A stretch of 64,000 nt of DNA from an uncultured Gammaproteobacteria bacterium (GTDB lineage: Bacteria; Pseudomonadota; Gammaproteobacteria; Arenicellales; JAANXG01), in contig CAVSUY010000015.1 in the NCBI GenBank assembly GCA_963731035.1, positions 50,955 through 114,954 of the forward strand, given 5' to 3'. Position numbers and translations under genes: made by a program. Below, piece by piece: positions 1 through 64,000 of the stretch. The stretch's first letter is position 1; each line of letters opens with the position of its first letter. Below the pieces are notes generated by a model. The model was not told the DNA's origin, made no database searches, and saw only the letters and a list, made by a program, of their open reading frames with translations.

Positions 1-1504
1 CCTTGGCCAGGTCGTCGGCGGCCCCGGTGGAGAGGTGATCAAACACCAGCTTCTCCGCGGCCCTCCCTCCCAGGAGAACGGCTATTTTGTCTTCCAACTC
101 GCGGCGCGTCATCAGGTAGCGGTCTTCGGTCGGGCGTTGAATCGTGTAGCCGAGGGAGCCGATGCCTCGTGGAATGATCGACACCTTGTGCACCTGGTCG
201 ACGCCCGGCAGCACCATGCTGACCAGCGCGTGGCCCATCTCATGGTAGGCCACGAACTTGCGCTCATTCGGGTTCAACAGGCGGTTGCGCTTCTCGAGCC
301 CGGCGACGATGCGCTCGATGGCGTTGGTAAAGTCATCCAGGGTCACGAACTCCGCCTTGCGGCGGGTGGCAAACAGTGCCGCCTCGTTCACCAGATTCGC
401 CAGGTCTGCACCGCTGAACCCGGTGGTCAAAGCCGCCACCTGCTCCAGGTCGAGCCCTTCCGCCAGCTCGGTCTTCTTGGTGTGCACCTTCAGGATTTCC
501 AGGCGTCCGATCTTATCCGGGCGATCGACCAGGATCTGGCGGTCGAAGCGCCCCGCCCGCAGCAGCGCCGGGTCGAGGATCTCGGGGCGGTTGGTCGCCG
601 CCAGCAGCACCACGCCCTCGCTGGTGTCGAACCCGTCCAGCTCCGCCAGCAGCTGGTTCAGAGTCTGCTCGCGCTCGTCGTGGCCGCCAAAGCCCCCGGC
701 AGCGCTGCGCGAGCGTCCCAGTGAATCGAGTTCATCGATAAAGATGATCGCTGGCGCCTGCTGTTTCGCCTGCTCGAACAGGTCCCGCACGCGCGCCGCG
801 CCGACGCCGACGAACATCTCCACGAACTCCGAGCCGCTGATGGAGAAGAACGGCACACCGGCCTCGCCCGCTACCGCTCTTGCCAGCAGCGTCTTGCCGG
901 TGCCCGGCGGCCCTACCAGCAACACGCCTTTAGGTATGCGCGCTCCCAGCTTGCCGTACTGATCCGGGTGCTTGAGAAAGTCGACGACCTCCTCCAGCTC
1001 CGCCTTGGCTTCTTCGACACCCGCCACGTCTTCGAACGTGGTCTTGGTGTCCTTCACGACGTAGACCTTCGCCTTGCTCTTGCCGACCGTCATGAACCCG
1101 CCGAGTCCTCCCTGGCGCTCGGCCATCTTGCGAAACAGGAACATCCACAAACCGAAGAACAGCAACACCGGGAGCACCCACGACAGCAAATCCTGCAGCC
1201 ACGTGGTTTGCTGCGCGCCGGAATACTCGATCCCGGCCTTGTTCAGTTTCTCGGCGAGATCCGGCGGCACCCGATTGGCGATGAACTGTGTCTTGCCGCT
1301 TTCCAGGGGCTGCTTGTAGGTACCGGTGATGTAATCGCCGCGCACCACCACATCCTTGATCCGGCCCTGCGAGAGATCCTGCTCGAAGCGGCTGTAGGGG
1401 ATCGTTTCAACCTGTTGATGCTGGGACCACCAGCTCTGGAATATCAACAGCAAAAGGAACGCTGCGATGAAATACCAGACGTTGAACTGTGTCTTCTTTT
1501 CCAA
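1..1504 (-). CDS. ftsH: ATP-dependent zinc metalloprotease FtsH; C-terminal end runs off the left edge of the window
   Basis: Reverse-strand translation (absent from the ORF track because the ORF is open at position 1) gives two N-terminal TM segments ([34 protein letters not shown]), Walker A GPPGTGKT, Walker [31 protein letters not shown] and zinc motif HEMGHAL. The only available start is TTG 1502-1504, shortly after an in-frame TAG. Confidence 0.9.
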
Positions 1505-1874
1505 ACCCGGGTCTCCAGACGACTAGGCACCTCGCGGTCGGCCTGACCGCGGCCGACCGATTCCGGCGACGATTCTACACGCTATGGATATCCGGCTCGG
1601 ATGACGCGGATCATCGAGGACGGCTCGCGGACGCTCACGGTCGCGGGGCAATCCGGCTTCATCGAGGCGTCTTCCCGACGTTCCGCGGCGAAGGCGCGAT
1701 GTCCCGCTCCGGCCGGTTTCGGGGCAACGCCTCCCGGACCGTTGAAGCTCGCCGCCGTGTTGCCCGAGGACGACCGCTCGATTGCCCCGAGGGTTCGATT
1801 CGCGGGCCGCGGGCGGGGGTTGACGCTTGGAATATCTCCGGCTTGGGGTAAGATGGTCCAAAAGGGGACGGAAA

Positions 1875-3302
1875 ATGAACCTATCTCGCCGTCTTTCGGC
1901 ATGGTTGCTGTGCGCCGCCGCAGCCGGTCTCTTCGGGTCTCCGATCAAGGTAAGCGCCGCCGTCGAGACAGGCGGTATCCTCCATTCGCTCACCCTGGAG
2001 AGGGCCATCGGGCTGGCGTTGACGCGCAATCGGTCCTTGGCCATCTCCGCCCTCGGGCCCCGGTCCGCCGCCCTGTCCGTCGACACCGCGCGGTCCGCAT
2101 TTGCGATCAGCGCCCGTCCGGAGGTATCCATCAACACGCTGGCGAGCGGCCGGGGCGCCACCACCCTCGGCCTGAGCGCCTCCAGGAAGTTCCGCACGGG
2201 CACCGAACTGAGCTCGCGCGTGGTCAGGGAAGAGTTCCAAGGAATCGACGGCAATCAGGAGCGCCTGGTGGTGGAAGTCTCGCAGCCGCTGTTCCGTTTC
2301 GCGGGACGGCTCGTAAACGAGGAGCCCATTGTTCAGGCACGAAGTGATCTGAGACGCGCCCGCCGGCGGCTCGCGTCACAGAAGCAGGATCTCGTCGTCG
2401 ACGTGGCGCGGGAGTACGAGAACATCCTGCGCCTTCAACAGCAGCTCGAAGCGGATCGAGGATCCTACAAACGCAGCGAGACCCTGTTCAAACGCACCAG
2501 TGCCAGGGAGAAGCTGGGCCGGGCGTCCCGCATCGATACGCTTCGCGTCGACCTCCAGCGGGGCCAGGCACAGTCGCGGCTTGAGTCGGACCGGGAACAG
2601 CTCGAGTCCACAAAGCGTGCCTTCGCCGAGCTGCTGGGCTTCGATCCCGGAACTTCCTTTCGGCTCGAGCCGACCGTGGCGCTCGATATCAACGTACCGC
2701 CACTGGAGGAAGCCGTCCGCATTGCTTTTGACAACCGTCTCGACTACGCGCAGGCGCTGGAAGACCGGGTCGACTCCCAGCGCGGTGTTCGGATAGCGCG
2801 CAAGGGCCTGTGGCCGGACGTGCGCGTTGTCGCGCGTTACGAGCACACCTATGACGCGGCCCTCGGCGGTCTCATTGACGACAATCGCTGGTTTCTCGGC
2901 CTGTCGGCGGATACCGACTTCAATCACACTCGCGAGCGCAACGCATTGAAGCAGGCCGGGATCGACGCCGAATCGGCCCGGCAATTCGTGGAAATGGTGC
3001 AACTGTCGATTGCTCGCGAGCTCCAGCAGAGAATGCTCGCTTACCATCGGGCGGCGGCGGATCTCAAAATCAGAGAACGCAACCTGCGTTACGCGAAGGC
3101 GCGCCTGGACCTGGCGCGGCGCCTTTTCGATATCGGACGCGGAGACAACTTCACGGTGACGGACGCCGAACAGGCGTTCGTCCAGGCGCAAAGCGACCAC
3201 CTGGCGGGCAAGTCCGACGCATCCATAACCGCCTACGAGCTGCTGCGGACAATGGGGACCCTGACCGAGGTTCCCGATACCCTGAAGCCTCGGAGGCTGT
3301 AA
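1875..3302 (+). CDS. TolC-family outer membrane efflux protein
   Basis: ORF 1827-3302. Internal ATG 1875 follows a GGGGACGGAAA Shine-Dalgarno-like stretch and starts a signal peptide (MNLSRRLSAWLLCAAAAGLFGSPIKVSA). Two-fold repeated coiled-coil/beta pattern typical of OEP/TolC proteins. First gene of an adaptor/ABC operon. Confidence 0.8.
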   Translation: MNLSRRLSAWLLCAAAAGLFGSPIKVSAAVETGGILHSLTLERAIGLALTRNRSLAISALGPRSAALSVDTARSAFAISARPEVSINTLASGRGATTLGLSASRKFRTGTELSSRVVREEFQGIDGNQERLVVEVSQPLFRFAGRLVNEEPIVQARSDLRRARRRLASQKQDLVVDVAREYENILRLQQQLEADRGSYKRSETLFKRTSAREKLGRASRIDTLRVDLQRGQAQSRLESDREQLESTKRAFAELLGFDPGTSFRLEPTVALDINVPPLEEAVRIAFDNRLDYAQALEDRVDSQRGVRIARKGLWPDVRVVARYEHTYDAALGGLIDDNRWFLGLSADTDFNHTRERNALKQAGIDAESARQFVEMVQLSIARELQQRMLAYHRAAADLKIRERNLRYAKARLDLARRLFDIGRGDNFTVTDAEQAFVQAQSDHLAGKSDASITAYELLRTMGTLTEVPDTLKPRRL

Positions 3303-3401
3303 TGGGTTCTCATTACGACCAGGGCTCCAGACCCGCACACGGTGGAAGGAGGCGGCTGCTGGGGTGGTTGATAGCGGGCTGCATCGCCTTGGTTAGGCGC
3401 G

Positions 3402-4571
3402 GTGACGTTATTCACGGCGTTGCCCGGGCACGCCGTACGGAAAGTCCAGTCGGCGCCGGTTACCCAAGGCGAGTTCGCCGTCCGCTCCGTCTACGACGGC
3501 AAGCTCGAGTCTCGCAACGTCGTCACGATCATGTCTCAGTTCAACGGCACGGCCACGGTGGTGGAACTCGCCGAAGAGGGCTCGTCCGTGTCCAAGGGCG
3601 ACCTGTTGGTGCGCTTTGACGACGCCCAGCTGGAACGGGACATGGTGAAGCTTCAGAAGGAATACGACCTCGCCACGTCCGAGCTGGACAGCCTGGTCAA
3701 CGCCAAGCTGCCGCTCGAGCTCCGCGAGCTGGAAATGAAAGTGGCGCAGACGCGGGCCGACCTCGAGTCCGAGGACGCTTACCTCCGGGACAGCCTCAGC
3801 CTTCGCAAGGAAAACTTGATATCGGAACAGGAGATCAACGAGCAGCGACGCAAAGTAGAAGGGCTCAAGGCCAAACTCCAGACACTGGAGCTCCAGTACC
3901 GACTCACCAAGCAATACCTGCATCCCTCGCAGATAGACAGCGCCAGAACCAAGCTGCAATCGGCGGACCAGGCATTGAACCTGGCGAAGCGGCAGCTGCA
4001 GGCTACCGAGGTACGGGCGCCCAAGGGTGGTGTCGTGGTGTACAAGCCGCTCCATATAAGCGGCGAATACCGTACGGTCCGGGTAGGAGACAACATCTAT
4101 CCCAATCAACCGTTCATGGTTATCCCGGATATGAACGATTTTGTCGTCCATGTCGACGTACCCGAGTCGGAGCTCTCAAACGTGGTCAAGGGCCGCCAGG
4201 CCTTCATAAGACCGCTGGCGTATCCCGACCTCACCCTCCCGGGGACTGTTGAAACGGTCGCGACCGTGGCTCAGGCGCTGCCCGGACATCCCGGATGGCA
4301 GAAGTTCTTTCACGTGAAGATCAGTGTCGACGACATCGATCCGCTGATCCGACCGGGAATGTCGGTAACCACTTACGTAGTTTCCCACTACAAGAAGACC
4401 GCCGTACTCATCCCCCGCCGCGCGGTGTCCTGGGACCAGGGCAAGGCCCTGGCCAGGATTGTGAACGGGCACACCAATTCCACGCGTCAATTGACTCTCG
4501 GACCGGCCAACGACACCTACTATGAAGTATTGAACGGCGTCGAGCCCGGAGAGGAAGTCCTGATCCAGTAG
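3402..4571 (+). CDS. HlyD/MacA-family periplasmic adaptor (membrane fusion protein); the N-terminal anchor appears to lie in another frame starting at ATG 3302
   Basis: Lipoyl-like motif GDLLVRFDD, a long coiled-coil hairpin (about 3640-3990) and a C-terminal barrel. ATG 3302 overlaps the upstream TAA (TAATG) and encodes RRRLLGWLIAGCIALV, a TM-like anchor that meets the main frame near 3395. Confidence 0.75.
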   Translation: MTLFTALPGHAVRKVQSAPVTQGEFAVRSVYDGKLESRNVVTIMSQFNGTATVVELAEEGSSVSKGDLLVRFDDAQLERDMVKLQKEYDLATSELDSLVNAKLPLELRELEMKVAQTRADLESEDAYLRDSLSLRKENLISEQEINEQRRKVEGLKAKLQTLELQYRLTKQYLHPSQIDSARTKLQSADQALNLAKRQLQATEVRAPKGGVVVYKPLHISGEYRTVRVGDNIYPNQPFMVIPDMNDFVVHVDVPESELSNVVKGRQAFIRPLAYPDLTLPGTVETVATVAQALPGHPGWQKFFHVKISVDDIDPLIRPGMSVTTYVVSHYKKTAVLIPRRAVSWDQGKALARIVNGHTNSTRQLTLGPANDTYYEVLNGVEPGEEVLIQ

Positions 4572-4577
4572 AGCGAA

Positions 4578-5258
4578 ATGTCGCCGCTTGTAGCCTTCCG
4601 GAACGTGCAGAAGCACTTCTACGCGCCCCATGGGCGGGTGGACGTCCTTAAGGGGATCGATTTCACCGTGGAGTCCGGCGAGTTCGTGGGGATCACCGGG
4701 CCATCGGGCTCCGGCAAGTCCACGCTGATGAATCTCGCCGCCATGCTGGACGTTCCGTCCGGGGGCGTGGTGGCGTTCGACGGCATGGAGGTCAGCCGCA
4801 TGACAGACGCGGACCTTTGCGACTTTCGCAAGGTGCGGGTTGGAATGGTATTTCAGAAGTATTGCCTCCTTCCCCACCGCAGCGTACTGGACAATGTGCT
4901 GTTCAGGTTTCGCTACGTGCCCCACGACCGCGCGGAGGCCGGGAAGAAGGCCCTTCAGGCGTTGGAGCTCATGGGCCTGGCCGGGATCGCCGATCGCCCC
5001 GCCAGGCTGCTCTCCGGTGGGGAGATGCAGCGGGTGGCGATAGCCAGGGCAGTGGTGCTCGAGCCGCGGCTGCTGGTGGCGGATGAACCAACAGGCAACC
5101 TCGACGGGCGGACCGCGGAGTCGGTCATGACATGTTTCGCGAACTTGAACCGGCAGGGTCTGACGGTGCTCCTGGTCACCCACAATGAACATCTGCTGAC
5201 TTTTTGCTCCCGGAGCATGCGGTGCGTTGACGGTAGGCTGGAGGCCGGAGCGAAGTGA
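4578..5258 (+). CDS. ABC transporter ATP-binding protein (MacB/LolD type)
   Basis: Walker A GPSGSGKST, signature LSGGEMQRVAIARA, Walker B LLVADEPTGNLD, H-loop VLLVTHN. Confidence 0.88.
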   Translation: MSPLVAFRNVQKHFYAPHGRVDVLKGIDFTVESGEFVGITGPSGSGKSTLMNLAAMLDVPSGGVVAFDGMEVSRMTDADLCDFRKVRVGMVFQKYCLLPHRSVLDNVLFRFRYVPHDRAEAGKKALQALELMGLAGIADRPARLLSGGEMQRVAIARAVVLEPRLLVADEPTGNLDGRTAESVMTCFANLNRQGLTVLLVTHNEHLLTFCSRSMRCVDGRLEAGAK

Positions 5259-6450
5259 GTCTGTCGATGACCCTGCGGGATATCGGCGACAGCATACGGT
5301 CGCAGCCAACGCGTTTCGCTCTGTCGTTCCTCGCTATCGGCATAGGGGTCATCTCTCTGGTCCTGCTGCTCGCGGTGCTGTCGGCGCTCAATTCCAAGTC
5401 CGAGCGGCTGGTACAGGACCTGGGGGTCGACGTGGTTGGTGTGCTGCGGCTCTCTCCCCTTGACCAGAACGGGGGACTGAGCCGTCGGCACGCGGAGCTT
5501 CTGAAACGAAACTTCGAAGACCTGACGGTTTCCAGTATCCGTCGCTACACGGCACCCACGCTGGGGACGCGCCAGCAATTGACCGTGGTGGCCACCGACG
5601 ACCGCCTGGCGTCAGTGCGGGGATGGTCCCTGGCGGCGGGCCGGTTTCTGGACAGACTCGACGTCCGGGACGCGCAGCGCAACGCCGTCGTCACCCGGGC
5701 ACTGAGCGAGGAGTGGGGATGGCGAGGTCGGGAATCTCATCTACCTGCGCGACACTCCCTTCACGATCGTCGGCATCGTCAACGCGGGCGGCAGCGCCCT
5801 CGACACGGAGGAAGGCGACCCGAGGCTGGTGCTGGGCGACCGCGTGGTTCTGGTCCCCAAGACCGTGCTGCCCTACTGGGACCAGGCACAAACGCCCTCC
5901 CGAGGCGCGATAGATGCCTTATTCGTGAGAGGAACACGGCTATCCGCTCCCGATCTCCTGCCGGCTCTGCGCAGAGTGCTGCAGCAGCCCGATCAGAGGG
6001 TGGGCAAGCTCGCCTGGGTGACACCCGCGAGCCTGCTTCGAGAAGTGAACCGCCTGAAGAAGTCGATTGCGGTCAGCGCCGGCACGGTATCTGCGTTGTG
6101 TCTGCTGCTGGGCGGCACCGCCCTGATGAGCCTGATGGTGGCCAACGTACGGGACCGCATCACGGAGATCGGACTGCGGCGGTCCCTTGGAGCGACCCGT
6201 CTGGATATCGCACTGCTGTTTGCGCTGGAGGCCATCGCGGTCACCGTTGCGGCGGGCCTTGTTCGGAACCCTGCTCGCCCACGCCGTTCTCTTGCTGACC
6301 GCAGGAAACTGGCCGGTTCCCGTCCAAGCGGGCCCCTGGAGCATTGCCATACCGCCGCTCGCCGCCGCAGTGCTCGGCGCTCTGTTTTCCTACTGGCCGG
6401 CGCGCACCGCGGCGAGTATTCCTCCGTCCGAGGCGCTGCGCAACGAGTAG
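5255..6450 (+). pseudogene. FtsX/MacB-type ABC permease with the reading frame broken twice
   Basis: Three colinear segments in different frames. 5255 to about 5716: MSLSMTLRDIGDSIRSQPTRFALSFLAIGIGVISLVLLL plus a periplasmic domain. About 5716 to 6258: GDGEVGNLIYLRDTPFTIVGIV ... LLLGGTALMSLMVANVRDRITEIGLRRSLGATRLDIALLFALEAIAVTVAAG. About 6258 to 6450: LFGTLLAHAVLLL ... YWPARTAASIPPSEALRNE. The GTG start overlaps the ATPase stop (GTGA). The first break lies in a GGGG run at 5715-5718. Confidence 0.75.
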
Positions 6451-6500
6451 CTTCCCGGACGGATACTCAGCCTGTCTCCCGGTGCCGGGTGCCTTGCAGG

Positions 6501-6609
6501 GCATGAGCCGGGGAGGGGTTTCGGCGGTACGCCGCGAGTACCTCCGTGTAGGCTCGCTTCCGGCATCCATGCCTCCAGACGCCCGCCGAAACCCCTCCCC
6601 GGCTCATGC
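6501..6609. repeat. Perfect 27-bp inverted repeat (GCATGAGCCGGGGAGGGGTTTCGGCGG / CCGCCGAAACCCCTCCCCGGCTCATGC) with a 55-nt spacer
   Basis: Arms at 6501-6527 and 6583-6609 are exact reverse complements. The spacer holds two small hairpins (GCGAG..CTCGC and GGCAT-CC-ATGCC). It lies between convergent genes. Confidence 0.85.
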
Positions 6610-6736
6610 TTTGGCGCCCATCCCTTCGTTTGAGGATGTTCTATCTGATACTTCCGGGCTACTTGGAAAAGGGCGCCCTCACCCCGTCGCGCTCCGGTGA
6701 GGGAGAGGAGATCCTTTGCCCTCGGAGATTCGGCCG

Positions 6737-7432
6737 CTATGGCGCCACGGCGTATTCGACCGCCTTCTGCGCATGTATTGCGGTGGTGTCGTAAAGCTTA
6801 ACGTCCGTGTCCTGCTGGCCGACGAGCATGCCGATCTCCGTGCAGCCAAGGATCACGGCTTCGGCGCCATCGTCGGTCAGTTGCCTGATGATTCTCAGGT
6901 ATTCCTTCTTCGACGTCTCCAGTACCCGCCCCAGGCAAAGCTCGCGGTAGATGACATCGTGGACCAGTTCTCTGTCGGCGGTGCCGGGAATCACCACTTC
7001 CAGACCATGCTTCCCCTGCAGCCGTCCCTTGTAGAACTCCTTTTCCATGGTGAACGCCGTGCCCAGCAATCCGACCTTTGCGACGCCGTCGGCGATCAGC
7101 ACCCGGGCTGTCGCATCGGCGATATGCAGAAGCGGGATGTCAATGGCGCTCTCGATGTCGGGCGCCACCTTGTGCATGGTATTCGTGCAGACGACGAGGA
7201 AATCGGCACCCGCATCCTGAACACGGACTGCGGCGTCGCACAGTATCTTCGCCGCTCCGGCCCAGTCGTCCTGATGCTGGCGTCTTTCCAAGGGTTCGAA
7301 ATCGACGCTGTAGAGGATGATCTTTGCCGAGTGCAAGCCGCCTAGAACGTTCTTCACGCCCTCGTTTATGGCGCGATAGTATTCGACCGTGCTCTCCCAG
7401 CTCATGCCCCCCAGCAGGCCGATAGTCTTCAT
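6737..7432 (-). CDS. Aspartate/glutamate racemase family protein
   Basis: 231-aa ORF MKTIGLLGGMSWESTVEYY with the two catalytic-Cys motifs of the Asp/Glu racemase fold (FLVVCTNTMH and ILGCTEIG). The ATG overlaps the stop of the upstream TIR gene (ATGA). Confidence 0.85.
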   Translation of the reverse strand: MKTIGLLGGMSWESTVEYYRAINEGVKNVLGGLHSAKIILYSVDFEPLERRQHQDDWAGAAKILCDAAVRVQDAGADFLVVCTNTMHKVAPDIESAIDIPLLHIADATARVLIADGVAKVGLLGTAFTMEKEFYKGRLQGKHGLEVVIPGTADRELVHDVIYRELCLGRVLETSKKEYLRIIRQLTDDGAEAVILGCTEIGMLVGQQDTDVKLYDTTAIHAQKAVEYAVAP

Positions 7433-7953
7433 TGTCCTCGCTTGCCCCGGCGAGCTGCGCGGCGCGCGAATATTCCGTCCAGCTTGTGCTCTACATCACG
7501 GAACAGGGCCTGGACAAACCGATCCCGCTGGCTGCCGGCGCAGTCTCCGTAGGACTTCGGAGCTTTGAACCTGTCCCCCTCGAGACGGAATATCTGGCGC
7601 TCCTTCAGTCCCTTGAGGTCATGGCGGTCGAAATCCACGGACTGCAGCATGACAGGTATCAGAGGCTTGGCACCGCGCCCGACAAACCGCGGCAGCTCAT
7701 GATCCGAGATGTACTGCGATCCGAGGAAAGCGGGGCTCACCAGCAACAATCCGAGCTCGCACCGTTCCAGGGCGGCCGCGATAGCCTCGTGCCACTCCTC
7801 CCCAACCAGGATTTCCCGGTCCCGCCAGAAGAGGTAGTCGTAACGGCTGGAAGCGGCGGCCTGCTCCATATACCGGTGCAGAAAATTGCCCGCGAGATTC
7901 TTGTTGGAGCGAGCGTAGGAAACAAACAGCTCGACTTTCTTCTTTCTGCCCAT
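7429..7953 (-). CDS. Stand-alone TIR-domain protein (TIR_2-like), 174 aa
   Basis: VELFVSYARSN ... WRDREILVGEEWHEAIAAALERCELGLLLVSPAFLGSQYISDHELPRF ... LIPVML follows the betaA / BB-loop / alphaC pattern of bacterial TIR domains. There are no other domains. Confidence 0.8.
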   Translation of the reverse strand: MGRKKKVELFVSYARSNKNLAGNFLHRYMEQAAASSRYDYLFWRDREILVGEEWHEAIAAALERCELGLLLVSPAFLGSQYISDHELPRFVGRGAKPLIPVMLQSVDFDRHDLKGLKERQIFRLEGDRFKAPKSYGDCAGSQRDRFVQALFRDVEHKLDGIFARRAARRGKRGQ

Positions 7954-8047
7954 TCGCCAGTGCTTTGATTGAGAGGCACGCGCCGCGAATCGATTGTATC
8001 CTCTGTCCGGCGATGTTTCATCTTCCCGGGGCAGCGGGGCATCGAGG

Positions 8048-9523
8048 TCAACGCATCACGAAGGGATCGGGGATGGGATCGTCGGCGGTGCGCAGCCAGG
8101 CGGCCTTCACCCGCGTGTACTCGAGGAGGGATTCCATACCGCCTTCCCGGCCGTAGCCGGACAGTCCGTAGCCACCGAAAGGCACGATGGGCGATACGGC
8201 GCGATAGGTGTTGACCCAGACGATACCTGCATGGATGTTCCTGACCATGCGATGGGCGCGGGTCAGGTCCCGGGTGAACACGCCGCTGGCCAGACCGAAG
8301 CGAGTGTCATTGCAGATGCGCACTGCGTCGTCTTCCGTGTCGAACGTCAATACGCTCAGCACCGGTCCGAATAGCTCCTGCTCGACGCTGGGCACGCGGG
8401 ACGAGTCGCAATCGATGATCGTCGGCCGATAATAGTAGCCCTGGTCGAAAGCCTGCGGACGGCAGCCGCCGGTCAGGACCCTGGCGCCGGCGTCGCGGCT
8501 GCGGGCGACGATGTCTTCGATCTTCTCCCGCTGGGCCGCAGTGGCCAGTGGACCTACTTCCGTGGCCCGGTCCCGCGGATCGCCGATCACCACGGCCTCC
8601 GCCTTTTCGATGAGACCCTGCACCAGGGCTTCCTTCACGCGCCGTTGGACCACCAGGCGGGAGCCGGCCACGCAACTCTGGCCGGTCGCCGCGAACACGC
8701 CCGCCACCACCGCGTTGGCGGCACTCGCCAGGTCGGCGTCCTCGAACACCACCACCGGGGACTTGCCGCCCAACTCCAGAGTAGTGTGGGCCAGGTTGTC
8801 GGCGGAATTGCGGACGATGTGCCGGGCAGTATCCGGTCCGCCGGTGAACGCGATGCGATTGACCAGCGGGTGCGAAGTCAGGGATTGACCACAGTCCTGC
8901 GCGAACCCGGTCACGATATTCACCACCCCCGGCGGGAAGCCGGCCTCGTCGATCAGTCTCGCGAATTCGAGCATCGGCGCCGGGCCGTCCTCGGACGCCT
9001 TGAGCACCACCGTGCATCCGGCCGCCAGGGCCGGGCCGAGCTTGACCGCCGACAGGAACAGCTGCGAGTTCCACGGTACGATGGCTGCGACCACACCGAT
9101 GGGCTCGCGGCGCAGCCACACCTCCATGTCGGGCTTGTCGATGGGCAGGTACGCGCCCTCCAGTTTGTCGGCCGCGCCGGCGAAGTATCGATAGTACTCC
9201 GCTACATAGGCAACCTGCGCCGAGGTCTCGCGAATGATCTTTCCCGTGTCGCGGGTTTCTAGCTCCGCCAGCCTGGAAGCGTTGTCCTGAACGAGATCCG
9301 CCAATCGGTGCAGCAGCCTGCCTCGCGCAGTGGCCGTGAGGCCCCGCCACGCCGTGGAGTCCAGCGCTTCGCGGGCGGCCTCGACGGCGCGGTTGACGTC
9401 TTCCGCGGAAGCGGCGGGCATTGTAGCCCAGGGCTGTCCGGTCGCGGGATCCAGGCTGTCGAAGCTTGCGGCGGCGTCTTCGAAATGCCCGTTGATGTAT
9501 TGCTGAAACGCTTGCAGACTCAT
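8048..9523 (-). CDS. NAD(P)-dependent aldehyde dehydrogenase
   Basis: ORF 8048-9841. The true start is probably ATG 9521-9523 (MSLQAFQQYINGHFED), overlapping the upstream stop (ATGA). Motifs ELGGKSP and catalytic GQSCVAGSR. Confidence 0.87.
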   Translation of the reverse strand: MSLQAFQQYINGHFEDAAASFDSLDPATGQPWATMPAASAEDVNRAVEAAREALDSTAWRGLTATARGRLLHRLADLVQDNASRLAELETRDTGKIIRETSAQVAYVAEYYRYFAGAADKLEGAYLPIDKPDMEVWLRREPIGVVAAIVPWNSQLFLSAVKLGPALAAGCTVVLKASEDGPAPMLEFARLIDEAGFPPGVVNIVTGFAQDCGQSLTSHPLVNRIAFTGGPDTARHIVRNSADNLAHTTLELGGKSPVVVFEDADLASAANAVVAGVFAATGQSCVAGSRLVVQRRVKEALVQGLIEKAEAVVIGDPRDRATEVGPLATAAQREKIEDIVARSRDAGARVLTGGCRPQAFDQGYYYRPTIIDCDSSRVPSVEQELFGPVLSVLTFDTEDDAVRICNDTRFGLASGVFTRDLTRAHRMVRNIHAGIVWVNTYRAVSPIVPFGGYGLSGYGREGGMESLLEYTRVKAAWLRTADDPIPDPFVMR

Positions 9524-10572
9524 GTCACCGTCTCCCGGTCGAACGCGGGCATGACTTCGCGGATAAAAAGGTCGAGGGATCTTTTCTTTTGTGCGAAGCT
9601 CATCCCGCTGTCGATCCAGAAACTGTAGTCGTCGTAGCCCAGAGACTCGTAAGCCTTCAGGCGCTGGATCACCTCGTCGGGCTTGCCGATGACCAGGTTC
9701 CGTCGCATCAGTTCGGGGGCGAACATCTCGTTGGCAGCGATCTCCTCGTCGGTGAATTCCTGTATGAAAGCGTTCCGAATCGGGCGCTCGTTCTTGAACC
9801 AGCCGCTGAAGTAGCTGTAGTAGCGGCTGAAGTCGCGGCACGCGCGCTCCGCCTCCTCGTCGCTCCCGCCCACGTAGGTGTGCCTCAGCACCAGGGACAT
9901 GGGGCGAGGAATCTCAGGATGCGCGGCGCAGGCAGTGTTGAATCGACTCATGAGGCTCGCCACCTCATCGTCTCCCTGCCACAGGGGCGTCACCATCACG
10001 TTGCAGCCATGGCTGACTGCGAAGTCATGGGAACTGGGATCGCGGGCCGCCACCCACAGGGGCGGACAGGGTTTCTGCAGGGGCCGCGGGACGCAGGTGC
10101 TCATTGGAAACGACCAGTGCTCGCCTTCGTGGGCGTAGTCGCCCTGCCACAGCTTCTGCACCGCGGGGATCAACTCGCGCATGGCCGCCCCGGCGGCCAT
10201 GGCATCGATGCCGCTGCCGACCCGGTCGTACTCGAACTGGTACGCGCCGCGGGCGATACCCACCTCGAGCCGGCCGCCGGTGGCGATATCGGTCATAGCC
10301 GCCTCCCCCGCCAGCTTGATCGGATGCCAGAATGGGGCCACCACGGTGCCGGTGCCCAGCCTGATCCTGCTGGTGGTCCCTGCCAGGTTCGCCAGACCAA
10401 TGAACGGGTTCGGGGATATCGTGAACTCCATGGCATGATGCTCGCCCACCCAGGCAGCATCGAAACCACCGTCCTCAGCCGTCTGGACAAGTGTCACCAA
10501 ATCCTTGTAAAGCTCGGCGTGCGACTGCGCCGGATCGAATCTCTCCAGGTGTACGAACAGGGAAAACTTCAT
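9520..10572 (-). CDS. LLM-class (luciferase-like) flavin-dependent monooxygenase
   Basis: Starts MKFSLFVHLERFDP ... AEDGGFDAAWVGEHH, typical of the luciferase-like monooxygenase family. The N-terminal 25 codons of the track ORF have no support. Confidence 0.85.
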   Translation of the reverse strand: MKFSLFVHLERFDPAQSHAELYKDLVTLVQTAEDGGFDAAWVGEHHAMEFTISPNPFIGLANLAGTTSRIRLGTGTVVAPFWHPIKLAGEAAMTDIATGGRLEVGIARGAYQFEYDRVGSGIDAMAAGAAMRELIPAVQKLWQGDYAHEGEHWSFPMSTCVPRPLQKPCPPLWVAARDPSSHDFAVSHGCNVMVTPLWQGDDEVASLMSRFNTACAAHPEIPRPMSLVLRHTYVGGSDEEAERACRDFSRYYSYFSGWFKNERPIRNAFIQEFTDEEIAANEMFAPELMRRNLVIGKPDEVIQRLKAYESLGYDDYSFWIDSGMSFAQKKRSLDLFIREVMPAFDRETVT

Positions 10573-10600
10573 GGTTGTGACTCCGGGATGAGGCTCACGA

Positions 10601-11542
10601 TTACTTGGACACCGCGCGCACGGTGCCGGACCGATGGTCGCCGACATAGATGCCGAAGGTGTTCTCCTGGCGCTCCGTCACATAGCGGCGCAGCATGGTA
10701 CGAATGGCCTCGTCCGGAAGCCGCGGCCAGGGGATTGCGTCGAAGCCAACGAACCGGTCCCGCAGAGCCGGAGAAGGCTCGCGTGCCTCGGCGCGATAGA
10801 AAATGAACTGTACGCCCTGGGCGTCGTCGTCGAACACGGCGTAGATGAAAGACAATTCCATCTCGAGGCCGGCGGCGCGCAGCCGGCCTATCAACGTGCC
10901 GGGATCGTCGTCGGCGCCGAGGCGCGTGCCTGTAGGTGGCTCGAGCTTCCCGTCCGGGCGCGTCTCCAGGTACACCGCCCCGTCGTACTCGATGATCGCT
11001 CCGACCCGTACCGGCGCCGAATCCCGGCCGGCGTTCTGGGCGGCGTTCAGGGCATCCTGGGCAAGACCGAAGGTGACGTAGGCACCTCGGCAGTAGCCCA
11101 ACGGGCTGGACGTGGTGTAGGCGTAGTCGAGGATCCGCCCGATGAGGATGACGTGATCACCGCGCTCCAGTAAGTCGTGGGTCTCGCATTCGAGCCATGC
11201 GGCGACCCCATCCAGGATCGGGCTTCCGGTGCGTCCACGCACATGCCCAACGGCTTCGAAACGAGTGCCGGAGGGGGTGCCGAAAGCACTGGATATCGAC
11301 TGCTGATCCGAGGCCAGTATGTTGATCGCGAAGTGCCGGGTGGATGTGAACACCGGGGCAGTACCGATGGCCTTGCCAATGCAAACCAGCACCAGCGGCG
11401 GCTCCAGGGAGACGGAGGTGAACGAGTTGGCGGTGAATCCCCGCGGCCGATTCTCGCGGTCGACGGTCGTTACCACCGTTACGCCGGTGGCGAAGACCCC
11501 GAGAGCATTCCTCAAATCCCGCGTATCGATGGATGGTGTCAT
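10601..11542 (-). CDS. Flavin reductase (HpaC/RutF-like) with a C-terminal extension of about 150 aa of unknown function
   Basis: LRNALGVFATGVTVVTT ... FTANSFTSVSLEPPLVLVCI is the flavin reductase-like FMN-binding domain. The C-terminal half (VGAIIEYDGAVYLETRPDG...) has a Nudix-like beginning but no Nudix box that I can see. Start taken at ATG 11542 (MTPSIDTRDL). Confidence 0.78.
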   Translation of the reverse strand: MTPSIDTRDLRNALGVFATGVTVVTTVDRENRPRGFTANSFTSVSLEPPLVLVCIGKAIGTAPVFTSTRHFAINILASDQQSISSAFGTPSGTRFEAVGHVRGRTGSPILDGVAAWLECETHDLLERGDHVILIGRILDYAYTTSSPLGYCRGAYVTFGLAQDALNAAQNAGRDSAPVRVGAIIEYDGAVYLETRPDGKLEPPTGTRLGADDDPGTLIGRLRAAGLEMELSFIYAVFDDDAQGVQFIFYRAEAREPSPALRDRFVGFDAIPWPRLPDEAIRTMLRRYVTERQENTFGIYVGDHRSGTVRAVSK

Positions 11543-11549
11543 GACGCGT

Positions 11550-12437
11550 TTACACCGTGCATCTCGACGATTCGGCCGTCCGGACCAGGAACTCTCTTGC
11601 CACACTGTTGAAGCGCGGCGCAGATGCATAGGCCATCATGTGTCGCTCGCCATCGAGCACCGTGGCTTGGCCGAGGGGCGCCTCGGACGCCAAGGCTCGT
11701 GCCATGGCCGGCGTGGAGTTGGGATCCAGCCCCCCGGTCACGAACAACGCCGGAACCTCCAGTTCAGTCAACCGGCCGTCTATCAGCGGGTCGGCTTCGG
11801 CGAACGCCCGATAGGCCCGCGCGTAGCCGCAGGGATCCGCCTGCCGGATCCATTTCGCAACCTGCTCCACCCGGGGCGAATCGAGGTTCCGGGAGTCGCC
11901 GAACCAGCGCTCCAACACCTCGCCCAGGTTCGCCTCCGGCCCACCCCGCTCCAACTCGCGGACGCGCCTACGCGAGACGGCCAGCTGCACTTGCGGCCTT
12001 CGGTAGACCGGGTTGGCCGCGATCATCGCCCGCACCCGCTGACCGTGCTCGAGGGCGAACAGTATGGCGATCAAGGCGCCCATCGAGTGGCCCAACAGCG
12101 CGGCGCGCTCGATATCGAGTGAGTCCAGCAGGTCGTGCAGCTGGGTCACGTAATCCCACAGGGTGGCGCAAGAGGCGGGCAACGTACTGGCACCATGGCC
12201 GAGAGTGTCATAGGCGATCACCCGATAGGCTCCGTCGAAAGCGTCGATCTGCGGCTGCCACACCGACGCGTTCAGTCCCACGCCGTGAATCAGCACCAGG
12301 GCGGGCCCCGTGCCACTGTCGAGATACCTGGTTCTCGCCTCCGGCGTCTTCGTATGACGCCAATCTAAGGGGTTCGCTTCGGTCACGGGGCTCTGGTGTT
12401 CGAGATGCAACTGGATTATAGTATGATGGTATACCAT
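11550..12437 (-). CDS. Alpha/beta-fold hydrolase
   Basis: LVLIHGVGLN and nucleophile elbow GHSMGA. The start is uncertain: ATG 12437 (inside the operator palindrome) or GTG 12386. Confidence 0.75.
   Translation of the reverse strand: MVYHHTIIQLHLEHQSPVTEANPLDWRHTKTPEARTRYLDSGTGPALVLIHGVGLNASVWQPQIDAFDGAYRVIAYDTLGHGASTLPASCATLWDYVTQLHDLLDSLDIERAALLGHSMGALIAILFALEHGQRVRAMIAANPVYRRPQVQLAVSRRRVRELERGGPEANLGEVLERWFGDSRNLDSPRVEQVAKWIRQADPCGYARAYRAFAEADPLIDGRLTELEVPALFVTGGLDPNSTPAMARALASEAPLGQATVLDGERHMMAYASAPRFNSVAREFLVRTAESSRCTV
12426..12437. promoter_or_regulatory. Candidate GntR-family operator, perfect palindrome ATGGTATACCAT
   Basis: Exact 12-bp palindrome with a GT-N-AC core in the AT-rich gap between the divergent GntR gene and the hydrolase operon. 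TATAGT lies just upstream. Confidence 0.5.
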
Positions 12438-12447
12438 ATTACTGTCA

Positions 12448-13185
12448 ATGGCCCGAAATGAAACTGAAGCGATGAATGCCGGCAAGACGAGCGACTCCAG
12501 CACGCTCAAAGTCGAGCGCCCCACCACGACGCTGAAAGAGCTGGCGCTGGACAAGATGCGCAACGCCATCCTTGGATTCCACTTCCAGCCGGGCGAGAGA
12601 CTGGTGGAACGCCGGCTCGCCGAACTGCTGGGCGTCAGCCGGACCGTGGTGCGGGAGGTTCTGCGCTACTTGGAAGCGGAAGGCCTGGTGGAAACCCTCG
12701 CCTACCAGGGACCGGTGGTGGCCCGCCTCGACCTGGATACCGTGGATCAGATCTACGAACTTCGCGCCGTCATCGAAGTGCTGGCAACCCGCGCCTGCGC
12801 CGAACGCATCAGTGCGGGCGACCTCGAGCGGCTACGGGAAACACTAAGTGCCATCGAGGGCGGGTTCAAGGGCGGCGACATGGTGCAGGTGCTCGAGGAG
12901 ACGACGCATTTCTACGCCATCATTTTCACGAGCGCCGGCAAGACCGTGGCCTGGAATGTCTTTCGGAACCTTAACGCGCGCATCAATCAGCTCAGGGCCA
13001 TGACCTTGTCGTCCGCGGGACGCTCGAAGACAGGACCTGTCGAGTTGCGACTGATCGTCGAAGCTATTGGAAGGCATGACCCCGATGGCGCGGAGCGCGC
13101 CTGCCGGGAGCACGTGCGGCAGGCCCACGATATCGCCCGGCGCCGTCTGCGGGAAACCCTCGTCGGTCCCGCCGAACCCGCCTGA
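12448..13185 (+). CDS. GntR-family (FadR/FCD subfamily) transcriptional regulator
   Basis: N-terminal winged helix RLVERRLAELLGVSRTVVREVLRYLEAEGLV followed by an all-helical FCD-like C-terminal domain. Divergent from a catabolic operon. Confidence 0.87.
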   Translation: MARNETEAMNAGKTSDSSTLKVERPTTTLKELALDKMRNAILGFHFQPGERLVERRLAELLGVSRTVVREVLRYLEAEGLVETLAYQGPVVARLDLDTVDQIYELRAVIEVLATRACAERISAGDLERLRETLSAIEGGFKGGDMVQVLEETTHFYAIIFTSAGKTVAWNVFRNLNARINQLRAMTLSSAGRSKTGPVELRLIVEAIGRHDPDGAERACREHVRQAHDIARRRLRETLVGPAEPA

Positions 13186-13249
13186 TTCCGCGGTCGAGGG
13201 TGCGGCCGGTCGCGGATCAGCCTGATCGTAGCCGATGAGCCCGGCCGAC

Positions 13250-13975
13250 CTATTTTTCGACCCACCCGCCGGACGCGAACGCTTCCGAGCGCTCCATTTT
13301 CCCGAGCAGGTACTTCACCAGCCTGTGGAGGTCCTTGGCGGGATGCTCCAGTTTCAGGCCGACCCGAAACAGACCGGGACCCGGGTCTTCCGATGGGGCT
13401 TCGTGGGCGACGCGGGCACGAAGACTCAATTCCCCGATCTGGGATCCGGCGTAGATCGTCAGTTGCACGCTCTGGCCGACGTTGAAGTGGTACGGAACCG
13501 TCACCGCGATCCCTCCATGCGAGATATCCTCCAGGGTCGCCCGAACGTCGGCCGGGTCGTCGAAAAAGATTTCGAGCCTCTGTGCCAGACGGGGATGTTG
13601 CCGACGACCGCCCCCGGGCCCCGCCAGCAGCATCTCGAGCACCTCCTCGAGATGCCTCTCGTCGTGCGTCTTAACGCTGACGAACCGCACCGCCATGATA
13701 TGACCCTCACCATCGCGCTCGACCCGCAGGACTTCGGACGCTATGACAATGGGTTGACCGGGCTTGTAAGGCAGACGGATCTCGAGCTCATCTCCCGGCA
13801 CGCCGGGCGATGACTCGCACCGGATCGATGCGCCGCCCCAGGAGAGGTTTTCGAGCAGAGCGGTATGGATTCGGTCTTCCCGGGTATTGCGGATCTCGAT
13901 CCGCACCTGGGCCCGAATGCGGGGTTGAAGCCGGTTGTCGTCATGCAACGGTGGTTTGCGATCTTTGCTGGTCAT
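13250..13975 (-). CDS. Tandem PilZ-domain protein (putative c-di-GMP receptor)
   Basis: Two copies of the PilZ signature: RIRAQVR ... ENLSWGG, and RLAQR ... EDISHGG. Confidence 0.7.
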   Translation of the reverse strand: MTSKDRKPPLHDDNRLQPRIRAQVRIEIRNTREDRIHTALLENLSWGGASIRCESSPGVPGDELEIRLPYKPGQPIVIASEVLRVERDGEGHIMAVRFVSVKTHDERHLEEVLEMLLAGPGGGRRQHPRLAQRLEIFFDDPADVRATLEDISHGGIAVTVPYHFNVGQSVQLTIYAGSQIGELSLRARVAHEAPSEDPGPGLFRVGLKLEHPAKDLHRLVKYLLGKMERSEAFASGGWVEK

Positions 13976-14060
13976 GACTCTGGTGGATCAAGGTCCGCCC
14001 GCTTGGCGGGCTGCTCCGCGGAGCGCATAATCCCCGGGATCATACTCACGGTTTGAATTC

Positions 14061-15059
14061 TTGTCCGCACCAATTCCCCACAAGCGCTGTTTTTCACGCC
14101 GTCTCGCCGTTGTCCTGGCGGCGCTGGGCCTGTACGCCGCCACTGCCGGGGCCAACGAATACACGCTTCCTTCGCCCGGAGACTCCGTGGTGGGGGAAGT
14201 CAAGATCGTGTCCGTGCGCGCGAGCGATACGCTCCCCGACATCGCCCGCCGCTACAAGGTCGGCTACGAGGAGATCCGGCTTGCCAACCCGGGGGTCGAC
14301 ACCTGGCTGCCCGGCGAAGGAACCGAGGTGGCGGTGCCCGTGCAGTTCGTTCTACCGGACGCGCCGCACGAAGGTATCGTGGTAAACATTCCAGAAATGC
14401 GTTTGTACTACTTCCCGAAGGCCCGGCCCGGAGAGCCGCAGCGTGTTTTCACATACCCGGTCAGCGTCGGACGGGGCAACTGGGAAACGCCGCTGGTGCT
14501 CACCAAGGTCGTTCGCAAGGACAAGAATCCGGCGTGGCGTCCGCCAGCGTCGATCCGCGCGGAACATGCCGCCAACGGTGACCCGCTGCCAATAGTGGTA
14601 CCGCCCGGCCCCTGGAATCCCCTCGGAGACTATGCCCTGCGACTGGGGATATCGGGATATCTCATCCATGGCACCAACAAGCCATACGGAATCGGAATGA
14701 GGGTGACCCACGGGTGCCTGCGCTTGTATCCCGAGGACATCAATGCGCTGTTTCACATGGTGTCCGTCGGGACTCCGGTACGCATCGTCAACCAGCCGGT
14801 GAAGGTGGGTTGGCTCGATGGCCGCTTGTACATCGAAGTGCAACCACCGCTCGGCGAATCGGGCTCCGACAAGCCCGTGAACCTGACACCGCTGGTGAAC
14901 GCCGTCATTGAGGCGACGGGAAAGCTCCCTTCCAAGGGCCTGATCGACTGGGACGCCGTGTATGCTGCCGCCCGGCTCACCACGGGAATCCCTGCCGAGG
15001 TATCCCACGCGCCTATCGCATCTGTTCGGATCAACCAGAACCTGGGACGAACCGACTGA
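14061..15059 (+). CDS. L,D-transpeptidase of the ErfK/YbiS/YcfS/YnhG type (LysM-like segment + YkuD domain)
   Basis: Signal peptide, LysM-like VRASDTLPDIARRYKVGYEEIRLANPGV, YkuD catalytic segment LIHGTNKPYGIGMRVTHGCLRL. TTG start as given by the ORF track (uncertain). Confidence 0.85.
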   Translation: MSAPIPHKRCFSRRLAVVLAALGLYAATAGANEYTLPSPGDSVVGEVKIVSVRASDTLPDIARRYKVGYEEIRLANPGVDTWLPGEGTEVAVPVQFVLPDAPHEGIVVNIPEMRLYYFPKARPGEPQRVFTYPVSVGRGNWETPLVLTKVVRKDKNPAWRPPASIRAEHAANGDPLPIVVPPGPWNPLGDYALRLGISGYLIHGTNKPYGIGMRVTHGCLRLYPEDINALFHMVSVGTPVRIVNQPVKVGWLDGRLYIEVQPPLGESGSDKPVNLTPLVNAVIEATGKLPSKGLIDWDAVYAAARLTTGIPAEVSHAPIASVRINQNLGRTD

Positions 15060-15090
15060 CTGCCCGTGATGCCCGGGGACCGGACCAGAA

Positions 15091-15122
15091 TTCTGGCCGG
15101 CCTCGCCGGAGGCCGGCCAGAA
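15091..15122. terminator. Bidirectional hairpin between convergent genes
   Basis: TTCTGGCCGGCCTC-GCCG-GAGGCCGGCCAGAA: perfect 14-bp stem with a 4-nt loop. There are no long U tracts, so its function as an intrinsic terminator is an inference. Confidence 0.55.
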
Positions 15123-15136
15123 TCCGAGATGACGAA

Positions 15137-15385
15137 CTACTTCATCATCGTCTTCTTGAACATCTTGTCGATCTTCTGATCCGTATCCATGGCGTGCTGA
15201 TTAGCTTCGTCGGCCTTGCTTGCCGCATCCGCCGCCATGGCCTTGGCTTCGTCCGCCGTCTGTTGGGCTCTCTCGGCCATCGCCTTGACCTCGTTCAACT
15301 GCTTCGTGGTCGCGCAACCGGCGGTCGCGGCCAGCATGATGGCCAGCGCCGGAATTCCAACTAGTGCCGAAAAGCTTCGTGTCAT
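15137..15385 (-). CDS. Small alpha-helical outer-membrane lipoprotein, Lpp (Braun lipoprotein)-like
   Basis: 82 aa, lipobox LAATAG|C, Ala/Lys/Glu/Asp-rich helical body, C-terminal lysine (..KKTMMK). Confidence 0.72.
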   Translation of the reverse strand: MTRSFSALVGIPALAIMLAATAGCATTKQLNEVKAMAERAQQTADEAKAMAADAASKADEANQHAMDTDQKIDKMFKKTMMK

Positions 15386-15490
15386 CGAAATCCTCCAAAT
15401 ACAGCTGCCCTCGCGGGCAATGAACGATCATGTCAGTGATCGTATAGTGGATGGGTGTAACCGCCGCTCGGCAACATGCGAACGGCACAC

Positions 15491-16165
15491 TTAATCTATC
15501 ACAACTCGGGTGCCTACATGAATCCAGCGTGTCAGCCGGTCGACCTGCTCGTTGGTCAAGGCGATGCAACCGCGGGTCCAGTTGAACGCCTCGTGCAAAC
15601 GGGGATCGGCTGCTCCCAGTCCGTGGATCCCGATATTGCCTCCGAGCGAGGTGCCCTGGGGAGGGAGACGCCCGGCGCGCACGGCGACACGAATCGCCTT
15701 GAAAGTGGGCTCGTCGATCTCCCCTCGCCGGAGCGCCAGGCTGGCCCGCGCCTCGTTGGGATAATCGATGATGAAGAAACGATGGAATTGGCTCCTCTCC
15801 CGGATCTTGGCCACCCGGAACTCGCCCAGCGGCGTGCTCTGGTCCCCGACAAGGCGGCGGCGGGACACCCCTCCCCGGCCGATGGAAATATCGCTGAAGC
15901 GGGCAATAACGTGCTTGCCGCGCAGCACCGACAGGGTCGCGGTTCCGGTGTCCACACGCACCCAGGTTTCAAGCCCATCCGAATGCGCCGGCATGGTCGT
16001 CGCCAGCGCCAGCCACAACAATCCGGCCAGCCATGAACCCGGCGATCGTGCGGCTCTCGTCCCGGCCGGTGACCCGGGCGCCCTTCCCGGACTCTTCTGG
16101 GGCAGGCCTTGGGCGTTCCCGGCGGGCATGCTGGCGACAAGATCGGTTGGTCGCATTGTCCTCAC
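15491..16165 (-). CDS. YkuD-domain protein of the YafK (COG3034) type
   Basis: VGDQSTPLGEFRV, IIDYPN, IGIHG ... NWTRGCIALTN match the YafK-like L,D-transpeptidase fold. Start uncertain: GTG 16165 directly after the yihY stop, or ATG 16156. Confidence 0.75.
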   Translation of the reverse strand: MRTMRPTDLVASMPAGNAQGLPQKSPGRAPGSPAGTRAARSPGSWLAGLLWLALATTMPAHSDGLETWVRVDTGTATLSVLRGKHVIARFSDISIGRGGVSRRRLVGDQSTPLGEFRVAKIRERSQFHRFFIIDYPNEARASLALRRGEIDEPTFKAIRVAVRAGRLPPQGTSLGGNIGIHGLGAADPRLHEAFNWTRGCIALTNEQVDRLTRWIHVGTRVVID

Positions 16166-17509
16166 CTACCCCGATGCCTGCAGGGAAGCGGTCCCGGCGG
16201 CGGAATCGACCCGGGATACCAGGTCATCGAGTGTCTGTTGACGCAGCCTCTTCTCCAGGGACGCCTCGAAGCTTTTGATCACCGTCTCCACCACTGCGTC
16301 CACCGCGGAGTCCGGCACCGCGGCCCGCAGCGTGCCCCGTACCGACTTCAAGATGTCCTCCACCGTGATCTGATTCAGCGGCACCGCCGGCAAATAGACC
16401 GGCTCGGCGTTGTCCACCGCCAGCAACAGCCGGTTCGATGCAAGTCCATCGAGCACGCGTTCCAGCATGGGCTGGGTGGTTCCCGTATCATCCACCAACG
16501 AATAGATGTCGGTGGCCCCCTTGCCGCTCTTGAAACGGCGGCCGATGCAGATCATCGTGCGCAGGGCCAGCGCCTCGATCTGCCGGGGCGACATGACCGT
16601 ATCGGACTCGCGCAGCCACAGGTACTCCGGATGCTGGTAGTAGAACGCGATCCTGCAGCCCACCAGGAGAATCAACCATGCCAGGTAGACCCAGATAATG
16701 GCCAGGATGCCGATCGCGAAACTCGAGTAGACCGCAGTGTAGTGGGTGGACGCGGCAATAAAGGTCGTGAAACCGACGCCCGCTGTTTCCCACAGCAGTC
16801 CGGCCACCACGGCGCCGGCAAAGGCGGACTCGAGCTTGACACGTGTATAAGGGATCAGCCGGTAGACGAACGTGAACGCGGCAACTATCAGAAGGAACGG
16901 CACCAGCTTTCCGCCCACGGCAATAATCGTCTTGGCGGGCTCGTACGCGGCAAGCCATTGCGCCGGGTCGGAATTCATTGCCGAGCCAGTAACACCGATC
17001 GCCGTAAATACCAGCACCGGACCCACCAGCAGGACGCTCAGGTAGTCGCTGAACGTCCTGCTCAAAGTTCTTTTCCCCCGGCTCTTCCAGATGAAATTAA
17101 ACGCTTCCTCGATCTTCTGCATCAGTGAGATCACTGTGTAGATGAGGAACCCCAGGCCCACGGCTCCCAGCACCCCCACCCGTATGTTGTCCACGAACTG
17201 AATCACCTGCTGGGTGACCTCGGCACCCTTGGATCCCAGGGGGGCCAGGAACGTCAACAGAGCGGGTTCGAGGTGGTTGTGGACGCCGAACGCCTTCAAA
17301 ACCGAGAAGCTGACCGCCAGAACAGGCACGATGGAAAGCACGGTCGTGTAGACCAGGCTCATCGCGTACAGGTTGATCTGTCCCTTGTACAGGTCGTCTA
17401 TGAGGCAATCGACTACCCGCGCCGCTTGAAAAAGCCAGCGAACCGGCCGGCTGCGATCAGGCGGCGTGGGTCCCCAGATGGCACCCCGCAGATCTAGTAT
17501 CGGACGCAT
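16166..17509 (-). CDS. YihY/BrkB-family inner membrane protein with a C-terminal soluble domain
   Basis: 447 aa. Multiple TM segments (LYAMSLVYTTVLSIVPVLAV, GVLGAVGLGFLIYTVISL, ...) in the arrangement typical of the YihY family. Confidence 0.8.
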   Translation of the reverse strand: MRPILDLRGAIWGPTPPDRSRPVRWLFQAARVVDCLIDDLYKGQINLYAMSLVYTTVLSIVPVLAVSFSVLKAFGVHNHLEPALLTFLAPLGSKGAEVTQQVIQFVDNIRVGVLGAVGLGFLIYTVISLMQKIEEAFNFIWKSRGKRTLSRTFSDYLSVLLVGPVLVFTAIGVTGSAMNSDPAQWLAAYEPAKTIIAVGGKLVPFLLIVAAFTFVYRLIPYTRVKLESAFAGAVVAGLLWETAGVGFTTFIAASTHYTAVYSSFAIGILAIIWVYLAWLILLVGCRIAFYYQHPEYLWLRESDTVMSPRQIEALALRTMICIGRRFKSGKGATDIYSLVDDTGTTQPMLERVLDGLASNRLLLAVDNAEPVYLPAVPLNQITVEDILKSVRGTLRAAVPDSAVDAVVETVIKSFEASLEKRLRQQTLDDLVSRVDSAAGTASLQASG

Positions 17510-17604
17510 GTCTCGACGGTGGCAGTATGATCTCCCGATTATAGCGACTGCACCCCGGGACGCGACGTGCCGGCCTCAACTATCCGGCGGTTTCGGTCCT
17601 GTCG

Positions 17605-17949
17605 TCAATGGCCCCAGCCGCGCTCGCCGTGCCAGTAGCGGTCGTGGTCGTGGTCGTGTCCGTAGAAACGTCGCACGGGCGGGCGATAGCTGTATCCGTA
17701 AGAACGATATCCGTGCCAGTACGGCGGACGCACCCAGGATGGTCCCTCGTACGCGTGCCGCCGGTCATTGTGGCGCCGCTCGTATTCGTGCCGGTACCCG
17801 CCATAGTGACGGTAGCCGGAGTTGTAATCAAAGTAGTAGATTCCGCCGGGCCCGAATGCCAGGCCCACGCTGTCGGCGCGGGCGGTTCCACCGATACCGA
17901 ACAGCAGGACCGCGAGAGCGGGGAGAATTGCGTAACGAACAGGTTTCAT
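17605..17949 (-). CDS. Small secreted Tyr/His/Arg/Gly-rich protein (114 aa), function unknown
   Basis: Internal ATG 17947-17949 preceded by GAAGGAGG. Signal peptide MKPVRYAILPALAVLLFGIGGTARA. The mature part is rich in Y, H, R and G and contains HDHDHD. Confidence 0.55.
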   Translation of the reverse strand: MKPVRYAILPALAVLLFGIGGTARADSVGLAFGPGGIYYFDYNSGYRHYGGYRHEYERRHNDRRHAYEGPSWVRPPYWHGYRSYGYSYRPPVRRFYGHDHDHDRYWHGERGWGH

Positions 17950-18194
17950 GGTCGCCTCCTTCAGGCATGACAGCAGTTCTGTCGCGAGAAAGAGTATTCC
18001 CCGCCCCCTGAACCGCTGCTGAACACCGCGTGAACGGCGGCTGAACCTGAGCACCCGCAGGTGCCGCCGCCATTGCGACGACTGTATGGACGAAGGAGGC
18101 AGAGCAACGCAGGAGCCAAAGTCGAGGCGGCGAAGTGTCTGTGGCAAACCAGAAACACGGCAAACCCGAAGCCGCGGTTCCGTTCCAATTCCGG

Positions 18195-18222
18195 GTCGCC
18201 GCTGAAGTCGCTCCTGCAATCC
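18195..18222. repeat. Degenerate REP copy (4 mismatches to the window consensus)
   Basis: GTCGCCGCTGAAGTCGCTCCTGCAATCC versus consensus ATCGCGGCTGAAGCCGCTCCTACAATCC. It lies inside the unsupported N-terminal extension of ORF 18061-19575. Confidence 0.5.
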
Positions 18223-18288
18223 GAAAGCACGCGGCCGACACCGACTGATGTACGATCCGCCTTTGCGCTTGCCGCGCCAGGTTCAGCC

Positions 18289-19575
18289 TTGACCAACACT
18301 TACGCCACCGCCGACTCCGTCAGCCGCCCACGCGCCTGGACGGCGTTCATTCTCGGCGCGATTTACTTCGGCTACGCATTCGCCCAGCGCGTGGCGCCGA
18401 GCGTGATGACCGTCGAACTGATGCGAGACCTGTCCGTAGGCGGAGCGGCGCTTGGCGGTTTATCGGCGTTTTACTTCTACGGCTACGCGGGTCTGCAGCT
18501 TCCCGTGGGGGTGTTGATCGATCATTTCGGTCCCAGAAAGCTGCTCAGCGCGGCACTGATTCTTTGCGCCTTCGCCTCGGCCGGCTTCGCCTTGAGCGAA
18601 TCGGCGCTCGCCGCGTCCGCCGGCCGGGCGCTGATCGGCGGCACGGTAGCGTTCAGCTTCGTCGGCACCCTCGCCATCGCCGGCTACTGGTTTCCCCATG
18701 GGCGCTTCGCCACACTCTCCGGCGCCTTGATGACCGTCGGCATGATCGGCTCCATCGCCGGTCAGGCGCCGCTGCGCGTGCTCATCGAGCGGATCGGGTG
18801 GCGCGAGTCCATGCTGGTGCTGGCGGTGGTCGCCGCGGTTCTCGGATTCCTCCTGTTCCTGGTCGTCCCCAACCGCCGGCGCCATCGTGCGCCGGGCGTG
18901 GTCGACCGCCACCCCCTGGCAGGGCTCAAATCCGCGTCGACAAACTCCCAGACCTGGCTGTGCGCTGCGATAGGCTTTGCGCCGTCGAGCACGCTGCTGG
19001 CTTTCTCCGGGTTGTGGGCCGTGCCCTGGTTGAGCACCGTGCACAACCTGCCGGTTTCCGAGTCGGCGGCCATCGCCTCGGTGGTCTCCGTGGGTTGGGC
19101 CGTCGGCGCTCCGTTGCTGGGATGGGCGTCGGACCGGATCCGTCGCCGCAAGCCGGTGATCCTCGCGGGCATGCTGCTCAGCCTCACGGCCTTGTGCCTC
19201 ACCATCTTCACGGGGGTGGCGAGCACGGTATTACTGTGCGTGCTGTTTTTTCTCAATGGATTCGGGGGCTCTACGATGGTGCTGAGCTATGTCGCTGTAC
19301 GCGAGCTCAACGCCAGTGACAGTACCGCCACCGCCCTCGGCATGATGAACACCGTGGTAGTCGCCTCGGGAGCAATCCTGCAGCCTCTGATCGGCTGGAT
19401 TCTGGACTCGAACTGGAGCGGCGCGATGATCGAAGGCGCCCGCGTCTACGGCGCCGATGCCTATGCCCTTGCCTTCACGACCCTGGTCGCCACAAATGTC
19501 CTGGGCCTGATTTGTCTTTTCTGGCTGCGCGAGACCTGGGGCAGGCCGATGGAGGAAGGCCTCGCGCCAGCTTGA
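18289..19575 (+). CDS. MFS transporter
   Basis: About 12 TM segments, e.g. AFILGAIYFGYAFAQRVAPSVM and GYAGLQLPVGVLIDHFGPRKLL. The start is placed at in-frame TTG 18289 just before TM1; the longer ORF from 18061 crosses a REP remnant. Confidence 0.75.
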   Translation: MTNTYATADSVSRPRAWTAFILGAIYFGYAFAQRVAPSVMTVELMRDLSVGGAALGGLSAFYFYGYAGLQLPVGVLIDHFGPRKLLSAALILCAFASAGFALSESALAASAGRALIGGTVAFSFVGTLAIAGYWFPHGRFATLSGALMTVGMIGSIAGQAPLRVLIERIGWRESMLVLAVVAAVLGFLLFLVVPNRRRHRAPGVVDRHPLAGLKSASTNSQTWLCAAIGFAPSSTLLAFSGLWAVPWLSTVHNLPVSESAAIASVVSVGWAVGAPLLGWASDRIRRRKPVILAGMLLSLTALCLTIFTGVASTVLLCVLFFLNGFGGSTMVLSYVAVRELNASDSTATALGMMNTVVVASGAILQPLIGWILDSNWSGAMIEGARVYGADAYALAFTTLVATNVLGLICLFWLRETWGRPMEEGLAPA

Positions 19576-19695
19576 GGAAGCGCAGATCGGGATTCTCCCG
19601 ATTCTTGCTTCAAGTCGAGATGAATTCCGACCCCCGAGTGCGCGGGAAGATGCCGGACATCGTCAGGAACGACGTCCGGCACCACGGCCAGGAGT

Positions 19696-22299
<2,604 letters not shown>

Positions 22300-22335
22300 G
22301 GGAAATTTCCCTCAATTTCGTAGTCATTGCCTCAA

Positions 22336-22363
22336 ATATGGGGCAACGACCGCGGTATTCAAG
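22336..22363 (-). promoter_or_regulatory. Sigma32 (heat-shock) promoter of clpB
   Basis: On the minus strand: CTTGAAT - 14 nt - CCCCATAT, about 40 nt upstream of the clpB ATG. It matches the CTTGAAA / CCCCATNT consensus and overlaps the stop codon of the upstream EAL gene. Confidence 0.7.
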
Positions 22364-23654
22364 CGACCGGCCCGGCCCGCTTCAGGTACCAGGGCAGAAA
22401 GTCCGCCGTGGGGAGCGGCTCGCAGATGTAGTAGCCCTGGGCGTAGTCGCAGCCGAGTGCCCACAGGACATTCACCATCTGTGCGTTCATCACCCCCTCG
22501 GCGACGACCCGAAGCCCGAGGCTCTTGGCCAGAGACGTCGAATGCTCCACGATCTTGTAGTCGCCGGGATCGGAAAGCATGTTCATTACGAAGGAACGGT
22601 CGATCTTCAACTCGTCGGCCGGAATCTCCTTCAGGTAGGCCAGCGAGGAGTATCCGGTGCCGAAGTCGTCGATCGACACCTGGGCCCCAAAGTCGCGGAT
22701 ACCCGTCAAGACGCGATGGCTCATTTTCGGGTCCGCCATCAGAGCATTCTCCGTAACCTCGATCACGATGGACGCGGGATCGACATTCCAGATGCGGGTA
22801 GCGCTCTCCAACACATCGATGATGCCGAAGTCCCGCGTGGTGTTCGGGGTCGTATTGATCGCCACGGTCAACCCCCCCGCCTCGGTCTTCCAATCGTTCA
22901 GCTGGCGGCAGGCCCGTTGTATGGCAAAGTAGGTCAGCTCCGTGATCAGGCCGCTCCTTTCCGCCACGCCTATGAAGACGTCCGGCGAAATTTCTCCGAG
23001 TTCAGGATCGTGCCACCGTAGCAGCGCTTCCGCGCCCACGATGCGTTTGCTGTCCAGATCCATCTTGGGCTGATAGTAAAGCTCGAGATTCCCTGCTTCC
23101 AACGCATCCGCGAACTTCTGCTCGAGGTGCCATCCCGCAACCATCTCGTCCGCCGCCCGCGTCTTGTAGAAAGTCACCGGCTCGTTGCTGCGCCGACCCT
23201 CCAGCAGCGCCAGCTCCACGGAGCGCAGTATTTCATTTGCACTGTGGTATGGCGGTGCGACGAGAGAGATGCCTATTCTGACATCCAGGCCCTGCTCATC
23301 CGTCCTTGCACCGGATGACTCCTGTATCAGCCGTTGAATCTTCTGCGCGGCAAGCCGAATATGCCCTTCGTTGCGGAAGCCGCCCAGCAGCAGAACGAAC
23401 TTTCGGTCGCTTAGTTGGGCAACGACGTCTCCTTCGCGGCGAAGCTCCTCCAACCGTTCGCGAAAATCGTTCAGTAGCTCCCCGGCGCGCAGGTGTCCGG
23501 CGCTGGCACAGAGACGGTCGACGTCATCCACGTAGACCATCAGAACGGCGAGCTCCTGAGAGCGGCCGATAGCGTCCTCAATCCGATCGATGGCCCGCCC
23601 GATTCCGCCGAGCCAGTGATCCCTGTCGTCGATTGCCGGCCGCGGCTCGCCCAC
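22359..23654 (-). CDS. Degenerate GGDEF - EAL protein (c-di-GMP phosphodiesterase)
   Basis: EAL signature GAEALLRW and DDFGTGYSSL. The N-terminal GGDEF-like domain has SDRKF in place of GGDEF. GTG start. Confidence 0.85.
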   Translation of the reverse strand: MGEPRPAIDDRDHWLGGIGRAIDRIEDAIGRSQELAVLMVYVDDVDRLCASAGHLRAGELLNDFRERLEELRREGDVVAQLSDRKFVLLLGGFRNEGHIRLAAQKIQRLIQESSGARTDEQGLDVRIGISLVAPPYHSANEILRSVELALLEGRRSNEPVTFYKTRAADEMVAGWHLEQKFADALEAGNLELYYQPKMDLDSKRIVGAEALLRWHDPELGEISPDVFIGVAERSGLITELTYFAIQRACRQLNDWKTEAGGLTVAINTTPNTTRDFGIIDVLESATRIWNVDPASIVIEVTENALMADPKMSHRVLTGIRDFGAQVSIDDFGTGYSSLAYLKEIPADELKIDRSFVMNMLSDPGDYKIVEHSTSLAKSLGLRVVAEGVMNAQMVNVLWALGCDYAQGYYICEPLPTADFLPWYLKRAGPVA

Positions 23655-23657
23655 CGA

Positions 23658-24972
23658 TCAGTCCAGAAAGAACTCTGTTGGATCGATGCCGAAGGAACCC
23701 GGCGCCAGACCGTGCTCTATCCAGAGCGTCTCCCGCCCGTGCTCCGCTCCGGATTCCCTGTTGAGGTCGATCACCGAAAATGAATCCAGGAACTCTTTCT
23801 CCGGATTCATAATCACCATGATCTCGGGGCGCAGCCGGCGAACACGGTTCTGCTTGGTGACGACGGCTATCTGGCCCGTATTCAGCTCGACCAGCGTTCC
23901 CGTGGGGAACACGCCGATGGCCTGAGTGAACTGGTCGATCAACTCGGCCTGGAACTCAATGTCGGCCTGTAGCCGCAGCTGCCGAAACGCATCGAACGAT
24001 GACATCGGTTTGGCGTACGACCGCGGCGTGATCATGGCGTCGTAGGCATCGACAATTCCGGCGATTCGCGCGAACACGGGAACCTGGCTTCCCCTGAGCC
24101 CGTTGGGATATCCCGAGCCGTTGAATCGCTCATGGTGATGGGCGACCATGTCCATGACGCGCTCGTCCACCTCCTTGGTCTCCTTCAGAATCTCGAGACC
24201 GAACTCGACGTGGCGCTTCATCAACGCGTATTCCTCGTCGGTCAGTTTTGTCGGCTTCTCGAGAATTTCATCCGGAAGGCGGATCTTGCCCATGTCCAGC
24301 AGCATGGCACCAAGGGCCACGACGTTCAAATCCTCGCGGTTCAAGCCGATGTGCCGGCCGAGGACCGTAGCCCAAACCAGGGACGCCAGCGAGTGGCGGT
24401 AGAGGTAGTCACCCTTGTTCTGCAGGCGAATGAGGTAAGCAAGGGCGGCCGGATTTCTGAGGATGCTGTCGACCATCGGGTTTACCGCGGTCTCCAGGCG
24501 CTGCACGTCCAGCTTGTCGGACAGGCGCAGGCCAGTCATCACTGCATGAACGGTTTCGACGGCTTCCTTGTGCACACCGGTCGCATTCGCGACCTCTTCC
24601 TTCAGACCCGTCGTTTCCTCATACACCGGTTGCCGTTGCGCGGATTGAATCCCGGTATGATCGAGATTCTGGTGTCGCCGCCGTCGCGAGCCGCAAGCGA
24701 AGCCAGCCTCGACGGCGCCCGTCCCGGCCAGTGCCTCCAATTCGCTCCGGAATCCAGGGCAACCGCCCGCGAGCCGGCCCTGCCGTGTCCTGCCCTGTCT
24801 CCAGGTAGATATAAACGTAGTCGCAGAATTTTCGAAGCTCGTCGATCTCGTCCTGTCCCCGGATATAGAACCCCTGGAACAGGAACGGCGTTTCGAGCCA
24901 CGGTCGATCGAGCTCGGCGACGTACATACCGATCTTGAGTTGATTTACACCGACCCTTACGCTCTTGAACAT
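23658..24972 (-). pseudogene. DUF3391 - HD-GYP c-di-GMP phosphodiesterase with one frame break in the inter-domain linker
   Basis: N-terminal MFKSVRVGVNQLKIGMYVAELDRPWLETPFLFQGF (ORF 24619-24972) and HD-GYP body HHHERFNGSGYPNGL (ORF 23658-24740) are colinear but in different frames. The junction is somewhere around 24700-24800. Confidence 0.72.
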
Positions 24973-25107
24973 CGACTGCTTCCCCCTACTTGCAGGAGCG
25001 AATTATAAACCGACGTTCCCCTCAGGTGTGGCTCTTCCTCCGCCCGCGCGGACCACGGTCGTCGAGGAGGGGTCCCGCGGTCTGGATACGGCTAGTGTAC
25101 CCCGTCA

Positions 25108-25887
25108 CTAGGACGGCCCCATCGCGGAAACACTGGACAATGCGGGCGAGCCAGTGTAGTTGCCATCGGCGTCGAAGTAGGCGGAGTAGTCGTCATATAC
25201 ACCGCGGCTGATGAACTCCTCAATGGCGAGGAGCGCCCGTTCATCGCGGCTGTCAGCCACCTCCAAAGGCGAACCGGCGTGTATGCGGGCGTGGCTGCGG
25301 ATGAGGACCGCCGACACCAGGCGCCCCATGCCTCCCACGCCGGACAGGCGCACCGGAATAATGGGAACCTGCGCCATCGCGGCGAGCGCGATGACACCGC
25401 GCTTGAGGGGCTTGCGCGGATCGCTTGGCAGCCGGATACGGCCCTGGGGAAACAGCACCACCAACTCACCCTCGGCCAGCGCCCGCCTGGCCGAGTAAAA
25501 TGCCTTCTCGGGAGATCCCGTTCGATCCACCGGAATGCAGCCGATGAGATCGTAGAACCAGCGAAGAAGGGGATGTCTGTATTGTTCAGTGGCGATTACG
25601 AAACGCAGGGGCCGCGGGCTCGGCGGCACTGAGCAGAATCGGATCGACACCTGACAGGTGGTTGGCGGCAATGATAGCGCCGCCCGTCTCCGGTACCGGC
25701 AGCGACTCGTGCTCCAAGCGATGAAACCGCGCCGAGAATAGCCGCATCAGGCCGTCTAGGTGGTTGAGGAAAGCTACCGCCCCAATCGGCTTTTCCGTGC
25801 TTTCGCGCCGATACGTTCAAGCCTCCAGAACAGGCCCACGGCGACAAGGATTGGCGACGCGCCGACTACCCACCAGAGTGCATTCAT
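25108..25887 (-). pseudogene. PlsC-family acyltransferase with two frame breaks
   Basis: ATG 25885-25887 gives TM MNALWWVVGASPILVAVGLFW. The next frame gives AIIAANHLSGVDPILL (H-x4-D motif). The third frame (ORF 25108-25671) gives PLRFVIATEQYRHPLLRWF ... VVLFPQGRI. Breaks lie near the CCCC run at 25780-25783 and near 25610-25625. Confidence 0.7.
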
Positions 25888-25896
25888 GGCGCTGCT

Positions 25897-27453
25897 TCAG
25901 GTGACCTCGTGTTCCAGAAAGACGCGCGAAAGGTCCTTCAACGACACCTTGCCCAGTGCGGTGCGGGGCAGTTCGTTCACCACAGCATAGCGCGTAATCC
26001 TATTGTGGCTCGAAACCCGCCGGTTGTAGTCCTTGATGATCCTGGTCGCCTTGTCTTCTTCGTCCGGACCGTCCACGGCCAGTAGCGCCGCCGGCGCCAT
26101 GTCCAACTCGATGACACCCGCCTCTTTCAGCATCGGATGCTTCTCCAGCTTGATCTCGACGTCTTCCGGGTAGACGTTCTTTCCGGCCTCGGTGACGATC
26201 AACCGCTTGCTGCGACCGGTCAATACGATCTTGCGTCCGTCCACCAGCCGGGCGATGTCGCCGGTGTTGTACCAGCCGTCATGCATGGCTGCTGCGGTCT
26301 GCGTTTCGTCGGCGTAGCCCAGCATCAGGTTCGGACCCCGCACCCAGAGTTCGCCGTCCCCGGATTCGTTGGGTTGCTCGATTCTGACCTCCATGCCGTA
26401 GAGTGGTTCGCCCACGCTGTCCAGGCGATCGTCGTCTATGCTTTGCACGCTCACCACGGGTCCGCATTCAGTCAACCCGTATCCCTGGATCAGGGGAAAC
26501 CCCAAGTCGCGGAAGAACCGGGCGATTTCCGGGTCCAACCGGGATCCGCCGCTCAGCCAGCAGTGGACACTGCCACCGAATCGTCGCCGCAGGGGCGCGT
26601 TGATGATCTTTGACAGCCAATGGGGCGAGCGGCGAATCAATTCGACATACGCTCTCAACACCGGTCCACCGTTCGCGCATCTGTTCTCCATGCCCAGCAT
26701 GATATTGCGGAACAGACGCGGCACCGCGATCATCAAGGTGATCTTTTCCTGCGCCATGGCTGCCAGTATCTCGCTTGCGGCGACCAGGCGCGGCACCACT
26801 ATGGTGGCGCCATGGTACATGGGAAGCAGCAGGCCGCCGGTCAATTCCATGGAATGGGACAGCGGCAACAGGGAAAGAAAGCGGTCCCGATGGCTGATGG
26901 GCACGTCGATGCGCGCCGCCCCGCGCAGATTCGAAAGGATGTTGTCATGGGACAGGCGCACGATCTTGGGATTGCCGGTGCTGCCCGAGGTGTAGACATT
27001 GGCCGCTTCTGAATGGGGATCGAGGTCGGGCGCCGCCTCCTCGTCACCGTCTTCGCCATCGCCAATCTCGATCGCGTTCGGGAGTCCGCGTGCGCCGCCG
27101 GCGTGCAAGGTGCACTTCGGCGCCAGCGCATCGTGGGAATTTCTGAGATCCTCGTCGCTGCTCCCCGTGTGCAGCGGTGCGATGACCGCCCCCAGGCGCC
27201 ATATCGCGAAGGCAGCCGACCCCCACTCGGGCCCGTTCGGGGCGAGGATGGATACGCGGTCCCCCGGCCTCACGCCGGCCTCGCGCAGACGCTTGGAAAG
27301 AGCCGCCGCTCGCCGGCCAATCGCGGCATAGGACGTGGTCCGCCTGTCACCCCTGGCGAGCCTTTGTACCCACAACGGGTTCTCGCCCCGCCGCTTGACA
27401 GCCTCGTCGACAAACCCCCACAAATGCTTCTGATTCAACAAAGTATCGTGCAT
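25897..27453 (-). CDS. AMP-dependent acyl-CoA/acyl-ACP synthetase
   Basis: 518 aa with AMP-binding motif YTSGSTGNPK and the C-terminal GKV..K lysine region. The stop is 9 nt before the acyltransferase ATG. Confidence 0.87.
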   Translation of the reverse strand: MHDTLLNQKHLWGFVDEAVKRRGENPLWVQRLARGDRRTTSYAAIGRRAAALSKRLREAGVRPGDRVSILAPNGPEWGSAAFAIWRLGAVIAPLHTGSSDEDLRNSHDALAPKCTLHAGGARGLPNAIEIGDGEDGDEEAAPDLDPHSEAANVYTSGSTGNPKIVRLSHDNILSNLRGAARIDVPISHRDRFLSLLPLSHSMELTGGLLLPMYHGATIVVPRLVAASEILAAMAQEKITLMIAVPRLFRNIMLGMENRCANGGPVLRAYVELIRRSPHWLSKIINAPLRRRFGGSVHCWLSGGSRLDPEIARFFRDLGFPLIQGYGLTECGPVVSVQSIDDDRLDSVGEPLYGMEVRIEQPNESGDGELWVRGPNLMLGYADETQTAAAMHDGWYNTGDIARLVDGRKIVLTGRSKRLIVTEAGKNVYPEDVEIKLEKHPMLKEAGVIELDMAPAALLAVDGPDEEDKATRIIKDYNRRVSSHNRITRYAVVNELPRTALGKVSLKDLSRVFLEHEVT

Positions 27454-27588
27454 CCTACAAGCCCGGAGGTCGAGTCGGCGTGGAAATCGACTGCATTATG
27501 CCCGAGTCCGCACAGGCTCCCAAGGTGGCCGCTTGACGAATGGATGCGGCGCCCCCTAATGTTCACGACCGGCCATTCCGGTGAAGCC

Positions 27589-28446
27589 ATGTCACGCGAA
27601 TTCCCCATCGAACCCGACTACGTGCGGCGCATCGTCAAAGCCTGCCTGCAAGAGGACGTCGGGCCGGGCGACCTAACCGCCGCTCTCACCCCCGACACCA
27701 CGATCAATGCCCGCCTGGTCGTGCGCCAGGACGCCGTGATTTGCGGCATCCCTTTCTTCGAAGGTGTATTCGAGCAGCTCGACCCGCGCGTGAACATCCG
27801 TTGGCGGGTTGTGGACGGCGGGTACTGCGATGCCGGCGATATCGTGTGTGAGATCGAAGGGAACGCACGGCCCATTCTCACGGGGGAGCGCAGCGCCATC
27901 AACTTGCTGCAGACACTTTCCGGAACCGCCACGGCCGTGCGCCGCTTCGTCGATGCTGTAGCCGGCACCGGCGCCCGGATACTGGACACGCGCAAGACGA
28001 TTCCCGGTCTCAGGGTGGCGCAAAAGTGGGCGGTGAGGTGCGCCGGAGGACACAACCATCGCCAAGGACTGTTCGACGGCATACTGATCAAGGAGAACCA
28101 CCTGCGGAGCGGCGAATCCATCGCCGAGGCGGTGGCCCGGGCCAGGCGAGCCGCGCCGCCGAACGTACCGGTAACGATAGAGGTGGAGACTCTGGATCAG
28201 CTGGAGCAAGCCCTTTCCGCCGGGGCCCCCAGGGTGTTGCTGGACAACTTCTCCGTATCGGAAATGAAGCGCGCCGTAGAGATCAGCCGGCATCGCGCCG
28301 AGCTCGAAGCATCCGGCAACGTGCATCTCGACAACGTCCGAAACGTCGCCGAGACGGGAGTGGACTGCATCTCGGTGGGGGCCATCACCAAGAACCTGGA
28401 AGCGGTTGACCTGTCGCTGCAGTTCGAGAGACCCATCGGCGATTGA
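27589..28446 (+). CDS. nadC: Nicotinate-nucleotide pyrophosphorylase (quinolinate phosphoribosyltransferase)
   Basis: Internal ATG 27589 (MSREFPIEPDYVRRIV...). TGERSAINLLQTLSG and TRKTIPGLR motifs. The upstream part of ORF 27013-28446 is antisense to the synthetase gene. Confidence 0.9.
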   Translation: MSREFPIEPDYVRRIVKACLQEDVGPGDLTAALTPDTTINARLVVRQDAVICGIPFFEGVFEQLDPRVNIRWRVVDGGYCDAGDIVCEIEGNARPILTGERSAINLLQTLSGTATAVRRFVDAVAGTGARILDTRKTIPGLRVAQKWAVRCAGGHNHRQGLFDGILIKENHLRSGESIAEAVARARRAAPPNVPVTIEVETLDQLEQALSAGAPRVLLDNFSVSEMKRAVEISRHRAELEASGNVHLDNVRNVAETGVDCISVGAITKNLEAVDLSLQFERPIGD

Positions 28447-28518
28447 CAACACCTCCCGCCGCGGTAGGCCGCCGATCCACGGCTGGGCCGGGCAACCTCC
28501 GATCGTGCGGAAAGCGCC

Positions 28519-29277
28519 CTATTCCTGCTCATGTTCGATCCAGATGAGGGATGCCATGCGTCCGCACCGGTGCTCCCGGCGATAGGAGAAGAAGCGGTCG
28601 GGATCATTGTAGGTACAGGCGGTCTCGTCCCAGGCCACGTTGTCGATGCCGCCGCGTTGCAGACGATGCGCCACCAGGCGGTAGAGATCAGCCATCCAGC
28701 GACCCTCGTTCGCCGACGCCATGAAGCAGGACTCATTGCCGGGAGCGTGCAAGGCATCACGCACTTCGGGGCCGACCTCGAAGGCGTCCGGTCCAATCGC
28801 GGGACCAAGCCAGCAGTGCACTTGCGGACTGGAATCGAATATAGACAGGGCCTGCTCGACGATACCGGCCGCCAGTCCCTTCCATCCCACGTGGAACAAG
28901 CCCACGCGTCGACCTTCACCGTCGCTCATGAACAAGGGCAAGCAGTCCGCGGTAAGCACGGCGCACACCGTTCCGGGGGTCAGGGTGTAGCTGCCGTCCG
29001 CTTCCTCGCCTTCGCGGGCATCGGCCAGTTGCAGGCAACGCGTGCCGTGAACCTGCTTCATCCAGACCGGATCGGCTGGAACACCGAAGGCCCTTTGCAC
29101 CCGGCAACGATTCTCGGCCACACAACCGGGGTCGTCACCCGTGCGGCCGCCGAGGTTCAAACTGGCGTAGGGGCCTTGACTCACCCCGCCGCCCCGCAGG
29201 GTGGTCAAGGCGTGCACGCGCCGCGCAACGTTCCAGCGCGGCACAACCACTTCCAGCAGGTCACCGACCGCCGTCAC
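28519..29277 (-). CDS. pgeF: Purine nucleoside phosphorylase / laccase-domain protein YfiH (PgeF)
   Basis: QVHGTRC, LTADCLPLF and LFHVGWKG motifs. The GTG 29277 start would overlap the rluD end; the start is uncertain. Confidence 0.8.
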   Translation of the reverse strand: MTAVGDLLEVVVPRWNVARRVHALTTLRGGGVSQGPYASLNLGGRTGDDPGCVAENRCRVQRAFGVPADPVWMKQVHGTRCLQLADAREGEEADGSYTLTPGTVCAVLTADCLPLFMSDGEGRRVGLFHVGWKGLAAGIVEQALSIFDSSPQVHCWLGPAIGPDAFEVGPEVRDALHAPGNESCFMASANEGRWMADLYRLVAHRLQRGGIDNVAWDETACTYNDPDRFFSYRREHRCGRMASLIWIEHEQE

Positions 29278-30229
29278 CGAACTCCTCCTCCACGAAGCGC
29301 AGCAGCGCCGCCAGGTCGTCAGGCGGGGCGGCGGTGAGCGACAGTTCTTCACCGGTGTCCGGATGCTTCAAAGACAGCGACTCGGCATGCAGCGCCTGGC
29401 GGGCGAAACCCCGGATATGCTCCCGGAGCGCTTCAGAGACGCCGGCCGGCACGCGGCCGGCGCCCCCGTAGACCGGGTCTCCCACCAGGGGGAATCCGAT
29501 ATGGGCGGCATGAACGCGGATTTGATGGGTGCGCCCGGTCTCGAGCATACAATGCACCAGGGTGAGCGGCCCGAAGCGTTTCAGCACCCGGACCCGTGTC
29601 ACTGCCGACTTGCCGTCGCTTCGAACCGTCATCATACGGCGGTTGCGGGGATGCCGGCCGACGGGCTCGTCGATCACGCGACCGGCTATAAGATCGCCGT
29701 GCAGCAGCGCCAGGTAGCGGCGCTTCATGGTTCGCGCGCCAAGCTGCTCGATGAGCGCCAGCCGGGCCGGTTCATTGCGGGCAATCGCCATCAAGCCGGT
29801 GGTGTCCTTGTCCAGGCGGTGCACGATACCCGCCCGCGGCAGCCGGGCCGCGGCGGGATCGAAATACAGCAGGGCGTTCATCAGCGTGCCGTCCGGGTTG
29901 CCGGCTCCCGGGTGGACCACCAGGCCCGCCGGCTTGTGAATCACCAGGAGATGCTCGTCGCAATGGCGGACGTCCAGGGGTATGTCTTCCGCCGCCGCTT
30001 CCAGTACCGGCGCGTCAGGCGCCGCCAGCTCCACCGATTCGCCGCCTTGGACTTTGTCTTTCTGGCTCGGGATGTCATCATCGAGCAGCACCCGGCCCTG
30101 CTTCAGCCACTGCTGCAAGGTGCTGCGGGAATATTGGGGGAACAGCGAGGCCAACACCTTGTCCACTCTTTGACCGGCGTACTGCTCGGGGATGCTGTCC
30201 ATCCGGTGCGTAGACTCGGCCGCGGTCAC
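29261..30229 (-). CDS. rluD: 23S rRNA pseudouridine synthase RluD
   Basis: S4-like N-terminus plus catalytic HRLDKDTTGLM, and the conserved rluD-pgeF gene pair. Confidence 0.9.
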   Translation of the reverse strand: MTAAESTHRMDSIPEQYAGQRVDKVLASLFPQYSRSTLQQWLKQGRVLLDDDIPSQKDKVQGGESVELAAPDAPVLEAAAEDIPLDVRHCDEHLLVIHKPAGLVVHPGAGNPDGTLMNALLYFDPAAARLPRAGIVHRLDKDTTGLMAIARNEPARLALIEQLGARTMKRRYLALLHGDLIAGRVIDEPVGRHPRNRRMMTVRSDGKSAVTRVRVLKRFGPLTLVHCMLETGRTHQIRVHAAHIGFPLVGDPVYGGAGRVPAGVSEALREHIRGFARQALHAESLSLKHPDTGEELSLTAAPPDDLAALLRFVEEEFGDGGR

Positions 30230-30349
30230 GTGCGCGACCCGTGTACGGCGCCGGGCCGCGGATCGTTTATAATCGTCCGGATGTCAGCCGCGTACCGTCC
30301 CGCAGAGCGGCCGGACCGCCCGTACCCGGCATTCCATTCAGAACCAGTC

Positions 30350-31192
30350 ATGGCGTTCAACATGAAGATCAAAGCTGCCCTTGGAATCCTGCTTACCGCG
30401 ACCCTCCTCGCCGGTTGCAGCAACATCACGCTGTTCAAGGACAAGGATCGAAGCGGCTATACCGCGGAGCAATATTATAAAGACGCGAAGCATGACCTCG
30501 AGGGCAAGAATTACGCCAAGGCGATCGACTTGTACAAAGAGCTCGAGAGCACTTATCCCTATGGATCGTACACGGAACAGGCGCAGCTTGAAATCGCCTA
30601 CGCCTACTACAAAAACGACAATTCGGAGGCGGCGCTGGCGGCGGCCGACCGGTTCATACGCCTGCACCCCACCCATCCCAACGTCGACTACGCGTACTAC
30701 CTGAAGGGGATCATCAATTTCAGCGAAGCGAACACGTTTCTCGAGAAACTGACCAGAGGGGAAAGTTCTCCAGATCGCGACCCGCAATCCTCGGAGGAAT
30801 CCTACAACGCGTTCAAGGAACTGGTTAACCGGTTTCCCGACAGCTCCTACGCGCCAGACGCCCGGCAGCGGATGACGTTTCTGCACAATTCCCTTGCCAT
30901 GCACGAAGTGCACGTCGCCGACTACTACATGCGCCGGGAGGCCTACGTAGCCGTCCTCAATCGCTGCAAGTACGTTTTGAATCAGTTCCCGCGCACGCCC
31001 GCCGTCGAGCATGCCCTGGGACTGATGATGCTGGCCTATGGCAGGATGGGCCTCGAGGATCTGTCGGCGGACTCCCGGAGGGTATTGGCCCTGAACTTCC
31101 CGGACAGCCAGTACCTCACGGGCTCGCGGCCGCGAATCAAGGAGGAATTCAGCCTGCTTCCGGAGTCCGTGGACCTGAATCCGTTCAACTGA
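30350..31192 (+). CDS. bamD: Outer membrane protein assembly factor BamD
   Basis: ATG 30350. Lipobox LLAG|CS and TPR-like repeats (YYKDAKHDLEGKNYAKAIDLYKELESTYP). Divergent from rluD as in other Proteobacteria. Confidence 0.9.
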   Translation: MAFNMKIKAALGILLTATLLAGCSNITLFKDKDRSGYTAEQYYKDAKHDLEGKNYAKAIDLYKELESTYPYGSYTEQAQLEIAYAYYKNDNSEAALAAADRFIRLHPTHPNVDYAYYLKGIINFSEANTFLEKLTRGESSPDRDPQSSEESYNAFKELVNRFPDSSYAPDARQRMTFLHNSLAMHEVHVADYYMRREAYVAVLNRCKYVLNQFPRTPAVEHALGLMMLAYGRMGLEDLSADSRRVLALNFPDSQYLTGSRPRIKEEFSLLPESVDLNPFN

Positions 31193-31767
31193 TGCGGCTT
31201 GTACCGGATTCCGGGGCGCTCGGTCGCTGATCGCGGCTGAAGCCGCTCCTACAATCCGGGGGTGCGCACCGCGATGGAGCCCCGGATTGACTGATGGGGC
31301 TTGTGCCGGGTTCCGGGGCGCTCGGTCGCTGATCGCGGCTGAAGCCGCTCCTACAATCCGGGGGTGCGCACCGCGATGGAGCCCCGGATTGACTGATGGG
31401 GCTTGTGCCGGGTTCCGGGGCGCTCGGTCGCTGATCGCGGCTGAAGCCGCTCCTACAATCCGGGGGTGCGCACCGCGATGGAGCCCCGGATTGACTGATG
31501 GGGCTTGTGCCGGGTTCCGGGGCGCTCGGTCGCTGATCGCGGCTGAAGCCGCTCCTACAATCCGGGGGTGCGCACCGCGATGGAGCCCCGGATTGACTGA
31601 TGGGGCTTGTGCCGGGTTCCGGGGCGCTCGGTCGCTGATCGCGGCTGAAGCCGCTCCTACAATCCGGGGGTGCGCACCGCGATGGAGCCCCGGATTGACT
31701 GATGGGGCTTGTGCCGGGTTCCGGGGCGCTCGGTCGCTGATCGCGGCTGAAGCCGCTCCTACAATCC
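31189..31767. repeat. Tandem array of a 102-bp unit (5.7 copies), each unit containing one REP
   Basis: Unit CTGATGGGGCTTGTGCCGGGTTCCGGGGCGCTCGGTCGCTGATCGCGGCTGAAGCCGCTCCTACAATCCGGGGGTGCGCACCGCGATGGAGCCCCGGATTGA. Copies start at 31189 (3 mismatches), 31291, 31393, 31495, 31597 (identical) and 31699 (partial). The first unit includes the bamD TGA. Confidence 0.92.
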
Positions 31768-31793
31768 GACGTTCTATCGCATTGCCGATCCTC

Positions 31794-31820
31794 GGATTGT
31801 AGGAGCGGCTTCAGCCGCGA
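31794..31820. repeat. REP in inverted orientation closing the tandem array
   Basis: GGATTGTAGGAGCGGCTTCAGCCGCGA, the reverse complement of the REP in the last array unit (31740-31767), 26 nt away. Confidence 0.85.
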
Positions 31821-31833
31821 ATGCCGTCAGCTG

Positions 31834-33471
31834 CTAGGGTTTCCAGCTCAAAGGCCGGTATCCCGAGGTGATCGGGTAGCGCCAGTCACGCCCGAAGGCG
31901 CGGGCGGTGATACGGATGCCAGTCGGCGCCTGACGGCGCTTGTACTCGTTGCGCTCGACCAGGTTAATGACATTATGTACTACCTCCTCGTCGTATCCGA
32001 GCGCCACAATGCGCTCCGCGGAAAGACCCTGCTCCACATACAGCGCCAGGATGGGGTCCAGCACTTCGTAGGGCGGCAGGCTGTTGCTGTCGAGCTGGTC
32101 CGGTGCCAGCTCCGCCGACGGCGGCCGATCGAGAACCCGCTGTGGAATCACGGCTCCGCGCGTGTTGCGCAGTCGCGCCAGGCCGTACACCAGGGTCTTG
32201 GGCACGTCCTTGATCACCGCGAAGCCGCCCGCCATGTCGCCGTACAGCGTGGCGTAGCCAACCGCCATCTCGCTCTTGTTGCCGGTCGTGAGCACGATAT
32301 GGCCGAACTTGTTGGACAAGGCCATGAGCAGGACGCCGCGGCAGCGCGCCTGGATATTCTCTTCGGTGGTATCGACGGGATGGCCCTCGAACATGGTCTC
32401 GAGCGAGGACAGGAACGATTCGAAGATCGGCTGGATGGGGATGGTATGGTGCTCGACCCCAAGCGCACGCGCCTCCGAGGCGGCATCCTCCAGACTCATT
32501 TCCGCGGTGTAACGCGACGGCATCAGCACGCCCTGCACGCGCTCCGGGCCCAGGGCGTCGACCGCTATCGCCAGAGTCAGCGAGGAATCGATGCCGCCGG
32601 ACAAGCCCACCACGGCGCCCGGAAACCCGTTCTTGTTCACGTAGTCCCGTACCCCGAGGGTCAAGCCGTTGTACACGCTCTCCTCCAGGGAGTATTCGTC
32701 GACGATCCGGCTGGGAACGGGCGCGGTCTGCCGACCCCCGGTCAACTCCACGATCTCGAGCTTTTCCTGGAACTGTTCGGCACGCTGGGTGACGCGCCCT
32801 TCAGCATCCACCACGAACGAGGCGCCGTCGAATATCAACTCATCCTGCCCCCCGACCTGATTGACGTAGAGGATCGGAACACCGCAGTCTCTCGCCTTCG
32901 CGCTGACTATCCGGTTCCTCTCGGCAATGCGGTCGATATGAAACGGCGATGCGTTGATATTGACCACGAAGTCCGCCCCGCTCTGCGCCGCCGCCTCCAC
33001 TGGACCGGTTTGCCAGACATCCTCGCAAATCGTGAGGCCGATCCGCTTGCCCTCGTAGTCCACGACGCAGGGCTTGTTCCCGGCGGTAAAGTATCGCTTT
33101 TCATCGAACACGCTGTAGTTCGGCAGACAACGTTTGTGGTAGGTCGCTTCCACCCGGCCGTTCAGTATCAGGCTCGCCGCGTTCGCCAGGCCGCCCTCCG
33201 AGCGGCGGGGGTAGCCCAGGATTACCGCGATGTCCGGAGGCAGGTCGGCCAACAGGTGATCGAACGCCGCCTCGTTGGCGTCAATGAAGTCGGGCCTGAG
33301 CAGCAGGTCTTCCGGCGGATAGCCGCTCAGCGCCAACTCGGTGAATACCACCATGACGCAGCCCCGCTCCCGGGCCTGCAGCGTCGTTTCCAGGATTCGT
33401 CGGCGGTTGGCCCGAATGTCTCCCACCAGCAGATTCAACTGTGCCAGGGCGAGTCTGAAGTTGTCGGTCAT
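31834..33471 (-). CDS. nadE: Glutamine-dependent NAD+ synthetase
   Basis: 545 aa. N-terminal carbon-nitrogen hydrolase domain and C-terminal NAD synthase domain with SGGIDS. Confidence 0.93.
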   Translation of the reverse strand: MTDNFRLALAQLNLLVGDIRANRRRILETTLQARERGCVMVVFTELALSGYPPEDLLLRPDFIDANEAAFDHLLADLPPDIAVILGYPRRSEGGLANAASLILNGRVEATYHKRCLPNYSVFDEKRYFTAGNKPCVVDYEGKRIGLTICEDVWQTGPVEAAAQSGADFVVNINASPFHIDRIAERNRIVSAKARDCGVPILYVNQVGGQDELIFDGASFVVDAEGRVTQRAEQFQEKLEIVELTGGRQTAPVPSRIVDEYSLEESVYNGLTLGVRDYVNKNGFPGAVVGLSGGIDSSLTLAIAVDALGPERVQGVLMPSRYTAEMSLEDAASEARALGVEHHTIPIQPIFESFLSSLETMFEGHPVDTTEENIQARCRGVLLMALSNKFGHIVLTTGNKSEMAVGYATLYGDMAGGFAVIKDVPKTLVYGLARLRNTRGAVIPQRVLDRPPSAELAPDQLDSNSLPPYEVLDPILALYVEQGLSAERIVALGYDEEVVHNVINLVERNEYKRRQAPTGIRITARAFGRDWRYPITSGYRPLSWKP

Positions 33472-33618
33472 TGACCTGGTGCTCCACTTCGTTTGACGGA
33501 ATGGTATTCGAATCCAGCTGTCATGTGTAACTGAGGAAAGTGCTATTCATCAGTACTTTGAAGTTTACGGCAAAGCCTCATTCAACTATCACATCGCCCC
33601 GGGGAGAAATCCGGGCCA

Positions 33619-33780
33619 GGAGCCTGTCCGAGTAATCTTCACGTAGCGAGGAAGTGGGAGAGCGAGGATAGTTTTTCGAAGGTTTGAGGAGCATAGTAGT
33701 AGCACCGTGACGAAAAACTTCGGGAAAATGGACCGCTCCCCCGCTTTCGCAGTAGTAGAACGATTACTCGGACAAGCTCC
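33619..33780. other. 162-nt extended imperfect hairpin in the nadE / DUF482 divergent intergenic region
   Basis: Outer stem 33619-33637 / 33762-33780 (19 bp, 1 mismatch). Middle stem about 33646-33664 / 33734-33750 (imperfect). Inner stem AGTTTTTCG 33670-33678 / CGAAAAACT 33711-33719. 32-nt apical loop. Confidence 0.45.
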
Positions 33781-33792
33781 TAGACTCGCGCC

Positions 33793-34944
33793 ATGCACAC
33801 GCACACGATAGAAAGCATATCCGAGATAGACGCGGAGCAATGGGACCGCATGAACCGCGGCGACTATCCTTTCATCCGCCACGCGTTCCTCGCGGGACTG
33901 GAGCGCACCGGCTGCGTTGGCGCCGATACCGGATGGGAGCCCCGGCACATGCTGGTCTACGACGGTCCGGAACGCAAGGTACTGCTCGGCGGCGCTCCCC
34001 TTTACTTGAAGTACCACTCCTGGGGCGAGTACGTCTTCGATTGGGCCTGGGCGGACGCGTACCAGCGGGCCGGCCTGCCCTACTATCCCAAGCTGCTGTG
34101 CGCCGTTCCCTTCACGCCGGCTACCGGTCCGCGTCTATTGGTGTCGCCCGACGCCGCGCATCCGGGCGAGGTTCGCAAGTCTCTGATCAAGGGGATCCTG
34201 CGACTGGCGCGGGACCTGGATCTGTCGTCGGTGCACTGGCTGTTCACCGACGCCGCCGACACTGCGGCGCTGGAAAGCGAAGGTCTGCTGAAGCGAACGG
34301 GCAATCAGTTTCACTGGAATCGCCGGAGCTGCCGCGACTTCGACGACTACCTGGGAAGCCTGACCTCCAAGCGGCGTAAACAGGTGCGCAGGGAGCGGCG
34401 ACAGGTCGAGGAAGCGGGCGTGACGGTTCGCATGATCGAAGGGCCCGACCTGGATCGCCGCCACTGGGATGCCATGTACCGGTTCTATCAGAACACGATC
34501 CACGAGCGCGGTGCGATTCCCTACCTGTCGAGAGAATTCTTTGCCTCCCTGGCGACGCAGATGAAGGATCGGGTGTTGATTGCGGCAGCCTTCGATCCGG
34601 ACGGACAGATCATCGCCGGGGCCCTGTACTTCAAGAGCGAGGACACGCTCTACGGGCGCTATTGGGGTGCGTCAACATTCTACGAAGGACTGCATTTCGA
34701 GACCTGCTATTACCAACCCATCGACTACTGCCTGCGGCATGGATTTGCGCGATTCGAAGCCGGGGCCCAGGGTGAACACAAGCTCAATCGCGGACTGACG
34801 CCCACCCCGACTTACTCGGCACACTGGCTGGCGCATCCGAAGTTCGAGGACGCGATCCGGGACTTTCTCCACGCCGAGACCCGGCAGGTCGAGCGCTACG
34901 CCCGAATCCTGGAGCAACACAGCCCGTTCCGGCGCGAATCGTGA
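33793..34944 (+). CDS. DUF482 / FemAB-like GNAT-fold protein
   Basis: 383 aa. MHTHTIESISEIDAEQWDRMNRGDYPFIRHAFLAGLERTGCV matches the conserved N-terminus of the DUF482 family as I remember it. Confidence 0.72.
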   Translation: MHTHTIESISEIDAEQWDRMNRGDYPFIRHAFLAGLERTGCVGADTGWEPRHMLVYDGPERKVLLGGAPLYLKYHSWGEYVFDWAWADAYQRAGLPYYPKLLCAVPFTPATGPRLLVSPDAAHPGEVRKSLIKGILRLARDLDLSSVHWLFTDAADTAALESEGLLKRTGNQFHWNRRSCRDFDDYLGSLTSKRRKQVRRERRQVEEAGVTVRMIEGPDLDRRHWDAMYRFYQNTIHERGAIPYLSREFFASLATQMKDRVLIAAAFDPDGQIIAGALYFKSEDTLYGRYWGASTFYEGLHFETCYYQPIDYCLRHGFARFEAGAQGEHKLNRGLTPTPTYSAHWLAHPKFEDAIRDFLHAETRQVERYARILEQHSPFRRES

Positions 34945-34996
34945 GCCGAGCCACGACGTCTTGCGTATGAGCGGCGCCTGCTCCAAACTTGTCGTC

Positions 34997-35695
34997 ATGC
35001 ACTTGCTGTCGAACCGCACCACGTCGATGTTCCCTCCGGTCGAACACGCCTCGCCCGAAGGTCTGCTGGCCATCGGCGGCGATCTGTCCAGCCGGCGCCT
35101 GCTCGACGCCTACCGGCACGGGATCTTCCCATGGTACAGCGCCGGCCAGCCGATCCTGTGGTGGTCCCCCGACCCGCGCGCGGTGCTCTACCCTGGGGAC
35201 TTCAGGATCTCGCGCAGCCTGGGCAAGACTCTGCAGAAGAACACTTTTGCCGTCACCTTCGACCATGATTTCGAGGCCGTCATCCGGGCCTGTGCGGAAC
35301 CTCGCCTGATCGGCGGCTCGCCGAGCTCCGGAACCTGGATCACGCGGGAAATGAACTCCGCCTACGTCGAGCTCCATCGCGCCGGATATGCGCATTCCGT
35401 GGAAGCCTGGTCGGGCACCACGCTGGTCGGCGGCCTGTACGGCGTGGCCATGGGCCGCGCGTTCTTCGGGGAGAGCATGTTTCACCGAGCGACCGATGCC
35501 TCGAAGGTGGCGCTGGCCGGACTGGTCAAGCTGCTGAAGCATTGGAAGTTCCGTTTCATCGACTGCCAACTGCCGTCCGGGCACGTCATCAGCCTCGGGG
35601 CCGTGGAGATCCCGCGTACCCGGTTTCTGGAGGAGCTCGACGCGGCTTTGAAGCACCCGGACCCCGCGTTTCAATGGACCGAGCAGGTCGTATAG
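34997..35695 (+). CDS. aat: Leucyl/phenylalanyl-tRNA--protein transferase
   Basis: GLLAIGGDLSSRRLLDAYRHGIFPWYSAGQPILWWSPDPRAVL ... GTWITREM ... GGLYGVAMGRAFFGESMF. Start at ATG 34997 chosen by length comparison with known Aat proteins. Confidence 0.88.
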   Translation: MHLLSNRTTSMFPPVEHASPEGLLAIGGDLSSRRLLDAYRHGIFPWYSAGQPILWWSPDPRAVLYPGDFRISRSLGKTLQKNTFAVTFDHDFEAVIRACAEPRLIGGSPSSGTWITREMNSAYVELHRAGYAHSVEAWSGTTLVGGLYGVAMGRAFFGESMFHRATDASKVALAGLVKLLKHWKFRFIDCQLPSGHVISLGAVEIPRTRFLEELDAALKHPDPAFQWTEQVV

Positions 35696-35706
35696 AAGGA
35701 CCAGCC

Positions 35707-36417
35707 GTGGGCGCACTCCCGGAACACGTCAAGATCTACCTGTCGGCGCCGCACGAGTGCCCCTACCTCCCCTCGGAGACCGCCAGCAGTCTCATTATCG
35801 ACCCCAATATGAGCGTCGACCGCAACGCGTTGACGTTCTTCACGGTGAACGGATTCCGCCGCAGCGGCGACGTCATCTACCGGCCGCACTGCGCCCAGTG
35901 CAGTGCGTGCGTGTCGGTGCGCATACCCATCGACGAATTCCAACCGAACCGGAGCCAGAAACGCACCGTCGGGCGGAACCGGGATCTGCGCATCGAGGCG
36001 GGACCGGCCCGCTATGACGACGCCCACTTTGAACTTTACCTTCGTTATCAGCGTTCCCGGCACCCGGACAGCGAGATGTGCGACCCGGATCCGGAGCAGT
36101 ACCGGCGATTCCTGGTGAACGACCGGCACGAAACCTGGTTCTACGAAATGCATGACGGCCCGAACCTGGCGGCGGTGGCGGTATGCGACCGGCTCAACGA
36201 CGGGCTATCCGCGATCTATACCTTCTTTTCGCCGGACCAGGCCGAACGCAGTCTGGGCACCTTCGCCATCCTGCACCAGGTGGAGGAAGCGAGGAAGCTC
36301 GGGCTCGATTTCGTGTATCTGGGATACTGGATCGCCGAGTGTCAAAAGATGTCCTACAAGACCAATTTCAAACCGATTCAAGGCCTGGTAAACGGCACCT
36401 GGCAGCAGATCGGTTAA
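35707..36417 (+). CDS. bpt: Arginyltransferase / aspartate-glutamate leucyltransferase Bpt
   Basis: ECPYLP ... GFRRSG ... YRPHCAQCSACVSVRI ... YLGYWI motifs. GTG 35707 start. Confidence 0.85.
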   Translation: MGALPEHVKIYLSAPHECPYLPSETASSLIIDPNMSVDRNALTFFTVNGFRRSGDVIYRPHCAQCSACVSVRIPIDEFQPNRSQKRTVGRNRDLRIEAGPARYDDAHFELYLRYQRSRHPDSEMCDPDPEQYRRFLVNDRHETWFYEMHDGPNLAAVAVCDRLNDGLSAIYTFFSPDQAERSLGTFAILHQVEEARKLGLDFVYLGYWIAECQKMSYKTNFKPIQGLVNGTWQQIG

Positions 36418-36573
36418 TCGCGCGAGCAGCGAAGCTGTTGAAATAAAAAGAATCGGGCGTTCTCACTTGTTCCCGAAACGCCGCACCGGGACAGTGCGGC
36501 GCCGGACGGGGACTTTACGCCGTCACAGAGGTGGGGCATCATACGCGCCCGTTTGACAACGCAAGAGTAGAAT

Positions 36574-36792
36574 TTGGCCAGAGAAGATCATATAGAAATG
36601 GAGGGCACCGTCATCGAGACGCTGCCCAATACGCAGTTTCGAGTCGAGCTCGAAAACGGGCATGTCGTCATCGCGCACATCTCGGGCAAGATGCGAAAGC
36701 ACTACATTCGAATCCTGCGCGGCGACAAGGTAACGGTACAGCTCACCCCCTACGACCTGTCCAAGGGCCGGATCACCTATCGAAGCCGGTGA
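36574..36792 (+). CDS. infA: Translation initiation factor IF-1
   Basis: 72 aa: [69 protein letters not shown]. The start codon is TTG. Confidence 0.93.
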
Positions 36793-36948
36793 ACGGCGCC
36801 CCCGGCTGCACCCTCCAGCACTTCCAGGCAAGCGCCCGCGGCGCTTCGAAGTATCGCCCCGAGATAGGCGGCCGGTTTCCGATAGTCCTCTGTCCCCGGG
36901 TGGCGCCGGCGGCCGGCAGGCACGAGCGGCGTGCATTCCGCCGCCCGA

Positions 36949-36964
36949 CTGTATAAAATCACAG
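36949..36964. promoter_or_regulatory. SOS box (LexA operator) CTGTATAAAATCACAG
   Basis: Exact CTGT-N8-ACAG palindrome 26 nt upstream of the lexA start. Confidence 0.82.
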
Positions 36965-36989
36965 CGAGCCACCACCGGGAGAGTAACGC

Positions 36990-37607
36990 TTGGAAGCTCT
37001 GACGAGCCGGCAGCAAGAGGTTCTGGAATTCATTCTTCGCTATATCGGCAGGAACGGCATGCCGCCGACGCGGGCGGAGATTGCCTCTTCCATGGGTTTT
37101 CGTTCCGCCAATGCCGCCGAGGACCATCTCAAGGCCCTGGAGCGGAAGGGGGCCATCACGTTGAGCCATGGCACCTCGCGGGGCATTCGGGTGCACGTGG
37201 ATCGACGCGCTCCGGGCTTTCTGCCGGTGGTGGGACGGGTGGCGGCAGGTGCACCGATTCTCGCGGAGGAACATATATCGGACCAGCTCGAAATTTCCCC
37301 GGATACGTTCCGACCCCGGGCGGACTACCTGCTGAAAGTGCAAGGCACGAGCATGCGGGAAGCCGGGATACTGGACGGAGATCTGCTCGCGGTGCACCGG
37401 TCCCGGGACGCTGCCAACGGCCAGATCGTGGTGGCCCGGGTGAACGACGACGTCACCGTGAAGCGATTCAACCGGCGCGGCAACAAGGTTCGTCTGCTAT
37501 CGGCGAACCCGGAATTTCCGCCCATCGTGGTGGACCTCAAGCGGGACGAACTGACCATAGAAGGCCTCGGTGTCGGCGTGGTGCGGGGCGGCCTCGCGCA
37601 AAAATAG
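36990..37607 (+). CDS. lexA: LexA repressor
   Basis: Winged-helix N-terminus, cleavage site VAAG, catalytic GTSMREAG (Ser) and VTVKRF (Lys). TTG start. Confidence 0.93.
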
Positions 37608-37756
37608 CGCGGGTCCGGGGCAGGGAGACCGTCACCACAATCGCACGGTCCGGACGACTTCCAGGAGCGACCTTACCTCCATGGAGGGAGAAAATGCCGG
37701 GATCGTCAGCGACGACCCCAGTGCTGTCTCGATAACGCAACCGCCAGGGCAACGAT

Positions 37757-38308
37757 ATGGGCAACCGTCTATCAAAGATCTACACCCGCACCGGTGACGA
37801 CGGCACCACCGGGTTGGGCGACGGCTCGCGCATCGCGAAGGACGATGCCCGCGTCGAGGCAATGGGCGCCGTCGACGAGCTCAACAGTACCCTGGGGCTG
37901 GTGCGCACCGAACCGCTTCCCGACGACATTGCCGCGGTTCTGTCCGATATACAGCACGACCTGTTCGACCTTGGCGGAGAGCTGAGCATTCCCGGCTACC
38001 ATCTCATCAGTGCCGGCGCCGTGGACAAGCTCGAGAAAGAGCTGGACCGGCTCAACGCCGAGCTTGCGCCGCTCAAGGATTTCATTCTTCCGGGCGGTAC
38101 CCGCGCAGCGTCCTGGTGCCACCTCGCGCGATCCATATGTCGACGGGCCGAACGGCGAATCGTCACCCTGGCGCGCGAGACGGAGCAGGCGGACACACCG
38201 AGGCAGTACCTCAACCGTTTGTCGGACTATCTCTTCGTGCTGGCCCGTTACCTGAACAAGAGCGCCGGGGAAACGGACGTGCTGTGGGATCGGAAACGGG
38301 ATGAGTGA
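37757..38308 (+). CDS. PduO-type ATP:cob(I)alamin adenosyltransferase
   Basis: IYTRTGDDGTTGL N-terminus and a four-helix-bundle body typical of PduO/MMAB-type adenosyltransferases. Confidence 0.85.
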   Translation: MGNRLSKIYTRTGDDGTTGLGDGSRIAKDDARVEAMGAVDELNSTLGLVRTEPLPDDIAAVLSDIQHDLFDLGGELSIPGYHLISAGAVDKLEKELDRLNAELAPLKDFILPGGTRAASWCHLARSICRRAERRIVTLARETEQADTPRQYLNRLSDYLFVLARYLNKSAGETDVLWDRKRDE

Positions 38309-38335
38309 TTGACCTTGCTACGCCTCCCGGAAAGT

Positions 38336-38416
38336 ATCGCGGCTGAAGCCGCTCCTACAATCCGATGACTAACGCAGTGCCGAACCCCGGATTGTAGGAG
38401 CGGCTTCAGCCGCGAT
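38336..38416. repeat. Inverted pair of REPs
   Basis: ATCGCGGCTGAAGCCGCTCCTACAATCC (38336-38363) and its reverse complement GGATTGTAGGAGCGGCTTCAGCCGCGAT (38389-38416). Confidence 0.88.
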
Positions 38417-38569
38417 TCCATCCCACGATTCAATCCCACGATTCCATCCCACGATTCCATCCCACGATTCCATCCCACGATTCCATCCCACGATTCCATC
38501 CCACGATTCCATCCCACGATTCGATCCCGCGATTCGATCCCGCGATTCAATCCCACGCGTCAATCCCCC
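38414..38569. repeat. 13-bp tandem repeat, 12 units (consensus GATTCCATCCCAC)
   Basis: Units start at 38414 and recur every 13 nt. Units 3-8 are identical and the flanking units carry 1-4 changes. The array starts in the last 3 nt of a REP and ends over the stop codon of the btuF-like gene (38560-38562). Confidence 0.92.
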
Positions 38570-39537
38570 GTTTTCTGTGTTCCCGCCAGCTTCCGCCGTG
38601 CCCGTTCCAGGAACCCGCAAACCTGCTTCGCCCCTTCCACCAGTCTCGGCGTCTGCCGGTTGATCAGGTCTGAATCAACCAGAAAGATATTGCGCAGCCT
38701 CGACGCGGTCATGTCCGGGTACCTCGACCAGTAGTCGATCAGAGTCTCGGAATTCTTGATGGTGGAGCTGATGAGGATGGCTTCCGGATCCCGGGCCAGA
38801 ACCTGCTCCCGGTTGACCGTGGGGGCGATGGGTGTCAGGTCCTCGAAGATGTTCCGTCCACCGCAAAGTCGCGCGATGGCCGTGAACATATGATGGCCGT
38901 TGAGGGTCATCAACGGGCGCCGCGCCACCTGATAGAAGACCCGAACCGTTCTACGTCCCGCGTAGCGATCTCGCATCCGGTCGATGGCCCTGGTAAAGGC
39001 GCCGGCCTGCTCGCCCGCGGCTTGCTCCGTGCCCAGCAGCCGGCCGATCCGCTTCAGGGCGCGCGGCACGTCGTCGATCTCGCGCGGCTCCAGAACGAAC
39101 ACCGGGATGCCTAGGGACTCCAGTCGCGTCGCGACTCGCGGATTGTTGCCGGATTCCCAACTCATTACCAGGTCCGGCTGCAATGCCACTAGCTCCTCGA
39201 GATTGACACTGAAAGCGTCGCCGATCCTGGGCAGGCGGCGGGCTGCGGGTGGATAGTCGCTGTACCTGCTTACCGCAATCAATCGGTCGCCGCCCCCCGC
39301 CGCATAGACCAGCTCGGTGATGAACGGCGCCAGTGTTATCACCCGCCTCGCCGGCGATTCGAGCTCTACCGCCGCACCCCGGTCGTCCTTCAGGGTGAAC
39401 GGCCACGCCGTCGTCGTACCGAGCGCGAAGACCGCGAACAGCAGTACAATACCGGCACACCAGCGCCAAGGTGCCGGAAATTGTCGGCGACGTTCGGACC
39501 GAGAAACGGGGTGCCCCGTTCTAAAGGCCGATGTCAC
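38560..39537 (-). CDS. Periplasmic cobalamin/iron-siderophore type substrate-binding protein (BtuF-like)
   Basis: RVITLAPFITELVYAAGGGDRLIAVS ... PDLVMSWESGN ... the class III periplasmic binding protein pattern. Start uncertain: GTG 39537, or ATG 39615 which would overlap ampD by about 95 nt. Confidence 0.75.
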   Translation of the reverse strand: MTSAFRTGHPVSRSERRRQFPAPWRWCAGIVLLFAVFALGTTTAWPFTLKDDRGAAVELESPARRVITLAPFITELVYAAGGGDRLIAVSRYSDYPPAARRLPRIGDAFSVNLEELVALQPDLVMSWESGNNPRVATRLESLGIPVFVLEPREIDDVPRALKRIGRLLGTEQAAGEQAGAFTRAIDRMRDRYAGRRTVRVFYQVARRPLMTLNGHHMFTAIARLCGGRNIFEDLTPIAPTVNREQVLARDPEAILISSTIKNSETLIDYWSRYPDMTASRLRNIFLVDSDLINRQTPRLVEGAKQVCGFLERARRKLAGTQKTGD

Positions 39538-40072
39538 GTCGAAATCGACGCCAGTCGAAACGCGGGCCAGGGTCGGTCTTGCGTTCCGGAGCGATGTCGG
39601 AATGGCCGACGACACGGCCGGGACCTATCTCCGGATAGGCGGCCATTAGAGTGCGCGTCAGCTGCGCCAGAGCACGATACTGGGCATCGGTGTATTCGTC
39701 GTCGTCGAGACCTTCGAGCTCGACGCCGATGGAAAAGTCGTTGACTTCGGCGGTCCCCGCCAACGTCGATCGACCCGCATGCCAGGCACGGTCCAGCGTG
39801 GACACGAACTGGGTCATCTCTCCGCCCCGTTTGATCAGGAAGTGGGCGGATACCCGCAGACCACGGACGTGCTCGAAATACGGATGGGCGTCACAATCAA
39901 GAGAGCCGCAGAAGAATCGTTCGACGTTCTCGCCGCCGTACTCACCCGGTGGCAGGCTGATGCAATGAACAACCAGCGCGTTCACGCGGGCGCCGATCGG
40001 TCTTTCGTCGAAATTCACCGAAGGCATCCACCTGATTCCGGACACTCGTCCGGTTCGATTGTCATGCAGCAT
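39521..40072 (-). CDS. ampD: 1,6-anhydro-N-acetylmuramyl-L-alanine amidase AmpD
   Basis: Start at ATG 40072 (MLHDNRTGRVSG). NALVVHCISLPPGEYGG ... SAHFLI ... AWHAG ... NDFSIGVELEG ... VVGHSDIAPERKTDPG is the amidase_2 signature. Confidence 0.86.
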   Translation of the reverse strand: MLHDNRTGRVSGIRWMPSVNFDERPIGARVNALVVHCISLPPGEYGGENVERFFCGSLDCDAHPYFEHVRGLRVSAHFLIKRGGEMTQFVSTLDRAWHAGRSTLAGTAEVNDFSIGVELEGLDDDEYTDAQYRALAQLTRTLMAAYPEIGPGRVVGHSDIAPERKTDPGPRFDWRRFRRDIGL

Positions 40073-40349
40073 TTGCGGGGGAGACTGGAAACAACCGGTT
40101 GTATTGTCTATAAGAATTTCAAGAAAAACGGAACGAAACGAAAAGAAAGCCATCTGCAATCCATCTTGCCACACCCGGTGCACCGAGTGAAATATGGATG
40201 AGCTAAGGCCTCTCGACAAACTGCGAAACCAGGTTTCGCCGCCGCCAGACCAAAGCGATAAACGGGCTCAGTAAGCCGACCGACTTCGGTCCGGCGGCGG
40301 TGCGGCGCGCTAAACTGCACTCGATTCAAAACCGTTTGGTGAAGCTGCA

Positions 40350-41087
40350 ATGCCAATCTCCTCCTCCAATGCCATTTCCCGGTTCGTCCATCTCTACAAA
40401 GGCGTCGAGAACTTCTATTTCCTCAACCAGGCGGGCGAGCTTGGCTACATCAAGGCTGGCGAGCTGCGGTCCGTCAAGGAAACGTTCCCTCAACTCAAGG
40501 ATCGAACCTTCGTGAACTCGAACCCGCAATTCCTGGCAGAGCTCGAAGAATTCCTGCGCGAGCTCGGGGAGATCTCAATGGCCTATCTCGACACGCCGCC
40601 CTACGATCTGGAGCTCGGCTACGTGCTGCCGGCCGGCGACCAGTACCAATGGCGAACTTCCACGCTGGTACTGCACAAGCACGTGTTGGACGGGTTGCAC
40701 GCGGACCACGACCAGATGCTGAAGAGCGGCACCAAGGAGCTGATTGAAACCGAACGGGATCTTTCCCGCGTCGCCGGTGTTCGAAGCATCCACCAGGGGC
40801 TCGACGAGCTCACACATCACCAGGATGCGTTCGGCGTGTACCGGTATTTCCCCGCCCTGTTCGTCGTAGCCGAAGACCCCGACGCGTCGCCCGCACAGCG
40901 GTCCAAGTCGAATCTGCGCGTCATCAACCTTCGCTGGCGGGATGGCACATCCGGCGCGCGAGCCGATGCCGCCGGGAACCCGCGACGTAGGCGGGAGTTG
41001 GTATTTTCCGTGCTGCGCGAGAACCTCACCCACCGTGGCGCCATAGACCGCAGCCAGCGCCTCGAGAACCGGTTTTCCATCGCCTGA
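40350..41087 (+). CDS. Hypothetical protein, 245 aa, no family recognised
   Basis: Only ORF of size in a 1.2 kb gap. It is preceded by an AT- and purine-rich 280-bp region. Codon usage looks like the rest of the window. No TM segment, signal peptide or motif that I can name. Confidence 0.5.
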   Translation: MPISSSNAISRFVHLYKGVENFYFLNQAGELGYIKAGELRSVKETFPQLKDRTFVNSNPQFLAELEEFLRELGEISMAYLDTPPYDLELGYVLPAGDQYQWRTSTLVLHKHVLDGLHADHDQMLKSGTKELIETERDLSRVAGVRSIHQGLDELTHHQDAFGVYRYFPALFVVAEDPDASPAQRSKSNLRVINLRWRDGTSGARADAAGNPRRRRELVFSVLRENLTHRGAIDRSQRLENRFSIA

Positions 41088-41313
41088 GTCAGCCGGGATT
41101 CCCCGCGAACGGGAACAACGAACGGTCCACACCGCTATCGAGCCATTGGCTCGGCCTTGCTGCCGTCCTGGCCCGATCCACAGAAACGCGCACGCCGCCT
41201 TTGCTCCAGACGATCGCGGCATTTCCTCCATCCGTCGAGATCGGTAAATGCGGCATATCGCGGGAGGGCGAGACGCCGTCGACCCAAAGGAGGGTCCATG
41301 GAGGTGAAAAAAA

Positions 41314-41389
41314 TGGTGCCAGCGAGAGGAGTCGAACCTCCGACCTGCCGATTACGAATCGGCTGCTCTACCAGCTGAGCTACGCTGGC
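41314..41389 (-). tRNA. tRNA-Thr (anticodon CGU)
   Basis: Reverse complement GCCAGCGTAGCTCAGCTGGTAGAGCAGCCGATTCGTAATCGGCAGGTCGGAGGTTCGACTCCTCTCGCTGGCACCA folds as a cloverleaf: 7-bp acceptor, GCTC/GAGC D stem, GCCGA/TCGGC anticodon stem, loop TTCGTAA, encoded CCA. Confidence 0.92.
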
Positions 41390-41438
41390 AACGGGGGCGC
41401 GATTATACAATAAGGCCGGAGCGACACCAGCATTCCCG

Positions 41439-42110
41439 TCACTCGGAGAGGCCGTCCGCGACGTTGCCGGCGCAGTTCGACGACCCGATCTGGTCCACCC
41501 GCGAGCGACCCGTCTGCGAAATGACTACCACCCGGCCGGCGGAGTTCGATGCATTCTGGGCGGCGGAAAGGTCAGCTGCGGAGCTCACGAGACAGATTAC
41601 ATGGCGGGCGGTCAGTCCCGCACCGTTGACGTCGTTGGGATCGAGGGTGCCGTTAGGCATGAAGCTGAACGCATTGTCGCCCTCTCCGTTGCCCCGGATC
41701 GTGACCTTCTGGCTTTCTGCGCGTCCCGTGCGCAGCAGTTGATTGGAAGCGGCGATGAAATTGATCGGCTGGGCGTTGCCGGCTGAGGTGAAGATCAGGT
41801 AGCCGCTGTGGTAGTTGGGAATACCACTGGCAGACCCCGATTGGCTCACGCCGCAGGTGCAGTTGGCGGTACCGTTGCAGGCATCCGGCGTGACGGTGCG
41901 GCAGACGGTCACCCGCTGGCCCCGGGTGATCGCCTCGTTTCTGGCATAGTTGAGCACGGCCACCCAATTGTTCGTCTCCGACGTCAGGGTGGTCCGGTTG
42001 ATGAATCGCTGAAAGCTCGGCACACCCCAGACCAGCAGCAACGCGGCCACTATCAGGGTGATCATCAGTTCAATCAGGGTAAAACCGGTCGCTCTGTCTG
42101 TTCCTCGCAT
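41439..42110 (-). CDS. Type IV minor pilin of the FimT/FimU (GspH-like) family
   Basis: Prepilin N-terminus TG|FTLIELMITLIVAALLL, then SFQRFINRTTLTSETNNWVAVLNYARNEAI, typical of GspH/FimT. Confidence 0.8.
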   Translation of the reverse strand: MRGTDRATGFTLIELMITLIVAALLLVWGVPSFQRFINRTTLTSETNNWVAVLNYARNEAITRGQRVTVCRTVTPDACNGTANCTCGVSQSGSASGIPNYHSGYLIFTSAGNAQPINFIAASNQLLRTGRAESQKVTIRGNGEGDNAFSFMPNGTLDPNDVNGAGLTARHVICLVSSAADLSAAQNASNSAGRVVVISQTGRSRVDQIGSSNCAGNVADGLSE

Positions 42111-42272
42111 GGTTCACCAAGGTCGTAGAAGTCTCAAAGAGGTCCCGGATTCGAGATTAAACCAGTATAGACGGGATTCCCAGATCTCGACACCGAAGGT
42201 CTTTTCCGGCAAGGCACGCAACCGCGGCGGCAAGACCGCAGGAACGGTTTATCCGCCGATCAACCATGGACA

Positions 42273-42300
42273 ATCGCGGCTGAAGCCGCTCCCACAATCC
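42273..42300. repeat. Single REP copy
   Basis: ATCGCGGCTGAAGCCGCTCCCACAATCC (1 mismatch to consensus). Confidence 0.85.
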
Positions 42301-42333
42301 GGGGATATTTGTCTTTGACGCAGTGAACTGGCG

Positions 42334-42759
42334 CTAGGATTTCGCGGTGCGGCGGATGCGGACGATGACGTCGACCCCCTCGATCTGCACACCGTCGGTC
42401 GGCTCGGGGAGCGCCCCGATCCGGACCTCGCTGGCGTCGATATCCTCCAGGCGGCCGGACTCGACGTCGTAAAAGTGGTGATGAGGCGTCATGTTGGAGT
42501 CATAGAAAACCTTGCTGGGATCCACCAGAACCTGGCGGAGCAGGCCCTTTTCCACAAACAGGCCCAGGGTGTTGTAGATCGTGGCCTTGGAAACACGACT
42601 GCCGGACCCGTTGACCTCTTCGTACAGCTGCTCGGCGGAGAAATGCGTGGGCCGCGTAAGCACCATACCGCCTATCTGGAGACGCTGGGCGGTGGGCATC
42701 ACGCCATGGCTACGCAGGATCGTGTCTACCGATGCGGGTGTTTGGTCCGGGTGCTTCAT
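42334..42759 (-). CDS. Fur-family transcriptional regulator, Irr-like (no CxxC, HHH motif)
   Basis: Start at ATG 42759 (MKHPDQTP). PTAQRLQIG ... SAEQLYEEV ... VSKATIYNTLGLFVEKGLLRQV winged helix, then TPHHHFYDVESGRLEDID and ..VDVIVRIRR. The Fur structural CxxC pairs are absent. Confidence 0.8.
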   Translation of the reverse strand: MKHPDQTPASVDTILRSHGVMPTAQRLQIGGMVLTRPTHFSAEQLYEEVNGSGSRVSKATIYNTLGLFVEKGLLRQVLVDPSKVFYDSNMTPHHHFYDVESGRLEDIDASEVRIGALPEPTDGVQIEGVDVIVRIRRTAKS

Positions 42760-43048
42760 AACAGTGCCGGATTGTAGTGTTAGACTCGTTCTAAGTCTAA
42801 CTTTTCCCAGCCAGCCGGCTGCGGTCTGCCTAACGCCTCGCAAGCTGTCTCTCCATGGTGCGCCGCACAAGTCACGGCAAAACACGTGTATGACACAGGC
42901 CGTCCGACTTGCCGCCTCCCCACGTGAAGCTAAACTTTATTGAGGAAGCCCGAAAGGGCCCTAAATATTTTCGACAATTCCTAATACGTGGACTAGACTT
43001 ACCGCTAATATGGGCAGCAATGAACATTTCCGGTAAAACAGAAATAGA

Positions 43049-43132
43049 CCGTTCGTCTACTAAATATGACCGTATATCTATTAAAATGATCCGTTCATCT
43101 GACTTAGCATCGACTTCCGAGCACCGTTCGTC
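43049..43132 (+). promoter_or_regulatory. Four direct CCGT(T/A)(C/T)(G/A)TC boxes (AlgR/LytTR-type) upstream of, or overlapping, the 5' end of pilV
   Basis: CCGTTCGTC 43049-43057, CCGTATATC 43070-43078, CCGTTCATC 43091-43099, CCGTTCGTC 43124-43132, all in the same orientation. Spacing is 21, 21 and 33 bp, inside an AT-rich stretch. Confidence 0.55.
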
Positions 43133-43631
43133 GGTCTGGGGGCAAGCTGTTTGTGCGCCGCAGCATCGATCGTCGCAGAGCGGGTTCTCCCTGCTCGAGG
43201 CCTTGGTGACCCTGCTCATCCTGTCCATCGGATTGATGGGGCTGGCTTTGCTGCAGGCTCAGGGAATGCATCTGAATACCAGCGCCTACACCCGTACCCA
43301 GGCCTCCATACTGGCAGGCGATATCATCGACCGCATGCGGCTGAACGCAGCCAACGCCGCATCTTACGACACGAGTTCGTTCAGCCCGACCCCGTCCAGC
43401 TGCAGCGACACCTCGGCCCCGAGCGCCGACAATGACCGGAATTGCTGGTACCAGCTGCTTCGAACCTCACTGCCGGGCGGAAGCGGCGGCATAGCGGTGA
43501 ACAGCGGCATCGTCACCATCACCGTCAGCTGGGTCGAGCGGCCCGGGGCGACCCGAGGCAAGGATTTCGATCCCAGCACCCTGACATCCGCGGATCTGAT
43601 TCAACAGATGTCGATGAAGGTCGCACTATGA
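43086..43631 (+). CDS. pilV: Type IV pilus minor pilin PilV (start codon uncertain)
   Basis: HRSSQSG|FSLLEALVTLLILSIGLMGLALLQAQ prepilin signature plus the PilV-like body. The only in-frame canonical start is ATG 43086, giving an unusually long 33-residue leader. Confidence 0.78.
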   Translation: MIRSSDLASTSEHRSSVWGQAVCAPQHRSSQSGFSLLEALVTLLILSIGLMGLALLQAQGMHLNTSAYTRTQASILAGDIIDRMRLNAANAASYDTSSFSPTPSSCSDTSAPSADNDRNCWYQLLRTSLPGGSGGIAVNSGIVTITVSWVERPGATRGKDFDPSTLTSADLIQQMSMKVAL

Positions 43632-44590
43632 TCACGAAATATCGGTATTCCCGCGGCTTTTCGCTTACCGAGCTCCTGGTGGCGATGGTGATCGGTTTGG
43701 TCTTGCTCGGCGGCCTGGTAACCCTGATGGTCAACTCGAAGAAGAATTACTCCCAGCAGGAGTACAGCGCCCGTCTGCAGGAGAACGCGCGCTTCGCCAT
43801 GCAGTTCCTCACCTACGACGTCCGCATGGCCGGCTACTTCGGCTGCTCCAACAACATCATCAACAGCACCGTCGCCCCCATCACTTCCACGGAGAGCGCC
43901 AGCAGCGCCTCCGACAGCATCACCATTATCTACGGCGAACCGTACGATCCCGGGTCCGAGGTCACCCTCGATCCCGCCGCCTACGAGCCTTACAGCACGC
44001 CGAACACCCTGGTTGTCAACGGCACCATCCCATCCGAGTGGAAAGAGAACGACACCTTGGTCATCGGGGACTGCGGGAGCAATTCCATCGCCGATATAGC
44101 CGCCGACGGTATCAACACGTCGACCAACAGTATCGTGCTGGATCTCTCCAATACCTCGGCCGGCTCCCTGGGGCGCACGTACGATCCCAACATCACCACC
44201 GGCGGTCCCATCACGGTTCGTCGCCTGGTCACCAACGTCTACACGATTGCGAACGGCCAGAGCGGCATCCCGACCCTGATGCGCAATAACCAGGAACTGG
44301 TGGAAGGCATCGAAAACCTGCAATTGCTCTACCAGAGCCTGTCGGGCGGCGGCTTCGTCAACGGCGCTAGTCCGCCCTCCAACATTGCGGCAGTTCGGTT
44401 GGCGGCCCTGGTTCGCAGCGTGAGCAATGAGAACCTGAACGATCGGGAATACGGATCAGGCTCGGATATTAGCGAGGACAAGGGCCAGTACACGCTGCTC
44501 GGAACGAACGTAAGCTCGGATACCCCGACCATCCGCGGCCAACGGCGGATATTCAATAGCACCCTGATGGTGAGGAATCATTCGCTATGA
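43628..44590 (+). CDS. pilW: Type IV pilus minor pilin PilW
   Basis: Internal ATG 43628 overlaps the pilV stop (ATGA). YSRG|FSLTELLVAMVIGLVLLGGLV. Confidence 0.85.
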   Translation: MITKYRYSRGFSLTELLVAMVIGLVLLGGLVTLMVNSKKNYSQQEYSARLQENARFAMQFLTYDVRMAGYFGCSNNIINSTVAPITSTESASSASDSITIIYGEPYDPGSEVTLDPAAYEPYSTPNTLVVNGTIPSEWKENDTLVIGDCGSNSIADIAADGINTSTNSIVLDLSNTSAGSLGRTYDPNITTGGPITVRRLVTNVYTIANGQSGIPTLMRNNQELVEGIENLQLLYQSLSGGGFVNGASPPSNIAAVRLAALVRSVSNENLNDREYGSGSDISEDKGQYTLLGTNVSSDTPTIRGQRRIFNSTLMVRNHSL

Positions 44591-45102
44591 AGCGGCACAT
44601 GACCCGGATCCATTCGTTCCCGTCATCGTCGCCCCAGGCCCAGCGGGGCATCGTCCTGGTGGTGGGGCTTGTTTTCCTGCTGGTGCTCACCATCATAGGC
44701 GTCACCTCCCTGCGGACCACCACCCTGGAGGAGCGCATGGCCGGAAACCTGCAGCAGCGCACCGTCGCCTTTCAGGACGCGGAGGCCAAGATCGCGCTGG
44801 TGCTGGACAGCTTGAATACCGGCCAGTACAACCTCGATACCAACGACAGCTGCAGCTCGCTGGATCCCAGCACCTATCCGCCGGCAGTGAACCCCGACGT
44901 GGTCTCGAGCTATCACACCTGCGAGCAGTTCATCGGCAGCTCGACACCCGGCAGGCTCACCGACACGGCCGAAGGCAGCCAGACTTCCCTGCTGCATTTT
45001 CGCATTGAAAGCCAATCCACCACGGTAGGCAACGCCAACGTCACGCTGCAGCAGGGCGTGTATCAACGCGGCCCGAACGCACCGTCCATTCTGGAAGAGT
45101 AA
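44587..45102 (+). CDS. pilX: Type IV pilus minor pilin PilX
   Basis: ATG overlaps the pilW stop (ATGA). QRGIVLVVGLVFLLVLTIIGVTSLRTTTLEERMAGN matches the PilX N-terminal domain. Confidence 0.8.
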   Translation: MKRHMTRIHSFPSSSPQAQRGIVLVVGLVFLLVLTIIGVTSLRTTTLEERMAGNLQQRTVAFQDAEAKIALVLDSLNTGQYNLDTNDSCSSLDPSTYPPAVNPDVVSSYHTCEQFIGSSTPGRLTDTAEGSQTSLLHFRIESQSTTVGNANVTLQQGVYQRGPNAPSILEE

Positions 45103-45140
45103 GCCAAACTCCCGGCGAAATTAACCAAAGGTCCACGGCG

Positions 45141-48100
45141 ATGGTCAAGCAACACCAAGAACGCAAATACCACATGTTCAAACGCTTTTATATTATCGCG
45201 GCCGCCGCCTTGTATTTCGGCTGCTCCCTGTGGACGGGGCTACGCGCCGACGATGCGGCGATCTACGTGAACAAGGTGCCGTCGGCGGAGACGCCCAACG
45301 TGTTGTTCACCATCGACACCAGCGGCAGTATGGATACCGTCGTCCCGAATGGAACCCAGACGCGGATCGAAGCGGTCAAGTCCGCCTTGACCGATCTCGT
45401 CACCACCACCAGCAATTTGAAGGCCGGCCTGGAGCGATTTCATTATGAGCTGGGCGCTCCCATCGTCTTTCCGGTCATCAACCTGGACTCCGCCCCTGAC
45501 TTCCTCAACGGTTCGGTTTCGGTGTCGTCGATCGATCGATCGTCGGACGATGCCGCCGAAAGAAACGAGCCAGGTCTATCTCGACGACCGGTCGCTGAAT
45601 CTGACGCAGATCCAAACCGGAGGGGATGCCACTGTCAAGACCTTGGAACTGAGTCCACTCACGTCCAACGACGACGACGAGGCCGGCACCGCCGGCAACG
45701 AAACCCTGACCAGCCCCGACCTGGACGTCGGACAAACGAATGCCGGCGTCCGTTTCCCTGGCGTAACCATCCCCCGCAATGCCACGATTCTCCATGCGGA
45801 AGTGGAGTTCCGTCGAGAACAGCGGGCACAACGAGGATACGGATCTTCGGATATCTGGACACAATGTCAGCAATTCACCTGCTTTCACGGAGACCGGCGC
45901 CAACTCGGTGACATCGCGTTTTACCGCTCAGACCAATGCCCGCGTTGACTGGAGCAATGTCTCCTCCCTTTCGGCCGGCGACCATGTGACCACCCCGAAC
46001 GTGCGGAACATCATTCAGGAAATCGTTAACCGGAACGACTGGCCGACTACGGGCGGCAATCCGATCACCCTCCTCTTTGAGTCCCTCAGAGGACACCGCG
46101 AACTGAGCACCGTGGACGGCCCCGCGGCGCCCGTGCTGCGCATTGAGTACGTGGACTCCGGGACCAAAGTGCAGCAGCAGGTGCAGGAGCAGCAACGATG
46201 ACGGCAACGAAGTCTCCGGGCGAACCTGACGACCAATTACTATGGGTTCTCCATGCTGCACAACTACTTCAACAACTACGACTACAGCGATGCAGGCGTG
46301 CTGTTCCGGAATGTCGATATCCCCGATGACGCGGTGGTGGTGTGGTCGGATATCGCATTTCACGACCCGACAACGAGCAGCTCTCCGCTCCCGTCGACCT
46401 GGTGATCAAGCGGCATCCTGAACCCCTCCTTGGGCGGGTTCAGCAACGGCAACCGGATATCGACCCAACCCCTTACCACCTCCACGGTGGACTGGGTGGG
46501 CGATCTGAGCGAAGGGGACGAAGAGATCTTCACCCCCAACGACGGAGAGACCCTCTGGACGCCGAACCTGGCCCCACTCGTCGAAGAGATGCGGGCAAAT
46601 ACTTCATTCCAAAACGGCGATACCTTGGGTTTCGTCTTCACCGATCCCGATGGAGGCGACGTCAACGATCGTCAGGCGTGTTCCTTTGACGGCGCGCAGA
46701 ATACCGGCAAGAAGGGTGTCCCGAGGGCGCGGCCGGAAAGCCGACCCTCAACGTCTTCTACGCGTTCCCGACGGGAGCCACGACATTGCAGCAAGACGTC
46801 GGTCTTCGGTTCAACAACGTCCAGGTTCCGCAGGGCGCAACCATCACAAGCGCATCGCTGGAATTCACCGTGGACGCGGCGACTACGGATCCCGGCAATC
46901 TCACCATCGCCATCGAGGACAGCACCAGTCCGCAGACCTATTCCAACGACAGCGGACAGAAGATCAGCGACCGTGCGTATGGTACGTCCACCATCTGGAC
47001 TACCGACACCTGGGACATGATCGGCGACACCAAGCAAAGTGTGGACATCTCGTCTCTGGTGTCCTCGGTGACCGGCAAGACTGGCTGGTGCGGCGGCGGC
47101 TCACTGGCCTTTCGTATCACCAGCACCGATGCCAATTTGATCGCCCAGGCGTTCGACAAGGGCGCCAGCGGCGCCCCCACTCTCCGGGTCGCGTACAGGA
47201 CTGACACCCTTGGCAGCGGTGAGGGCTGCACCACGAGGAAGACATCGGTATCGATCAACGACCAGCGCAACGATTCGGAGGAAGCCAAGTACAACCTGGG
47301 TGGCTAGGGCCAGAATAGATACAACAAGGGTGACATAGACCTCTACAGCAGCGACCTGGATCTCGACGACCAATGGCTCGTCGGCCTCCGTTTCGAAAAT
47401 GTCGACGTTCCAGCCGGGGCAACGATCACCGAGCGCCAATCTGTACATGAGCTCCGCGAACTTCGACAGCGGCGAAGACAAAGTTTTGATCAATGTGCAG
47501 CAGCATCCGAATGCGCCGTCCTTCTCCAACGGCAGAAACAACCTCAGCAACCGAGTGAGCGATACCGTCGCACCGGTGACGTGGGATATTACGAACGATT
47601 GGAACCAGAATGGCATCTATTCGACCCAGGACAACGGCACCGATCTTACATCGCTGCTGCAGCCCATCATCGACGGCGACGTGACCGTCAACGGCGAGAC
47701 ATGGGCATCGGGGAACGCGCTGGCGCTGATCCTGGACGGCGGCCAAGGGCCGCAGAATCGACGAGGAGCATCCTGCTGCGGTTTTCCGTTGCCGGCCCGC
47801 CTGGATATCTCTTATCAGATCAACTTGGGCGATCAACCCAACCCGGCGAAATCACCGGGCGGGACGCCTTGTTGAGCATTGTCAACGATCTGGTCGCCAG
47901 CGGCTATACTCCTCCGGTGGACGCCTTGTACGAGGCAGGCGCCTATTTTGCAGGCGAAGCCGTGCACTTTGGCCGCACCCGCGGCGCCGGACAGAGCTAC
48001 GAGGCCACGGGACCGACCGATGAAGGGATATACACCAGCGACCTGGATTCGGACCTCATAAACAGATTCGGCCAGCCGCTGACCGACGCCGAGCTGCTGC

Positions 48101-51100
48101 GGGAAGGCGATCGCAGCCGGTTGAGTCATCCGGCGACCTACGGGGGTGGTGTCGATATCATCCGGGAGGGCAATTGCACGGCGACCGATCCCAATAATAG
48201 CGACTGCCGGACGGAGCATATGGCCAACGATGCACGAATGCGACCTATGATGTCGCCGTTCTCCACCGCCCAGGCCTGTGAAAAAGGATTCCTGGTGCTG
48301 CTGAGTGACGGCATCGCCAACCGCAACAGCTCCAGGGAACTGATCAAGACCCTCACGGGCCGAACCTCGTGCCCGATGCGGATTCCCCAGATCGACAACA
48401 ACGGCGACGCGATCATCAACAGCGGCAGCTTCTCTTTCCGCGATCCCACATCCGACTGAGCAGTGTGGCCTGGAGGTGGCTGATTACCTGCAGAAGACCG
48501 ATTTCATCCCCGAGGCCAATCCTGCCACCGACGTGTTGAACAACGTGCGCACCTTCACGATCGGCTTCAACCTGCCGATCGCGAACAGCACCGAGAACCG
48601 TCGGGCGGTCGAATTCCTGAAGGCTCTGGCTTTCGTCGGCAACGGCGGCGACCTGAATGATCCGAATGGCGTACCAGGACCTCAACTACGGAGACGACTT
48701 CTACACGGCCGACAACGCGGACCAGCTCAAAGATGTATTCAAGACCATCGTCAACGAGATCAACAAGGAAACCACGTCGTTCGTGGCTCCCGGTATATCG
48801 ATCAACGCCTTCAACCGCCTGTTCAACTTGAACGATATCTATTTCAGCCTTTTCCGTCCGGATGACAGAAGGTCGGCTGGCTGGGCAATATGAAGAAGTT
48901 CAAGCTGTGCGAGGAGAAGAACAGCGATACGTGTTCGTTCGGCGAGGTTATCGACAAGAACGGCAATCCCGCGGTGTACAGCGACATCACCAACCTGGAC
49001 AGCCTACGGCACCCTGAAGCCGGAGGCCCAGGGCTTCTGGAGCGACCCCGCGGACAGCGCGCCGGAGATAAACCAGGGCGGTGCCGGGGAGAAAATCCCG
49101 CCCTACACCGCGCGCAAGGTATACGTGAATACCAGCAGCGGCGCCGTTACCCCGCCGACCGACTTCAGCAACGTGAAGACGACCGGCACGGCACTCCATC
49201 CGATCGACCTAACCAGCAACGACGTGGACGGCGCCGGCACGGCGGACGACCCGACTTCCTTTACGGGCTTGAAGGCGGCGCTGCGCGACCAGGGCAACTG
49301 TACTACGGGGACCTTCGCCGAACAGAATGCCTGCCTCAACGACCTGATCTACTGGATGACGGGAGAGAAGTTCCCCGGTGACCTGCCAAGGTACGGCAAC
49401 GATAGCGACGTGGACCGCTGGGCTTTCGGCGATCCCATGCACAGCCGACCCCTGGTGCTCACCTACGGAAAGGATGACGCCACCGACACCATACTGTCGA
49501 AGATCTTCGTCGGTACGAACGACGGCGGCATTCGTATGCTCAACGAGGGAAACGGCATCGAAGAGTGGATCTTCTACCCGAACTCCATGCTGTCTTTGCA
49601 GTCCAGTCTAAAGGGCAACCCCAACGGCACCCATCTGTACGGCGTCGACGCCACTCCGACCGCGCGAATTCGCAACGTGAACGGGGACGGGATCATCGAC
49701 CCCACCGATGGAGACTTCGTGGACCTGTACTTCGGCCTGCGTCGGGGCGGCCGGCAGATCTTCGCCCTGAACGTGACGCCTGACTCCGAGGTCATCGGGG
49801 TCACCGACAACGATGGTAACGTCGTCGGCAAGAAAGGACCTCGTCGAGCCTGAGCTCCTGTGGCGCATCGACAGTACCGATAACAAGTTCACAGCGCCTC
49901 GGCCAGACCTGGAGCACGCCGCTGCCGGTGCGCATCGCCGGTGCCAACGGTCCGCGCACGGTGCTGATATTCGGCGGCGGCTACGATACGCGCCAAGACG
50001 GCACCGACACTGACGGCACTTCCCCGGATGGCGGAGACATCTATAACAACTCGAGCAACGGCGATTCCATGGGTAATGCCATATTCATCGTCGATGCCGA
50101 TACCGGCGAGCGCCTGTGGTGGGCCAGCAGCAGCAGCGACGGCAATGGCGACGCCCCCGACGCAGTCGTCAGCTCGATGAACACCGCCATCCCAGCCCCG
50201 ATCACCCCGTTGGATACCAACGAGGACGGACTGATCAGACCGGCTGTACGCTGTGGATCTTCGGGGACAGGTGTTTCGTGTCGATTTGGCAGTCACCAAA
50301 AACGCCACCACCGGTGAAAGCGACTTCAGTAGCAGCACCGTCGGTGTACTGGCGCGGCTGGGAACCGATGCCACAAACGAGGACCGCCGGAAGTTTTTCT
50401 ACGCACCCGAAGTCGCCCGCGTCAACGACGAGGCAGTGGTGCAGGAGCCGTACGAGCTGATTGGTATCGTCAGCGGCAATCGCGCCCAGCCTCAGGGCAA
50501 GACCGTTCAGGACCGCGCCTACGGGGTGCGCGACTTCCTGACCGACAATCCCGCCGCCGGACTGAGCAGCACCAACTTCCCGGCCTGCAATCCCTTGCTC
50601 ACCGGCTGCACTCCGGGAACACCCATCACCAACAGCGACCTCACGGACGTCACCGACAAGAGCGCGTTCGTGATTCGCCAACAGGACGGTGGGACGATTT
50701 CCCTGACCAATGCCAGCGGCACCGACCTGACTTCGTCGGATACCGCCCTGACCAACCTGAAGAACAGCTACGGCTGGTACTTCGACCTGCAGGGCGACGA
50801 ACTACGACTCTCAGGATCCGAACCCGCCGCTGACCGGGGAGAAGGGCTTCTCGACCGCAACGGTGCTGGGTGGACGGGAGTTCTGCACCACCTTCACGCC
50901 TCCGGGCGAGACTACCGACACCACCGACGTGTGCTCGGCACCCGCGGCCATCGGTACGTCGAGGTTCTATGCGGTAGACTTCTTCACCGGAGCGCCGGCC
51001 TTCGACCGGAACGCGGATAACACCTTCGACAAAGTCGAGCGCTTCACGAGCCTCGGCGCCGGACCTTCGGCGGATATCGTGCCGGCCTATCTGCCGGGCG

Positions 51101-51198
51101 GCGTGGTCCTCCCAGTGCCGACCGGCGCGGGCGCAGTACCGCAGGATCCCGGCCCGTTGACGACGGTGCATAAGACCTTCTGGATAGAAGAGGAATAA
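45141..51198 (+). pseudogene. pilY1: Giant PilY1-like pilus tip adhesin (vWA + four repeated modules + C-terminal propeller), frame broken at least 17 times plus one in-frame TAG
   Basis: Colinear coding pieces in all three frames, corresponding to ORF-track entries 45141, 45445, 45779, 46430, 46786, 47399, 47581, 48476, 48657, 48890, 49125, 49813, 49928, 50253 and 50863. See the first finding for motifs and break positions. Ends at TAA 51196-51198, directly before the pilE ATG. Confidence 0.8.
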
Positions 51199-51642
51199 AT
51201 GACAGAGGCACATAAACAGGCGCCAGGTCGCGCCCAACGAGGGTTCACGCTGATCGAGCTCCTGATCGTGGTGGCGGTGATCGCCATCTTGACGGCGATC
51301 GCGCTGCCCATGTACCGGGACTACGTGGTGAGGTCGAACCGCTCGGACGCGATCGTCTCGTTGACGGAGCTGGCCAACCTGGAGGAGAAGCACTACTCGA
51401 ACCAGTTGTCCTACACACCCACCATCAGCGCCTTGAGCTACTCGACGACGTCGCCGAACCGCTACTACAGTCTCAGCATCGCGACCAACTCCACTACGGG
51501 CTATACGTTGACCGCCACGCCGATCGGGCGGCAGTTAGCCGAGGACAAGACCTGCCAGCAGTTCACTCTGAACAGCTTCGGTCAGCGCAGCGCCGTGGAC
51601 TCGGGGGGAAACAACACGTCCCAGAAGTGCTGGAACCGGTAA
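51199..51642 (+). CDS. pilE: Type IV pilin-like protein PilE
   Basis: QRG|[36 protein letters not shown] and a C-terminal Cys pair (CQQF...QKC). Confidence 0.85.
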
Positions 51643-51683
51643 CGCGGGAAGCGGGGGAAAGGTAAGGAAACCGTCCGGTCGAA

Positions 51684-51732
51684 ATCGCGGCTGCACTGGG
51701 ATCGTTCCTGACGATCCCAGTGCAGCCGCGAT
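51684..51732. terminator. Perfect 22-bp hairpin downstream of pilE (REP-related ends)
   Basis: ATCGCGGCTGCACTGGGATCGT-TCCTG-ACGATCCCAGTGCAGCCGCGAT. The outer 10 nt equal the REP termini. There is no U tract, so terminator function is an inference. Confidence 0.5.
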
Positions 51733-51781
51733 CCAGCAGCCTCAACCCCCAATCCGGCGCCCATGCACCACCGCAAACCCC

Positions 51782-51809
51782 GGATCGTAGGAGCGGCTTC
51801 AGCCGCGAT
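51782..51809. repeat. REP copy overlapping the 3' end of lspA
   Basis: GGATCGTAGGAGCGGCTTCAGCCGCGAT. On the minus strand it contributes the last codons and the TGA of lspA. Confidence 0.85.
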
Positions 51810-52269
51810 CCAGCAGCCTCAACCCCACCACGTCCATCACCAGCAGCACCGCGCCGATGAAGATGGCGGAATCGGCAACGTTGAAATTCGGCCAGTCGTA
51901 GCTCTTGTAGAACCAGTGGATGAAGTCCACGACGTAGCCCTGGTGCACGCGGTCGAAGACGTTGCCCAACGCCCCGCCGACAATCAAGGCGTAGGACACG
52001 GCGATCTGGCGCTGTGCGGGGGTGAGCCGGTAGAGGGAGTACACCAGGAACAGGGACACCACCACGGCAACCGCGATGAAGAACCCATTCTGCCAGCCCC
52101 CGGCATCATTAAGGGTGCCGAAGGCGGCGCCGGTGTTGTAGGCCAACTGCAGGTCGAAGCCCGGCATGATCTTCACCGGCGGCCGGCCCGACAGATACGC
52201 CACCGCCAGCCATTTGCTGATCTGGTCCAGCACAAATACCACGACCGATATCCAAAGGGTCTTCAGCAT
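51799..52269 (-). CDS. lspA: Lipoprotein signal peptidase II
   Basis: Start at ATG 52269 (MLKTLWISVVVFVLDQISK). NTGAAFG and FNVADSAI motifs. Confidence 0.9.
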   Translation of the reverse strand: MLKTLWISVVVFVLDQISKWLAVAYLSGRPPVKIMPGFDLQLAYNTGAAFGTLNDAGGWQNGFFIAVAVVVSLFLVYSLYRLTPAQRQIAVSYALIVGGALGNVFDRVHQGYVVDFIHWFYKSYDWPNFNVADSAIFIGAVLLVMDVVGLRLLDRG

Positions 52270-52356
52270 CGCGCCGCCAACCAAGATCCCCTCTCCCCTC
52301 CGGGGCAATGGAACGCAGCCCTGGCACGATCCAGTTTGTACCCACGCATACTGGGA

Positions 52357-52428
52357 ACCGGGAAGGGCGCGAACGCGGTCTTAAACGTCGTCCCCTCACC
52401 CCAGCCCTCTCCCGCAAACGGGAGAGGG
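52357..52428. repeat. Copy of a second dispersed repeat family (CCCTCACCCC..CCCTCTCCC-N-GGGAGAGGG hairpin)
   Basis: ACCGGGAAGGGCGCGAACGCG...CCCCTCACCCCAGCCCTCTCCCGCAAACGGGAGAGGG. Closely similar to 59002-59073. Confidence 0.75.
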
Positions 52429-52519
52429 AGTTGGTGCGGGGCGCGGGACGGAGCAGCGCCAGACGAAGGAACCATCCGACAAACCGCCGCGGCGCTGACG
52501 CGCACGATAGATGCATCCA

Positions 52520-55351
52520 TCAGGCGTACAGCCGCGTCTCCCCGACGCCGGCGACGTTCTCCACGCAGCGGCCGCAAAGCTCGGGGTGATCGGGGTTGGT
52601 GCCGACGTCGCGCCGCCGGTGCCAGCAGCGTACACACTTCGGCTTGTCGGATTTCTCCACCGCCACGAACACGTTCTCGAGCCCCGACGATTCCAGGGAC
52701 TGGGGGCGCTCCCTTGACGGCCGGGCCTCGGCGCCGGAAGTGATGAACACGAAGCGAAGCTCGTCGCCGAGATCGCGCAGAACTCCCAGGTACGGCTCAT
52801 CGCAGTACACGGTAACTTCCGCATCCAGGCCGGCGCCGATGTCACCCGCATTGCGCACCGCTTCCAGGGTACGCATGACCGCTTGCCGCACCTCGATCAC
52901 CCGGTCCCAGTACTCACCGTTCTTCTCGCTGTCCTCGAGCCGTGCCGGCGGCCAACCGTCGTACCAGGTATTGAGCAGCACCGACTCGTTCCGACTCCCC
53001 GGCATGCAGCGCCAGATCTCCTCCGAAGTGAAGGCCAGCACCGGCGCCAGCCAACGAACCAGGGCTTCCAACACGTAGTACATCGCCGTTTGCGCGGAAC
53101 GCCGGGCCAGGCTATCCCTGGGCGTCGTGTACAGGCGGTCCTTGAGGACATCGAGGTAAAAGCCGCCCATCTCCACCACGCAGAACTGGTGGAGCTTCTG
53201 GTACATCAGATGGAACTGGTAGTTCTCGTACGCTTCCAGGATTTCCGACTGCAGGGCCTGGGCCTTGGCCAGGGCCCAGCGATCCAGGGCCAGCATGTCG
53301 TCAACCGCTACCGGGTCCTTGTCCGGATCGAAATCCGCCAGGTTGCCCAACAGGTAACGCGCCGTGTTGCGCATGCGGCGATAGGAATCCGCCACCCGCT
53401 TCAAAATCTCGTCCGAGATGCTCATCTCCCCGCGGTAGTCCGTGGCCGCGACCCACAACCGCAGGATATCCGCGCCCAGGGTATTGATTACCTCCTGGGG
53501 TGCGATCACGTTGCCCCGGGACTTGGACATCTTGTGTCCCTGCGCGTCGACGGTGAACCCGTGGGTCAGAACACCCTTATAGGGCGCCTTGCCGGTGATC
53601 GCGACACCGGTCAGGATGCTGGACTGAAACCACCCCCGGTGCTGGTCGGAGCCCTCGAGGTACAGATCAGCGGGCCGCTGGAGCTCGTCGCGGGTGCACA
53701 GCACGGTGTCATGGGTCGTGCCGGAGTCGAACCACACGTCCAGGGTGTCGGTGACCTTTCGGTACCGCTCGATGTCCGCGCCCAGCAGCTCGGCGTCGTC
53801 GAGGTCGAACCAGGCGTCGATGCCACCGCCGGTTTCCATCTCATGCGCCACCCGCTCCAACAACTCGGGCATGCGCGGGTGCAGCTCATCCGTCTCCCGG
53901 TCAACGTAGAAGGCGATGGGCGTGCCCCAGTAGCGCTGCCGGGAGATACACCAGTCCGGCCGGTTGGCCACCATGCCGTGGATCCGCGCCCGACCCCAGT
54001 CGGGATGGAACGAGACTTTTTCGATCTGATCCAGCACCGCCCGGCGCAGACCGTGGTTGTCCATGCTCACGAACCATTGCGTCGTCGCGCGGAATATGAC
54101 GGGAGACTTGTGCCGCCAGCAATGGGGATAGCTGTGCTCGTAGTTCTCCGCGTGCACCAGGGCGCCTCTTTCCTTCAGCACCTCGATGACATGGTCGTTC
54201 GCCTTGAACACGAACTCCCCGGCGAAGTACTCGGTCGCGGGCAGGAAGCAGCCGTCGGGCCCCACAGGGTTGTCGACCGTCAAGCCATACTTGCGGCCGA
54301 GCTCGAAGTCCTCCTGGCCGTGTCCCGGGGCCGTATGGACCAATCCAGTGCCCGCTTCGATGGTGACGTGTTCGGCCAGTACACACGGTACCCGCCGGTC
54401 CAGGAACGGGTGTTGCAGCTCGAGCCCTTCCAGGTCCCTGCCGCGGCAGCGCCCCAGGACCTCGTAGTCCTCGTCCCCGTAGCGTTTCATGGCGGATTCC
54501 AGAAGGTCCGACACCAGCACGAAATACTCGAAACCCTTGTCCCCCTGCCGCTTGACCAGGACGTATTCCAGATCCGGGTGCAGGGCCACGGCCTGATTCG
54601 CGGGCAGAGTCCAGGGCGTGGTAGTCCAGATCACCGCGGACACGGGATTGCCGCCCACGGCGCCCGTAACCCCCATGCGGCGCTCGCAGTCGTCGGGGTC
54701 GACGACGCGGAATCGTACATCCACCGCCGGCGAGGTCTTCTCCTGGTACTCGATTTCCGCTTCCGCCAGGGCCGAGCCACAGTCGGAGCACCAGTAGACC
54801 GGCATCAGGCCGTAGTACAGGTGTCCCTTGTCGAGTATCTTGCCCAGCGCCCGGACGGTGTTCGCCTCGGTTGCCGGGGCCATGGTGAGGTACGGGTCGT
54901 CCCAGTCTCCCACCACGCCCAGTCGGATGAAATCGCGTTTCTGTGAGTCGATCTGCTCGGTCGCATAGGCGCGGCAGAGCCGGCGAAAGGCCCTGGGGTC
55001 GCGTCGCGCCTCCTCGCGGCCGTGGATCTTCTCGACTTCGTGCTCGATGGGCAAGCCGTGGCAGTCCCAGCCCGGGACGTAAGGCGAGTCAAATCCGCTC
55101 AGGGTCCGGGACTTGACAATGATGTCCTTGAGGACCTTGTTGACCGCGTGGCCGATGTGAATCACGCCGTTGGCGTACGGGGGGCCGTCGTGGAGGATGA
55201 ACTTCTCGCGGCCCGAACCCTCTTCGCGCAGACGTTGGTAGATGCCGATCCGGTCCCAGTACGAGAGGATCTCGGGCTCGCGCTTGGCGAGGTTGCCCCG
55301 CATCGGGAATTCCGTGGAAGGCAGATTGATCGTGTCTTTATAGTCGCTCAT
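52520..55351 (-). CDS. ileS: Isoleucine--tRNA ligase
   Basis: 943 aa. HIGH region [19 protein letters not shown] ([10 protein letters not shown]) and a C-terminal zinc-finger Cys pairs (CVRCWHRR...CGRC). Confidence 0.97.
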
Positions 55352-55357
55352 AAAACG

Positions 55358-56329
55358 TCATGCTGTGTTGGCCCTGCCCGCACCGTCGCCCCTCCCGCTC
55401 CGGCCCCTGAAGAACTCCTCGGCGTGCCTGATGTCCGCCGCAATCTGCGCCTTCAAAGCATCGAAGGTCTCGAACCGCTCCTCGTCCCGTATTCGTACGA
55501 GAAATCCCACCTCTATCCGCCTGCCATAGATGTCGCCGTCGAAATCGAGGAGATACACCTCCAGCAAGGCCTTGGCCGGCCCCGGCACGGTAGGCCGCAC
55601 GCCGATGCTCGCCACACCGTTCACCGCCGAACTGCCGAGCCCATACACCTCGACGGCGTATATGCCCGTAAACGGCGGTCGACGCCGGGCCATGTCGATG
55701 TTGGCGGTGGGAAATCCCCACTCCCGACCCCGCTTGTCGCCGTGTACCACCCGGCCGCGAATGCGGAATGGACGGCCGAGCATCGTTTCCGCCTCTTCGA
55801 AGCGCCCGGCCGCCAACGACTCGCGGATACGCGTGCTGCTCACCCGGGCGCCGTCGACCTGGTAGGTATCGGCTTCCTCGACGCTGAACCCGAACCGCGA
55901 CCCGGCATCCACCAGGGTTGTGAAATCTCCCTTGCGGCCGTGACCGAAGCGGAAGTCGTCACCCACCACCAGGTGGTGCACGCCCAGCGCCTCCACCAGC
56001 AAGTGCTGAACGAAATCCGCAGCGCTGGTTTGCGCAACGGCGCGGTTGAAGCGAAGGCACAGCAGATAATCCACGCCGACGCCCGTCAGCAAGGCGAGCT
56101 TGTCGCGCAAAGGGCTCAACCGCGCCGGCGCCTCATTCCCCCTGAAATACTCCTGGGGCTGCGGCTCGAAGACCACGACCATGGACGGGCGGCCCAATTC
56201 GCGGCTGCGGCGCTCGAGCTGGGCGATCACCGCGCGGTGCCCGACGTGAACGCCATCGAAATTGCCGATCGTCACCACGCAGCCGCGGTGACGCGGCTCG
56301 ATATTCAACCGCCCACGAATGACTTCCAC
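55358..56329 (-). CDS. ribF: Bifunctional riboflavin kinase / FMN adenylyltransferase
   Basis: VVTIGNFDGVHVGH ... GFPTANI ... The start is placed at GTG 56329 (VEVIRGRLNIEP) by comparison with usual RibF N-termini; the track ORF extends to 56377. Confidence 0.88.
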   Translation of the reverse strand: MEVIRGRLNIEPRHRGCVVTIGNFDGVHVGHRAVIAQLERRSRELGRPSMVVVFEPQPQEYFRGNEAPARLSPLRDKLALLTGVGVDYLLCLRFNRAVAQTSAADFVQHLLVEALGVHHLVVGDDFRFGHGRKGDFTTLVDAGSRFGFSVEEADTYQVDGARVSSTRIRESLAAGRFEEAETMLGRPFRIRGRVVHGDKRGREWGFPTANIDMARRRPPFTGIYAVEVYGLGSSAVNGVASIGVRPTVPGPAKALLEVYLLDFDGDIYGRRIEVGFLVRIRDEERFETFDALKAQIAADIRHAEEFFRGRSGRGDGAGRANTA

Positions 56330-56450
56330 TACTCGCCCCGTATCCCGATCAAAGCCGCACCGAATTCGTCGCCGCAAACAAAACCGGACATTTTATACAA
56401 GTGCCCGCTGCGACTCCAAGAAGCGCGCGCCGGGACGGCGGGTACGCCAC

Positions 56451-56867
56451 TCACGCCCAGTCGGGGTCCAGCTCTTCGACGGCCTCGACCAGCGGACGGC
56501 GGCCGGCAAATCCGTCGTCGTAGCCGTGATAGTGGGCGACCCTGAGCTCGGGGTACTTCCAGCACAGGTATCCGTCGCCGGTGTCGAAATCCACCAGCCA
56601 CAAGCCTTTCACCACCACGCCCAGGCGCTCCAGCTTGCTCACCCAGCGCTTGATGATCTCTTCGTACTCCCGCTGGACCGCAGGCGTTCGGGGATCCGTG
56701 GCCAGCATGTTGTTGAGCCGTTGCTTGACTGGAGCCAGCTCCCCGGCTGACTGCTCGGTAATGCCTCGAATCAAAGGCAGCAGGGCTTCCGCCTCGGCGA
56801 GCGTGAAGACCCGCGGCTCGCCGACCGCGCCGATTTGATGGATCTGTACCGCGTTGGCACTGCTCAT
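56451..56867 (-). CDS. DUF2203-family protein
   Basis: 138 aa. RVFTLAEAEALLPLIRGI ... GLWLVDFDTGDGYLCWKYPE ... HGYDDGFAGRRPL fits my recollection of DUF2203. The ATG overlaps the murJ stop (TAATG). Confidence 0.68.
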   Translation of the reverse strand: MSSANAVQIHQIGAVGEPRVFTLAEAEALLPLIRGITEQSAGELAPVKQRLNNMLATDPRTPAVQREYEEIIKRWVSKLERLGVVVKGLWLVDFDTGDGYLCWKYPELRVAHYHGYDDGFAGRRPLVEAVEELDPDWA

Positions 56868-58417
56868 TATTCGAGTTCAGCCCGCCTGAGTATGAGTTGA
56901 TCGGGTCGTATACCACAGGCAAGTATAACCAAAAAATACACCGCCGCAGCGGCCCCGATCCAGCCCGACAGGTACAGCGCGCGCTCGACGGTGCCACGAG
57001 CCGCCCACTCGTCCGGGCTGGCGACGCCCCAGATCAACACCGCCGACATGGCAATGCCCGCAGCACCGACTTTGGACAGAAACTTAATCCACCCGGGGCG
57101 GGGTTTGAAGATCCCCTCCTGCATCAGCAGGTGCAGCAGAAGCAGCGCATTAACCCAGGCGGCCAGCGACGTTGCCAGCGCAAGACCGGTGTGCCGCATG
57201 GGCGAAACCAGGATCAGGCTGAGGATGATGTTGACCACCATGGACACCGCCGCCACCTTGACCGGAGTCTTGGTGTCCTGGCGGGCGAAGAATCCGGGCG
57301 CCAGTACCTTCACCATGACGAAAGCGGCAAGCCCCACCGCATAGGCTACCAGGGCGAAGGACATCATGCGAACGTCGTCCGGTGTCGTGCTTCCGTGCAG
57401 GAACAGGGTGCTCAGAATCGGAGCCGCCATCAGGATCAATCCGATCATCGCAGGAACCGAAATCAGACACACCCAGCGCAGCGACCAATCGAGCATCTCG
57501 GAGAATGCCTCGCCATGCCCTCTGGAGTGGAGCTTCGACAGGCTCGGCAACATTACCGTAGCCAGTGCGATCCCGAACACACCGAGGGGAAACTCCATGA
57601 TTCTGTCGGAGTAGTACAGCCACGACACGCTGCCGGTTACCAGAAAGGACGCCAGCAGCGTACCCACCAGAATGTTGATCTGGGCGACGGATACACCGAA
57701 CATCGCCGGCAGCATGAGCCGGAATACCCGGCGCACGCCCTCGTCCCGGATACTGGGGCGGGGAAAAGGCAACGCGCCCTCTCGGCGCAGGAACGGCACC
57801 TGGAACGCGAGCTGCAACAGCCCCGCCGCCAACACACCAATGGACACTCCCACCGCCGCGTTCGGGGCGAGCGGAACCACCCACAGGGCGGCCGCGATCA
57901 TGCACAGATTGAGAAACACCGGCGTCACCGCCGGAACCCCGAAGCGCCCACAGGTATTGAGAATGCCGGCCGACATGGCCACCAGAGAGATGAACAGCAG
58001 GTAGGGAAACGTGAGGCGCAGCGAATCCACGGTTATGCTGAACTTGTCCGGCTCGTCTATGTAGCCCGGCGCGATCACCGTTACGAATTCCGGTGCCGCC
58101 CACAGTCCGAGCAGCGTCAGGATCACCAGGATTGCGCCCAGCATGCCGGTCATGTGGTCGAGAAACGCTCCCGCGTCCTCCGCGCTGCCCTGCTCGCGGA
58201 ACTCCGAATACACCGGTATGAAGGCCTGGGAGAACGCGCCTTCAGCGAATATTCGGCGGAAAAAATTGGGAATACGGAAAGCGACGAAAAACGCGTCGGC
58301 CATCAATCCGGCGCCCATGACGTTGGCAAACACGATATCCCGTACCAGTCCGCTGACCCGTGAGACCAGGGTCATGGCGGCAACCACCAGCGTCGATTTC
58401 AAAAGCTTGCGCGACAT
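56867..58417 (-). CDS. murJ: Lipid II flippase MurJ (MviN)
   Basis: 516 aa. MSRKLLKSTLVVAAMTLVSRVSGLVRDIVFANVMGAG...ADAFFVAFRIPNFFRRIFAEGAFSQAFIPV and about 14 TM segments. Confidence 0.94.
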   Translation of the reverse strand: MSRKLLKSTLVVAAMTLVSRVSGLVRDIVFANVMGAGLMADAFFVAFRIPNFFRRIFAEGAFSQAFIPVYSEFREQGSAEDAGAFLDHMTGMLGAILVILTLLGLWAAPEFVTVIAPGYIDEPDKFSITVDSLRLTFPYLLFISLVAMSAGILNTCGRFGVPAVTPVFLNLCMIAAALWVVPLAPNAAVGVSIGVLAAGLLQLAFQVPFLRREGALPFPRPSIRDEGVRRVFRLMLPAMFGVSVAQINILVGTLLASFLVTGSVSWLYYSDRIMEFPLGVFGIALATVMLPSLSKLHSRGHGEAFSEMLDWSLRWVCLISVPAMIGLILMAAPILSTLFLHGSTTPDDVRMMSFALVAYAVGLAAFVMVKVLAPGFFARQDTKTPVKVAAVSMVVNIILSLILVSPMRHTGLALATSLAAWVNALLLLHLLMQEGIFKPRPGWIKFLSKVGAAGIAMSAVLIWGVASPDEWAARGTVERALYLSGWIGAAAAVYFLVILACGIRPDQLILRRAELE

Positions 58418-58501
58418 GCCGCTTGTGTTTAGCTCCGGCTGACGATCTGCAGACGCCGGCTACTATAAAGGAAATTCGCGAGCGATCTCAGATGTGGACA
58501 G

Positions 58502-58528
58502 CAAAACGCCCGGCACTGGCCGGGCGTT
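58502..58528 (-). terminator. Rho-independent terminator of rpsT
   Basis: Minus strand: AACGCCCGG-CCAGTG-CCGGGCGTT followed by TTTG, 30 nt after the rpsT stop. Confidence 0.65.
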
Positions 58529-58557
58529 CTGGAAAAACTCGATTTGGAGACCGTGGA

Positions 58558-58827
58558 TCAGCCGGCGCTGATGCTGCGCACCCGCCGGTTCAGACGGGAT
58601 TTCAGGCGCGCCGCGCGATTGCGGTGATGATGGCCCTGGTGCACCGCTTTGTCGATCAGGGACGTGGCCCGCTGGTAGGCGGCGCGCGCGCCCTCGGAAT
58701 TGTTCTCGCGGACCTGCTTCAACACTTCCCGGATGGACGTGCGGACCGTCGAGCGCTGGGGCCCGTTGTGAAGGCGCCGCGCCTCATTCTGCCTGGCCCG
58801 TTTGCGTGCTTGTGGTGAGTTCGCCAA
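58558..58827 (-). CDS. rpsT: 30S ribosomal protein S20
   Basis: MANSPQARKRARQNEARRLHN ... 89 aa, basic, typical S20. Confidence 0.93.
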   Translation of the reverse strand: MANSPQARKRARQNEARRLHNGPQRSTVRTSIREVLKQVRENNSEGARAAYQRATSLIDKAVHQGHHHRNRAARLKSRLNRRVRSISAG

Positions 58828-58911
58828 TGCTCTTGCCGGTATTCAACTGAGAGGGGGCGCAAATATCCATTTTTTGCCCTGCCGTGTCAAGGCACCCCCT
58901 GGACGAAAGGT

Positions 58912-59073
58912 CCCCTCTCCCGCCCGCGGGAGAGGGATAGGGTGAGGGCAATGGATATTAGCCTCGACACGAAACCGCGTGGTAATCCACGATGCCGCGT
59001 AACCGGGAAGGGCGAGAACGCGAAGCTCGCTCCTATTCCCCTCACCCCAACCCTCTCCCCAGAGGGGAGAGGG
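58912..59073. repeat. MITE-like element: two inverted copies of the GGGAGAGGG-hairpin repeat flanking about 50-90 bp
   Basis: CCCCTCTCCCGCCCGCGGGAGAGGGATAGGGTGAGGG (58912-58948) and CCCCTCACCCCAACCCTCTCCCCAGAGGGGAGAGGG (about 59038-59073) are inverted relative to each other. The internal segment 59002-59037 matches 52357-52392. Confidence 0.7.
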
Positions 59074-59118
59074 GGGATGTATACGAGAGTTTGAAACGGG
59101 TTCAATCCCTGCCCGCCC

Positions 59119-61629
<2,511 letters not shown>

Positions 61630-61643
61630 GATAGCCTCTCTCG

Positions 61644-62264
61644 TTACTTCCCGATCAGTTTCTTGGCCTGTCCGACCCAGTCGTCCCGCTCGGCGCGGGC
61701 CTTGATGCTCAGCTCGGCGTCAAGCCGGTCGATGTCCTCGGCAGTCCACGCGGCGATCTGCGCCAGCGACGTCACGCCGGCATCGTGCAGCTTCTCCGCC
61801 AGCACCGGACCCACGCCCGTGAGTTGGGTGAGATCAGCGCTGGAATCGGATTCCGCGGCCTTCCCGGCCTGGGTCTTGGTCTCCGCCTGAGCCTCGTCCT
61901 TGGGCTGGGTGGCGGCTTGCTTGCCCGCCGCCTTCTTGGGGGCCGCAGCCTTTCCGGCTCCGATACTCGTAATTTCGAGCTCGGTGTAGTTCTGACGGTG
62001 CCCGGCGTGCTGGCGCGAATTCTGACGGCGGCGGAACTTCAATATCCGGACTTTCGCGCCGCGCCCGTGCTGAAGGACCGTCGCCTCGACGGTGGCTCCC
62101 GTGTACGGCGCCCCGACCTCGATCTTGTCTCCGTCGGCCACCAGCAGTACCTTCTCCAGCTGCACCTGGCTGCCGGGCTCGGCCCGCAGGCTCTCAACCT
62201 TGACACGATCGCCGACGGCCACGCGATACTGCTTGCCGCCGCTTTCGATCACCGCATACATCAT
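61644..62264 (-). CDS. rplU: 50S ribosomal protein L21 with a C-terminal extension of about 100 aa (Lys/Ala-rich linker + helix-hairpin-helix domain)
   Basis: Residues 2-104 ([14 protein letters not shown] ... [10 protein letters not shown]) are a complete L21. These are followed by [37 protein letters not shown] and [59 protein letters not shown]. Confidence 0.9.
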
Positions 62265-62444
62265 TGATTCTCCAGGAATATTTAGGCCGGGACCGGTTCT
62301 GTCCCGAGGGGGAGCGCGCGATTTTATCCATCGCGCTGACCCAGGTCAATTCAATCCGTCGGGAGGCCATTTTCCGGTTGCAGTTTGGAATCAACCCCGG
62401 CATTCTCTGGTCGAAACAGCCATCCAGAACAAGCGCTTCTACCC

Positions 62445-63461
62445 TTGACTATCCGATCCGCCCCCATAAAAACCGCCGAGCACGGCGGCCGGGCCGCGCT
62501 GGCCGGCATCGTGGAGCTGGTAGACGAGGACATGCAGGGCGTGAATCGTCTCATCGCCGAGCGGCTCAGGTCCGATATCGTCCTGATCAACCAGCTGGCC
62601 TCCTACATTATCAACAGTGGCGGCAAGCGGTTGCGCCCCGTCACCGTGCTGCTGTCGGCGGGGGCCTGCCAGCAGAAGAGCGACGCCCATATCAACCTGG
62701 CAGCCATTGTCGAGTTCATCCACACCGCCACCCTGCTCCATGACGACGTGGTGGACGATTCCGACATGCGCCGGGGCCGGGCCACCGCCAACGAGCTGTG
62801 GGGCAACTCGGCCAGCGTCCTGGTCGGTGATTTCCTGTATTCGCGCTCCTTCGAGATGATGGTGGAGATCGGCAGCATGCGGGTCATGGAGATCATGGCC
62901 AAAACCACCAACCAGATCGCCGAAGGTGAAGTGCTGCAGCTCATCAACTGTGGCTCCCCGGACACCACCGAGGAACGCTACCTGGACACGATTCGCCGAA
63001 AGACCGCCAAGCTGTTCGAGTCGGCCGCCCAACTCGGCGCCGTGGCCAGCAACCAGTCTTCCGGGGTTGAGCACGCCATGGCCCGCTACGGCCTGCATCT
63101 GGGGACCGCCTTTCAGCTCATCGACGACGTTCTGGACTATGGATCGGATTCCGAAGAGCTCGGCAAGAACATCGGCGACGACCTGGCCGAGGGCAAACCT
63201 ACCCTACCCCTGATCAATGCCATGGCACGGGGCACTCCGGCCCAGAAAAAACTGCTGCGTGAGGCCATCCAGAACGGGGGCCTGGAATACATCGAAAAGG
63301 TCCAGGAAGCAATTGAATCCACGGGCTCCCTTGCGTACACTGCCCGCCGCGCGCGCGACGAGGCGGAGAAAGCCCAACTTGCCTTGTCCATCGTTCCCGA
63401 ATCGCCCTATAAACGGGCGCTGATGGACTTGGCCTTGTTTGCCGTGGAGCGCAACTACTGA
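62445..63461 (+). CDS. ispB: Octaprenyl-diphosphate synthase
   Basis: LLHDDVVDDSDMRRG and FQLIDDVLDY (the two DDxxD motifs). The start is placed at in-frame TTG 62445; the track ORF starts at 62385. The start is uncertain. Confidence 0.86.
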   Translation: MTIRSAPIKTAEHGGRAALAGIVELVDEDMQGVNRLIAERLRSDIVLINQLASYIINSGGKRLRPVTVLLSAGACQQKSDAHINLAAIVEFIHTATLLHDDVVDDSDMRRGRATANELWGNSASVLVGDFLYSRSFEMMVEIGSMRVMEIMAKTTNQIAEGEVLQLINCGSPDTTEERYLDTIRRKTAKLFESAAQLGAVASNQSSGVEHAMARYGLHLGTAFQLIDDVLDYGSDSEELGKNIGDDLAEGKPTLPLINAMARGTPAQKKLLREAIQNGGLEYIEKVQEAIESTGSLAYTARRARDEAEKAQLALSIVPESPYKRALMDLALFAVERNY

Positions 63462-63502
63462 CTGGCCCGTCGCCGCCGTTGTGAGGAACGAAGCGCAGCC
63501 CC

Positions 63503-63581
63503 GGATTGTAGGAGCGGCTTCAGCCGCGATTAGCAGTATACGCGACGTCCCTGATCGCGGCTGAAGCCGCTCCTACAATCC
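63503..63581. repeat. Inverted pair of REPs
   Basis: GGATTGTAGGAGCGGCTTCAGCCGCGAT (63503-63530) and ATCGCGGCTGAAGCCGCTCCTACAATCC (63554-63581). Confidence 0.88.
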
Positions 63582-63659
63582 GGCAGGATAACGTCCTGAG
63601 GCTCGCAACGACACCGGCGCTGGCAAGCCAGATGCCGGCCGGAAGGAAAGACCTGAAAT

Positions 63660-63736
63660 CGGGGTGTAGCTCAGCCTGGTAGAGCACTGTCTTCGGGAGG
63701 CAGGGGCCGCGTGTTCGAATCACGCCACCCCGACCA
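63660..63736 (+). tRNA. tRNA-Pro (anticodon CGG)
   Basis: CGGGGTGTAGCTCAGCCTGGTAGAGCACTGTCTTCGGGAGGCAGGGGCCGCGTGTTCGAATCACGCCACCCCGACCA. 7-bp acceptor, anticodon stem CTGTC/GGCAG, loop TTCGGGA, T arm GCGTG-TTCGAAT-CACGC, encoded CCA. Confidence 0.92.
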
Positions 63737-63762
63737 CAGTTGTTCCTTCAAATATAACTCAG

Positions 63763-64000
63763 TTATATGGTGCCGCCGACCAAGCCGCTCAGAAACTCTG
63801 TGAACGGCACAATATTCTGCTTCACACTCGCCTCCTCAAGCGCCGCCAGATAGGTCTCGCGCTGTTCGACCGGGACCACCGTCCATGGATAGCCGCCGGA
63901 CGCCAGCATGACATTCATCAGGAATCGGCCCATCCGGCCGTTGCCGTCCATGTAGGGATGGATATAGACAAAAACGAAGTGACCGAGTACGACACGCACC
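63763..64000 (-). CDS. Fic/DOC-family protein; the N-terminal part lies beyond the right edge of the window
   Basis: Contains the Fic active-site motif HPYMDGNGRMGR. Stop TAA at 63763-63765, inside the palindrome ATATAACTCAGTTATAT (63752-63768). The reading frame is still open at 64000. Confidence 0.8.
   Translation of the reverse strand, partial: VRVVLGHFVFVYIHPYMDGNGRMGRFLMNVMLASGGYPWTVVPVEQRETYLAALEEASVKQNIVPFTEFLSGLVGGTI

What the first reader, a model, noticed from the sequence alone, without database searches (positions are those of the whole stretch)
45141..51198. Giant modular PilY1-like adhesin gene shattered by at least 17 frame changes and one in-frame stop
SEEN: no single ORF spans this 6.06 kb, yet colinear pieces in all three + frames read as one protein. 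(a) Signal peptide MFKRFYIIAAAALYFGCSLWTGLRA. (b) vWA/MIDAS start NVLFTIDTSGSMD. (c) Four modules of about 200 aa. Each has an acidic S-x-(N/D)D-x-EE patch, then a G-x-(R/L)F-x-x-V-x-(I/V)P-x-x-A-x-I strand pair (GVRFPGVTIPRNATILHAEVEF; GVLFRNVDIPDDAVVVWSDIAF; GLRFNNVQVPQGATITSASLEF; GLRFENVDVPAGATIT/SANLYM), and a closing P-x-L-x-(I/V)-x-Y strand. (d) The rest of the vWA fold: ITGRDALLSIVNDLVASGYTPPVDALYEAGAYFAGE; VADYLQKTDF..TFTIGF; DFYTADNADQLKDVFKTIVNEINK. (e) A PilY1-type C-terminal domain: LGQTWSTPLPVRIAG..VLIFGGGYD; DTNEDGLI/DRLYAVDLRGQVFRVDL; SYGWYFDLQGD; GEKGFSTATVLGGREFCTTFTP; SRFYAVDFFTG. Joining the pieces needs frame changes near 45560, 45810, 46187, 46222, 46368, 46410, 46720, 47431, 47845, 48457, 48671, 48868, 49000, 49836, 49896, 50237 and 50799 (by eye, each +/- 10-20 nt). 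TAG 47305-47307 is in frame with coding sequence on both sides. At 50237 a single extra A splits the DTNEDGLIDRLY loop. KNOWN: PilY1/PilC proteins are type IV pilus tip adhesins with a vWA-like N-terminal region and a C-terminal beta-propeller carrying a calcium-binding loop. They are usually about 1000-1200 aa. INFERENCE: this is either a heavily decayed pseudogene of an unusually large (about 2000 aa) PilY1 whose vWA domain is interrupted by four tandem modules, or a locally very poor consensus. I cannot name the module family with confidence; the GATITSA strand recalls DNRLRE/CBM-like jelly-roll domains.
Basis: partly seen in the sequence, partly recalled or inferred. Interest (0 to 1): 0.72.

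Follow-up and report, generated by a model that had tools for sequence, protein, structure and literature searches.

The report
Intact giant pilus adhesin, garbled assembly
The broken-looking 6 kb gene is a real, very large type IV pilus tip protein (PilY1-like, 2013 aa when intact), and most of its roughly 20 frame breaks are best explained as errors made when an assembler merged two co-occurring strain versions of the gene, not as biological decay.

Summary
Window 45141-51198 (+) reads as one colinear PilY1-like protein only after 17 frame changes, and it has one in-frame TAG. My blind dynamic programme found the same sites.

The pseudogene reading does not hold.
- The same gene is an uninterrupted 2013-aa ORF, in identical synteny, in four independent assemblies of the same species.
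- All 24 indel events against that allele lie inside pilY1. Most are single-base insertions outside homopolymers.
- Where two intact in-frame alleles are known (R, and V = L046/L019), the window carries both alleles side by side. An example is R TC, V CA, window TCA. This gives +1 or +2 at eight or more sites.
- The same pattern breaks two other window genes, at 24.7 and 25.6-25.8 kb.
- Chance gives this pattern at 1-2% per insertion.
- Window-private indels occur only where the strains differ densely.
- The alleles evolved under purifying selection, with dN/dS 0.14-0.54.

The window comes from a deposited MAG contig.

The gene itself is real. It has a signal peptide, a vWA/MIDAS start, four homologous beta-sandwich modules, what looks like the rest of the vWA fold, and a PilY1 propeller with a calcium loop. 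Interest is low.

The parts
45141..51198 (+). pilY1-like gene. It is 2013 aa (6042 nt) when intact. In the window it is 6058 nt with 24 indel events and one TAG relative to the intact R allele.
45174..45248 (+). Signal-peptide-like N-terminus MFKRFYIIAAAALYFGCSLWTGLRA. The called ORF starts 11 codons upstream, at 45141.
   Evidence: Read from the translation. No signal-peptide predictor was run.
45300..45440 (+). Start of the vWA domain with the MIDAS motif DTSGSM.
   Evidence: Pfam VWA_2 scores 22.2 bits on the N-terminal piece (cut-off 27) and matches 6 of 7 homologues at E<0.01.
45631..46156 (+). Beta-sandwich module 1 (R residues 164-338).
46163..46770 (+). Beta-sandwich module 2 (R residues 341-541). 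It contains a strain-variable patch at 46227-46290.
46777..47205 (+). Beta-sandwich module 3 (R residues 544-686). This is the only module in a single frame in the window.
   Evidence: AlphaFold2 model with mean pLDDT 76 and core about 90. Foldseek best match is the BMP9 prodomain at E 2.4e-4. DNRLRE_dom matches below threshold.
47305..47307 (+). In-frame TAG. It is TGG in R, L001 and L019, and is private to the window.
47227..47824 (+). Beta-sandwich module 4 (R residues 694-893).
47834..48869 (+). Probable remainder of the vWA fold (GFTPPVDAL, FLVLLSDGIANR, TFTIGFN, YGDDFYTADNADQL).
   Evidence: With the modules excised, the profile aligns to both ends of a vWA structure (4RCK), but only at E 0.09. 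There is a weak CglB match. This part is inferred.
48870..51195 (+). PilY1-type C-terminal region including the beta-propeller.
   Evidence: The family profile hits 3HX6 at E 3.6e-6. PF05567 matches 4 of 7 homologues, best E 1.1e-9.
50213..50240 (+). Calcium-loop motif DTNEDGLID, split in the window by an extra base at 50235-50237.
   Evidence: It aligns to DNNSDGVAD of 3HX6. At this site R has TC, L019 and L046 have CA, and the window has TCA.
43628..44590 (+). pilW (320 aa), intact.
   Evidence: PF16074 on the identical product.
44587..45102 (+). pilX (171 aa), intact.
   Evidence: PF14341 on the orthologue.
51199..51642 (+). pilE-like pilin (147 aa), identical in 12 contigs.

Best explanation
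The locus encodes a genuine giant PilY1-family type IV pilus tip protein, and its 'shattering' is mainly an assembly artefact.

How the artefact arose. The window comes from a metagenome-assembled contig. The sampled population holds at least two intact, in-frame pilY1 alleles (R and V). They differ by dense single- and multi-nucleotide substitutions. The consensus step merged reads of both. At many variant sites it kept the bases of both alleles in tandem, or dropped both, which gives +1, +2 or -1 errors. pilY1 is the most polymorphic long gene in the window, so it collected most of the errors. Two other locally polymorphic genes were hit in the same way.

How the real protein probably works (inferred from the family). 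It is exported through a signal peptide. With the minor pilins FimU/PilV/PilW/PilX it primes the pilus and sits at its tip. The C-terminal calcium-binding propeller governs extension and retraction. A vWA/MIDAS domain whose loop carries four beta-sandwich modules presents ligand-binding surfaces, possibly for glycans.
For: Shown:
(1) The gene is an intact 2013-aa ORF in the same pilV-W-X-Y1-E / lspA-ileS synteny in L002, L003, L006 and L007. These come from ENA, JGI and Logan assemblies, and their IleS is identical to the window's.
(2) All 24 window indel events against R lie within 45567-50797. Eighteen are 1-nt insertions, mostly outside homopolymers. The window is net +16 nt.
(3) 'Union' sites, where the window holds both alleles:
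- 45569: R AG, L019 GA, window GAG.
- 45810: R CCGC, L019 CGTC, window CCGTC.
- 48874: R AAGG, L019 GGTC, window AAGGTC.
- 49001: R AGC, L019 GCC, window AGCC.
- 49836, 49891 and 50235: hybrids of R and the intact V allele L046.
L019's own breaks at 49835, 49883 and 50379 are hybrids of the same two alleles.
(4) Window insertions at 24690, 25621, 25770 and 25800 break an HD-domain gene and an acyltransferase gene. Each sits on a SNP between the two other haplotypes and carries both bases.
(5) At a 2-nt flank, 4 of 8 window-private insertions in pilY1 and 3 of 3 scored at 24.6-25.8 kb fit the union pattern. Simulation gives 1.3-1.8% per random insertion.
(6) All 15 window-private indels fall in 500-nt bins with at least 8 SNPs between the other two haplotypes. 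None falls in the 33 low-diversity bins. Spearman rho is 0.50, p 5e-5.
(7) Purifying selection in the R frame: dN/dS is 0.35 for L019-private changes, 0.54 for window-private changes, 0.14 for L046-private changes and 0.27 for the L019+L046 branch. On the last two combined, 28 of 45 changes are synonymous, p 1e-7 against neutrality.
(8) Window ORFs P0037 and P0038 are on record from NCBI and ENA on a 134,002-nt contig, and cluster mates are named as Arenicellales MAG proteins.
(9) Protein identity.
Against: No reads are available, so the artefact is inferred from sequence patterns alone.
- About ten indel events are shared by the window and one other assembly (L019, ENA ERZ25039500): 46239, 46357, 46366, 46411, 46711, 47431, 48457, 48676, and the in-frame 46734 and 48233. 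No intact V-type sequence covers that part of the gene, so they could not be tested as unions. They may be recurrent artefacts or real lesions.
- Five window-private events (46189, 46245, 47843, 48251, 50797) and the TAG at 47305 are not explained by any known allele.
- One short-read relative (L001) has a 29-nt frameshifting deletion of its own, so real inactivation of pilY1 may occur in this population.
- The sequencing platform of the window's source is unknown to me.
Confidence: 0.85

Rival explanations
1. Mixed case. The strain behind the window (or the V lineage shared with L019) really carries an inactivated pilY1 with a few true lesions. Candidates are the TAG at 47305 and the indels shared with L019 at 46239-46411, 47431, 48457 and 48676. 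Consensus artefacts were added on top of these.
For: About ten indel events are shared by two different assemblies. The TAG and five private indels have no allele-merging explanation. L001 shows that frameshifting deletions in pilY1 occur in this population.
Against: By parsimony the shared lesions would predate the L019/L046 split. Yet the C-terminal domain downstream of them kept evolving under strong purifying selection in that lineage (dN/dS 0.14-0.27, p 1e-7). L046 is an open frame over 652 codons. L019 itself demonstrably contains allele-merging errors (49835, 49883, 50379). The same pipeline working on the same pair of alleles could reproduce the same errors.
Confidence: 0.11
2. A true, heavily decayed pseudogene. 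All of the roughly 21 frame-changing indels and the stop are real mutations accumulated after loss of function.
For: The breaks are confined to one non-essential gene. That gene's substitution divergence (2.6%) exceeds that of its flanks at 0-1.2%. The window-private dN/dS of 0.54 is higher than that of the neighbour pilX, 0.26.
Against: Insertions outnumber deletions 20 to 4, whereas bacterial pseudogenes are biased towards deletions (my background knowledge). There is only one nonsense change alongside about 21 frameshifts. Eight or more insertions consist of the alternative allele of a polymorphism between two intact alleles, which chance gives at under 2% each. The same signature occurs in two other genes. 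dN/dS is well below 1.
Confidence: 0.03
3. Programmed recoding: the gene is expressed through many ribosomal frameshifts or through RNA editing.
For: None beyond the preserved coding signal in each piece.
Against: There is no common sequence motif at the shift sites. Near-identical strains encode the protein in a single frame. The shifts differ between the window and L019.
Confidence: 0.01

Closest known systems
Pseudomonas aeruginosa PilY1 (PDB 3HX6, C-terminal domain) and the Neisseria PilC family (Pfam PF05567)
   Same: Same position in the operon, after pilV-pilW-pilX and before pilE, next to lspA-ileS. The C-terminal region is homologous to 3HX6 at E 3.6e-6, with the calcium loop DTNEDGLID aligned to DNNSDGVAD. 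There is an N-terminal vWA-like start.
   Different: About 2013 aa, against about 1000-1200 aa for these proteins. Four beta-sandwich modules of about 150-200 aa sit after the first vWA strands. A single sequence scores below Pfam's PF05567 and VWA_2 cut-offs.
Three-module PilY1 proteins of about 1570-1630 aa: P0011 (Ketobacter sp.), P0014 (Pseudomaricurvus alkylphenolicus), P0009, P0010
   Same: The same architecture of vWA, tandem modules and PilY1 propeller. Sources name them PilC/PilY family or VWA domain-containing proteins.
   Different: Three modules instead of four, and only 26-30% identity.
DNRLRE domain (NCBIfam NF033679), CBM96 (PF24517) and the TGF-beta propeptide jelly-roll
   Same: DNRLRE_dom matches 10 of 21 modules below threshold. 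The module HMM weakly hits a region of P0029, a protein with two CBM96 stretches. The best structural match is the BMP9 prodomain, and a CBM structure (8WAB) ranks lower.
   Different: All scores are below the curated cut-offs (23 bits against 34). TM-score is only 0.44. Strong module copies in other proteins lie in stretches with no Pfam match. No ligand is known.
Frameshift errors in long-read metagenome assemblies and the effect of microdiversity on MAG quality
   Same: Indel-type consensus errors truncate genes, and microdiversity degrades MAGs (PMC9262707; the proovframe preprint 10.1101/2021.08.23.457338, from its abstract).
   Different: Here the errors are not in homopolymers. They are tandem retention of both alleles at variant sites, concentrated in one hypervariable gene.

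Membership tests
PilY1/PilC family (type IV pilus tip protein) | C-terminal beta-propeller domain homologous to PF05567 / PDB 3HX6 | tested here: met
   A profile of 7 full-length homologues hits 3HX6 at E 3.6e-6. PF05567 matches 4 of 7 homologues, best E 1.1e-9. The R allele on its own scores only 16.8 bits against a 28.1 cut-off.
PilY1/PilC family (type IV pilus tip protein) | Calcium-binding loop of the D-x-[DN]-x-D-G-x-x-D type in the propeller | tested here: met
   DTNEDGLID (R) and DTNEDGLTD (V) align to DNNSDGVAD of 3HX6. Calcium binding itself was not tested.
PilY1/PilC family (type IV pilus tip protein) | Encoded in the minor-pilin operon between pilX and pilE | tested here: met
   The neighbours are GspH/FimT-like, PilW (PF16074), PilX_N (PF14341) and an N_methyl/ComP_DUS pilin.
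PilY1/PilC family (type IV pilus tip protein) | N-terminal vWA domain with MIDAS motif | tested here: inconclusive
   VWA_2 scores 22.2 bits against a 27-bit cut-off, and matches 6 of 7 homologues at E<0.01. With the modules excised, the profile aligns to both ends of vWA structure 4RCK at only E 0.09.
Decayed pseudogene | Neutral substitution pattern (dN/dS about 1, no codon-position bias) since inactivation | tested here: not met
   dN/dS is 0.54 for window-private changes, 0.35 for L019-private changes, and 0.14-0.27 in the V lineage.
Decayed pseudogene | Lesions are independent mutations unrelated to polymorphisms of intact alleles | tested here: not met
   Eight or more insertions consist of both alleles of an R/V polymorphism in tandem. 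Chance gives 1.3-1.8% per insertion.
Decayed pseudogene | The same lesions are present in independent sequencing of the same strain | not testable with these tools
   No reads are available. The window's own contig could not be retrieved. About ten events are shared with L019 only.
DNRLRE / CBM96 domain | Score above the curated HMM cut-off | tested here: not met
   NF033679 scores 23 bits against a 34-bit cut-off. It matches 10 of 21 modules, best E 5e-4. PF24517 matches none of the modules.
Strain-collapse consensus artefact | Indels coincide with inter-haplotype variant sites and carry both alleles | tested here: met
Strain-collapse consensus artefact | Two read populations at the locus in the source sample | not testable with these tools
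   This needs the raw reads.

The most novel reading that the evidence does not exclude
Part of the damage is real. The V-type lineage, or the window's strain alone, has truly lost PilY1 through the shared frameshifts or the TAG at 47305. In that case one natural population holds both piliated strains and recently de-piliated strains of an Arenicellales-like bacterium, for instance under phage or grazing pressure. L001's 29-nt deletion fits this. Separately, the intact protein would be a pilus-tip adhesin that displays four copies of a beta-sandwich domain family with no Pfam model, and whose alleles diverge faster than the flanking genes.
Probability: 0.12. Interest if true: 0.3.

Novelty: not a real feature. 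Interest (0 to 1): 0.12.

Why it matters
The main value is as a caution. A gene that looks like a spectacularly decayed pseudogene in a MAG can be an intact, strain-variable gene whose alleles were merged during consensus. The signature found here is tandem retention of both alleles at variant sites, insertions far outnumbering deletions, errors confined to high-diversity stretches, and dN/dS below 1. It can be checked without reads whenever a few related contigs exist, and it could be used to flag false pseudogenes in long-read MAG catalogues.

The biology underneath is modest. It is a four-module, 2013-aa PilY1 found in only a few gammaproteobacterial MAGs. Three-module relatives are already annotated as PilY1. 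Its module family lacks a Pfam model and could merit a domain definition and a binding assay.

Tried and rejected
- Pfam on the conceptually repaired window protein gave no hit. Only profiles built from homologues gave significant matches.
- I first read the window's alternation between R and L019/L046 states as proof of a chimeric mosaic. I rejected this argument because the site patterns fit a simple tree. The artefact case rests on the union indels, not on this.
- Two metagenome scans for a window-type or V-type allele found nothing useful. The first found no match. The second gave 8 chance matches in unrelated contigs.
- Exact-product look-ups for the window's first pilY1 fragment, its 242-aa fragment and its pilX found nothing, so the window's own record could not be retrieved.
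- I considered a diversity-generating retroelement as the cause of the Tyr/Asn-rich variable patch at 46227-46290. There is no template-like repeat anywhere in the window.
- I considered GATC-associated basecalling error. Only 3 of about 27 insertions lie near GATC, which is what chance gives (by eye).
- Testing whether the shared insertions sit at synonymous positions has no power. About half of random insertions would pass. I judged this by eye on six sites and ran no test.
- The window was not found by the scan of GTDB representative genomes, although it contains both search peptides.

Full report
**1.

Window 45141-51198 (+) has no ORF longer than 292 aa. The GC3 frame signal moves among the three + frames in a colinear way. 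The changes are at 45561, 45811, 46193, 46218, 46367, 46411, 46721, 47434, 47843, 48433, 48656, 48867, 49001, 49833, 49891, 50237 and 50802. The stop is the TAG at 47305.

**2. It is one gene, and intact versions exist**

The conceptually repaired protein finds full-length homologues of 1985-2011 aa at 54-63% identity and 100% coverage. It also finds a 91%-identical JGI protein named PilY1.

An exact look-up of the neighbouring pilin PilE returned 12 contigs. In four of them the gene between pilX and pilE is a single 2013-aa ORF in identical synteny:
- L002, an ENA contig of 1.46 Mb
- L003 and L007, from JGI
- L006, from Logan

The order is FimT/GspH-like, pilV, pilW, pilX, pilY1, pilE, then lspA, ileS, ribF and murJ on the other strand. 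The window's IleS is identical to theirs, so these are strains of one species. I call this allele R.

**3. Anatomy of the damage**

Global DNA alignment to R gives 24 indel events in the window, all between 45567 and 50797:
- 18 single-base insertions, mostly outside homopolymers
- two 2-nt insertions (46733 CC and 48873 TC)
- single-base deletions at 46218, 46712 and 47844
- an in-frame deletion of 3 nt at 47746

The net change is +16 nt (6058 against 6042). Grouped from the multiple alignment, 21 of the 24 events change the frame; the in-frame ones are the shared +3 at 46734 and the -3 at 47743-47746. The same alignments show no indel in about 4 kb of upstream coding sequence. There is one indel (51760, outside any ORF) in about 10 kb downstream.

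The stop is TGG>TAG and is private to the window.

Substitutions private to the window amount to:
- 2.6% in pilY1
- 1.2% in pilV-X
- 0% in pilE
- 0.4-1.0% downstream

**4. A second haplotype, also 'broken', in another assembly**

The window's exact PilW occurs on ENA ERZ25039500 contig_10345 (L019; L015 and L017 are stretches of the same contig). There pilY1 is called as five ORFs.

Against R, L019 has 17 indel events, net +13. About ten are shared with the window: 46239, 46357, 46366, 46411, 46711, 46734 (+3), 47431, 48233 (+3 in total), 48457 and 48676. The rest are private to one or the other.

Substitutions fit a tree:
- 123 shared by the window and L019 against R
- 53 private to the window
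- 90 private to L019

I first read the window's alternation between R-like and L019-like states as chimerism. I withdraw that argument, because it is what a three- or four-taxon tree produces anyway.

**5. The decisive pattern**

At window-private insertions, R and L019 differ by adjacent substitutions, and the window holds both versions in tandem:

| Site | R | L019 | Window |
|---|---|---|---|
| 45569 | AG | GA | GAG |
| 45810 | CCGC | CGTC | CCGTC |
| 48874 | AAGG | GGTC | AAGGTC |
| 49001 | AGC | GCC | AGCC |
| 50235 | TC | CA | TCA |

The 90%-identity cluster of the R protein contains a 652-aa uninterrupted C-terminal fragment from an NCBI Arenicellales MAG, on a 2,464-nt contig (P0035, locus L046). 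It has the V-type residues.

With this intact V allele over window 49255-51198, six of the seven frame-changing indels of the window and L019 in that stretch resolve as hybrids of two in-frame alleles:

| Site | R | V (L046) | Window | L019 |
|---|---|---|---|---|
| 49836 | AAAGG-CC | CAGGA-CC | AAAGGACC (+1) | CAGG--CC (-1) |
| 49883/49891 | TC-CG…TTC-CA | TA-AC…TTC-AC | TA-AC…TTCACA (+1) | TCACG…TTC-AC (+1) |
| 50235 | TC | CA | TCA (+1) | CA |
| 50379 | A | C | A | CA (+1) |

Only the window's +A at 50797 has no known source.

**6. The same signature elsewhere in the window**

Against L015, the window has six indels in 22.6 kb. All six are single-base insertions: 13192, 15067, 24690, 25621, 25770 and 25800. 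Four of them break genes:
- The HD-domain gene is 437 aa in relatives but a 360-aa ORF (23658-24740, minus strand) in the window.
- The acyltransferase gene is 258 aa in relatives but a 187-aa ORF (25108-25671, minus strand) in the window.

In a three-way alignment, each of the four sits on a SNP between the two other haplotypes (L016 and L017) and carries both bases. An example is 24690: L016 G, L017 C, window GC. That stretch is itself a diversity hot-spot, with about 8% divergence between L016 and L017.

**7. Statistics**

- With a 2-nt flank, 4 of 8 window-private insertions in pilY1 satisfy the strict union test. Of the four insertions at 24.6-25.8 kb, the script scored three (25770 fell outside its gap rule), and all 3 satisfy it.
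- Random single-base insertions simulated on the same alignments pass at 1.3-1.8%.
- All 15 window-private indel events between 23.8 and 54.6 kb lie in 500-nt bins with at least 8 SNPs between the other two haplotypes. None lies in the 33 low-diversity bins. Spearman rho is 0.50, p 5e-5.

**8. Selection**

In the R reading frame, dN/dS is:
- 0.46 for the window against L001
- 0.54 for window-private changes
- 0.35 for L019-private changes, with codon positions 20/22/44

In the C-terminal 640 codons, dN/dS is 0.14 for L046-private changes and 0.27 for the L019+L046 branch. On those two combined, 28 of 45 changes are synonymous against 24.6% expected under neutrality, p 1e-7.

If the frameshifts shared by the window and L019 were real, by parsimony they would predate the L019/L046 split. 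They would then have silenced this downstream domain, which nevertheless stayed under purifying selection and is an open frame in L046. This argues that the shared breaks are also artefacts. I could not test them directly, because no intact V-type sequence covers 45.1-49.2 kb.

**9. Source of the window**

Two window ORFs (48657-48893, 78 aa; 49125-49853, 242 aa) are members P0037 and P0038 of the R cluster. They are recorded from NCBI and ENA on a 134,002-nt contig. Cluster mates and the closest named homologue are Arenicellales MAG proteins. The window is therefore from a deposited metagenome-assembled genome.

Its relatives in ENA carry Flye-style contig names. L016 likewise has a split AMP-binding gene that is whole in L017. 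A long-read origin for the window is my inference, not something shown.

Published work documents indel-driven gene truncation in long-read (meta)genomes and the effect of microdiversity on MAG quality (PMC9262707; 10.1101/2021.08.23.457338, from its abstract).

**10. What the gene is**

The intact R protein has, in order:
- a signal-peptide-like N-terminus;
- a vWA start with DTSGSM (VWA_2 below threshold);
- four homologous modules at residues 164-338, 341-541, 544-686 and 694-893 (hhalign 95.7-98.8%; module HMM E below 1e-43 each);
- a stretch that plausibly completes the vWA fold, though it matches a vWA structure only at E 0.09;
- a C-terminal region homologous to P. aeruginosa PilY1 (3HX6, E 3.6e-6), including the calcium loop.

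PF05567 matches 4 of 7 homologues.

An AlphaFold2 model of module 3 is a beta-sandwich, with mean pLDDT 76 and core about 90. Its best solved match is the BMP9 prodomain (E 2.4e-4, TM 0.44). Matches to carbohydrate-binding modules are weaker. NCBIfam DNRLRE_dom matches 10 of 21 modules below its cut-off.

The same module occurs elsewhere:
- three times in PilY1 proteins of about 1600 aa from Ketobacter and Pseudomaricurvus;
- in unrelated secreted multidomain proteins, in stretches with no Pfam match.

Among one genome per GTDB species, only two other genomes carry the four-module form (L020 and L021).

**11. Mechanism (inferred from the family)**

The protein is exported. With FimU and PilVWX it forms the priming and tip complex. 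The calcium-binding propeller controls extension and retraction. The vWA domain and its four outward-facing modules mediate attachment, possibly to glycans. The high allelic divergence, including a Tyr/Asn-rich patch at 46227-46290, suggests diversifying pressure on exposed surfaces. No DGR-type template repeat is present.

**12. Verdict**

The PilY1 identity and the four modules are confirmed. The pseudogene interpretation is rejected in favour of a strain-collapse consensus artefact, at confidence about 0.85.

What remains unresolved:
- about ten indels shared with L019
- five unexplained window-private indels
- the TAG at 47305

Reads or single-molecule amplicons would settle these. The interest of the finding as biology is low.

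Noticed in passing
window 23658-24971 (-): The HD-domain/DUF3391 gene is 437 aa in L015 and L016 but only a 360-aa ORF in the window. The cause is a single-base insertion at 24690, which carries both alleles (G and C) of a SNP between L016 and L017.
   Followed up: yes
window 25108-25884 (-): The acyltransferase gene (PF01553, 258 aa in relatives) is broken in the window by three +1 insertions at 25621, 25770 and 25800. Each sits on a SNP between the other two haplotypes. The stretch 24.5-26 kb is a diversity hot-spot, with about 8% divergence between L016 and L017.
   Followed up: yes
window 13192, 15067, 35701, 51760: Further single-base insertions relative to close relatives. All lie just outside ORFs (two of them a few bases past stop codons), and several have a SNP within 10 nt. 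They are probably the same type of error.
   Followed up: partly
window 31188-31768: A near-perfect tandem repeat lies between two genes: period 102 nt, 5.7 copies, 99% matches. The region aligns poorly and with many gaps to L016.
   Followed up: partly
window 38413-38557: A 13-nt tandem repeat (CGATTCCATCCCA, 11.2 copies). The window has one unit more than L019.
   Followed up: no
L001:4250-4270 (JGI 3300036922): An R-type pilY1 with its own 29-nt frameshifting deletion in the vWA region, so the gene is called as 1227-aa and 824-aa ORFs. It may be a real loss-of-function variant in the population.
   Followed up: partly
L016:2432-3989 (ENA ERZ25039495): The AMP-binding gene is split into 172-aa and 348-aa ORFs here but is 518 aa in L017 and the window. 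This suggests the related ENA assemblies also carry local indel errors.
   Followed up: no
window 46227-46290: A short hypervariable patch in module 2. The window reads TNYYGFSMLHNYFNNYDYSD where R reads TNSKVFSMLHHDNGNSVYSH, with 17 differences in 63 nt. No template-like repeat exists in the window.
   Followed up: yes
L046:230-250 (window ~49482): The intact V-type allele of the Arenicellales MAG GCA_049282175.1 has a 21-nt in-frame insertion that R, L019 and the window lack.
   Followed up: no
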